Both the position numbers and the translations under genes were made by a program. From the human T2T-CHM13v2.0 reference genome, Homo sapiens: a DNA stretch of 64,000 bases. Positions within the stretch are counted from its first letter, which is position 1, and every line of letters starts with the position of its first letter. Positions 1 to 64,000 of the stretch are shown in pieces. The stretch spans positions 15,520,001 to 15,584,000 of the forward strand of contig CP068257.2 of the NCBI GenBank assembly GCA_009914755.4, in the 5' to 3' direction. Under the pieces are notes generated by a model. It was not told the origin of the DNA and did not search any database. It saw only the letters and a list, made by a program, of their open reading frames with translations.

Positions 1-4090
<4,090 letters not shown>

Positions 4091-4626
4091 GGTGAAAAAG
4101 ACACAAAGGAAAAAAATATTTTGCATTTTGACTATAGAATTAGCAACAGGAAGGCATTTTAATTAAGGTTACACTCATTTCATATTATATTTTCTAATCT
4201 GTTATTGTTATGAGGCATATGTGCTCCTGGCAATACGGTGAAGAGAATCTCTCTGAATATTGATCTTTCTTCCTGAGGGAAAGTGCTCATGATTTCTATG
4301 GCGAGACTAGTGGGGGCCATGGAGTGAAGTGGCACAACGAAGAGTTAGAACCGTATACAGAAAAAAAATTACAACTTTCATAGCAGATAAGACATCTAAA
4401 GCCTAGTGACAGTAAACAACATATTCAAGATCACCCAATATTAGTAATTAAGTCAGCAACAATGACAAGACGGGAACTTGAAAGAAAATTTATCATGACA
4501 TAACTCACACACCTCTTAACTGAAGTGGCCTTATAAAGGATTAGAGCTAAATAGCCACCTGTTGTTTGAGCAGTGAGTTAAAGGAGAGCAGTACTTTGCT
4601 GAAACAATGGCTTAAGGAAGCAGTGA

Positions 4627-5029
<403 letters not shown>

Positions 5030-5678
5030 ATGAGTTGAAAGTTTTCTAAGCAAAGCTTTCAACTATCCACAGCACCTAAACAGAGAAGTCAAGACACAAC
5101 CACGCACTACAAAAAGCCAATATCGTTGACCATCATGAAATCATTGTTATATGAGTACCAAATATGGAAAGACTCTAGGGCGTGCTTTCTACTTTCTTGC
5201 TCCTTTAGATGAGGTGTGACCATGTGACTGGCATTCACCAAGAAATACAAATAGAAGTGGCATGAAATACTTTGGGGCAGAAATTTTAAGTGTCAGTATG
5301 CAGTTTGCATAAGAGAATGAATTCACTTTGATAATGCATAAAAATAGCAAGAATTCTAGCAACCCGAGAGGAAAAGTCAATGATCTCTAACTATTGAGTG
5401 ATAAAAGCTGTACTTGATGCAAGCCTATTAATAGAGGGTGAGAATTAGAAGACAGGTACACAAATATGACATCGAACTACAGAAGACAGTGGGACAAGAA
5501 CACTATAGAATGAAAAAGTGAATCAGGAGAACAAAGGGAACAGGTATTCAAACAAAACCAGATTCAAAGTTTGAGAAAATTGTGTCTCTTTATAAGATGA
5601 AATACAAATTTTATTAGAGCTCCAAGATTATTAATTATACTTGTTTACAATTAGGCTTCATCACATAATGTAGGATTT

Positions 5679-5876
5679 CCTTTTTAAAAATTATTTGTAG
5701 AAATTTATAGGGTACAAGTGCAATTTTCTTACATGGGTAGATTATGTAGTGGTGAAGTTAGAGCTTTTACTGTATCCATCACCCAAATAGTGTACATTGT
5801 ATCCATTAAGTAATCTCTCATCATCCACCCTCCTTTCATCCCCTCGCCTTTCCAAGTATCCATTGTCTATCATCCA
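5679..5876 (-). mobile_element. Short L1 3'-end fragment (older L1PA/L1PB/L1MA type), minus orientation, flanked by an approximately 20 bp TSD.
   Basis: The sequence 'gggtacaagtgcaattttcttacatg...catcacccaaatagtgtacattgtatccattaagtaatctctcatcatccaccctcc' matches the reverse complement of old-L1 3'UTR and is nearly the same as the 24930-25110 fragment. The flanking repeats are 'catcacataatgtaggatttcc' (5657-5678) and 'catcacacaatgtaggatttct' (5877-5898). Confidence 0.55.
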
Positions 5877-7446
5877 TCACATCACACAATGTAGGATTTC
5901 TCTTGCTACCGTTAAAGTCCACTCCAGAGCAAGACCCTGACACTAAAAAAAAAAAAAGTCAGAAAAGAAATAAAAAAGAAAAGTTACAAATATTTATCCA
6001 CTTTCCAACGGCTGTTCAAAGTTATACTGCCCAGAGTAAGCAAACCAGAAAAACAGCATCAGGTATATGGTGTTGCTCTGCCCAAATTTGTTTCTGTTGG
6101 TGTGGTGCACCTCATGAAATAGATGGCCTCTAGAGCACTTGTCAGTTTTAGAACATGATGGATCTAGATTTCACTAATGAGGTATTCCAGAAGCTGAATA
6201 TATCAGGAGTCTTATCTCACAGATATGTATATATTTATAATTGCTTTAGTTTGATCTAGTGCTTACTATCATGTTGGCTACTATGTACTGTCTGCTAGCT
6301 TTCAAGTTCTGTATTCACTTGAAATGCCCATCTTATAAAAGCAGTGGTATATTATGACATACAATGATTTTAGGAAACTCCACTGAAGAAATAAATTTAG
6401 AATTCTGTCATGTAAGATTTTAAAAATCAAAAACTACTGGGGCTTTTCCTAGAGATTATCATTATTCCTTTTTATTAATAATAACTTCTAGCCCTTATGG
6501 ACTGTATTACTATGTTCATGTTCAACTAGACAATGGTGAGGTTGAAATCTAAAGACATTTTTCAAAGGAAGACTGTGCTCTTTTCTTTATAGCACACTGC
6601 CTCTATTTTATTAAGCAAGGGTAACTAAAAGGTTGTCTTACAATCTTACAAAAGATGGTCTGTCAGATTCCTTCCCTTATTCTTAGCCAATTCTAATTGT
6701 GGTAGATTTGTTTTTGTCTGGTGAGTTTTATGTTTTTTATTTACACCTCTTTGTTCTTGGTTTCATTATCAATAATTTCTTAAATTTGGAGGAGGTCAGA
6801 CAGTTACCTAGCCTCTGGGGACTCAACTATGGTCCCTTCTCTCAATGATTTTAAGATGTGGTGAAAAAATTCACTACCTGGTGAAGCTAAAGTGCAGGAT
6901 TTCTTCACTGTTCTCTGAGTATGCATGATTGTCAGATATATCAACTTTCAGATAATGAACACATGGCACCATTGTTGTCTCTGAGACTTGAGGATGAGGT
7001 GAGGAAAACCATCAATAGTGGTTGAATTTCTACGATTCCAGGATTCCTATAAACCATGGACGAGATGTCGTAGAGAGGGTATAAGTGGAGGGCAGGATGT
7101 AGAGTTCCACTTGTATGTGAAACTCTGAGCTTTTGACTCCTGATACATAATTGGATATAAACAGCTTTTCTATTTGTAAAGGGGAAGGCATTAGGAGCTT
7201 TTCAGTAAAGACTTGCATGTCTAAAAAAGAAAATGGGGGAAGTATTTTTTGGTCCAAAACACCACAAAAAATAAAAGTAATAACTTTCAAACAGGATTAA
7301 TATGAGTTATGTCTACAGAAGAAGAGAGGTGACTAATAAATTTTACACCTCAATGTACTCTCTTATTTTAATATGAATGTGTAGTATATGGCTTTCTCAC
7401 AGGATTCTCACAACACATCTTCAATGTTCACTGAGGACTTCTTGCT

Positions 7447-8319
7447 TGTTTTTATTATTATTATTATACTTTAAGTTTTACGGTACATGTGCACAATGTG
7501 CCAGTTAGTTACATATGTATACATGTGCCATGCTGGTGTGCTGCACCCATTAACTCGTCATTTAGCATTAGGTATATCTCCCAATGCCATCCCTCCCCCC
7601 TCCCCCCACCCCACAACAGTCCCCAGAGTGTGATGTTCCCCTTCCTGTGTCCATGTGTTCTCATTGTTCAATTCCCACCTATGAGTGAGAATATGCGGTG
7701 TTTGGTTTTTTGTTCTTGCGATAGTTTACTGAGAATGATGATTTCCAATTTCATCCATGTCCCTACAAAGGACATGAACTCATCATTTTTTATGGCTGCA
7801 TAGTATTCCATGGTGTATATGTGCCACATTTTCTTAATCCAGTCTATCATTGTTGGACATTTGGGTTGGTTCCAAGTCTTTGCTATTGTGAATAGTGCTG
7901 CAATAAACATACGTGTTCATGTGTCTTTATAGCAGCATGATTTATAGTCCTTTGGGTATATACCCAGTAATGGGATGGCTGGGTCAAATGGTATTTCTAG
8001 TTCTAGATCCCTGAGGAATCGCCACACTGACTTCCACAAGGGTTGAACTAGTTTACAGTCTCACCAACAGTGTAAAAGTATTCGTATTTCTCCACATCCT
8101 CTCCAGCACCTGTTGTTTCCTGACTTTTTAATGATTGCCATTCTAACTGGTGTGAGATGGTATCTCATTGTGGTTTTGATTTGCATTTCTCTGATGGCCA
8201 GTTGATGGTGAGCATTTTTTCATGTGTTTTTTGGCTGCATAAATATCTTCTTTTGAGAAGTGTCTGTTCATGTCCTTCACCCACTTTTTGATTGGTTGTT
8301 TGTTTTTTTTCTTGTAAAT
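7447..8319 (-). mobile_element. L1PA (young) 3' segment, minus orientation. Covers the ORF2 C-terminus, the 3'UTR and a (TTA)n tail, roughly L1 positions 5125 to the end.
   Basis: Reverse complement of the L1 3' end: '...ggtacatgtgcacaatgtgccagttagttacatatgtatacatgtgccatgctggtgtgctgcacccattaactcgtcatttagcattaggtatatctcccaatgcc...'. Minus-strand ORFs 7668-7910 and 8143-8331 are L1 ORF2 C-terminus (MFIAALFTIAKTWNQPKCPTMIDWIKKMWHIYTMEYYAAIKNDEF..., ...[28 protein letters not shown]...). The tail 'ttattattattatta' sits on the left. Confidence 0.85.
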
Positions 8320-8456
8320 ACAGACAAGCAAATGCTGAGAGATTTTGTCAGCACCAGGCCTGCCCTAAAAGAGCGCCTGAAGGAAGCACTAAACATGGAA
8401 AGGAACAACCGGTACCAGCCACTGCAAAATCATGCCAAATTGTAAAGACCACCAAG
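8320..8456 (+). mobile_element. L1 ORF1 3'-terminal fragment in the opposite (plus) orientation, abutting the minus-strand L1 segment. This is the inverted 5' piece of the same insertion.
   Basis: ORF 8260-8445 ends ...DKQMLRDFVSTRPALKERLKEALNMERNNRYQPLQNHAKL*, which is the C-terminus of L1 ORF1p. The nucleotides 'acagacaagcaaatgctgagagattttgtcagcaccaggcctgccctaaaagagc...caaaatcatgccaaattgtaaagacc' match the ORF1 end and the start of the spacer. Confidence 0.7.
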
Positions 8457-9296
8457 GTGTGTTTTTAATTGATGGGATAAAGTAGGTACAGAGAACGAAT
8501 AAGCACATGGAATTGCAAAGGTTGCTTTGAAGCATGCTCTATTAAGTGCCTATTATATATAATTTCAAATGGAGTTGGAGAGCCATAAAATCCTATAAGC
8601 ACCTTTTAATTAAATTTAATCTATAATTAATTCATAATTTAATTCATATTTTAATAGGACTGATTTTAGGCTTCATATTTATAGAAAACAATAAAAATTG
8701 TGATTAATATAGGGAAAAAATGATCAGAAGAAGGCCAAAGATAACATCCATTGCAAAGGCATTTTTGAGAAGAAGACTGTATAACATCCATGCAAAAGAG
8801 CTCATAAACACTAACTGCATAACTAGTGTTTAAAATAAGAGGTTTAGAGAAGCCAAATAAATAATTTCCAAGTAGAAGGGGCGGAAAAACTTCATTTATA
8901 GGGTGCCAGGATATTAGTCTGGAATCAACATGTAGAAAATCCCAGACAAGGATATGAAGAAGATTGTTAACACGAGGCTATTTAAGAATGGAGAAAAAAA
9001 AAAAAAAAGAACTCCCTGTTAGGTAAAAATTTTCCTTTCCTTAGGGTATTAGAGTGGCCAGTTAATTATCTGCCCTCTTCATCAACTTTATAAAACATTT
9101 TTTGAGTCCTTACTAGGACCAGCACTTATGCTATGATAGGATCACATTGATTGTGTCATTTAGTATTAACAATAGCACTTGCAGATCGTAACTGTCATTA
9201 TCTCTCCATTTTTCCCGGTGAGGAAACTAAAGCTTTAAGATATTTCTAAATACTCAAGCTTGATAATGTATTTTTATAATTTTATGACAATAATAG

Positions 9297-9640
<344 letters not shown>

Positions 9641-11098
9641 AGTGAAACAAAATTTTTGTACAATTTTGAAATGAAGTTTGTATTAATCCAAACTGGGTAT
9701 TTGAAAGTTATAATTATTAAATATAAGCTCTAGGGCAACTAATAACAAAATATCTTTTAAAATATAGTAAAAGAGGCAATAAGGAAATTGAAGTGATATA
9801 CTAGAAAATGTCTATTTTTAAAAAATAAGGCAGCAATGGAGGAATCGAGGAACAAAAAAGACATGAAACACAAACCAATACCAACATGGTGAACATAAAT
9901 CCAACCTTTCCAGTAAAAGCATTAAATGTAAATGGATGAAACACTTCATTCAAAGGACAGAGACTGACAAAACAAATAAAAGCAAAAATGATCTAATTAT
10001 ATACTATCTACAAGAGACACACATTAGATTCAAAGACATATAAATTGAAATTAAAGGATGAAACAGTGTATATCATGCAAATAGTAAACAAAAGAGAACT
10101 CAAGTAGCTATATCAACATAAATCATTCACACACTCTTCCAAAAAAAAGATGAGAAACACTTCCCAGTTTATTTGACCAGTATTACCATAATACCAGTCC
10201 AAAGAAATCATAACCCAAAAAAATAAATAAAATAGACTGTAAAAGAAAAAGTGAAACCAGAGACAAAAATGGGCATATTGTAATGATAAACAGGCAAGCC
10301 ATCTGGAAGACAAAGCAATTAAAAACATGTATGCACTAATGAAAGCACCTCAAATACATGAAGCAAAAAAAAAAACCAGTATTGAATGGAGAAATGGACA
10401 ATTCAACAAAACAATTTATGACTTTAATACCTCACTTTCAGTAATGGGTAGAAAAACTAGGCAAAATATCAGCCAGGAAACAGATGCTTGAACAATACTG
10501 TAAACCAACTATATCTAACAGAAATATATAGAATATTGCCCAACAACGGCAGAATACACATTCTACTTAAATGTGCATGGAACATTCTCTGTTATAGACC
10601 ACATGTTAGGTCATAATCAAGCCTCAATAAATATAAAATGATTAAAATCACACAAAGTGTGTTTCTCAACCATGATGGAATGAAATTAGAAACCACCTAC
10701 CAAAATAAATTTGGGAAATTCACAAATATGTAGAAATTAAACAACATCCTTGTAAAAGAAGGGTCAAAGAAGAAATCTCAGGCAAATTACAAATATTCTG
10801 AGATGAATGAAAACAAAAACAAAACATCACCAAAATTTACAAATGCTGCTAAAGTAGTCCTTAGAGGAAAATTTACAGTTGTAAATGCCTGTGTTATAAA
10901 GAAAAGTTCTTAAATCAATAACAGTCTTCTACCATAGGAAACCAAAAAAAATATATAAAAAAAAGAGTAAACTAAAACCAAAGCAAGCAGAAGGAAGGAA
11001 ATAATAAAGATGCAAGCAGAAACAAGTAAAATAGATAATACAAAAAAAACTTTAAAAATAAACAAAATCATATTTGCTTTTTTGAAAAAGCCAACGTT

Positions 11099-11459
<361 letters not shown>

Positions 11460-14400
11460 TTATTAAAATCAGGAGTGAAAAAGGGACTTCACTGCCAAAC
11501 TTATAGAACTTTTATTTTTAAAGATTATAAGAGAATGATTTGAACAATTGTAAGCTAAAAAAAATTTGATAACCTAGACGAAATGGACAAATTTCTGAAA
11601 AGATGCAAAATTGATTCTAAAAGAAACAGAAATCTGAGTAGATCTTCACAAACTCTTCCAAAAAAAAATAGAAGATGAGAAAACACTTCCCATTTTATTT
11701 TATTTGACCAGTATTACCATAATACTAAACCAAAGAAATCACAACAACAAAGAAACCCACAGACCAATGTTTCTTATGAACATTAATGCAAAATCTTCAA
11801 ATGCCAGCAAACCAAAGTGACACTTAAAAAAAGTTATATACCATGACTAACTGGGATTTAGCTCAACGGTACAAATTTGCCCTAATATATGAAAATCAAC
11901 TAATGTGATACACCGTATTAACACGATGAAAACTAAAAGCACATGATCATTTCTATAGATAAAGTAAAATCCTCTGACATAACGTAACATTGCTTCGTGA
12001 TAAAAACACTCATTAAACTAGAAACAGAAGGAAACTTTTTCAACTGCATAAAGGCCATCTACAAAATAACAACAGCTAAAATTATATCTAATTGTGAAAG
12101 ATTGAATGCTTTCCTTCTAAAATCAAGAAATAGAAATAAAATCATCCCTATTCAGGATCTTGCATTTAGAAAATGCTAAGAAATTGACGCAAAAAATTAT
12201 TAAAACTAGTAAGTATAGCAAAGTTGCAGAATACAAGCTCAATATACAAAGATTAATTGTATTTTTGTACATCACTAATATATAATCTGAATAAGAAATT
12301 AAGAAAACAATTATATTTACAAAAGTATCAGAATAAAATAGGAATAAATTTAACAAAAAACATGGATCATTTGTACACCAGAAACTATACAACATAACTG
12401 AGAAAACATATGGAAGACAGGAGGCAGGACTCACTTGTAGCTCCCACTCAGATTAACAGAACCACATGTGGAGACTCACATTATGAACTTTTGCTCCAAG
12501 ACATACTGCAGGAACATACTGGGAAAACAAACAAACAAACAAAAGATTACAGACCTTTTGAAAGAAGCAGCTTCCTGCTGCAAATTCTGTGATGTGAGAC
12601 AGTTGAAAAACTCAGCGCCCAAAGTGTGAGAGGGAGAAAGCCCACATCTGAACACAGATTCTCCCTGGGGAACCTGAAAATCAAGATCACAGGAGAAAGA
12701 CTTAACCTTACCTAAAGCTGAAACAAATTTAGAGAGCCAAGTGAAATATAAAAGCAGAAGAAGCAGTGAGAAGAGCTGGTCCAACAGGACTCTTGGTCCC
12801 CAGGGAAGCTATTTCTGACTTCATCTCACAGGGTTCCTTTGGGAGGACTGCCAGTAGACCTGGGGAAGGACCACAGGAAGCAGAAAACTTCCCGGTGAAC
12901 TCTTTAATAATTTTGAACTAGCACGAAATTTCCAGGGCAGAATTGGTGGGGGGTGGGGGCGGTGAATGTGAAGAGCAGGTACAAGCACAAAAGACATGGC
13001 AGGCAGGGATGGAAAAGGCCTGAAAGCCCAGCTTGCTTTCTCAGTGGGGAGGTTTGTAGTCTGGGACAATAACTCAGCCCTGCTCACTGGCCGTCTGGAT
13101 GTAAACTCGGTGCTGTTGTTGGGGCATGGTGAAAGTGAGCTTTTCTGGCTACATAAGAGCTGGGAGAGGCAGATCACTGCTGGCATTCCCCCACTTCTCT
13201 GGTGACCTGTATGATGCAGCAGAGGAAGCCATAATCTCCCCATATTACCTCTCTGAAGAAAGAACTTAAGAGCTCAAAGACAAAGCATTCAAATTAACCT
13301 AATCCAACAAAGACAAAGAAAAAAAGTTTGAAAAACATGAACAAAGCCTCCAAGAAGTTTGGGATTATGTTAAACAACCAAACCTAAATAATTGGTGCTC
13401 AGGAGAAAGATGATAAATCTAAAAATTTGGAAAACATATTTGAGAGAATAATCAAGGAATACTTCCCTGGCCTTTCTAGAGATCTAGACATACAAGTACA
13501 AGAAGCTCAAAGAACACCTGGGGAATTCATCACAAAGAGATCTTTACCTAGGTACATAGTCATCAGGTAATCTAAAGTCAAAACAAAAGAAACAATCTTG
13601 AGAGCTGTGAGGCAAAAGCATCAGGTAGCCTGTAAAGGAAAACCTATCAGACAAACAACAGATTTTTTAGCAGAAACCCTACAAGCTAGAAGTGATTGGG
13701 GTCCTATCTTTATCCTCCTTTAAAAAAAAAAATTATCAGCCAAGAATATTGTATCCAGCAAAATTAAGCTTCATTAATGAGTAAAAGATAAAGTCTTTTT
13801 CAAACAAACAAATGCTGACAGCATTTGTCACTGCCAAATGAATACTAAAAGAATTACTAAAAGGGGTTCCAAATTTTGAAACAAATTCTCAAAATACACC
13901 AAAATAGAAACTTCTTAAGGTTCTTAAAGCACAAATCTCACAGGGCCTGTAAAACAATAACACAATAAAAAAAAAAAAAAACAAGGTATTCAGGCAACAA
14001 ATGGCATGATGAATAGAAAAGTACCTCACATCTCAATACCAACATTGAATATAAATGGTCTAATCGCTCAACTTAAGAGATACAGAATGGCAGAATGGAT
14101 AAAAATTCACCAAGCAAGATTCTGCTGTCTTCAAGAAACTCACCTAACATAAAAGGATTTACATAAACTTAAGGTTAAAGGGTAGAAAAATATATTCCAT
14201 GCAAATGAACACCAAGAGCCAACAGAAGTATCTATTCTTATATTAGACAAAACAGACTTTAAAGAAAGAGTAGTTAAAAAGACAAAGATGTATATTATGT
14301 AATGATAACAGGACTAGTCCAACAGAAAAATATCATAATTCTAAATATATATGCACCTTACAGTGGAGATTCCAAATGTGAAAAACAATTACTACTAGAC

Positions 14401-16589
14401 CCAAGAAATGAGATAGATAGCATATAATAATAGTGGGGACTTTAGTACCCCACTGACTGAACTCTCATCAAGACAGAAAGTCAACAAAGAAACAATGGAC
14501 TTAAACTATATCCTTCAACAAATGGACTTAACAGATATTTATAGAACATTGTATACCCAATGATTGCAGAATATACATTCTATTCATTAGCACATAGAAC
14601 ATTCTCCAAGATAGACCATACGATACACCACAAAACAAGTCTCAATAAATTTAAGAAAATCAAAATTGTACCAAGAACTCTTTCAGACCACAGTGGAATA
14701 AAATTGGAAATCAACTCCAAAGGGAACCCTCAAAAACATGCAAATACAAGGAAATTAAATAGTCTGCTCCTAAATGATCCTTGGGTCAACAATACAATCA
14801 AGACAGAAATTAAAAATTTGTTTGAACTGAATGATAATAATGACACAACCTAACAAAACCTCAGGGATAGAGCAAAAGAGGTGCTAAAAGGAAAGTTCAT
14901 AGCATTAAATGTCTACATCAAAAAGTCTGAAAGAACACACATATGCCATCTAAGGTCATGCCTTGAGGAACTATAGAAACAAGAACAAACCAAACCCAAA
15001 CCCAAACCCTACAGAAGAAAAGAAATAACAAAGATCAGAGCAGAACTAAATGAAACTGAAACAAAAATAAATACAAAAGATAAATGAAAGAAAAAGCTGG
15101 TTCATTGAAAAGATAAACAAAACTAACAGAACATTAGTGAGATTAACCAAGACAAGAAGAGAGAAGATCCAAATAAGCTCAATTAGAAACAAAACAGAAA
15201 ATACCACAGAAATACAAAAGATCATTCAAGGCTACTATAAACACTTTTATGTGCATGAACTGAAAAACCTAGAGGAAATGGATAAATTCCTGGAAATATA
15301 AAACCCTCCTAGATTAAAACAGGAATAGAAACTCTGAACAGACCAAAAACAAATAGCAAGATTGAAATGGTAATTTAAAAATTGCCAACAAAAAAAAAAT
15401 CTAGGACCAGATGGATTCACAGCTGAATTCTATCAGACATTCAAAGATTTGATACCAATCCTATTGAAACTATTTCAAACGATAGAGAAAGAGGGACTCT
15501 CCCTAATTATGTTATGGAGCCAGTGTCACCCTACTACCAAAACCAGGAAATAACATAACAAAAAAAGAAAACTAGAGACAAACGTCTCTGATGAATGTTA
15601 ATGCAAAAATTCTCAACAAAATATTAGCTAACCAAATCCAACAGCATATCAAAAAGATAATCCACCATGATCAAGTTGGTTTCATACCAGGGATTCAAAG
15701 ATGGTTTAATATACATAAATCAATAAACATGATACACCACATAAACAGAATCAAAAAGAAAAATCACATGATCATCTCAATAGATTCAGAAAAGCATTTG
15801 ATAAAATCCAACATTGCTTTATGATTAAAACTCTCAGTAAAACTGGTGTAGAAGGGACATACCTTAAAGTAATAACAGATATCTATGACAGACTCACAGC
15901 CAACATTATACTGAATGTGATAGTGTTAAAAGCATTCCCCTGAGAACTTCGACAAGCCAAGAATGCCCACTTTCACCACTTCTATTCAACATAGTATTGG
16001 AAGTCCTACCCAAGGCAATCAGAGAAGAGAAAAATAAAGGGTATCCAAATCGGTAAAGATGAAGTCAAACTGTTGCTGTTCACCAATGATATTATCATAT
16101 AACTAGAAAACCCCAAAGACTCATCCAAAGAGCTCCTAGGTCTGATAAATGAAAGTTTCAGGATACAAAATCAATGTACATAAATCAGTAGCACTGCTAT
16201 ACACCAAGGGCAACCAAGCTGAGAATCAACTGATAGGGACAGGAGGCAGGGAAATTCTGGGTAGAAGAGGGCAGGTGCCCAGTGAGGGCCCTGCTGATTC
16301 TCATCAAATCCCTGGTCTATCATGGATAGCTTGGTATAATTGAGAGGCTTAATTCTAGTCCTCCATTATGCACACCTGAAAGTGTCTCCTCTTCCATTCT
16401 CCCATCTCATCATTGGGATCCCATTTAGGGTCATCCAATGGTACTGTTTCTCTTCCAGTTGGATAAAGTTTGACCCCTTCCCTGACACTATATGTGATAC
16501 AAAGCTCAATCCTTTCTGGAAAGGCTAAGAAGGGCTTTGATAAAGCACACCTCTCTATCTCCTGATTCAGTTGAGGGACACTTAATCCC

Positions 16590-17100
16590 TAAATGTATTT
16601 AAAAATCCATGTATTACTAAAAAATAAGTGTATTACTCAGGTATCCCCTGATATCAGGAGGAAGCTGCAGAAATGGGCCCTGAGACCAGATAGTACTTTA
16701 GAGAACCTCCTGAAAGTGACCACTTCCATCTTTTATAATAGAGATAGGGAAACCCAAGAGAGAGAGAGGAGACACAGGAAAGAGGCAGAGGCTTCAATGG
16801 CCACCATGCAAGCCCACAAACCCAGAATCCCTGAGGTGCACCTCTTAACTGCTACAGATGTGGTAAGCCAGGAAATTTTAGGAAGAATTCCCCAGGCAGC
16901 ATGAGGAACCCACCTTGACCCTGTCCAATCTGCAAAGGGGACCACTGGAAGGTGGACTGTCACCAGGGACACTGGTAACTGGGTTCAGAGCCAATCGCCC
17001 AAATGGTCCAGCAGGACTGATGGCTCCCAGGGTTCCTCTTTCCAGCTCCAGTGGTCCAGACCACCACTACCATCCAGGAGCTCCAGATAATTTTGGAAAC
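16590..17100 (+). pseudogene. ERV gag C-terminal region (capsid C-terminus plus nucleocapsid with two zinc knuckles), decayed.
   Basis: ORF 16593-16904 plus a frame-shifted continuation. CCHC-type knuckles are visible at about 16848-16890 and 16920-16960. Confidence 0.6.
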
Positions 17101-17559
17101 TGAATAGAGAAAAGTGGATCTCCCTCTGCACACCATGGCTGGTCTCTCAGTTCTCCTCTCCAATCTGAGCTCCCTCTACTCTCTTAGCATAACTAGTGAG
17201 GGGTGTCTCAGGAAGTCCTTTAATCCCATATTCTTCCCAACCCATTAATTGTAGTTCAGGAGACCTCTTGTTCACCCATGCCTTTCTAATTATCCCTGAA
17301 AGCACCAACTCCTCTGTTGGGTAGGAATATTCTGACCCATATGGGGACCACCATCCTGATGGCCACAGGACAAACTCTTTCTCTCTCCCTAGTGGAGACT
17401 AATATTAACCCAGAAGTTTGGGCAATTCAAGGGAAAATTGGCTGAGCCACAACCACCATACCGGCTGGGTCCACCTTAAGGCTCTCACCTCCTTTCCTAA
17501 CCAGAAACAATAGCCCCTGAAACCAGAAGTTAAGAAAGGACTAGAAGCCATTATTGATA

Positions 17560-18600
17560 ACTTAAGGTTGCAAGGCCTCCTCAAACCCTGGAACAGCCCT
17601 TTAATACCCCAATATTCAGGGCACAAAAACCCAGTTGGGAATGGAGACTAGTTCAGTACCTCCACCTCGTTAATGAGGCTGTGGTTCCAATTCACCTGGT
17701 GGTTCCCAATCCACATTCCCTACTAGCTCAAATACCTAAGGAAACTAAATAGTTCACAGTCCCAGACCTAAAGGATGCCTTCTTCTGCCTACCATTGCAC
17801 CCCAACTCCCAATATTTGTTTGCATTTGAGGATCCCTCCAAATAAACCACCCAGTTAACCTGAATGATGTTACCTCAGGGACTCTGAGATGGCCCCCACG
17901 TGTTTGGACAGGCATTGTCAAGAGAACCCTCTGAGTTACTTTATCCTCAGGTGAAAGTTTTACAGTATGTAGATGACATACTTCTCTGAACTTCAACTGA
18001 GGAAATCTCTCAGGAGGGCAGTAAGGCTCTTCTTAATTTCCTGGCTAACAGAGAATACAAGGTTTCAAAATCTAAAGCTCAGCTCTGTCAGACTTAAGTG
18101 AAGTACCTAGGTCTGGTCTTGGCAGAGTGGACCAGGGCATTGAGCAAAGAAAGGATTAATCCCATTTCCTCCTTTCCTTTCCCCAAAACACTCAAGCAAC
18201 TGAGGGGATTCTTAGGCATTACAGGATTCTGCAGACTATGGATACCTGGGTACAGTGAATAGCTCATCCCTTATATCACCTAATAAAGGAGATTTGGATA
18301 GCTAAAACTCACTAATTTGGGAACCAGAGGCTAGAAAAGCCTTTGACCAACTGAAACAAGCCTTGCTTAAGGCAATACTCCTTAGTCTTCCCATAGGGAA
18401 GATGTTTAATCTTTATACCTCAGAAGGAAAGGGAATGGCCTTGGGAGTTCTAACCCACATCTGGGGTCCAGCCCAGAAACCTGTAGGCTACCTAGGTAAG
18501 GAGCTTGATTTTGTAGCCAAAGGAGAGCTGGCTTGCCTCCAGGCAGTTGCAGCAGTAGCCTTTCTGGTTACCAGAGGTTACTGAGTTAACCATAGGGAAT
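17560..18600 (+). pseudogene. ERV pol reverse transcriptase domain, decayed by frameshifts and stops.
   Basis: RT motifs listed above; YVDD box at 17965-17979; connection-domain ORF 18363-18584. Confidence 0.65.
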
Positions 18601-18867
18601 AACTTAACCATCTATACTCTGCATAATGTGGCAGGACTTTGGTTTTCTAAGGGGAGTCTCTGGCTAATGAATAACTGCCTCCTCAGGTATCAAGCTCTGC
18701 TATTAGAGGGATCTGCAGTCCAAACAAGGACTTGTCCATCCCTAAATTCAGCCACCTTCCTCCCAGCGGAAGCTGAGAGCTTGAACATGACTGTGAACAG
18801 ATAGTAGTATCCAGCCAGAGAGGGCCTCTAGGAAACCCCCTTAGAGAACCCAGACAAAATTCTCTTT

Positions 18868-19158
18868 ATGAGTGGAAATTCTTTTGTAAAACAAGAGATC
18901 CATAAAGCATGGTATGCTATAGTTATTCTGACTGATATTTTTGAGAGCTCGTCTCTCTCCTTGGGAACAAGAGCTCAACTAGCTGAGCTCATTGCCCTCA
19001 CGAGGGCACTCAAATTAAGCAAAGGGAAAGCAGTTAACATTTACGCTGATTCTAAGTATCCTTTCCTAGACCTCCATGCCCATGCTGCTATCTGGAAAGA
19101 GAGAAACTTTCTCACAGCTAATGGGTCTCCCATTAAATACCAACAGGAAATTAATTGA
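18868..19158 (+). pseudogene. ERV pol RNase H domain remnant.
   Basis: ORF 18868-19158 ...ALTRALKLSKGKAVNIYADSKYPF...HAAIWKERNFLTANGSPIKYQQEIN, compared with the MLV sequence [54 protein letters not shown]. Confidence 0.55.
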
Positions 19159-19364
19159 CTATCATCCTCAGTTTTCATCCCATAGGAAGTAGCAGTAACA
19201 CAATGTGAAGGCCCCCAAAAGGAATGGATAAAGTAACTGAGGGAAATAGGTTGGAAGACTAAGCAGCTAAGTCAGCAGAGAGAGGGCCTCAGATTTCTGA
19301 TCCACTTGAAGCCCCACTGGTCTGGGAGGGCCTCATAGGAGAAATAAAACTTCAGTATTCTCCT

Positions 19365-20550
19365 ATGGAAATAGAATGGGGCACCTCTTGGGGTTACATC
19401 TTTCAGTCCTCAGGATGGCCACAATTGGAGGATGCCAAGCTTCATCTACTGGCTGCCAAACAATGGAAAGTTCTTAAAAGCCTTCACCAGGCCTTTCACC
19501 TGGGTAAAGATAAAACCTTTCAAATGGTTCAGAGATTGTTCTCAGGTAAAAACCTGACACAAATAGTTAAACAGGTTGTTAACGCTTGCAAGATTTGCCT
19601 TAAAAATCATCCCCTCAGCTGACCACTTCTGCACCCAGGAACTCAAAGGACAGCAGGCTGAGGGAAAACTAGCAAATGGATTTCACCCATATGTCAAAGG
19701 TAAGGGGCATCCAGTACCTTCTAGAATGAACAGATACCTTCACTAACTGGGTAGAGCCATTTCCATGTGGGACAAAGAAAGCCTCCAAGGTGGTAAAAGT
19801 ACTGATTAATGAGATAATTCCTTGCCCTGGCCTGCCTAAGCAACTTCAGAGAGATAATGGCCTCTCATTCAAGGCAGCTGTGACCCAGGGGGGTCACAAA
19901 GGCACTAGGAATACACTACCATCTTCATTGTGCTTGGAGACCACGATGCTCAGGAAAGATAGAAAAGACAAATGATATTATAAAAAAGGCACCTCAGAAA
20001 ACTATCTCCCTCAGACTAATCTTCCCTAGACTAACCTTCTCACCATAGCTCTACTACATATTTAAAACAGCCCTTTAAAGCTAGGTTTGAGTCCTTTTGA
20101 AATGATGTATGGACAGCCTTTTCTCACCAATGATTTCTTGCTAGACAAATAAATCTCTGATTTGCTAGACAAATAAATCTCTGATCTTTGGCCCATTTCC
20201 AACAGGAACTGGAGCAACTGTCAGAGGCCCAATCCCATGAATTTGGGCCACTTCTATTCAACCCAGGGGACCTAGTACTGATGAAGGTACTTCCTTCCCT
20301 TCCTCCCTCTATAAACCCAGATTGGAAGGGACTTTACGCTGTACTTGTTTCCACTCCTACAGCACTGAAAGTCACTGGAATATGTTCTTGGATTTATTAT
20401 ACCCAAGTAAAGGCCTGGAAAGCTCACAGAGTTACCTCCATCAACCCAGAAGACCACCGAAAGTACCAATGTGAAGAGATCAGAGATCTCAAGTTAATAA
20501 TTTTTAAAAAAGTGTTAATAATTAGCCTTTCAGGTATATTCTCTTTATAG
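19365..20550 (+). pseudogene. ERV pol integrase (HHCC zinc finger, DDE core and C-terminal domain) remnant.
   Basis: ORFs 19365-19622, 19790-19975 and 20188-20550, with the alignments listed above. Confidence 0.7.
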
Positions 20551-23500
20551 TCTTGCCTATGCTTGCTGTTGTTACCTTCGTTCTATTGTATACCACAGGT
20601 TAAAAATGGTGATTTCAGAATGATTAGTATATTTCACTTATTTCTGTAATCTTTGGCACAAAATTCTTTCCTTTTAACTCCTCTTTGTGTAATACACATA
20701 TTTGATCCACACATACTTAACTTTGTAAAACTTGTTTTTTCTTGCCTAGAGGCCATCAAACTCCAAGCTATCAAACAACCGGAGCCTCAGACAATGGTTC
20801 CCTTTTGCTGGGGACCTCTGGGAGGAATCTGACTGCTGTTCTGCCTAAAACAACACCCCCTGTCACCAAAAAGCCTGACACCATGACCCAAAGTGAGAAC
20901 TTATATCATTGTTTTCCTGCTCTAATGTTGCCTTTTCCAAAACCACTCATGTTCTGTCCCACCCCCATCCTGTACAGATAAAAATCCCAGGCTCAGCCAA
21001 CAAAAGAGGAGAAGCAGCTGGACGTCAGAGACTATGGTTGCATGTCGGAGAGAAGCAGCTTAACTTTAAAGAGAGAGCTTGATGGTGTCACTTCAGAGAG
21101 GAGTCTGGCCAGGGATGGTCAGACTTCAAGGGAGGATTGCCTTCCCACCCTGTCCCCTTTTCAACTCCCATCCCACTAAGAGTGACTTTCATCAGCAATA
21201 TAATCCCCTGCATTTACCATCTTCAATTCATTCATGCAACCTCATGTTTCCTGGATGCCAGAAAAGAGCTCAGAGCCACAAATGTGGTGCAAAAGGCTGT
21301 CACACTGACCCTCCATTGAGCTGTTAACACTTAAGCCATCCACAGATGGCAAAGCTAAAAGTCCACTGTAACAGTCATTCTGGGGCTTCAGGGGTTGTGA
21401 GCACCCTTCAAGATGGTGCCATGAGTTTTTCTCCTATTGGTGCCCAAAAGCACTCACCCTGGTTTCTGCACCCACTCACCTGCATACTCCCTCTTGTGAG
21501 GGGTTGAGAACTGTGGGATGAGTAAGTGAGGCACTCCTGTCATGAGGCCCATGAAGGGGTCAGAGAAATATCCTGCTTCAAAATTAATAACTCAACATCT
21601 TTTACAGTAGTTGCAAAAAAAAAAAAGAAAAAAGAAAAAAAAACTTAAGAATACATCTAACCAAAGAGGTGAAAGACCACTACAAGGAAAACTACAAAAC
21701 ACTGCTGAAAGAATTCATAGATGACACAAACAAATGGAAACATATCCCATGTTCATGGATGGGTAGAATCAATATTGTGAAAATGATCATACTGTCAAAA
21801 GCAATCTAGAAATTCAATGCAATTCTCATAAAAATACCATCATCATTCTTCACACAACTAGAAAAAGCAATCCTAAAATTCACATGGAACCAAAAAAGAG
21901 CTCACATACTCAAAGTAAGAGTAAGCAAAAAGAACAAGTCCGGAGGCATCACATTACATGACTTCAAACTATAATGTAATGCCATAGTCACCAAAACAGC
22001 AAGGTACTGGTATAAAAGTAGGCACAAAGACCAATGGAACAGGATAGAGAGGACAGAAATAAAGCAAAATACATATAGCCAACCAATCTTTGACAAAGCA
22101 AACAAAAACATAAAGTGGGGAAAGGACACCCTATTCAACAAATGGTGCTGGGATAATTGGCAAGCCACATGTAGAGAATGAAACTGGATCCTCATCTCTC
22201 ATCTTATGCAAAATCAACTCAAGATGGATCAAACACTTAAATCTAAGACCTCAAACCATAAAGATTCTAGAAGATAACATTGGAAGAACCCTTCTATACA
22301 TTGGCTTAGGCAAAGACTTCCTGACTTAGAACACAAAAGCAAATGCAACAAAAACAAAGATAAATAGAAGGAGCTTAAACTAAAAATCTTCTTCACAGCA
22401 AAAGAAATAATCCTCAGAGTAAACAGACAACCCACAGAGTGGGAAAAATTCTTTGCAAACTGTGCATCTGACAAAGAACTAATTCCAGAATCTACAAAGA
22501 ACTCAAACGAATCAGAAAGAAAAAAAACAAACAATCCCATCAAAAAGTGGGCAATTGACATGAATAGATAATTCTCAATTTTGGCCATATACAATGGTCA
22601 TATACATATAAAAAATGCTCAACATCACTAATTTTCAGGAAAATGCAAATCAAAACCACATTGCCATACCATACCACCTTACTCCTACAAGAATGGCCAT
22701 AATTTAAAATTCAAAAATTGTAAATTTTGGTATAGATGTGGTGAAAAGCAAACACTTTTACACTGCTGTTGGGAATGTAAACTAGCACAACCACTATGGA
22801 ATACAGTATGGAAAGCCCCTGAAGAACTAAAAATAGATCTACCACTTGATACAGCAATTCTACTACTGGGTATCTACTCAGAGGAAAAGAAGTCATGATA
22901 TCAACAAGACACTTGCACACACCTGTTTGTGACAGCACATTCACAATTGCAAAAATATGGAACCAGCCCAAATGCCCATCGATCAACAAGTGGTAAAGAA
23001 AATGTGGTATGTATATATCATGGAATACTACTCAGTCATATAATGGAATAAAATAATGGCATTTGCAGCAACCTGGATATAGTTGGAGACCATTATTCTA
23101 AGTGAATTAACTCAGGAATGGAAAACTAAACATCATATGTTCTCACTTGTATGTGGGAGCTAAGCTATGAGGATGCAAAGGCATATGAAAGATACAATGG
23201 ACTTTGGGGACTCAGGAAGGGAGAGGGGGTGAGGGATAAAAGACTACACCTTGGGTGCAGTGTACACTGCTTGGATGATGAGTGCACCAAAATCTCAGAA
23301 ATCACCACTAAAGAACTTGTTTACATAACCAGACACCACCTGTTCCCCAAAAACCTATTTGAAATAAAAATAATACTTGAAATAAACTTAAAAAGGAATA
23401 AATGGAAGGGCATTAATGTATGGATTGGAAGACTTAGTACTGTTGCAATAGCAATACTCCCCAAATTGATCTATAGATTCAATGCAATTCTTATGAAAGT

Positions 23501-24910
23501 GTCAGCTGCCTTTTTTAGAAATTGGCAAAAAGATCTTAAGATTCACATGGATGCAAGGGACCCAGAATAGCTAAAACAATCTCTAAAAGGAAGGACAAAG
23601 TTGGAGGACTCCCATTTCCAATTTCCAAACTTAATACAAAGTGCCCATAATCAATATAGTATGGTACTTGCATAAGGACAGACATACAGGTCAATGGAAT
23701 GAAATTTTGAATCCAAAAATGCACCCTTCTATTTATGGTGAATTGATTTTCACAAGGGTACCAAAGAAGTTCAATGAGCAAAAATACATCTTTAAAAAAA
23801 GACACTAAGACAACTGGATATAATGCACAAGAATGAAATTGGGCTCCTATCTCACACAATATATAAGCATTAATTTTTTTAAGAAGAGCAGAGTATGAAG
23901 TATGAGAGTTAAAACTATAAAACTCTTAGAAGTCAACATAGTAGTAAATCTTTGTGACCTTGAATTAGGCAATGATTTTCTAGTTATGAAACCAAAAGCA
24001 ATAATAAACAGATAAAATTACACTTTATCAAAGTATTTTTGCATTTCAAAGGAAAACATGAAGAAAGTGAAAAAACCCACAGAATGGGAGCATTATTTGC
24101 AAATTGTATATCTGATAGGAGATTTGTATCCAGAATATTTAAAGAATTCTTGTAACTCAACAACAAAAAGACAAATAACCCAATTTAAAAATAGACAAAG
24201 AATTTCAATAGCTATTTCTGCAATATACAAGTGGTCAATAAGCACATGAAAAGATACTTAACATCATTAATCATTAGGGAAATGCAAATTAAAACAACAA
24301 TGAGATACAAATTTGCACATACTAAGATGGTTATAATCAAAAGGACAGACAGTGACAAGCATTAGTGAGGATAATTGAAACCTTCATACAATGCTGGTGG
24401 AAATTTTAAATTATGCAGCCACTTTTGAAAACAATGTGTCAGCTCCTTAAAAAAAGTTAAACACAAAGTTACCATTTGATCAAGCAGTTTCACTCCTAAG
24501 TATATAATCAAGAGAATTAAAAGCACATGTCTACACAAAATCTTGCAGAGAAATGTCATAGCAGCATTATTCATAATAGACCACAAGTGGAAACAATCCA
24601 AATGTCCATCAACTGATGAATGGATAAATAAAATGTGTCAGATCCATACAATGAAATATTATTCAGCAATGAAAAGAAATGAAATGTAATACATGTTATA
24701 ACATGGATGACCTTTAAAACATTATGCTAAGTAAAAGAGGCCAGAAACAAAAAGGCCACATATTGTATGAATCCTTTTATATACAAGGTAGAGTAGGTAA
24801 ATCCATAAAGACAAAAAGTCATTCAGTGGTTGCCAGGACCTAGGAGGTATGGGAGAATGGAGAGAATTGCTAAAGGGCATGAGCTTTCCTTTGGGATGAT
24901 AAAAATATTC

Positions 24911-25651
24911 TTTTAAAAAAACTGTATGAGGTACAAGTTCAATTTTATTACATGCATAAATTATGTTGTGGTGAAGTCAAGGCTTTCAGGGTATTCATCA
25001 CCCAAATAATGTACATTGTATCCATTAGGTAATTTCTCATCATCCACCCTTCTCTTACCCTTTCACCCTTCCAAGGCACCATTGTCTATCATCCCCCACT
25101 CTACGTCCATGTATACACATTATTTAACTCCCACTTATAAGTGAGAACATGCAATATTTGTCTTTCTATATCTGACTTGTTTCACTTAAGGAAATGACCT
25201 CCAGTCCTATCCATGTTGCTGCAAATGACGTAATTTTTTTAATGGATGAGTAGTATTCCATTGTGTATATATACCACATTTTTTATCCAATCATCTGTTG
25301 ATAGACACATAGATTGATTCCATATCTTTGCTATTGTGAATAGTGCCACAATAAACATACAAGTGCAAGTATCTTTTTGATATCATTACTTATTTTCTCT
25401 TGAGTATATACCCAGTATTGCAATTGCTGAATCCAATGGTAGCTTTGTATTTAGTTCTTTGAGAAATCTTCATACTGTTTTCTATAGAGGTTGAACTAAT
25501 TTATATTCCCACCAACAACATATAAGAGTTCCCTTATCTCCACATACTCACCAACATCTATTATTTTTTGACTTTTTAATAGTAACCATTCTGACTAGAA
25601 TAAGATGATATCTTGTTGTAGCTATAATTTGATTTCTTGCTAATTAGCGAA
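24911..25651 (-). mobile_element. 5'-truncated L1 3'-end fragment (older L1PA/L1PB-type), minus orientation, inserted in the L1M 3'UTR with a perfect 18 bp TSD.
   Basis: Reverse complement of the L1 3' end: 'ggtacaagttcaattttattacatgcataaattatgttgtggtgaagtcaaggctttcagggtattcatcacccaaataatgtacattgtatccattaggtaatttctcatcatccaccc...cttataagtgagaacatgcaatatttgtctttc...ccatgttgctgcaaatgacg...ccattgtgtatatataccacattttttatccaatcatctgttgatagacacat...'. The TSD 'gggatgataaaaatattc' is at 24893-24910 and again at 25652-25669. Confidence 0.8.
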
Positions 25652-28600
25652 GGGATGATAAAAATATTCTAAAATTAGATACTGATGATGCTTGCACAAC
25701 CCTGTGAATATACACTGCAAAAGGGTGAATTTTATGTGTGAATTATATCTCAATAAAATATAAAACAATATTTTAATTAATAAATAAAATACATCTGTTT
25801 ACCCCCCCCAAAAAAAAACCCAGATCAATGGCTAGAAGGCAAAGAAGCTAGAAAATACACTATTCCTATTCTAAAGCTGATAATCATTTTACCATGTTGT
25901 AGATATCTCTAAGTAAGAAGTTGACAAAGATCAACAAAAAGATGTGTTCCATTCCAAAAATTTCTCGATTCTATGATTCAGCGCAGAAAGATTGTGCAAG
26001 TTTATACTTTAGTAATACAGAACAAAGTGAGTACTGGTGATAGCAGCAGAAGGCAGACACATTTCTAGGCAGACAGGGGTGAGTCCCCAGTAAAACTAGA
26101 CCTTCAAACCAAGCACAGCTTAAAGCCTGAAAACTGAGTTACCAGCGTCCACAACCAGAGTGAGAACTTCCTCAGTGCCTTTTAGCCAATTTAATGGTGC
26201 TTTGTCCAGGCCCACTTATGGACCAATCAGCACACACTCCCCCATTCTGATCCCATAAAAACCCTGGACTCAGCCACATATTGGGACTACATGCTTTCAG
26301 GTAGGGGCTACCCACTTCAGGTCCCCTCTTGTGTCAAGAGCTGTTCTGTTGTTCTCTTCTCTGCCTTGCTTATTCTCCAGTTGTCCATGTAACCTCATTC
26401 TTCTTGGACATGGGACAAGAACCCAGTACCCACCAAATGGCAGGTGCAAAAAATGCTGTAACACTGTAGCCCTCCAACCCTCTGCTGGCACCAGGCTGTT
26501 GCTCCATGTAACAGGAAGCAGTGGCAATGGGGCCAGGCCAGCCAAGAAGCTATGAGCTGGAATGTGGGCAGCAGGACTGAACAAGCTGTAAAACAAATGA
26601 GCTGAAACTTGCTGCCCTCCCACCCCCATTCACTGTGCTGCAGGCAGTGGAAAGAAGAGAGAGATGTATCACTCCTTGAGGGCTCAGACCTCAGGACTCC
26701 CCAAGCAACTGTAACACCCCTTGGGCTCCACAGTTGCTGGCATCTCTGAGTTTTCAGAAGCCACTGCAGCCTCCTTGTCCAGACACTGGCACCCAAGCAG
26801 AAATGATTCAAGACAGCACACCCGGACCAGTCATGGACTGAGCACAGAGTTGGCAGGCACTGGATCCAGGTCCATAGCACAAGCTGAGTGCAATCACTGG
26901 GCTGAGTGAGAGGAGTAAGCCTAGCAGAAAACCCAGTGCCAAGCAAAGCCTGAGCAAAGGCACCACTAGCCACAGAGCTTTCCTGCTGGCAAAGGAGCAC
27001 CAAAAGAATCCTGTGTCATTTCTGGGGGTCATCTGAGATCTGCAAAAGGGTAAGTAAAAGTGGACCTCTTTCACTTTCATTTCGAGGCTTCTTGTCCTCA
27101 GTTTTTTTTTCTGAAAACAGATAAAGCGCTAGGCCTGTAGCAGCCAGTTAAGAACAAATGGCATGGCTGCAGAGGATAGATTTGTTGGGGAGGACTTTCA
27201 CAACGCACCCTCTTGTCCCCATCACCCCCAGGTATCGAGAATATTGGCTTTGTTCCAATCCAGTCTCCCTTCACAGAAGTCTAGTTATCATGTGGGATCA
27301 AAATAAGGTCCTGGGGCAACTGAAAGTATCTGGCCAAGGGTACATCTCTGCATTACCTGAAGCTTCCTGGGCCAGCCCTCAATCCCTGACAGCCCATTCG
27401 GGTGTCAGCCAAGACCTTCAATCTTTCTTATGGCATTTTTTTTTCCTTTGCAGAGGTCATAGCTCCTATCTCTTCTTTATATACAATGCTAAGGGTGTTG
27501 TTGCAAACCACAGAGATAATATGACTGGGTAGAATGAGCATTTGGCTCAGTCATCAGGAGTATAATTCAGAACAATGTGGTATGTGTCCATTCTTAGAAA
27601 CTAAGAGGATGTAACAATTGAGAGTTTTCTGTCCCCTGTTAAGGGAATCAATTTGCATAGGGCAAGAGCCTATTTCCCCCCAGCCACCTTCCCCTTCCCT
27701 GCATTTAAGGGTTCCTCCCACTGCCCCCCGCACCTTGTCAGGAGTCAACAGCTTCACCTTAGCATTGTGCTTATGATAGAGAAGCAACCGAGGAGCTGCC
27801 CTACTGGTTGTTGGCTGCAATTTGCTGAGGACCACCTGGGACTAGTTTAATGGGTCTGTGTACACTCCTGAGGCACCTTTTTGTCCCAAATTCAATTCCA
27901 AGCTTCAGGTTGAAGGCCTAAAGAGGGAAAATTAGATCTGAGGGACCCAGAGGCAGTCAGAGTGGAAGGCTAGGGCACAGCCCGAGTGAGCATGACTATC
28001 CTTGCTAATTAGGCCTTCCCACTTCACTGGGAAGAACTATCATCATGACTTTGATGTGAAATCAGAATTAAGAACTAATTCTCTGAACTTACAGTGTGAA
28101 GATTACATCTGCAGAGCAGACACGCAAGTGGTTCTCAGGAACCATTCAGTTTTTAAAATACAATTTCTGGCAGTATGTAAGATTGGTCATTACAAACCCT
28201 GCTCCTCTCTCCCTACCTTAATAACCAGGACCCCACTTTTCAACATTCTGAATATCACCAGTCTTAGGGAACCAAGTCCTCCACTCCATCAAACACTTCT
28301 AGAAACTGCTTCGTAAAAGTATCACTTGTGAATCCAGAAGAACTGACTGACAGAGCAGGAGCATCATCATCTTGGACAAGTCCCTCATTCTAAAGTTCAC
28401 CTTAATAAAAACCACCTAAATCCAAAGGGTATCAGCCTAATGGCTAAGGTCAGCATGACCATAAACCACAAATAACATCTCCAACCAGAAACATTCCAAA
28501 CTCCTCCACAACCAGGGACATGCTAGCCCCGAGATAAACACCACTCCAGGCCAGAAGGATGTCTGCCCCAAGATAACCTCCCCTCCTCGCAAAGAGATTC

Positions 28601-28759
28601 CAACCCTGTCATAAACTTCCCCAACACATAAATATTCCAAGTTGTAATAAGCCCCCCCTCCCTAAGACCAATATATACTCTTAGTCTGTAAGAGAAAACT
28701 CTCCTGACTGATATCAGCCAGGAGTGCCTCTCAGGTTTTAACTAAAGAAAACCTGTCTT

Positions 28760-29011
28760 AGTGTTCTCATTGCTCAATTCCCACCTATGAGTGAGAACAT
28801 GCGGTGGTTGGTTTTCTGTCCTTGTGATAGTTTGCTCAGAATGATGGTTTCCAGCTTCTTCCACATCCTTACAAAGTAAATGAACTCATCCTTTTTTATG
28901 GCTGCATAGTATTCCATGGTGTATATGTGCCACATTTTCTTAATCCAGTCTATCATTGATGGACACTTGGGTTGGTTCCAAGTCTTTGCTATTGTGAATA
29001 GTGCCAAAATA
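28760..29011 (-). mobile_element. L1PA segment in minus orientation: the inverted 5' portion of a twin-primed L1 insertion, covering the ORF2 C-terminal approximately 250 nt.
   Basis: 'gtgttctcattgctcaattcccacctatgagtgagaacatgcggtg...' is the reverse complement of the L1 ORF2 end. Minus ORF 28774-29175 reads ...FILALFTIAKTWNQPKCPSMIDWIKKMWHIYTMEYYAAIKKDEF...KLETIILSKLSQGQKTNHRMFSLIGGN. Confidence 0.85.
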
Positions 29012-29214
29012 AAGGACATAGGATGGGGAACATCACACACCGGGACTGTCGTAGGGTCGGGGGAGGCGGGAGGGATAGCATTAGGAGATATACCTAATGT
29101 AAATGATGAGTTAATGGGTGCATCACACCAACATGGCACATGTATACATATGTAACAAACCTGCGTGTTGTGCATACGTACCCTAGAACTTAAAGTATAA
29201 TTTAAAAAAAGGAA
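29012..29214 (+). mobile_element. L1PA 3'UTR plus poly-A in plus orientation: the direct 3' portion of the same twin-primed insertion. Its start in L1 coordinates is about 3 nt past the end of the inverted portion. TSD 'aaagaaaacctgtctt' at 28744-28759 and 29215-29230.
   Basis: 'ggacataggatggggaacatcacacaccgggactgtcgtagggtcgggggaggcgggagggatagcattaggagatatacctaatgtaaatgatgagttaatgggtgcatcacaccaacatggcacatgtatacatatgtaacaaacctgcgtgttgtgcatacgtaccctagaacttaaagtataatttaaaaaaa'. Confidence 0.85.
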
Positions 29215-29589
29215 AAAGAAAACCTGTCTTTAACTGCCAGCCACATTTCATGTTTCTTTCCTCTTTCTTTAACTCTTAAACTGACTATGTTCAATAATAA
29301 AGTCAATAAACAGGTCAAATAATATAAACATCCAGTTGATGTTTTCTGAATGTTAAATTTGTAAGACAAAGAGTTCTACAATTCTATGGAACAGGGATAT
29401 GAAAGATAGTGGGAAGTAGGGAGAACATCAAAGATTCAAATGTTCATAGGTCTGTAGGTCTTTGTCAGATATTTATGACATGTTCTCAGGACACTGAACA
29501 AGAGCCAGTGTTTGAGTTCTTAGAATAAAGCAAATCCAAAAACATTAGTTTTCAGAGCTTGAATAGACCTTAGAGATCACCAAACCAAA

Positions 29590-29730
29590 CTCCTTATTTT
29601 ATGAACTAGAAAACTGCAGTGCTAAGAAAAACAAAACCAGATATGATTAGCTTATACAGTTAGTTGGAGATATGGGATTTGAATGCAGGTTTCTTGATTC
29701 ATGGACCAGTCATTCTTTGGCAGTTTTAGT
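29590..29730 (+). mobile_element. Possible MIR-like ancient SINE fragment. Weak.
   Basis: 'ttttatgaactagaaaactgcagtgctaagaaa...ggagatatgggatttgaatgcaggtttcttgattcatggaccagtcattc' loosely resembles the MIR core 'ttttacagatgaggaaactgaggc...gggatttgaacccagg'. Confidence 0.3.
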
Positions 29731-32700
29731 TCTACCTCTTCAGAGCAACCACAAATTATTTGAGAGAGTTGTCCTGTCTTCTTTATCAATACAAAGTATG
29801 CAATCTACAGGTAAAGTCCATTTAAGGAAGTTTAAATTACTCCTCTCGGCCTCTTAAGTTGTTCAGAGACAATCTCGGCACCATGAAATATGTTTTCTAC
29901 TTAGTCTCATAGTATCCTCTTGATTTAATACTATGGAGATAGGTTGAATATCTCAAAAACATGACTTAAGAAGACACCAAGGGTCACCGGCCAATGTTCC
30001 TCCTACAGAAACAAAGAATTCAATCTTATAGATAACTCAAGAGAATAGAATCTCCTCATGATCATTCCCTCCCACTTTTCATTCTGTTCTTCTTTGCTGC
30101 TTTTAAACTCCTTTCCATTTCCCCTTTGCTTCTTTATATCTCTCTGCTCAAATACATACCAGAAACATTGGGACCAAGTCAGAGGTTTGAAGACTGAATA
30201 TTCTTTTCCCTTTGCTCACCACAGGGACTCCACCTATTCATCCTAACCAAAATATATGAACAAGCTGCAACTCACTGCCTACTTTCTATTAGTTCCATTC
30301 TCATTTGTTTTAAGGCCTCGGAATATTGCATATGGATAATAACATAAAAAGTAATAAGTCCTCTCACAATTCCTTGTGAAATAAAAATCTAGCAATGGGG
30401 GTGGGGAGGATTGACAGTCTAATCATCTATTATAATAGCAGTATTTTGTTTTTTGTTTTAAACAAACTGCAGTTTGGAATAGCAATCTGTTTTGTTTATC
30501 ATGTCAAGTTCTTATGAAAGTATTTCAGTTGGATTTCATCCAAAATCTATAACACACCATGTAATACATAATTTTGCTGTCATATGGTTGCAAATTTTGA
30601 CACTTATTTTGCCAGAAAATACAGGTATGAATATGAAAGAGGCCCCCTCAGAGATTTATTGCTTAGTATCCCAGTAGTTCCTCAGTCTTTCTTTGTCGAA
30701 GCTCAACCAGCCAGTATTTTACCAAGCAGATTTTGTTGCCCTTTGTTTCTGTTTAGATTTCCTTAAAAATTACCCTTCAAAAAATCCATAGGCTAATTTT
30801 TTTTATTTTTATTGCTAATTGTTCCTAATTCTTCAACATTAAATGGTATAAACTGTCTTGGATATTCATAGCTAAAATAAATGCAGACAATTTTACAATT
30901 TCCTTGAATGGTCATGGTTGTACAATGAAACTTTTTGTTACTCTTTCAATTGCACATAAAAATTACTCTTTTTCTCTTTGTCTATCTACCTCAAAATTCT
31001 TTGTTTCAAGTATACAAATGAGTCATTAGTGAAAGCAAAATGGGTACTTTTTATCTAAGGAAGGTTAAAACTTAACTTACTTTAAAATTCAGCATTTTCT
31101 GGGTTAAATTAGAACACTACTTCAATATCTGCAATTCAAATAAGTCCTCTGAGAAATTGGCCTCCATAACCAGTGACGTGCTGCTGAACTGAACAGATCT
31201 CCAAAATATCCTAACAGATTTCTTTCTTTCATTGTAGAATTGTTTCCATCTGGTGCTTAGATATTAAACCTGGAATATGTAAAGGCTCTCCTCTCTCACC
31301 CTGTTTGACTTCCAAATGCTGGCAAATAATTTGCATTGTCAATGAATTGAGGATTAAAATTTTGAACTTAACTGAGTAGCTGCAAGATGCAAAATTTAAA
31401 GTGATAGATCTTCAAAGTAGTGAATTTTTCTCTTTTAATTTTGAGAAATGGAGACTTGAAATGTTACTTGTTTGTAGAACATTCTAATTTGAACTTTATT
31501 TGCTTAAAAAGAATAAAAATTTTCTCAATTTTTATCCCAAGTTCAGGATATCAAAACATGAATTTATGAACAGTATTATAGGCCAAATTTTTGAGTACTT
31601 AAATCAGAATATTAGCATCTAAAAATACTTGCATGCATATATTTCAAGAGATAAGCAGATAGCTATTTAGACGTATACATGTTGAAGTTTCCAAGACCCT
31701 CGGTCACTGACAGTGATTTCTTCATGAAAATTTTAAGGAGGCTTCACAGTAATAGAAAATAATGTCTGACTTTTACGATTGGCAACATTTTTCATGGCAT
31801 TTTAACTGGAAAGCACAGAGTTACTTCTGAGAAACATAATTGCTTCCAGAAATGTTTAACCCACTAGGAGAATGTTTACATGAAGTGAGCAATAGTCACA
31901 AGAAGTGAATAAACCAATTCTATGCACACAGCAGTGTAAAAAGCCTGGAAGCAGGCATACAGGGATCTGTAAGAGAACCAATGCAGGACATGATCATTCT
32001 GTTCAATTGTTTTCTTATTGTCAGTAGTCTGGCAACTTCCACCCATTCCCCTTTAACCCAGCAGTTGATAGCACATGGCTTCCAGAGCAAATAGTCAACC
32101 AGTTCTCTTTTCCAAATCTTCACATTTAAGTCTGTCTTCCCCCTGACCATGCCTTTCTTTCTGACATTCCATTATACTTTCTTCACATTGTGTCTCATTT
32201 AATTGCTTCCTTTAATCTCTTTTTCTTAAATTTGATCTGCCTTGATCTGGAATATTTTCTGATGCACTGAAGTAAAACTGGTCATTCTCCATTTCATAGC
32301 TAGTTAAAAAGATAACTTTGAGTTCCTACACACACTTGGAACTGCTCACCATCTCTGCCAGTGTGCTCACATTTACTTAAAAAAAAAAAAGTCTAAGAAG
32401 ACTTACGGCAAAGCATTACCTTGAGAAGGACAGTTAAGAATGTTTTGCTGATAGGCATATAATCACTTGACTGATTTTCACAAACATTTGTGGGAATCTG
32501 TTAAAGTATCTTAGTCCAGTTCGGTCTCAGCAGGACCCAACATCTTGACCCAAAGGCCTCCAAACAAAAAGATTCATTAAAGTGGTGAAAATTTTCCATA
32601 AAACTTTAAGACATCAAAGAACTAATTTCTGTAGTTCCCTGCCATGCAAAATATTACAGTATAAGTTTAGAGCTAATATTGGAACTAGAATAATCTAGAA

Positions 32701-32892
32701 CAGATAGATATTCTCAAAATATTGTACATACTTTAAACTAAAATCTAAAAAAGATCCAAAAACACCCGTTGCAGTTTGCAACATGAGTCTTACAGAAAAT
32801 TACAATGTGTACTTCTAGCTAAAAGGAGCAAACAAACAAAAATCAACGCTAAGTGAATGATGTAACTGTTTTGTATCTTTTCATCCACTCAA

Positions 32893-33030
32893 AAAGAAGA
32901 AAGAAAGAAGAAAGAGAGAGAGAGAGGAAGGAAGGGAGGAAGGAAGGAAGGAAGGAAGGAAGGAAGGAAGGAAAGAAGGAAGGAAGGAAGGAAGCGAAGG
33001 AAAAGAAGGAAAGGAAGGAAAGGAAGGAAG
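32893..33030. repeat. (GGAA)n/(GAAA)n purine microsatellite.
   Basis: 'gaaagaaagaagaaagagagagagagaggaaggaagggaggaaggaaggaaggaaggaaggaagg...'. ORFs 32853-33050 and 32889-33146 are its translation (RKEGRKEGRK...). Confidence 0.9.
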
Positions 33031-35024
33031 ATTTTATTTCCTCCGATTAAAAGTTGCATTTTCTTTTCTGTCTCCTTTTTTCCTTCCTCTCCCCCATCTG
33101 CCCACTGTTCCCTCTTTCCTTTTCTCCATTTGTATGACAGTGGCACTGATTCAAAGAAGGGGTGGAGTCCGAAATTTTGGGTGGTCTTAGTAAAGCTTTA
33201 GTCTTTGGCTAACCTCTCCTTAAATTGGTCAGAAGCCAAAAATTTCCAGTATTAGGGAGAGTCACTTTGAAAAGTTGTATATGCATGTCTGTGTGCATGT
33301 CAATATATTTGCTCTGGCTTAACAAGAAAAACTGAACAACATATCCCTGTGTAAGCTGTGGTTCTTATTTGGTTTCAGTGTTCATTTATTTCAGTTTATT
33401 GTTTGACATCTCCCACTAGCTAAGCCAGGAAACTCATGGCAGATCTTCAAAAAATAACTCCACTCCCACATTTCTTTTTTTCTTTGTTCTGATTCTTTAC
33501 TCTCTCTTACCCTCAAAAAGTTTAATGAAACAAGTGTTCAGGGAAAGATAGTATTTGCTTATTGTATCTTATTATAGTTTTAAGAACCAAACATAAAGTC
33601 TCCCTTACAGCTTCTCTGTTTTATTATAAAATTATACTTGATTCAGATTTGTTTTGAAAGACCAGTTTACTTTTTTTAATTAAAAAGAGGAATACAATGT
33701 CCTTTCCATAAGTAGACTCACAAAGAAGGTAGGAGTCATTTTCTTCCATTAATGTCACAACAAAACAGTCTTACATACTCTGAATTGGAGTGAAAATTAG
33801 AGAAATAAATCACCTGCATGATGAGCATACATTATCATGGAATTTTTAAAGGCCTCATCTTTTGGGTACCTGGCAATAACTAAGCAAAAATAACCAACAG
33901 GGTAAAAAAATGCCACCATCATTTCAATGAAAATAACCAAACTGCTCCCAGAAAACAAAGTAGCAAATCCATTTAGGCTCACTGGTGCATGTCTGGAACT
34001 TTCCAAATGAAACCTTGCATCAAAGAAAAGTTTAAACACTTTTCTTCAAGATCAGTCAAAACTAAACTAAAATTGCAGGCTTAAAGAGTTACAAATTTCC
34101 ACTCTTAAAAGCAATCTTATTTTGTTTGATTGCAGTTGGGTCCAAAGCAAGAAATGAAATATTTAAAATGGAGGATTTGTAATATATTACTGGTATCCTT
34201 TCTTAAGTGGCTATCCCTCCAAAGAATGCCAAAACTTTGTAGACTTGATTGGATTGGTACTGGAAATGGTAAACAACACTGCAAAATAATGAAGAGAACA
34301 TTTTATCCAAGTTAGCACAAATGAATAAGCTTTATTTTTAAATGAAAAATTCCAAAGATACTGATTCACAAAAAGAGGGAGCATTTCAAGTTCACATTAG
34401 AAAAGTCATTGGTAGGAACCAACAATACAGTATTTAGTGTAGCTGTTCTGGAACAAAATGGAGCTAAATTGATTAAGCAGGGATATGAGCTACAAAATGA
34501 ATATCAGATATAACAGACTAATGCTTTAAAGAACTACAAGCTGCTGATTCTCAATAGCCTTATGAGTTTTTAATTCTTACATTATAGAATTCTATAAACC
34601 AAATCACCTTCAAAATGATAATAAATTGAAAATCTTCAAAATAATCAATCTTCTTTGAATGTGCTTCTATTCAAAAAGAATGTGAGAATTGAGTTTTTCC
34701 AAAAAGTGACAAACCTAATTTCAGTGATGATGACTTTTTTTATTTCCAACTGGAGAAAGAGGCAAAGATCTAGTTGCTATTTAAGTTTGACAAAGTCTAC
34801 ATTTTGAGGAAATCTTATTATCCTTAGAATATTTAGAATAATGCTAGTAGTTAAGAGTGAACAATACTGTCTCTGTTTCTATATAGCAGAATGAGCACAT
34901 GCATCTAATTGCAATATTATCTGACAGTCTACTTAAACTACAGTAAAGTATTTTTTAAAAGATTTAAACCCACAAAGACACAAAGAATAAGAATAAAGAT
35001 AACACTGCATTGTGAGAGTTGAAT

Positions 35025-35070
35025 GACACACACAGACACACACACACACACAGAGAGAGAAAGAGAGAGA
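35025..35070. repeat. (CA)n-(GA)n compound microsatellite.
   Basis: 'cacacacagacacacacacacacacagagagagaaagagagaga'. Confidence 0.8.
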
Positions 35071-35344
35071 TTGACTAACGGCTATTTCCTCCCACTAGTA
35101 GTTATGGGAAACTTAGGGTAAAATCTAATTTATGTCAGAGAATACTCAAAAGGCATAGGAACTAACAGCAACAGGTGACTTTATAATGAGGGTTTATGGG
35201 AGACAGGAGATAAAATAAAGAGGCCCAGAGAAAAGCTTTTTGAGAAACAAGCAGATCTCAGGATCCTCTACTTGATTCCATGTTGCTGAGCAAGTGCCCT
35301 ACCAGCACACGTGTAGAATGCTGGAAGCTTATTTTCTAGAAATG

Positions 35345-35375
35345 ATTAAAAAAATAAATAAATAAATAAATAAAA
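35345..35375. repeat. (AAAT)n microsatellite.
   Basis: 'aaaaaaataaataaataaataaataaaag'. Confidence 0.7.
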
Positions 35376-38163
35376 GAGGATACTTTCATTTCCTGTGGTT
35401 GTAGTAAAAGAAGTCACCACAAATGGGGGTTTCAAACTTCAAAAATGTATTCTCTCTCAGTTCTAGAGGTCAGAACTCTAAAATCAGTTTCACTGAATCA
35501 AATGCAAGGTGTTGGCAGGACCTCATTTCCTCCATGAGAGAGTCCCTCCCTGACTTCTTCTAGCTTTCTCAAATGGCTGTGGCTCTCCAAACTCTGCCTG
35601 TATAGTCACACCGTCTCCTTTCCTGTGCATGTCAAATCTCCCTCTGCCTCTCTTTCACAAGGGTACAAGAGATCTCACCCAAATAATGCAATACAGTCCT
35701 ACCATGTCAAGATTCTTAGTTAGATCTGCAAAGACCCTTATTTCTTATAAGGTAATATTTTCAGGTTCCAGGGATTAGGACTTGATGTGTTTTGGTGGCC
35801 ATTAAAAATAGTGCCCTTGCTCTAATACAAAGAATATGTAATTTGCGAATGCCAGGCACCGTTGAGGGCATAGGTACCATAAATGACTATATGAAAAGAA
35901 ACACACCAACTTCTTCCTCACTTAGCTTCCATAATGCCAAAAAAAGTGGACTCTTACCTTCCCTTAAATAGATCTAAAAGCTCTACTGTAAGGAACTTGA
36001 TTAGTCCAAAAAGAAAGTTCTAAAGTTAGTGCCCCCAAAATGCCCCCACCACCAGATTATTCTGCAGTGAAGCTCAAAGTCAACAAATCAGATCCACATG
36101 ATCACAGTCTCCATTCAGTCTTTTATTCTTCCACTCTTAATCACAGGCATACAGAGATTGCCAGATATCTGAGAGAAGCTTCAAACATGGAAGATAGACT
36201 CTAAAATAAACAAACAAAAAGCAAATACCTCTTTGGGGGTAGCAGGCTATTCAAGGAAAGAAGCTTACTTTTTATAGTAGTGATAGCCTCTGAACAATAA
36301 AAACAGATGGAAACATTTAGAGACCTGAAAGAACAATAAAAAAATTTAAGAATTGAAAGACTTAAACTAAAATTATCTACCCATTCAGTCCATCAACATA
36401 TAAATAGAGAAAATAAGCCATTTTCAGATTTGCAAAATACCAAATTTTGATTTTCACGTAACCTTCCTCAAAAAGTTATTGAGGATGTTTACTCTGAACC
36501 AAAATGGAGTAATAGAAACTAGATTTAATCTCTTCCTTAATACAAACAAAAAAAGACAAAAATAATGAGAAAGCCATTTGAAAGACACAACATCAGGCAA
36601 CAAAGGTAAATCCTAATATTACCCCAGTTTACCACCTTGAGAGTTTACAGATCCAAAATGAGTGATGAAAAACTCAGATGGAGCCCAGAGGCTCCCTGAG
36701 TTGAGGACACAGAGATGAGACTCCAGAGAGATGAAGAACGAAGTTAGAGTTTCTAGGAAAGAGTACCAGAGAGGAGAGAGCTCACAGGACGAAACCCAGA
36801 GAACTGCAGAATGTGCCCCACAAGTAGCGATCAGTGCTATAAGTGAGAAGACTACCCAAAGTAGGGGGGAAAACACCCAAAAGGGCAGTGTTAACAGCAT
36901 CTGCTTCTCACACAGGGATGGTAAGAGGACCTCATCTCACCCAGCAATCTGGGAAACCTCTTTGTTTACAGGCATTGGATAGGATACACAGAAGGATCTC
37001 ATCTCTGGAGTACTTTTCCAGCCCTCTTAACACATCCAAGAAGCAAAAACTCAAAGGATCAATCTGCTTTCAAGTAACTTGACTGCATGCCCAAAAAAAC
37101 TCAAGAATATTTATAGGAAACAAAAGTGCACCGGACCCAAAAAAGGAAAATGCATAATATCCATCAACCAATCAAAAATTGCCAGTCAGACAAAAAGCAG
37201 GAAAATGTGATTCATTGTAAAGCAATAGAGCAATCAATATTAAACTGACCCAGAACTGAAAAAGATGTTAGAATTAGCAGACACATACATTTAAAATGTT
37301 ATTGTTACTATATTCCATATGTCCAGAAAATTGAGTAGACACATGGAAGATATCTTTTTTAACTCAAATCAAACATCTAAAGATGAAGATACTGGAGAAA
37401 AAATGAACTTGAAGATATAATAATAGAAACTATCCAAATATGAAACATAGAGAAAAAAAGAAAATGAATTTTTAAAAAACCATTGGTAGCTGTGAGACAA
37501 CTTCAAGCAGCCGAACATATGTGTATTTAGAGTCTTCCATGGAAAAGAGAAAGAGGAGGAAAAAGAACAAATATTTTAATAAATAACCTCAAAAACTATC
37601 CAAATTTGATGAAAACTATAAATCCACAGTCTAAAAAGTTCAATGAACCCTGAACACAAAAAATGTGAGGAAAACTGCATAAGAATACATCATAATAAAA
37701 TTGCTAAAAGCCGGTGATAAACAGAAAGTCTTAAAAGCAGCCAAAGTAAAAGCAAACACTATGTTCAGATGAAGAGACATCAAGATAAGAGCATATTTTT
37801 TGTTGGAAACAATGCAAGTGAAAAGACAGGAGAGTAATATATTTAAAGTACTAAAGGAAGAGAAAACTGTCAACTTAAAAATCTATACCTGAGAGATAAT
37901 ATCTTTGAAAATATCAATGAAAATAAAAGATTATTTTCGAAGTCAAAATAAAGATTATTTTCAGACATACAAAAGCCACAGGAATTTATCTCAAACATAC
38001 CAACAAATAATTAAGTTGAACAAATTCCTAATATTTGAAAACAAAAAAAATCACTTTCTAAATAATTCATAGGCCTAAAAAAATTAAAAGAACAAATTCG
38101 AGTGTATTTTAAACAGAATAAAAATGAAAGTGTGTTTTAAAAAGAATAAAAATAGAAGTGCAA

Positions 38164-38600
38164 TTGTTATGGGTTAAATTGTGCCCTCACCCCAAATTAT
38201 GTTCTTACCCTTAGTACACCAAAATGTGACTTTATTTGAAAATAGGATCATTACAGGTATAATCACTTAAGTTAAGATAAGGTCATACTGGATAGGGAAG
38301 GCTCTTAACCCAGTTTGGTTGGTGCCTTTGCAAGAAAAGGAGAAAAGACACACACAGAGAGAATACCAACTGATGACAGAGACAGAAATTAGAATGATAA
38401 ACCACCAAGCTAAGGAATACCAAGGATTGTTACCACCACCAGAAACTAAGAAAGGACAAGGAAAGATTCTGCCCAGTGACTGCAGGAGAACATTTTGGTG
38501 ACATTTCGACTCTGGACTTCTAGCCTCCAGAACTGTGAGAGAATAAATTACTGTTGTGTTAAGTGATGCAGCATGTGGTACTTTGTTACAGAAACCCTAG
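38164..38600 (+). mobile_element. MaLR (ERVL-MaLR, MLT1/MST-type) solo LTR inside the L1M.
   Basis: Starts 'tgttatgggttaaattgtgccctcaccccaaattatgttcttaccc' (compare MLT1 'tgt.atgg...aattgtgtcccc.aaaattcat'). Internally 'gactctggacttctagcctccagaactgtgagagaataaattactgttgtgttaagtgatgcag', compared with the MaLR motif 'cttggacttccagcctccagaactgtgagaaataaatgtttgttgtttataagc'. Confidence 0.6.
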
Positions 38601-38809
38601 AAACTAATATAACATATCAAAATGTATGGGATGCCCTTAAAATAGTACTTAACATTTAATTTAACCTACTTAATATTTATACTTGAAAATAAAAGTGATC
38701 TTGTCAATGACATTAGCTTCCAAAGCAGGAAGAGGAGAAGGAAAAAAATAAGTATCTGTGCAGAAATCAATTATCTAGAAATCACGAAACAAGTCAATGA
38801 AACCCAAAA

Positions 38810-40208
38810 CCCAAAACTCAAAACAGCATGGTACTGGTACCAAAACAGATATATAGACCAATGGAACAGAACAGAGGCCCCAGAAATAACACCACACATC
38901 TACAACCATCTGATGTTTGACAAACCTGATAAATACAAGCAATGGGGAAAGGATTCCCTATTTAATAAATGGTGATGGGAAAACTGGCTAGCCATATGCA
39001 GAAAACTGAAACTGGATCCCTTCCTTAAACCTTACACAAAAATTAACTCAAGATGGATTAAAGACTTAAATGTAAGACGTAAAACCATAAAAACCTTAGA
39101 ACAAAACCTAGGCAATACCATTCAAGACATAGGCATGGGCAAGGACTTCATGTCTAAAACACCAAAAGCAATGGCAACAAAAACCAAAATAGACAAATGG
39201 GATCTAATTAAACTGAAGAGCTTCTGCACAGCAAAAGAAACTATCATCAGAGTGAACAGGCAACCTAGAGATTGGGAGAAAACTTTTGCAATCTATCCAC
39301 CTAACAAAGGCTAATATCCAGAATCTACAAAGAACTTAAACAAATTTACAAGAAAAAAACAAACAACTCCATCAAAAAATGGGTGAAGGATATGAGCAGA
39401 CACCTCTCAATTGAAGACATTTATGCAGCCAACAAACTTACGAAAAAATGCTCATCATCACTGGTCATTAGAGAAATGCAAATCAAAACCACAATGAGAT
39501 ACCGTCTCACACCAGTTAGAATGGCAATCATTAAAAAGTCAGGAAACAACAGATACTGGAGAGGATGTGGAGAAATAGGAATGCTTTTACACTGTTGGTA
39601 GGAGTGTAAATTAGTTCAACCATTGTGGAAGACAGTGTGGTGATTCCTCAAGGACCTAGAATAAGAAATACCATTTGACCCAGCAATCCCATTACTGGGT
39701 ATATACCCAAAGGATTATAAATCATTCTACTGCAAGGACAGATGCACACGTATGATTATTGCAGCACTGTTCACAATAGCAAAGTCTTGGAACCAACCCA
39801 AATGCCCATCAATGATAGACTGGATTAAGAAAATGTGGCACATATACATCATGGAATACTATGCAGTCATAAAAAAGGATGAGTTCATGTCCTTTGCAGG
39901 GACATGGATGAAACTGGAAACCATCATTCTCAGCAAAGTAACACAGGAACAGAAAACCAAACACCGCATGTTCTCACTCATAAGTGACAGCTGAACAATG
40001 AGAACACATGGACACAGGGAGGGGAGCATCACACGCTGGGGCCTGTCAGAGGGTGGGGGGCTGGGGGAGGGATAGCATTAGGAGAAATAGCTAATGTAAA
40101 TGACGAGTTGATGGGTGCAAGAAACCAGCACGGCACATGTATACCTATGTAACAAACCTGCATGTTATGCATATGTACCTCAGAATTTAAAGTATAATTT
40201 AAAAAAGA
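38810..40208 (+). mobile_element. 5'-truncated L1PA (roughly L1PA5-8) 3' portion of about 1.4 kb: the ORF2 C-terminal third, the 3'UTR and an A-tail. Inserted in the L1M.
   Basis: From 'aaaacagcatggtactggtaccaaaacagatatatagaccaatggaacagaacagaggcc' (ORF2 ...[19 protein letters not shown]...) to '...ggagaaatagctaatgtaaatgacgagttgatgggtgcaagaaaccagcacggcacatgtatacctatgtaacaaacctgcatgttatgcatatgtacctcagaatttaaagtataatttaaaaaag'. ORFs 39383-39601 and 39752-39994 are ORF2 C-terminus. Confidence 0.85.
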
Positions 40209-40983
40209 AGAGGAAAGAAAATTTACATTCTAGCCAGACTGATCAGAAAAAAAAACAATGAAAGAGAAGACACAAGTTACCAACATAAAAAATGAGAGAG
40301 GTAGCACCACTATAAATTCTATGAATATTTAAAGAATAATAAGAAAACATTGTGAACATATTTGTGGCAACAAATTGACCAATTTAGATGAAATGAAAGA
40401 TTCAATATTATTGAGATGTGTATTCTCCCCAGTTTATAGATTCAACACAATCCCAATCAAAATCCTAGCAAGGCTGTAGAAACTTACAAGCTGATTCTAA
40501 AATTTATATGGAAATGCAAATAATCTAAAATACTCAAAACAACCTTGAATAAAAAGCCAAAATAGGAGAATTGACACTACACATGATATGAAGATTCATG
40601 ATAAAGCCATAGTAATCAAGATGATGCTATTGGCATCACACAAGATAAACATGTAGATCAATGAAACAAAAAGTGCTCAGAAATAAGTTCACACGTGTAT
40701 GGACAATGACTTTCAACAAAGATGCAAAGGCACAATTAATTGGAAAAGGACAGTCTTTTCAAAAAGAGTACTGGAAAAATTTAATTTCCATATGGAATAA
40801 ACAAACTTTGATCCATATCTCACACTGTATAAAAAATTAATTCAAAATAGATTATGCATTTAAATGTAAAATCTATAAGAAGTATAAAAACTTCTAGAAT
40901 ACAGCATAGGAGAAAATTTAGGTGACTGAGTTAAACAAGGTTTTATTACTTACTATACAAAAAGAACAATTTATAAAAGAACA

Positions 40984-41357
40984 TGTGTTAGTCCATTTTC
41001 ATGCTGCTGATAAAGACATACCCAAGACTGGGCAATTTACAAAAGAAAGAGGTTTAATTGGACTCACAGTTCCACATGGCTGGGGAGGCTTCAAAATCAT
41101 GGTGGAAGGCAAGGAGGAGCAAATTATGTCTTATGTGGATGGCGGCAGGCATAGAGAGCGAGCTTGTTCAGGGGAACTCCCATTTTTAAAAAACATCAGA
41201 TCTCAGAGACTCACTCACCATCACAGGAACAGCACAGGAAAGAGCCGCCCCCATGATTCAACCACCTCCCGCCAGTTTCCTCCCATGGCATGTGAGAATT
41301 GTGGAAGTTACAATTCAAGATGAGATCTGGGTGGGGACACAGCCAAACTATATCATA
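40984..41357 (-). mobile_element. THE1/MST-family (ERVL-MaLR) solo LTR, minus orientation.
   Basis: 'tgtgttagtccattttcatgctgctgataaagacatacccaagactgggcaatttacaaaagaaagaggtttaattggactcacagttccacatggctggggaggcttcaaaatcatggtggaaggcaaggaggagcaaa...agatgagatctgggtggggacacagccaaactatatca' is the reverse complement of the THE1/MSTA LTR consensus. Confidence 0.8.
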
Positions 41358-41422
41358 ACACATTTATAATTTTTACTTCATCAAAACTTAAAACTTCTGC
41401 ACTTCAAAAGGCTTTTTAAAAA

Positions 41423-41685
41423 TTTTTTGAGACGGGACTGGAGTGCAGTGGCACAATCTCAGCTCACTGCAGCCTCCATCTTCTACAATCCTCCCACCTT
41501 AGCTTCCCAAGTAGCTGGGACTACAGGTGTGTACCACTACATCCAGCCAACTTTTTCTTTTTTTTGGTAAAGATGAGGTCTCACTATATTGCCCAGGCTG
41601 ATCCCCAACTCCTGGACTCAAGCAGTCCTCCACCTCAGCCTTGCAAAGTGCTGGGATTACAAGCATGTGCCACTGTGCCTGGCCA
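41423..41685 (-). mobile_element. Alu (older subfamily) with a roughly 25 bp internal deletion near its left end, minus orientation.
   Basis: 'ttttgagacgggactggagtgcagtggcacaatctcagctcactgcagcctcc...gcaaagtgctgggattacaagcatgtgccactgtgcctggcc'. The segment 'gtctcgctctgtcgcccaggct' is missing. Confidence 0.8.
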
Positions 41686-44600
41686 AAAGACTATTAAAGA
41701 TTAAAAATACTATTAAAATAATTTTAAAAAGCAGCTTAACTAATGAAATAAAATATTTACAAATCATGTATCTGATAGGGGAATTTTACTCAGAATATAT
41801 AAATAACTCTAAATCTCAATAATTAAAAAACATAATCCACTAAAAATATGGGCAAAATATTTTAGTAAACATTTAACTAAAGAAAATATACATGACAAGA
41901 GAATTTTTAAAAATCCTCAATAACATTAGTCACTAAGATAATGCAATTTAAAATCACAATGAGATTACAAATACAAATCTATTAAAATGGCCAAAATTTG
42001 AACCCCTGAACATACCAAGTGTTGGAAAGGATGTGAAGGAATTGAAACTCTTGTTTGCAGCTGGTGAGACTGCAAAATGGTGGGATGACTCTGTAGAGCA
42101 TTTTGGCAGTTTCTTAAATAGTTAAAAATACACCCACCATATGATCCAGCTATTCTACGTCTAGATAGTTACCCAAGAGAAATTTTAAAATATTTTCATA
42201 CAAAGATACATATGAATGTTTACAGCAGCTTTACTTGTAATAGCCAAAATTGAGAAGCAACCAAAATATCTACTATCAGTTAAGTGGATAAACAAACTCT
42301 GGGATATCTAACTTTAAAAATACAAAACAATAAAAAGGAATGTTCTATTGATACATATTACATGAACGAATCTCAAAATATGCTGAGTAAAATCAGCCAG
42401 ATTTTTGTAAAGTACATGCTACATAATTCTAGTCACATAAATTCTAGGCAGTGCAAAGCAAATAGCAACAAAAAGAACAGTAGTTGCCTAGGTGTGGTGT
42501 TAAAATGATTGGGACACAAAATGAGGAAAATTTGAGCACCACAATAATTAATGATAGTAATGTATTATAATACCTTTTTAAATGCATGACTATTTAAAAA
42601 AGAAAAAGTGACCAAAAAATTAAGAAAAGGAGAAAGAAAGCCTCTACTTTGGAAAAGAATGTCAGGTAGCAAATTAAAAATAAATGAGACAATCAGAAAA
42701 ATAACATTTTGCAAACTGCAATATAATGACTGAATCAGGAAAAGTCATCGATGAATGTAAAAAATGATTTATACTTCTACATATTTTATATTTTCACACT
42801 TGAAAAATGACTAACCTTTGTAAATCTAATAAGTTTATATTTGTTGATATTTCTTACCCATGTGTAGGTCTTCTTTGTTTGAACAAACTTAAACTTGCAC
42901 ATTTCTCTTGTAATACAAAGCAGTTCTGATAAAGGTATATTAAGCTACAAACACATGACAGAATTTTCTAGAGAAGACTTTCTTTGATACAAATAATTCT
43001 GGCAACAGTAAGCAGGTTATTTATAACTCCTGTTCTAATCTAGAAAATAACTTAGATCTCTGTTTCAAACACTTTTACATATTGAGATACACATTCACAA
43101 GAGTCAATAAAGAAAAATGCTTTTATACTATGTTTTCTGAGATTTTTGTGCTAATGACAACAATAAGTATAAAATCTTCTTCAATTTCTATATGTTTGCT
43201 GAGATTGAAGCAAAGAAATTGGTTGTTTATCTTCTATTCTTCTTGCTATCTTTGATAGCTGGCATTTCTTTCTACAGAAACAAAAATAAAGTAGAAAAAA
43301 CCCTCAAATGTCATTGACATGTTTTCAGCAGCTAAGTATGAAATTTAAACATTTCACCTCTGGCAATTTCAGTATTATTTTATATCAATTATCTAGGGAA
43401 TTACTTCTTTATTTAGCTCTAGGTATAAAAAGGAGTAAAATTCCTCCAGTGATTGAAGCTACTGACAGAATTCTGCTAGGAATTTTGAACATACATCTCT
43501 TCCTCTCTCCTTTCAGCAGCAAAGTACGTGGGGAAATTATGTCAATTATGAATTTTTCTGTTATACTTAAAATACATCCTAAGTTTTAAAAAAATTAAAG
43601 CTTGATGCCGCTGGAAAGTTTATTAGTTATTATTAAGAGCCTGAAATAAATGAAGAGGCAAGTCCACCAAAAACAAAAATCCAAAACACAGAAAAATAGT
43701 ATAACTCTTAAGAAAACAAAGTAGATTTTAATTATTTTTATTTTTTATTTTTAAAAGGAATCAATTAAGAAGAGAGAAGGATTTAGATTGTTTTTCTTTA
43801 TTTTTCCAATTTTTACTAAGAATATATTTCTCAGTTACTGCTTCCTATGTCTGCCCAACAAAGATAATTGGAAATTTCCTGCCAATTTAATCTAAGGAGA
43901 TTGTGTACTTGTTCAATGTACACCACTCTGTTTCCACACCAAATGGTCTCACATCAATTGGGCATATTGCATTTCAGTTACAACACTAAGTTATCATCAG
44001 ACTCCACAGGATTAAGGGCTGAATTTTGCACAGGATTGCTCTCACTGTAGATGCCAGCTGCTAGACTTTGGGGATCCTCAAGTCACCTGCACTTCTGACC
44101 AATTGGTTATTAATTCAGGAAGTCCCCATGACATACATAAGAGGACTAGACAAAGATATTGAAATGGCAAGGTCTGGCAGGGGATACAGAGCCTCTATGA
44201 CATCTCCCATGGAGTCAGGGCACATCACCCTCACAGCACATCTATTTGCCAACCAAGCAGCTCCCCTGAACTTCGGCATTCAGAGTTTTTATTAGAGTTT
44301 CATGTATTTAAGCGAGACTGATTAAATCATTGGCCATGTGATTAAACATAATTTTCAATCCCCCTTTCCTCTCTTGAGGTCAGGCTGGCCTTTCTGATGG
44401 CCAGCCCCCATTTCGAAGCTATCTAGGGGCCCATCATGTGTTGCACCATATCAGCATAACAAAGACATTCTTATACTTCATGAAATTGTAAGGATTTTAG
44501 GAGCTCCATGCCAAGAACTCAGGACAGAGACCAAATTCTTTATAATACTACATGTTCTTGGTGCCTTTGATTAACTGTGTGAAACACAACCTGTTCCCAC

Positions 44601-45468
44601 CATTGCCTATTGTCTATTATCTAATCAATAAGATCAAGCATATGACTTTACTCATGCAGGAAATTCTTTCCCAATAAGATAAAGTTGCAACTAATACACA
44701 GTTCAACTAGCTTCCTCTCAAAATAATAGATTGTTTATCAGTGTAAATGAGTCTTCCTGTGGACAATATACAACTCAAAAGGCCAAATTACTTGTTTATC
44801 AAATGACTAATTATCAAGACTTACTTTAAAACCCTCACCTTGATGTGTCAACTAATCCTAAACTATTACATCTTGCACATTGTCCAATTCCAACAACCGC
44901 CATTATTAAAAGACACACCTAAAGCCATATGCCAAAGGCTTATAATTACATGTCTTTAATCTCCCTCTTTCCAAGATACGATAAAATTCTTTCAAGAAGA
45001 TGGTCTTTCTTACTGCAGAATAATAAACTTTGCTAAATCAATTTATTATTTCAGTGGTCTTTTCAAGGAGCTGGCCATCAATAATAGCCACTGAAACTTT
45101 TCTTTCTGTAAAACTCCAAAAGGGTAGCCCTTCTCCCCTTGACCTAGCTTTCTAGAAAAGATTCTGATATGGAATATTGCTGATACTCAGACTACTGCTA
45201 TTTCTGTGATCAGGAAACTGTCCTTTCTCTCTGACCCAGGAGTCTAGTACCTACTGATGAAACTGTAAGACTATTTAAGCTTGCAGGTAAGGTAAAATCT
45301 TAGACCCTTCACAGTTCTTGATAATCTATTATATTAGAAAACAGGAATTAAAAATTTCTAGGTAATTTCATATGAGTGATTCTACTCTTAGGTGGCTATT
45401 TTATATGAAAAGACAAAATAGAAAATGGATTTGACACAAATCCATTAAGCTTAACTTTTAGTAGCGTT

Positions 45469-46505
45469 AGATCTTTTAATTTTTTTTATCCTATGATTCC
45501 ATTTATCTTGAGCTTATCATTCATTTGGTCCTTGGCTTTTGGTCTTTGTTTAGGGGCTGCAGAGGCTTCACTGGTTCATTTCTTTCCTTGGTGACATTGT
45601 CCAAAGACCAGGTGGTAGTCAGGTTTTTAGGTAGATTGCTGGACTCAGTATTATTCTGCAGCCCATAAGAAGAAATACTGTTTTTATCTCCTAGGTCACT
45701 AAAGGCATCTAAGTGTCTTGGTTGATTCTTCTGAACTAAGCCACTTAGTTCATTGAGTCTCTCCTTTCTGCAGGTAAGATGTCAATATTTACCCTCCTGA
45801 TTGTGGCTAGTGACCACACAGTATTACTCATGCATGGTTTCTAGGCATGGCCTTTCAGACTGGCAGGTAACTTCAAGGGACCCATGACTATGGCTTTTGC
45901 TTCGAACAAACATTTTTCTTCATTCATTACATACATCCCACAGCCCTTGAACAGTGTGATTGGGGGTGGGTCACTCATGATTTCATTCTGTCTTTCTAGA
46001 AACCACTATAACAACAGATTTGGATTTAGAGTAATCACTTTTAATGTTATTTTTGGAAAACTTTGTCTTTGTAGCCTTCAAAAACAAGATTTGGTGCTTT
46101 ACATTAGACTGTTTTGGGATGCTCCTCACAGAGGGTCTTTCTTCAGGACTTCCGTTCTGCACTGTTATTATCAGTTCTGCCAGCTCTGGGCTATAATCTA
46201 TTGGTATCTCTGGCAGCTTTTCTTCAATAATTTCATAAACTAAAGAATTGGTATTTTTACATTGAAAGTATGCTTTGGGTGACCATTTCACAAACACAGC
46301 ATCCCAGAGTCCAAACATCAGACTTATAGCTCTAGTGTTTGTTTGAGAATAATTGAGGACTCATGTAGTAAGGTGTGCCAGTGAGGGTACTAACCATGTC
46401 ACAGTTGCTATAGTGATCCAGGGTGGGGCACTGCCCTCAGACACTTGATTTTAAGTAGTCCATAGAATATCAAAGAAAGAGTTGGTCACCAAATACAGAT
46501 TTTTA
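45469..46505 (-). pseudogene. NEK4-like (NIMA-related Ser/Thr kinase 4) processed pseudogene fragment. It is intronless and covers roughly residues 150-470 of the parent protein: the kinase C-lobe (subdomains VII-XI) through the post-kinase linker. Frameshifts and stops are present, and an A-rich 3' end lies at 45469-45492.
   Basis: The minus-strand translation is continuous across what must be several parental exons: ...LKIKCLRAV..DHYSNCDMVSTLTGTPYYMSPQLFSNKH.SYKSDVWTLGCCVCEMVTQ.. / ...FQCKNTNSLVYEIIEEKLPEIPIDYSPELAELIITVQNGSPEERPSVRSIPKQSNVKHQILFLKATKTKFSKNNIKSDYSKSKSVVIVVSRKTE.NHE... / ...LTCRKERLNELSGLVQKNQPRHLDAFSDLGDKNSISSYGLQNNTESSNLPKNLTTTWSLDNVTKERNEPVKPLQPLNKDQKPRTK. Human NEK4 as I recall it reads ...IIKVGDLGIARVLENHCDMASTLIGTPYYMSPELFSNKPYNYKSDVWALGCCVYEMATLKHAFNAKDMNSLVYRIIEGKLPPMPRDYSPELAELIRTMLSKRPEERPSVRSILRQPYIKRQISFFLEATKIKTSKNNIKNGDSQSKPFATVVSGEAESNHEV...GFVQENQPRYLDASNELGGICSISQVEEEMLQDNTKSSAQPENLIPMWSSDIVTGEKNEPVKPLQPLIKEQKPKDQ. 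Confidence 0.6.
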
Positions 46506-46814
46506 AAATAAATGTAAACCATTAGCATATATAGATAAAATATAAAAATGAATGCAAATAATTTGGTTTTTCTAGAAAGCATCTAGTATTATGTTATTCA
46601 AAATAATATTGTTCACAGTATTTATTGTCTTGATCGAAATGTTAGTTTTCTTTTGACTTAATTTTAGTTTCTGTTTAATTCCTAGGAAGGCTATTGGTTT
46701 AAAGAAAAAGTCTTACCACTCAAAAATATGAGTTGATAAAGACAGTAAAAACCATGTGTTATCATCTTTGTGCAGTTTACAAGACACTGTGCCCATAATA
46801 ATACATTCTCAATA

Positions 46815-46990
46815 AAGAATAAAGGAAGGAAAAATATAAGAAAGGGAAGAAGAAATGGTGAAAAAGAATCATAAAAACAAAGATAAACTCATGAATCAAT
46901 AAAAGAGAGAAGAAAAGGGAAAAGTAAAAGAAGAAAAACATAAAGAGGGAGGGGAAGATCATGAAAGACAAGAAAAAAGACGAAAGATAA
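46815..46990. repeat. Purine-rich (GAA/AAG/GGA) low-complexity tract.
   Basis: 'aaggaaggaaaaatataagaaagggaagaagaaatggtgaaaaagaatcataaaaacaaagataaactcatgaatcaataaaagagagaagaaaagggaaaagtaaaagaagaaaaacataaagagggaggggaagatcatgaaagacaagaaaaaagacgaaag'. The minus ORF 46777-47040 is just its Phe/Leu-rich translation. Confidence 0.6.
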
Positions 46991-47199
46991 TTTTTTTCTA
47001 TAACACAACAGTAACATGGCAAGGAATTCTCAACTCTCAAGATTTACTGAAATTTTGACAGAACTCAGAGAGACTGTAGAATGTGTGCTTGAAACGTGAA
47101 TGAAGAAAAGAGAAACAAATCAGATAATGGGCATAAGGTAGACTCTTATCCGAATGTACAAAAGTGAGTGGGTATATTTTTTTAAAAATAAAGACAGTT

Positions 47200-47580
47200 T
47201 TATGGTATGAATGTGTCTCCCAAAATTCATATGATAGAACTTAATCACCAATGTGATTTTACCAAGATGTGGAGACTTTAGGGAGTTATTAAGTCATGAA
47301 AGCAGAGTCATCATGGATGAGATTAGAGCCATTAAAAAAGGGCTTGAAGGAGTAGGTTCTTTCTCTTCCCCTCTTCTGCGATGTGAGGACACTGCTTTCA
47401 AGGCAGTTCCAAGTTTCATCTTGGAAGCAGAGGCTGGAGCCCTCACCAGACACTAACCTGCAGCCACTTTGATCTTGGACTTCACTGTTTCCAGAACCAT
47501 GAGGAAATAAATTTCTTTATAAATTACACAGTCTCAGGTATTTGTTATAACAGTACAGATAAACTAAGAAAGACAATGAT
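47200..47580 (+). mobile_element. MaLR (MST/MLT1-type) solo LTR.
   Basis: 'ttatggtatgaatgtgtctcccaaaattcatatgatagaacttaatcaccaatgtgat...ctgcgatgtgaggacactgctttcaaggcagttccaagtttcatcttggaagcagaggctggagccctcaccagacactaacctgcagccactttgatcttggacttcactgtttccagaaccatgaggaaataaatttctttataaattacacagtctcaggtatttgttataacagtacagataaactaag' has the canonical MaLR LTR architecture. Confidence 0.7.
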
Positions 47581-47784
47581 TTTGCATCTATATCTTGAAG
47601 AAAATAAGGAATAGTATGTAAACAACTGTTTAAAGTGTTTAAAACAGTCTATTCCATTGAAACACTGTTACACATTAGAATATATTTTTATATTAATTTT
47701 TTCTCTTTTCTAAGAACAGGATCCTCACTTTGCATGGCCTAAAACCTCAATTTGCAGGAAGCAGTGTGGAGAGTGGTAGAGCAG

Positions 47785-48073
47785 CAGTCCCCAACCTTTT
47801 TGGCACAGAGACCGGTTTCATGGAAGTCAATTTTTCCATGAATGGAGGGGGTAGACACTCACATCATCAGACATTAGTTAGATTCTCATAAGGAGCAGGC
47901 AACCTAGATCCCTCACATACACAGTTCACAATAGGGTTCATGCTCCTATAAGAATCTAATGCCACCACTGATCTGACAGGAGGCAGAGTTCAGGCAGCAG
48001 TGCTCACTGGCCTGCCACTCACCTCTTGCTGTGCAGCCCAGTTCCTAACAGGCCCAGGGTTTGGGAACCTCTG
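47785..48073. mobile_element. Non-autonomous DNA-transposon-like element (MITE) with terminal inverted repeats. Family not confidently recalled.
   Basis: Begins 'cagtccccaacctttttggcacagagaccggtttcatggaagtcaatttttccatgaatggagggggtag' and ends '...gcccagggtttgggaacctctg', the inverse of the start. The internal 'ctcataaggagcaggcaacctagatccctcacatacacagttcacaatagggttcatgctcctataagaatctaatgccaccactgatctgacaggaggcagagttcaggcagcagtgctcactggcctgccactcacctcttgctgtgcagcccagttcctaacaggc' is a frequently seen human mid-repetitive sequence. Confidence 0.5.
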
Positions 48074-48633
48074 TGGTAGTGTCTGAGAAAGTAGATTTAT
48101 GATGCTGTAGAAGAAATGCCAATATAAAAGCTGAGATGATACTTAACTCCTAACAAGTAACCAGAATTTTGCAGCCAAACCATTGCCTTATAAGTCCTTG
48201 GTTTCTACATGGCCAAAAACAGAATCCAAAACTTAGGTAGAGTTTAGCTGGAGGGACTCACACAGAGTGACCATATAGCTACAGAAGAGCTCTGCAGTGA
48301 GAGCTGTTGAGTGCAGAGTCACAGTCATTACTCAGAGCCCATCCTTTTATCTCTTCATTCATTTAGTGACTGTGCATGCTCTTTGCCACTTGCTTTTACC
48401 CAGGCAACATTGTATAGTCTTGAAAATTCACCAACTGTCATCTCATATGTAAGCTCTTTTCTGATTCATCACACTGATTTAGAAGACTCTTGTCTGTACT
48501 TCCACGGCACCATGTGAAAAATATCTATTATATTCCATATTATACCATGTTTTAACTCTTCTTTTAAAGCTGTGCATCTTCCTCAATGACTGTAAATTTT
48601 TTAAGAGAACACACCATTTATAATTTCATGGCA

Positions 48634-48712
48634 TATACATATATATATGTATATATATATGTATATATATCTATGTATATATATATATATGTATATATAT
48701 CTCCATGTATAT
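48634..48712. repeat. (TA)n/(TATG)n-rich microsatellite.
   Basis: 'atatacatatatatatgtatatatatatgtatatatatctatgtatatatatatatatgtatatatatctccatgtatatc'. Confidence 0.85.
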
Positions 48713-51700
48713 CTCATTAAATGTTGAGTGAATAAAATCAGGCTATAATTCTGGCAAAGTATATTAATGTTTTTAAGACTTCAACAATATGGCTTTTTAA
48801 ACTTAAGCTGGTTTGACTGAGTTTTTTATATCCTTCAGAAGCTTAAAGTCTCACCATCTAGAGTTAAAAGGAAATGCTTTGTGATGGAATCTCCATTTTT
48901 TTCATGTAAATTCAACCAAATAATTTTAATTTTACACATAAGAGATATTTTGGTCTTCTAAAATGTATCTTTATTATTATGGAAGTGATTTTTTTCCTTT
49001 ACTGATTTTCTGGTTGGGAAATATGGGCATTTTCTTTTGTTTTGAACTTACTTCCTTTTCTTTACGTGGTGGATTCAGCCTAAACATAAAATAAAAGTTA
49101 AGAGAGATAGAATCAATCATCAGGGAATAAAACAGAGAAAGAAATCAACAAACATGTCCTTCCTTTTTTTTCTATGAATGATATAGTGAACAGAAATCAG
49201 GACAATAACAAGCAAAATGACTTAATGAATCCAAGTAGTTCTCTTATGTTGGCTTAGAATTATAGCATGTTGAATCCAATGAGTGATTAATATTCAATAC
49301 AGTTGTGAACGCTCCATGTATGAAAAATTGTGTATGGTATAATTCAGAAATAAAGGCCAAAGCTCCACTAAGTTAAAATTGGCTAGAGTTGCACTAGATT
49401 TAAACTATTAAAAAATTCACAAAACTTAACCCAGTTTTATATATGACACCCAAACTTTGCACTGGTCAAATTTTGTCTTAAAAATGTGAGGATTGGAGCT
49501 GTTTCTTACAACTTAAGCTATATGTAGACAAATAGCTTCATCAGTCCACATAATATTCCCATTGTTTTAATGTTGTGGGCTACATCTGGAGCTATCAGAA
49601 TAAATCTGAATACTGCTTCAAGCTGGGGGTGTAAGCTAACACCACAAAGAATCTGGCTCACTGTAGGAAGGCCAGGACTCGCAAAAGGCCAGGTGACAGT
49701 GAAGCAGGCTTGAAAGCATAAGAGTGTCATGTTCCTTGTTCATTTCATACCCTACTAATGTTTCCATTCATGTGTGAGCCCCAGCAGCAGAAAATCTAGT
49801 AGAACATAGAGATAGAGAGTGCCAACATTTCATCAGGTGAGCAGCAGTCATATTCAGATACCTTTCCAGTATAAGCGGGATCGGCCAGCATTCTGTAAGG
49901 AGAGGAGGAAAGAATAGGCCCTGATGCAGAGATCAGAAAGATCTAAGAAGATTCCCAGCCAAGAAATCAACAGCCACTTAGGGCCTTTGCTGAAAAGGAG
50001 GACAAGGGAATTGCTGAATTGTCCCCAATAGGATGTTTATGTTAGAGATTCTGAAAAAGAGCCAAGGCTGACTTATGGCAAGAAAGTCTTCCTACTGGAC
50101 TCTAGTGAATAATGTTGTGTATGTGAGAACTCTGCAGCAACTGCATCACAGAACGGTATCTCCCTCTCCCAATTCTGCTTCCTTCACCAGCCTACAGAGC
50201 TGTTTCTGAAAACACTCCTGTAGACTATCAAGTCAGTGTGTGAGAAGTTCTGTTATAGCACATTTATGTATTTTCCCTTTTCTTCCTTTCTTCTTTCTAA
50301 TTAGACAAACCTACAAAGGATTCGAAGTAGCTATGGAACACCATATAGGAAATTAAATACCAGCAGTTAGAAAAATCTTTCTTCCTTACTTACAACAAAA
50401 CAATGTTAATGTTAGCTACAGTTTTATTCTAAAGAAAAAAAAAAGAATGCAAATTTTATTTATTTTTGATCATTCAAAACATTTAAATCTATAACTGGTA
50501 TGGTCTCTGGAATCTAGACTTAGAATTTAAATTAGCTTAAAACATTATTTCTGCTAACTCTGCAGTATCAACATAATTACTAAGGAAAATTTAAATTTTC
50601 TATTACACTGTAATTTCTCCTCCATTCTACAGTGAGATAAACTGCAGCCTCTTAAGCTTTCAAATACACTAAACTTTCTAAAGTGAATTTTAAAAAGGAA
50701 AAACTGGATTATTTTAGCAAATCAATAATTATTTACAAGTAGATTCATAGATCAGATTAGACTAGATTCGACTGATAGATATAACACATTCATAAGAAAC
50801 CAAAATTGTTGGATTCAAATAGTAAAAGTAACTAAGTAGATAAATTCAGACTTCCAGATGAAATATGAATTCTTTATGAAATAATAAGATATCGCTATTT
50901 GTGGCAATAAAATTTGGATGCTAATAGCGCAAAGGAAGTTTTATAAATGAAATAAGCATGGTCAAAATTAGTCTAACACCTCTGACCACAACTCTTGTTT
51001 TTGTTGAAACACAATATAATTAAGCCAATACTGACCTGGAAATTTTATAGCTTGCCATTCATCTTCTCCAAAATAAATTGATTAATGCCTGAACATATGG
51101 TGATACGACAGAAGAAAGAAATCTATTATCACTGTAGTTACAATTCAGGTTTATTATTAAAACTGTCTGCATTGGAAAAATATGTATTTTTGGGTAATTG
51201 TTTCATGGATTATATCAATGTAGGTAAGGTATTAGGTTTTTAAAGATTTCGCTTAAACCTTATGCGATTCATTATTGGCAATTTAAATTACCTCGATAAT
51301 CAGTTTTCAATTACTAAATTAAGATCATTATAACATAGTCCAAAAAATGACAATTTAGTTTTAATAGGAAAGAAATAAACTGTCAACTAGGCATGTCTGG
51401 AGATATGATCAATTACGTTCAGTGATTTGACCAATATGGCTGCATGGGAAGAACATTTCTGACCCTTTTTGGTCAGGCCAAGTATTTTTTTGTCAATAGT
51501 TGTCAGTAGTTGATCTAAACACTTAAGAAAAGTGACATTTTACTCTGAAGATAATCAGCAAAATACAGAACAAATTATGGAGATAAATGTAAGTATATGT
51601 GTGCAGGAATACATCCTGAATATACCAAAACAGGGCACATATTTGCCTTTTTATAACTTTTTTTAAAAAAAGGAAAGTTGGGGATTAAGATGGCAGATAG

Positions 51701-52752
51701 GAGGCAGGACTAGCTTGCAGCTTCCGCTTGGACAGACAGAGCAGCATGTGGAGATTCACATCATGAACTTCTCCAAAAACTACGGCAGGAGCATAACCAG
51801 GAAAGCCAAGAGAATCCACAGACCCTTTGAAGGAACTGAATCACCAATGCAGGCTCCCTGAGATGCTGAAAAACTGTGAGTCCACTTGCTTTCTCAATGG
51901 GGAGGCTCGTGGTCTGGGGCAAGTTCTTAGTCCTGGTCTCCGGCTGCCTGAAAATCGATTCGGTGCTGTTTGGGGAACACAGTGAAAGTGAGACCAGTCT
52001 TTAGGACTGCAGGCTGTGTGAGAGCAGGGTGAGGCCTGTGACTGCCGGCTTTTCCCCACTTTCCTGGCAACCTGTATAACTCAGCAGAGGCAGCCATAAT
52101 CCCTCCAGGAATATAACTCCACTGGACTGGGAATCACACTCCCATCCCCCACAGCAGCCACAGCAAGCCTCACCCAAGGAGAGGCTGAGTTCAGACACCC
52201 CTAACCCTGCCCCCACCTGGTGGTCTTTCTCTACCTACCCTGGTAGCCAAAGACAAAGGTCATAATCTTTCGGAAGCTCTATAGCCCTGTCCACTGCCTG
52301 AGAGACCTGAATACTTAACCAGGGGTCCCTAGAGCAACTTTGCGTCCTCCCTATAGGGAGGCAGTTTTGAAAGTGCCACCTCCTGGCTGGAGGCCAACCA
52401 ACACAACACCAGTGCACTAAACAAAAACACAACCAAGGGCCCTCACAGAATTCACTTCACTCCCTTGCTACCTCCACTGGGGAAGGTGTGGATATCATGG
52501 CTGCAAGACCTGAAGATGGATCACATCACAGGACTCTTCACAGACACTCCCCAGTACCAGCCCGGAGCCTGGGAGCTCTGCTGGGTGGCTAGACACAGAA
52601 TATCAAAAACAGTCACTAAAGTTAGGCTCTCAGGAAGCCCCATGTCTAGGGGAAGGGGGATAACACTACATCAAGAGAGCACCCTGTGATAGAAAAGAAC
52701 CTGAGCAGCAGCCCTTGAATTCCAGATATTCCCTCTGACATAGTCTACCCAA

Positions 52753-53760
52753 GTGACAAGGAACCAGAAAAATAATTTTAGTAATATGACAAAACAAGAT
52801 TTGTTAACACCTGCAAAAGATCATATCAGCTCACCAGCAATGAACCCAAACCAAGATGAAATCTCTGAATTGCCAGAAAAAGAATTCAGAAGGTCAATTA
52901 TTAAGCTAATCAAGGAGGCACCAGAAAAAGGTGAAATCCAACTTAAAGAAATCAAAAACATGATGCAGGATTAGAAAGCAAATTTCTTCAGTGAAATAGA
53001 TAGCATAAATAAAAAACAATTACAACTTCTGGAAATCAAGGACACAGAGAAATACAAAATGCACTGGAAAGTCTCAGCAATAGAATCAAACAAGCAGAAG
53101 AAAGATCTTCAGAGCTCAAAGAAAAGTCTTTCAAATTAACCTAATCCAACAGAGACAAAGAAAAAAGAGTTTTTAAAAAAAATGAAGAAGAACTCCAAGA
53201 AGTTCGGAACTATGTGAAACATCCAACCCTAAGAATAATTGGTGTTCCTAGGGAAGAAGAGAATCTAAAAGTTTGCAAAACATATTTGAGGGAATAATCT
53301 AGGAAATATTCCCTGCCCTTGCTAGTGATCTAGACATTCAATAAAAGTAGCTCAAAGAACACCTTGGAAATTTATCACAAAAAGATTGACACCTAGGCAC
53401 ATAGTCATCAGGTTATCTAAAGTCAAAATAAAGGAAACAATCTTAAAAGCAGTGAGGCAAAAGGATCCAGTAACCTATAAAGGAAAACCTACCAGACAAA
53501 CAGCAGATTTCTCAGCAGAAACCCTATAAACTAGAAAGGATTGGGGTCCTATTTTTAGGCACCTTAAACAAAATAATTATCAGCCAAGAAATTTGTATCC
53601 AGAGAAACTAAGCTGCATAAATGAAGGAAAAATGGTCTTTTCCAGACAAACAAGTGCTTAGAGAATTCACCACTACCAAGCTAGCACTACAAAAACTGCT
53701 AAAAGGAGCTCAAAATCTTGAAACAAATCCTCAAAATACACCAAAATAGAACTTCCTTAA
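52753..53760 (+). pseudogene. L1 ORF1 (older subfamily), interrupted by stops.
   Basis: ORF 52753-52974 plus a frame-shifted continuation carrying the coiled-coil and RRM-like regions (...LTDIYRTF... follows in ORF2). Confidence 0.55.
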
Positions 53761-56700
53761 AGCATAAATCTCAGAGGACCTATATAAAAACAATACAATG
53801 AAAAATGGACTTAAACTACACCCTTCAACAAGTGGATTTAACAGATATTTACAGAACATTCTACTCAACAGCTGCAGAATATACATTCTACTCATCAGCA
53901 CATGAAACACTTTCCAAGATAGACCATGTGATAGGCCACAAAACAAGTCTCAGTAAATTTAAGAAAATTGAAATTATATCAAGTATTCTCTCAGACCACA
54001 GTGGAATATAATTGGAAACCAACTCCAAAGGGAACCTTCAAAACCATACAAATACATGGAAATTAAATAACCTGCTCCTGAGTGATACTTGGGTCAACAA
54101 TGAAATCAAGACATAAATTTAAAAATTCTTTGAACTGAATAATAATAGTGACACAACCTATCAAAACCTCTGGGATACAGCAAAAATGGTGCTAAGAGAA
54201 AAGTTCATAGCATTAAATGCCTACATCGAAACATCTAAAAGAGCACACATAGACTATCAAAGGTCAAACCTCATGGAACTAGAGAAACAAGAACAATCCA
54301 AACCTAAACCCAGCAGAAGAAAAGAAATAACAAAGACCAGTGCAGAGCTAAATGAAATTGAAACCAAAAAAATACAAAAGATATATGAAACAAAAAGCTG
54401 GTTCTTTGAAAAGAAAAGCACTATTGATAGACCATTAGCAAGATTAACCAAGAAAAGAAGAGAGAAGATCCAAATAAGCTCAATTAGAAACAAAAAAGGA
54501 GATATTACAAATGGTAACAAAGTAATACAAAAGATTATTCAAGGCTACTATGAACACCTTTATGTGCACAAACTAGAAAACCTAGAGGAGATGGATAAAT
54601 TCCTGGAAACATACAACCCTCCTAAATTAAACCAGAAAGATACAGAATCTCTGAACAGACCAGTAAAAAGCAGTGAGATTGAAATGGTAACCAAAAAAAT
54701 GCCAACAACAAAAAAAATAGTACCAGATGGATTCACAGCTGAATTCTATCAACATTCAAAGAAGAATTGGTACCAATCCTATGGAAACCATTTCAAAAGA
54801 TAAAGAAAGAGGGAATCCTCCCTAAATCATTCTATGAAGCCAGTATCACCTTAATACCAAAACCAGAAAAGAACATAACAAAAAAAGAAGACTACAGACC
54901 AATATCCCTGATGAATATAGAGGTAAAAATCCTCAACAAAATACTAGTGAAACAAATCCAACAGCATATCAAAAAGATAATTCACCATGATCAAGTGGGT
55001 TTCAACAGGGATGCAAGGATAGTTTAACATCTGCAAGGCAATAAATGTGATACACTACATAAACAGAATTAAAAACAAAAATTACATAATCATCTCAATA
55101 GATGCAGGAAAGCATTTGACAAAATCCAACACCACTTTTGATTAAAGCCCTCAGCAAAATTGGCATACATGGGACACACCTTAAGGTAATAAAAGCTAGT
55201 AATATCTATGACAAACTCACAGCCAATGTTATATTGAATGGGGAAAAGTTGAAAGCATTTTCTGTGAGAACTGGAACAAGACAAGGGTGCCCACTTTCAC
55301 CACTTCTATTAACATACTATTGGAAGTCCTAGCCAGAACAATCAGACAAAGAGAAAGAAATAAAGGGCATCCAAATCAGTAAAGATGAAGTCAAACTGTT
55401 GCTGTTTGCAGATGATATGATCATATACCTAGAAAACCCTAAAGACTCATGCAAAAAGCTCCTAGTACTGAATAATGAATTCAGCAAAGTTTCAGGATAC
55501 AAAATCAAGGTACACAAATCAGTAGGTCTGCTACACCAACAGCGACAAGATGAGAATCAAATCAAGAACTCAACCCCTTTCACAACAGCTGCAAAAAATA
55601 TATATATATTTAGGAATATACCTAACCAAGGAGGTGAAAGACCACTACAAGGAAAACTACAAAATACTGCTGAAAGAAATCATAGATGACATAAACAAAT
55701 GGAAACATATCCCATGCTCATGGATGGGTAGAATCAATATTGTGAAAATGACCATACTGCCAAAATCAATCTAGAAATTCAGCGCAATTCCCATCAAAAT
55801 ACCACCATCATTCTTCACAGAACTAGGAAAAACAATTCTAGAAGTCATATGGAACCAAAAAAGAGCCCATATATCCAAAGCAAGACTAAGCAAAAAGAAC
55901 AAATCTGTAGGCATCACATTACCTGACTTCAGGCAATACTATAAGACCATAGTCACCAAAATAGCATGGTACTGGTATAAAAATAGGCACACAGACCAAC
56001 GGAAAAGAATAGAAAACCCAGAAATAAACCCAAATACTTAGCGCCAACTGATCTTCAACAAAGCAAACAAAAACTTAAAGTGGGGAAAGGACAACCTATT
56101 CAACAAATGGTGTTGGGATAATCGGCAAGCCACATGTAGAAGATTGAAACTGGATCCTCATCTCTCACCTTATACAAAAATCAATTCAAAATGGATCAAA
56201 CACTTAAATCTAAGACCTGAAACCATAAAGATTCTAGAAGATAACATTGGAAGAACCCCTCTATACATTGTCTTAGGCAAAGACTTCATGACTTAGAATC
56301 CAAAAGCAGATGCAACAAAAATAAAGATAAATAAATAGGACTTAAACTAAAAAGCTTCTGCACAGCAAAAGAAATAATCAGCAGAGTTAACAGAAAACCC
56401 ACAGAGTGAGAGAAAACCTTCGCAATCTATACATCCAACAAAGGACTAATATCCGGAATCTACAAAGAACTGAAACAAATCAGCAAGATAAAAAGAAGCA
56501 ATCCCATCAAAAAGTGGGCTAAGGACATGAATAGACAATTGTCAAAACAAGATATACAAATGGCCAACAAACACATGGAAAAATGCTCAACATCACTAAT
56601 GATCAGGGAGATGCAAATCAAAACTGCAGTGTAATACCACCTCACTCCTACAAGAATGGCCATAATCAAAATAGATGCTGGCACAGATATAGCTAAAACG

Positions 56701-56958
56701 GAACACTTTTACATTGTTGGTGGGAATGTAAACTAGTACAACCACTATGGGAAACAGTGTGGAAATTCTTTAAAGAACTAAAAGTAGATCTACTGTTTGA
56801 TCCAGCAATTCCACTACTAGGTATCTAGCCAGAGGAAAAGAAGTCATTATACAAAAAAAGATACTTGCACACACATATTTATAGCAGCACATTTTGAAAT
56901 GGCAAAAAATATGAAAATAGCCCAAAAGCCCATCAATCAATGAGTAGATAAAAAAAAT

Positions 56959-57030
56959 TGTGTGTGTGTGTGTATATATATACATATATATATAAAGAAA
57001 TTGTGTGTGTATGTATATATATATATATAC
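56959..57030. repeat. (TG)n-(TA)n compound microsatellite inside the L1 ORF2 C-terminal region.
   Basis: 'ttgtgtgtgtgtgtgtatatatatacatatatatataaagaaattgtgtgtgtatgtatatatatatatatac'. Confidence 0.7.
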
Positions 57031-58409
57031 ACCATGGACTACTACTAAGCCACAAAAAGGAACAAAATAATGGTATTAGCAGCAACTTGGATGGAATTGG
57101 AGACTTATTCTAAGTGAACAAACTCAGGAATGGAAAACCTAACATTGTATTTTCTCACTCATATGTGGAAGCTAAGCTATGAGTGCACAAAGACATGAGA
57201 ATAATAGACTGGACTTTGGAGACTCAGGGGTAAGGGTGGGAATGGCAAAAGATAAAAGACTGCATATTGGGTACAGTGTACACTGCTCGGGTGATGGGTG
57301 CACCCAAATCTCAGAAATCACCACTAAAGAACTTATCCATGTAACCAAACACTACCTATTCCCCAAAACCCTGTTGGAATAAAAAATAAATAAATAAAAA
57401 GGGAAAAATTAATATGACTTATAGCACACAACTGAAGTAAAAATATGAGTTTTATCCTTAAGCACAGAACAGTAATAGGAAATTTAGGCCTGTATTGAAT
57501 CCATACTGGTGACTTATTTGTTCCGTATTATTAAACAAGCTGTTAAACTCTCTGAAAATCCATTATTATTTTCCTCTGTACAATAAAAAAAAATTACCTC
57601 TACCTTGAAGAGTTGTGAAAATTTGGAAGAATGTATACAAATGACTAGAGGCACTACCAGGCACATAGAATGCACTCTTTATATTTACTTCCTTCCCTCC
57701 CTACTTCCCATTCTGTTACTAGTACACTATGAAGTTTTTAACCAATCACTTTTGGGGTCTCAGTTTTACCTCTATAAACAAGCAAGGCCAAGCTATTTTG
57801 ACAATTTATAGTCCCAATGTTATGACACATTGTTAGGTCATGAGTAAGTGGGCAATGTGTCACAAGTAGTCCAACCTAATATTAATAATAATTAAATTAC
57901 CAAAATTTACAAATAAGTTTCTTTTAAAATGTACAATTATAACATCAAAATAAGTCATTAGTACTTCCACTTGCTTTTGAGATGGAGCATATGAAGTAGT
58001 TTCGGATGATAAAGATGGAATTGCTCTAATGCATAGGCTACTTTGTCTCACATAATAGCATTGATGTACCCTTAATAGTTGGATGATTATAAGTTACAGC
58101 TCTCATATATTATACTTTTCTTAACTGAATATTTCTTACTTATTTTATTTATGTATATGTTTCTAAAAGGAAAAAGATAACACCAATTTTTTTTAAGTCT
58201 GTAGTTCTATACACTTTACTTCCCTGCAAAACCCTTTGTCATTTCTCAAATCAGAGTGTGCTGATGAGAGTGTCTGAAGCAAACCATGATCATCCTTAGC
58301 GCTTGTCTCAGTGAAGACAATGTTGGAAACCACTGAATTTCATCACTAAGGATTTTTTCTTTTAGTGTTGGTATCGTTTGATGTCTTTCTATTTATTTTT
58401 ATTTTTTAT

Positions 58410-58690
58410 TTTAGATATAGGGAGTGCACAGTCTTGTTTGTTACATGTATTACATGTGTAATGGTGGGGATTGGGTTTCTAGTCTACCTATAATCCAAAT
58501 ATTGAACATCATTATACCTAATAGGTAATTTTCAACCCTCACTCCTCCCTACCTTCCCCGCTTTCAGAGTTTTCAGTGTCTATTATCTCCACCTTTACAT
58601 TTATGTGTACTCACTGTTTAGCTCCCACTTGTAAGTGAGAACATGTGATATTTGATCTTGTGCTTCTAAGTTAGTCTCAGGATCTTTTTA
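58410..58690 (-). mobile_element. Short L1 (L1PB/L1MA-type) 3'UTR-proximal fragment, minus orientation.
   Basis: 'ggagtgcacagtcttgtttgttacatgtattacatgtgtaatggtggggattgggtttctagtctacctataatccaaatattgaacatcattatacctaataggtaattttcaaccctcactcctccctacc...ctcccacttgtaagtgagaacatgtgatatttgatcttgtgcttc' matches the reverse complement of the old-L1 3' region. Confidence 0.55.
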
Positions 58691-59169
58691 TCTGCAAACC
58701 ATCTATGTTATCCCCCAACAAGTCTAGACATGCAAACATGTTTGCAAGTAAATGCTCTTTGATAAAAGAAACCCTTTAAGAAATTCTTGGGAAAACTTTG
58801 TAATAACTGTAAACATTTCAAAGTATTATGCCATAATTTTGGTGTATTATAGGAGCAATAGAAAAAAAAGGATTCTTTAGTTAAAATGGCAAAACCCACT
58901 TTAGAAAGAACATGTCTAAAACATGATGTAACTCAGAAAAAGAATTATTGGATCTTAAACAAAGAAAAGGATTATCAAAGCATTTGACTAGATTGTACAG
59001 TACCTCTGATTATCTGCCGATTCACAACCCTTTAATATCTTATATTTATTCCAATATGGAAAATATAGTGCACCTGGTAAAATTAGGCAATATTTAAATT
59101 CCATGCTCAACCTATTTAAAATATCAACTCAAAAATATTATAGCACATATCTTGGAAGGCAAAATATGA

Positions 59170-59288
59170 CTATTTTATCTTTTGGGAATATACACTGTAT
59201 CAGCTGCCTAGGTTTGCAAAACAAATTATGACAATGAACAATGAATCAAAACAATGAATATCACAATGAATCAAAGAAATGAAAATGG
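59170..59288 (+). repeat. Copy A of a local roughly 120 bp duplication: unique sequence immediately 5' of the L1M at 59289.
   Basis: 'ctattttatcttttgggaatatacactgtatcagctgcctaggtttgcaaaacaaattatgacaatgaacaatgaatcaaaacaatgaatatcacaatgaatcaaagaaatgaaaat'. Confidence 0.7.
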
Positions 59289-59685
59289 AAATATGATATA
59301 CAAACACCTATGAGGTACAGCAAAAGCAGTATGATTTGGAAAGTATATTGCATACACATCTACACCTAAAAAGTAGAAAAACTTGAAATAAACAACCAAA
59401 TGATGCATCTTAAAGAACTAGGAAAGGAAAAGCAAACCAAACCTAAAATGAGTAGAAGAAAAAAAAATAAAGATCAGAGCAGAAATAATATTGAAATGGA
59501 GAAAACAATATAAAATGTTAACAAAACAAAAAGTTGATTTTTTTAAGAGATAAACAAAATTGATATACCTTTAGCCAGACTTATTAAGGAAAAAAAGACC
59601 AAAATAAATAAAATCAGAGATTAAAAGGGACACATTACAATGGATACCATGGAAATTCAAAGGATCACTAGAGGCTATAATGAGC

Positions 59686-59721
<36 letters not shown>

Positions 59722-59724
<3 letters not shown>

Positions 59725-59837
59725 TATTTTGTCTTTTGGGAATATACACTGTATCAGTTCCCTAGGGTTGCAAAACAAATTATCACAATGAACAGTGAAT
59801 CAAAAAGATGAATATCACAATGAATCAAACAAGTGAA
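59722..59837 (+). repeat. Copy B of the same roughly 120 bp segment, embedded in a (TA)n tract at 59689-59721 and 59838-59854, inside the L1M ORF2.
   Basis: 'gagtattttgtcttttgggaatatacactgtatcagttccctagggttgcaaaacaaattatcacaatgaacagtgaatcaaaaagatgaatatcacaatgaatcaaacaagtgaaaat' is about 90% identical to copy A. The L1M reading (...KGSLEAIMSNYI | NTLKSLEKADKFL...) is contiguous across it. Confidence 0.7.
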
Positions 59838-61980
59838 AATATATATATATATATCAATACATTGAAAAGCCTAGAAAAAGCAGATAAATTTCTAGCCACA
59901 TTTAACCTACCAAGACTGAACCATTAAGAAATCTAAAACCTGAAAAGAACAATAACAAGTAATGAGATCAAAGCCACAATAAGACTTCCAGTAAAGAAAA
60001 GCCCAGGAATTGATGACTTCACTGCTGAATTTTACCAAACATTTAAGGAAAAGCAAATGCCGATCCTACACAAACTGTTCCAAAAAATAGAGGAGCATGG
60101 ATACCTCCAAACTCATTCTGCAATGCCAGCATTACCCTGATACCAAAACCAAAGACTCATCAAGAAAAGAAAACTATACATCAATATCACTGATGAACAT
60201 AGGCGCAAAAATCCTCAACAGCATACTAGCAAACCAAGTTCTGCAACATGTTTAAAAGATTATTTATTATGACCAAGGGGGATTTATTCCAAGGATGCAA
60301 GGATGATTCAACACACCCAAGTCAATTAGTATAATACATAATATCAACGGACTAAAGGACAAAAACCATGTAATCCTTTCAATTGATGCATAAAAACATT
60401 TGACAAAACTCAACATCTCTTCGTGATTAAAACAATTAAAAAACTGGATACAGAAGAAACATAACTCAAAAAAAATAAAAGCCATATACAACAGACCCAC
60501 AGCTAGTATCATACTGAATGAGGAAAAACTGATGGCTTTTCATCTAAGATCTGGAACAAGACAAGAATGCCTACGTTCACCACTATTATTCAACATAATA
60601 TTGGAAGTCCTAGCTAGAGCAATCAGACAAGAGAAAAAAATAAAGGGCACCCAACTGGGAAAGAAGAAGTCAGATTATCTTTGTTTGCAGATGTTATGAC
60701 CTTATATTTGGAAAAACCTAAGGACTCCAGAAAAAATATATTAGAATCAATAAATTCAGTAATATTTCAGGTTACAAAATTAACATACAAAAAATCAGTA
60801 GCATTTCCATATGCTAGCAGTGAACAATCTGAAAAGGATATCAAGAAAGTAATCCAATTATAATAGCTATAAGTAAAATTAAATACCTACTAATAAACTT
60901 AAGCGAAAAAAGTAAAAGTTCTCTACAATGAAAACTATAAAACATTGATTAAAGAAATTGAAGAGGACACAAAATAATAGAAAGATATTGCACGTTCATG
61001 AATTAGAAGACTCAATATTGTTAAAATGTTCATACTATCCAAAGCAATCTACAGATTCAATGCAATCCCTCAAAATACCAGTAACATCCTTCACAGCAAT
61101 AGAGAAGAAAAAAATTCCAAAATTTATATGGAACCACGAAAATCAAGAACAGCCAAAGCTATCCTAAGCAAAAAGAACAAAACTGGAGGAATCACATCAC
61201 CTGACTTCAAATTACACCACAGAGCTATAGTAACCAAAACAGTATGGTACTGGCATTAAAGCAGACACATAGACCAATGGAAAAGAATAGAGAACCCAGA
61301 AATGAATTTATATATCTACAGTGGACTCATTTTCAACAAAGGTGTCAAGAACATACTTTGGGGAATGACAGTCTCTTCAATCAATGCTGCTGGGAAAACT
61401 GGATATCCATATACAGCACAATGAATCTCGACCCCTATCTCTCATCATACACAAAAATCAAATAAAAATGGGTTAAAAATTTAAATCTAAAGAAACTAGT
61501 AAAAGACTTCAATCTTATACTTGCAAACTGCTATAAGAAGCATGAGGAAAACTCTTCAGGACATTGGTCTGAGCAAAGTTTTCTTGAGTAATACCATACA
61601 AGCACAGGAAACCAAAGCAAAAATGAACGAATGGGATTACATCAAGTTGGAAAAGCTTCTGAACAGCTACAGAAACAATCAACAAAGTGAGAAGACACTC
61701 CACAGAATGGGAGAAAATATTTGTAAACTACCCATCTGACAAGGGATTCATAACCAGAATATATAAGGAGCTCAAACGACTCAATAGTAAAAAACCTAAT
61801 ACGCTGATTTTTAAATTGGCAAAAGATCTGAATAGACATGTTTCAAAAGATAACACACAAATGGCAAACAGGTATATGAAAAGGTGTTCAGCATCATTGA
61901 TCATCAGATAAAAGGAAATCAAAGCTATAATGAGATATCTTCTCACTCCAGTTAAAATGGCTCTCATCCAGAACCACCAC

Positions 61981-62505
61981 TCAATCCAGCAATCTCATTG
62001 CTGGATATATAGAGGAAAATAAATCTTTCTACCATAAAGACATATGCACACAAATGTCCATTGCAGCACTATTCACAATAGCAAAGACATGGAATCAACA
62101 TGAATGCCCATCAATGACAGATTGGATAAGGAAAATGTGGTACATATACACCATGGAATACTATGCAGCCATAAAAAAATGAGATGATGTCATTTGTGTG
62201 AACATGGAAAAAGCTGGACGTTATTATTATTAGAAAACTAACACAGGAACAGAAAACTGAATGCCACATGTTCTCACTTATAAGTGGAAGCTAAATGATA
62301 AGAACTTATGAATACAAAGGAAAAACAACAGACACTGGGGCCTACTTGAGGGGGAGAGGGAAAGGAAAGAGAGGAGCAAAAAAGATAACTATTAGGTACT
62401 TGGCTTAATACTTGGGTAATGAAATAATATGTACAGCAAACCTCTGTGACATGTGTTTACCTATATAAAAAACCTTCACGTGTACCCCCAAACCTAAAAA
62501 AAAAG
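61981..62505 (+). mobile_element. 5'-truncated L1PA (middle-aged) 3' fragment of about 0.5 kb with a poly-A tail, inserted into the L1M.
   Basis: 'tcaatccagcaatctcattgctggatatatagaggaaaataaatc...gcactattcacaatagcaaagacatggaatcaacatgaatgcccatcaatgacagattggataaggaaaatgtggtacatatacaccatggaatactatgcagccataaaaaa...ccacatgttctcacttataagtggaagctaaatgataagaacttatgaatacaaaggaaaaacaacagacactggggcctacttgagggggagaggg...tgtacccccaaacctaaaaaaaaagg'. Confidence 0.75.
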
Positions 62506-63394
62506 GTAAATAAATATACAAATAAATAAATTTACTTTTATCAAAATACAGGCAACGACAAATGCTGGCAAGGATGTGAAGGAAAGGGAACCCTCATACA
62601 CTGTTGATGGGAATGTAAATTAATAATACAACCACTATAAAGGATGGTTTAAAGTTTCCTCAAAAAACTAAAAATACAACTACTATCTGATCCAACAATC
62701 CCATTTCTAGGTATCTACCCAAAAGAAAGAAAATTAGTATATTGAAAAGATATCTCCACTCCCATGTTTATTGTAGCACTATTCACAATAGCCAAGGTTT
62801 GAAGCAACCTAAGTGTCCATCAACAGATGAATAGATAAAGAAAATGTGATACATATACATGATGAAGTACTATTCAGCCATAAAAAATAATGAACTCCTG
62901 TCATTTTCACTAACATGGATGGAACTAGAGGTCATTATGTTAAGTGAAATAAGCCAGGCACATAAAGACAAACTTTGCATGTTCTCACTTATTAATGTGA
63001 GTTAAAAATTAAGACGATGGAACTCATGAAGATAGAGAGTAGAAATATGGTTACCAGAGGTTAGGAAGGGCAGGAGGGGAGTGGGGCAAAAGTGGGGATG
63101 GTTAATAGGTATGAAAATATAGTTAGATACACTGAATAATATCTAGTATTTGATAGCACAACAGGGTGACTACAGTCATCAATAACTTATTGTACATTTC
63201 AAAATAACTAAAAGAGTATAATTGGATTGTTTGTTACATAAGGAAAGGATAAATGCTTCCAGTGATTTATACCCCATTTACCCTCATGTGATTATTATGT
63301 ACAACATGCCTGTATCAAAATATCTCATGTACCCCATAAATATATGTACCTACTATGTACCCACAAAAAATATTTTAAAATAATAGAAAATTTT

Positions 63395-64000
63395 AAAATT
63401 AGTTGCTTAAAGCACCAGAAATTAATCATCTCACAGTTCTATAAATCAGAAATGATAGTTTTGGCAAAGTTAGTTACTTCTGGAGGCTCTGAAGGAAAAT
63501 CTGTTTCATGTCTCTCTCCTAGCTTCTGGTGACTATCAAAGTAATTGGCCATTTCTTGACCTGTAGACACATTATTTCAATTGCTGCCTGTATCTTTACA
63601 TGGCCTTTCCCTCTGTGGGTTCTCTTTTGTATCTGTGTGTCTCAAACCTGCCTTCCTTTTCCCTCTTATAAGGGCACCAGTAACTGAATTTAAGGCCTAA
63701 TCCAGAATGATCTCATCCTAAGGTCCTTAGTTATGTCTGCAAAAACCCTATTTCCAAATAAGTTCACATTCACAAATACTAGAGATTAGGTATCATGCAT
63801 ATCTTTTTGAGGAACACCATTCAACCACTGTAGCCTGCCCTCAGCCCCCTAAAATTTACATCTGTCCTAAATGGAAAATGGGGAATCACACCATTCCAGC
63901 ATCACTCAAAGTTTTCCAATTACAGCATCAACTCTAAATCCAAAATCTTATCTAAAAGTCATCTGCTCAAAAAGTCCCAAATCTAATATTTTAATTATCT
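63395..64000 (+). mobile_element. MaLR (MLT1/MST-type) LTR followed by the start of a MaLR internal region. The element runs off the right edge of the window.
   Basis: '...attaatcatctcacagttctataaatcagaaa...ggaggctctgaaggaaaatctgtttcatgtctctctcctagcttctggtgac...ctcttataagggcaccagtaactgaatttaaggcctaatccagaatgatctcatcctaaggtccttagttatgtctgcaaaaaccctatttccaaataagttcacattcacaaatactagagattaggtatcatgcatatctttttgaggaacaccattcaaccactgtagcc...ccaattacagcatcaactctaaatccaaaatcttatctaaaagtcatctgctcaaaaagtcccaaatct' parallels the MLT1 LTR end ('tctcttataagggcactaatcccattcatgagggctccaccctcatgacctaatcacctcccaaag') and the THE1/MST-int start ('...ttacagcatcaactctaaagtccaaagtccaaagtctcatctaa'). Confidence 0.5.

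What the first reader, a model, noticed from the sequence alone, without database searches (positions are those of the whole stretch)
45469..46505. NEK4-like kinase retropseudogene fragment on the minus strand, ending exactly where the parent's Alu-derived coding exon would begin
About 1 kb of minus-strand sequence translates, through four or five frameshifts and a few stops, into a colinear intronless match to the NEK4 kinase C-lobe and linker. The matching motifs are GTPYYMSP.LFSNK, SDVW.LGCCV.EM, NSLVY.IIE.KLP..P.DYSPELAELI......PEERPSVRSI, FVQ.NQPR.LDA and NEPVKPLQPL. The parental gene encodes this region over several exons, so this is a processed copy (estimated 60-70% amino-acid identity, hence old). 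Homology stops at ...KDQKPRTK, followed within about 45 nt by an A-rich run (45469-45492). In NEK4 as I recall it, the residues immediately after ...KEQKPKDQ are [40 protein letters not shown], which is an antisense-Alu-derived exon. The retrocopy may therefore derive from a transcript that lacked the Alu exon or was polyadenylated before it, or it may predate the exonisation. It is the only non-repeat-derived coding homology in the window.
Basis: partly seen in the sequence, partly recalled or inferred. Interest (0 to 1): 0.55.

Follow-up and report, generated by a model that had tools for sequence, protein, structure and literature searches.

The report
Old truncated NEK4 processed pseudogene
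This is a dead, intron-less, reverse-transcribed copy of part of the NEK4 kinase mRNA, an ordinary processed pseudogene whose only unusual feature is that its 3' end seems to run about 37 bases into an unspliced intron before a short poly(A) remnant.

Summary
Minus-strand 46449-45525 is colinear with NEK4 mRNA from kinase subdomain VII (IKVGDLG) to the exon ending ...KPKDQ. It crosses four exon junctions with no intron. It aligns as one 893-nt HSP (72%) to a spliced mammalian NEK4 cDNA contig, and carries 3 stops and at least 7 frameshifts. Every database hit is NEK4: 67% aa identity to a human-like NEK4 fragment, against much weaker matches to NEK1, NEK2 and NEK7.

Published junction peptides (PKDQ>SLALSPK) confirm that the human Alu exon starts exactly where the homology ends. 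The coincidence is trivial, because that point is simply a conserved splice donor.

- **Age:** the copy shows about 15% change at sites invariant in three mammals, so it is far older than the Hominidae-only Alu exon.
- **3' end:** the 10 nt after the exon (ATGAATGATA) match the conserved intron start GTGAGTGATA at 8/10 (about 5e-4 per position). An A8TTA4 run follows 37 nt later (chance about 0.01), and none of the next NEK4 exon is present. The source transcript was probably unspliced at this donor and polyadenylated just inside the intron.
- **5' end:** detectable homology starts at 46449, not 46505.
- **Not found:** no target-site duplication is detectable.

This is ordinary and of low interest.

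The parts
45525..46449 (-). NEK4-derived exonic sequence (processed, 5'-truncated). It runs from the kinase C-lobe at ...IKVGDLG through the linker to ...KPLQPLNKDQKP(K)DQ.
   Evidence: Colinear alignment to the Myodes NEK4 CDS (68% nt) and a single 893-nt HSP to spliced cDNA contig L009 (72%). Only Nek4 hits. Pkinase Pfam hit.
46323..46449 (-). Part corresponding to the parental exon encoding YLHEKH...PYNYK. Only its 3' two-thirds are present, and this is the 5' truncation point.
   Evidence: Upstream extension tested and not above chance.
46217..46322 (-). Parental exon SDVWALGCC...IIEGK, joined directly to its neighbours.
46065..46216 (-). Parental exon LPPMP.DYSPELAELI...PEERPSVRSI...EATK.
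45925..46064 (-). Parental exon KTSKNNIKN...YVM.
45525..45924 (-). Parental large linker exon GE.KCLSQEKP...NEPVKPLQPLNKDQKPKDQ. It has a 1-nt deletion in AAAGG relative to the human primer sequence, which gives ...PRTK*.
   Evidence: 76%, 74% and 73% nt identity in BLASTN to genomic exon copies L002, L003 and L004. Multiple alignment. Human primer GAACAAAAGCCAAAGGACCA.
45515..45524 (-). ATGAATGATA, a remnant of the unspliced 5' splice site and intron start (GTGAGTGATA in three mammals).
   Evidence: 8/10 identity with both mismatches G>A. The frequency of a match this good in the window is 5e-4 per position.
45488..45524 (-). 37-nt non-exonic tail between the exon end and the A-run, inferred to be intron read-through.
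   Evidence: Not homologous to the next NEK4 exon. Beyond the first 10 nt there is no significant similarity to non-primate introns.
45502..45507 (-). GATAAA hexamer 14 nt upstream of the A-run, a possible variant or decayed poly(A) signal (inference only).
   Evidence: Sequence reading. Not tested statistically.
45474..45487 (-). A8 TT A4, a decayed poly(A) tail remnant.
   Evidence: There are only 9 A8+ runs in 64 kb read on this strand. The chance of one starting within 60 nt of a given point is 0.009.
46332..46334 (-). In-frame stop TAG at the parental Tyr codon.
45983..45985 (-). In-frame stop TGA.
45841..45843 (-). In-frame stop TAG at the parental Cys codon.

Best explanation
A NEK4 transcript was reverse-transcribed and inserted here, in a primate (most likely human) AT-rich and L1-rich region, by the LINE-1 machinery (inferred). 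The result is a 5'-truncated processed pseudogene. It starts inside kinase subdomain VII and covers five consecutive exons with all four intervening introns removed. It has since decayed neutrally (3 stops, at least 7 frameshifts, about 15% substitutions) and has no coding function.

Its 3' end is not the normal NEK4 3' UTR. The copy runs through the splice donor of the large linker exon for 37 nt and then ends in a short A-rich tract. The source RNA was therefore most likely a short isoform or by-product that failed to splice this intron and was cleaved and polyadenylated just inside it, forming a composite terminal exon.

The later, hominid-specific Alu exon of NEK4 lies in that same intron. 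That is why the homology appears to stop 'where the Alu exon begins'. The two events are unrelated.

Shown: NEK4 parentage, absence of introns, disablements, the end at the donor, and absence of downstream exons. Inferred: L1 mediation, intronic polyadenylation, and the age in years.
For: - **NEK4 parentage:** all 19 significant database hits are Nek4 or unnamed fragments of it. Identity is 67% (101/151) to a human-like NEK4 fragment. The best solved paralogue, NEK1, gives only 70 bits over the kinase lobe, and nothing outside NEK4 matches the linker.
- **Processed copy:** four junctions are contiguous in the window but separated by 195-5122 bp introns in the vole gene. There is a single HSP to spliced cDNA L009.
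- **Pseudogene:** stops and frameshifts.
- **3' end:** the exon ends GACCAG|GTGAGTGAT in three mammals, and the window has GACCAA|ATGAATGATA, P about 5e-4. An A8TTA4 run follows 37 nt downstream, P about 0.01. There is no trace of the next exons in the 2 kb downstream (window 45524-43501) searched by BLASTN, or anywhere in the window searched by TBLASTN.
- **Age:** 39/253 differences (K2P 0.175) at exon sites invariant in three non-primate mammals. The Alu exon is reported only in Hominidae.
- **Alu junction:** peptides PKDQ>SLALSPK.
- **Host:** Alu matches in the window, L1 endonuclease ORFs, and a metagenome contaminant contig 100% identical over 1065 nt.
Against: - No target-site duplication exceeds chance. 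The best 1-mismatch match is 11 nt against a null mean of 10.4.
- The putative tail is only 14 nt.
- Beyond the first 10 nt, the 37-nt tail shows no significant similarity to the introns of a rodent and two other mammals. I could not obtain a primate NEK4 intron for the direct comparison.
- The poly(A) signal is only a variant hexamer, GATAAA.
- I found no literature record of a NEK4 transcript polyadenylated in this intron.
- I could not check which annotated pseudogene, if any, this locus is.
Confidence: 0.85

Rival explanations
1. The retrocopy came from a normally spliced, full-length NEK4 mRNA. Its 3' part was later removed by a deletion or rearrangement whose breakpoint happens to lie at the exon end. 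Under this reading the donor-like 10-mer and the A-run are coincidences.
For: No target-site duplication is detectable to fix the true 3' end. The tail beyond 10 nt has no demonstrable intron homology. The region is AT-rich.
Against: It requires a breakpoint exactly at an exon boundary, an 8/10 match to the conserved intron start at that exact position (5e-4), and a rare A8 run within 37 nt (0.009). Three independent coincidences are needed.
Confidence: 0.1
2. This is a DNA-level (segmental) duplicate of part of the NEK4 gene rather than a retrocopy.
For: A few bases of intron-like sequence follow the last exon.
Against: Four introns totalling about 9.8 kb in the vole gene are completely absent, and the exons abut to the base. 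The copy aligns as a single HSP to a spliced cDNA.
Confidence: 0.01
3. The copy derives from another NEK paralogue or an unrelated kinase.
For: The kinase C-lobe also matches NEK1, NEK7 and NEK2 at E of 1e-18 to 1e-13.
Against: Identity to NEK4 is 67%. About 600 nt of non-kinase linker match only NEK4 sequences, including NEPVKPLQPLNKDQKP.
Confidence: 0.01
4. The locus is a functional retrogene or encodes a peptide. Candidates are the 111-aa ORF at 45983-46318 on the minus strand and the 119-aa antisense ORF at 45884-46243.
For: The ORFs exist.
Against: The reading frame is broken by 3 stops and at least 7 frameshifts. The catalytic N-lobe and the HRD motif are missing. Substitutions show no sign of constraint. 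ORFs of this size are expected by chance.
Confidence: 0.01

Closest known systems
LINE-1-mediated processed pseudogenes (retrocopies) of human protein-coding genes, including the catalogued NEK4 pseudogenes (the symbol NEK4P1 occurs in the literature)
   Same: It is an intron-less copy of a spliced mRNA, 5'-truncated, with an A-rich 3' end and many disablements, lying in an AT-rich and L1-rich region.
   Different: No target-site duplication is recoverable. The 3' end is not the parental 3' UTR. I could not establish whether this locus is one of the named NEK4P genes.
Semi-processed retrocopies, and retrocopies of intronically polyadenylated transcripts (composite terminal exons)
   Same: The upstream introns are removed, but the last donor is unspliced and is followed shortly by a poly(A) remnant.
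   Different: Only 10 nt of intron identity can be shown with the non-primate introns available. The parental short transcript is undocumented.
Human NEK4 isoform 1 (Nek4.1) with the 46-aa antisense-Alu exon
   Same: The pseudogene's coding homology ends at the donor that isoform 1 splices to the Alu exon (PKDQ>SLALSPK).
   Different: The pseudogene contains no Alu exon sequence and predates it. The Alu exon is reported only in Hominidae, whereas the copy shows about 15-17% neutral divergence.

Membership tests
Processed pseudogene (retrocopy) | Colinear homology to the spliced parental mRNA with the introns absent | tested here: met
   Four junctions are contiguous, and the copy aligns as one HSP to spliced cDNA L009.
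Processed pseudogene (retrocopy) | Poly(A) tract at the 3' end | tested here: met
   A8TTA4 at 45487-45474. An A8 run this close to a given point has a chance of about 0.009. The tract is short and decayed.
Processed pseudogene (retrocopy) | Flanking target-site duplications and a TT/AAAA-like insertion site | tested here: inconclusive
   The best direct repeat between the flanks is no longer than in shuffles. The candidate AAAAATCT / AAAAGATCT is not significant.
Processed pseudogene (retrocopy) | Located away from the parental gene | not testable with these tools
   No other NEK4 exon or intron is present in the 64 kb window. The parent is on chr3, but the window's genomic position is unknown.
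Processed pseudogene (retrocopy) | Disabling mutations and loss of coding constraint | tested here: met
   3 stops and at least 7 frameshifts.
NEK4 (parent gene identity) | Best match to NEK4 rather than other NEK kinases, in the kinase lobe | tested here: met
   67% identity to a NEK4 fragment, against 70 bits for NEK1 as the best solved paralogue.
NEK4 (parent gene identity) | Homology to the NEK4-specific non-kinase linker | tested here: met
   The linker exon matches genomic and cDNA NEK4 copies from five sources at 68-76% nt identity.
Retrocopy of an intronically polyadenylated / donor read-through transcript | Unspliced 5' splice site retained immediately after the last exon | tested here: met
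   ATGAATGATA against the conserved GTGAGTGATA, 8/10, P about 5e-4.
Retrocopy of an intronically polyadenylated / donor read-through transcript | The whole tail is homologous to the parental intron of the same lineage | not testable with these tools
   No primate NEK4 genomic sequence could be retrieved. Non-primate introns show nothing beyond 10 nt.
Retrocopy of an intronically polyadenylated / donor read-through transcript | Poly(A) signal 10-30 nt upstream of the tail | tested here: inconclusive
   Only the variant hexamer GATAAA is present, at 45507-45502 and 14 nt upstream of the A-run.

The most novel reading that the evidence does not exclude
The pseudogene is a molecular fossil of an ancient short NEK4 transcript. 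That transcript would carry the kinase domain plus half the linker, and would end by cleavage and polyadenylation about 40 nt inside the intron that much later hosted the hominid Alu exon. This would imply long-standing weak splicing or premature polyadenylation at this donor, which might also have favoured the later exonisation.
Probability: 0.5. Interest if true: 0.2.

Novelty: already known. Interest (0 to 1): 0.1.

Why it matters
It matters little. Processed pseudogenes number in the thousands in primate genomes, NEK4 pseudogenes are already catalogued, and this copy is dead. The modest point of interest is methodological. An apparent link between a retrocopy's end and an Alu-derived exon turns out to be an ordinary splice donor, plus probable premature intronic polyadenylation of the source RNA. 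Old retrocopies of this kind can record past transcript 3' ends.

Tried and rejected
1. **5' extension to 46571 (contiguous).** A frameshift-aware protein-DNA alignment attached a weak extension. Its gain of 9 was reached by 37-57 of 400 shuffles. Ungapped nucleotide identity upstream is about 0.3. Rejected.

2. **5' extension via a second segment at 46796-46620.** By eye this looked like MGF..KL.K..LL..EW..IA, with a ~165-nt insert. The upstream-only best score was 33, below the null mean of 37. The DNA local score of 36 was reached by 37/500 shuffles. Rejected as over-reading of AT-rich sequence.

3. **Extended intron homology beyond the A-run.** By eye, GGTTACAAAGGTGTGGGT looked similar to CGCTACTAAAAGTTAAGCT. 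Local and anchored alignments to three mammalian introns did not exceed shuffles. Rejected.

4. **The tail is a diverged copy of the next exon (DQVAGECIIEK...).** BLASTN to cDNA contigs L009 and L010 stops at the exon end. Rejected.

5. **Target-site duplication search.** Nothing exceeded chance.

6. **Flanks as halves of a repeat that has other copies in the window.** No matches.

7. **Attempts to obtain primate NEK4 genomic DNA.**
   - The P0003 look-up returned no record.
   - The metagenome scan returned only the pseudogene locus itself, as a contaminant.
   - Two GTDB genome scans and one viral scan returned nothing, or chance bacterial hits.

8. **Rfam and tandem-repeat scans of the area.** Nothing relevant.

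9. **Literature search for NEK4 intronic polyadenylation.** Nothing found.

Full report
**1. The observation**

A stitched 293-aa conceptual translation found 19 significant proteins among 5.8 billion. Every one that carries a name is Nek4. The best was a bank-vole Nek4 fragment at E=8e-82, 56% identity and 98% coverage. Pfam places the first ~100 residues on positions 154-259 of the 263-position Pkinase model, which is the C-lobe only.

**2. Parent identity**

- Over 151 residues the translation is 67% identical to a human-like NEK4 N-terminal fragment, P0005.
- The best solved paralogues (NEK1, NEK7, NEK2) give only 55-70 bits, confined to the kinase lobe.
- The remaining ~600 nt match the NEK4-specific linker. 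They match genomic exon copies from three other mammals (L001-L004) and two spliced cDNA contigs (L009, L010) at 68-76% nucleotide identity.

NEK4 is the parent.

**3. Processed, not duplicated**

I fetched the bank-vole NEK4 gene (L001) and mapped its exons. The window sequence is colinear with five consecutive exons. The junctions fall at 46323|46322, 46217|46216, 46065|46064 and 45925|45924, and the neighbouring exons abut to the base. The vole introns at those points are 195, 1925, 2516 and 5122 bp. Independently, a spliced cDNA contig (L009) aligns to 46396-45527 as one 893-nt HSP at 72.3% identity. A frameshift-aware protein-to-DNA alignment counts three in-frame stops and at least seven frameshifts in the confident region.

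**4. The 5' end**

Homology starts at about 46449, at ATCAAGTG, which corresponds to the IKV of NIIKVGDLG. I tested two tempting upstream extensions: a contiguous one to 46571, and a second segment at 46796-46620. Neither beats shuffled controls. No kinase N-lobe is found anywhere in the 64 kb window. The copy is 5'-truncated inside subdomain VII, which is usual for L1-mediated retrocopies.

**5. The 3' end and the Alu-exon coincidence**

In a rodent and two other mammals the linker exon ends ...AA(A/G)GACCAG, followed by the intron GTGAGTGAT(A/C).... Several database ORFs read through this donor as KDQ|VSD. The Alu-exon paper's supplement gives junction peptides PKDQ>SLALSPK and DQ>SLALSPKLECSGTILAHSNLR. 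It also gives VAGITGVCHHAQ<DQVAGECIIEK and the human primer GAACAAAAGCCAAAGGACCA (PMC4731929).

That same paper trail shows the coincidence is not informative.
- The 138-bp Alu insert is described only for Hominidae, and the Alu-less form is the ancestral one (PMC4367857).
- At 253 linker-exon sites that are invariant in three non-primate mammals, the pseudogene differs at 39 (15.4%, K2P 0.175).
- By my own knowledge of neutral rates (roughly 1-2.2e-9 per site per year), this corresponds to many tens of millions of years, around the age of the oldest Alu families. This figure is an inference, not a measurement.

The retrocopy therefore long predates the Alu exon.

**6. Why the copy stops there**

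The Alu-less mRNA continues with DQVAGECI... for more than 1 kb. None of that is present in the 2 kb downstream (window 45524-43501) that I searched by BLASTN, or anywhere in the window by TBLASTN.

Instead, the 10 nt after the exon read ATGAATGATA, against the conserved intron start GTGAGTGATA. That is 8/10, and both mismatches are G>A. A match this good occurs at 5e-4 of positions in this window.

Thirty-seven nt past the exon lies A8TTA4 (45487-45474). Read on this strand, the window has only nine A8+ runs, so the chance of one starting within 60 nt of a given point is 0.009. A GATAAA hexamer sits 14 nt upstream of the run.

The most economical reading is that the template RNA was not spliced at this donor and was cleaved and polyadenylated just inside the intron, forming a composite terminal exon, and was then retrotransposed.

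Caveats:
- Beyond the first 10 nt I cannot show intron homology with the non-primate introns available.
- I could not retrieve a primate NEK4 intron.
- No target-site duplication exceeds chance.
- No such NEK4 transcript is reported in the searchable literature.

I put about 0.6 on this mechanism for the 3' end, and about 0.97 on the core statement that this is a 5'-truncated NEK4 processed pseudogene.

**7. Host and context**

- The window carries Alu matches, L1 endonuclease and ORF2-like ORFs, and a gammaretrovirus-type integrase fragment.
- It is AT-rich.
- The single metagenome hit (OJMC01019011.1) is 100% identical to 46586-45522 and begins with a Nextera adapter. It is host contamination from the same species.

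The window is therefore primate, most likely human.

**8. Verdict**

The finding is correct but ordinary: an old, dead, truncated NEK4 processed pseudogene of a well-known kind. The 'Alu-exon boundary' is simply a conserved splice donor. The small added insight is the probable donor read-through and intronic polyadenylation origin of its 3' end. Interest is low.

Noticed in passing
window 342-3260 (+): Long L1 ORF2-type ORFs of 147, 126 and 322 aa. The first hits the endonuclease/reverse-transcriptase Pfam families. This looks like a fairly well-preserved L1 on the plus strand, which fits the strong A>T skew of the window.
   Followed up: partly
window 20188-20550 (+): A 120-aa ORF matching the MLV integrase C-terminal domain (PF18697, E=4e-13). 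This is an endogenous gammaretrovirus-like pol fragment.
   Followed up: partly
window 26000-28000: The most GC-rich stretch of the window (GC 0.49 against about 0.35). It has ORFs of 110-202 aa on both strands; the two scanned (202 aa, 124 aa) have no Pfam hit. Its nature (LTR, CpG-rich element or unique sequence) was not determined.
   Followed up: no
window 46810-47040 (minus-strand reading): A T/C-rich, low-complexity stretch about 360 nt upstream of the retrocopy's 5' end (46449). It includes a 14-nt period repeat at 46838-46868. Its origin is unknown.
   Followed up: partly
window 47230-47560 (minus-strand reading): Sequence that by eye resembles an old interspersed repeat (ggttctgg...gtccaagatcaa...tcctcaca...catatgaattttgggag). 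It was not identified, because no repeat library was available.
   Followed up: no
L005 (ENA metagenome contig OJMC01019011.1) 1-49: The public metagenome contig consists of a Nextera adapter and index (49 nt) followed by 1065 nt identical to this window. This is host DNA contamination with untrimmed adapter in a deposited assembly.
   Followed up: yes
L001 (Myodes glareolus GCA_038090675.1) 9313-9351 and 13698-13853: The deposited vole Nek4 model omits 13 codons (VVEWFVQIAMALQ) that lie directly after its annotated donor. The exon encoding SDVWALGCC... also appears twice (10897-11040 and 13698-13853). This is either an annotation or assembly quirk or a local duplication.
   Followed up: partly
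window 46070-46084 (minus): The pseudogene reads ATKTK, which is shared with the squirrel-monkey fragment P0007. Non-primate mammals have ATKAK and the human-like fragment has ATKIK. This is a single-site hint that the copy arose on the primate stem, and it is weak.
   Followed up: no
window 45884-46243 (+): A 119-aa ATG ORF antisense to the pseudogene. There is no evidence that it is anything but chance.
   Followed up: no
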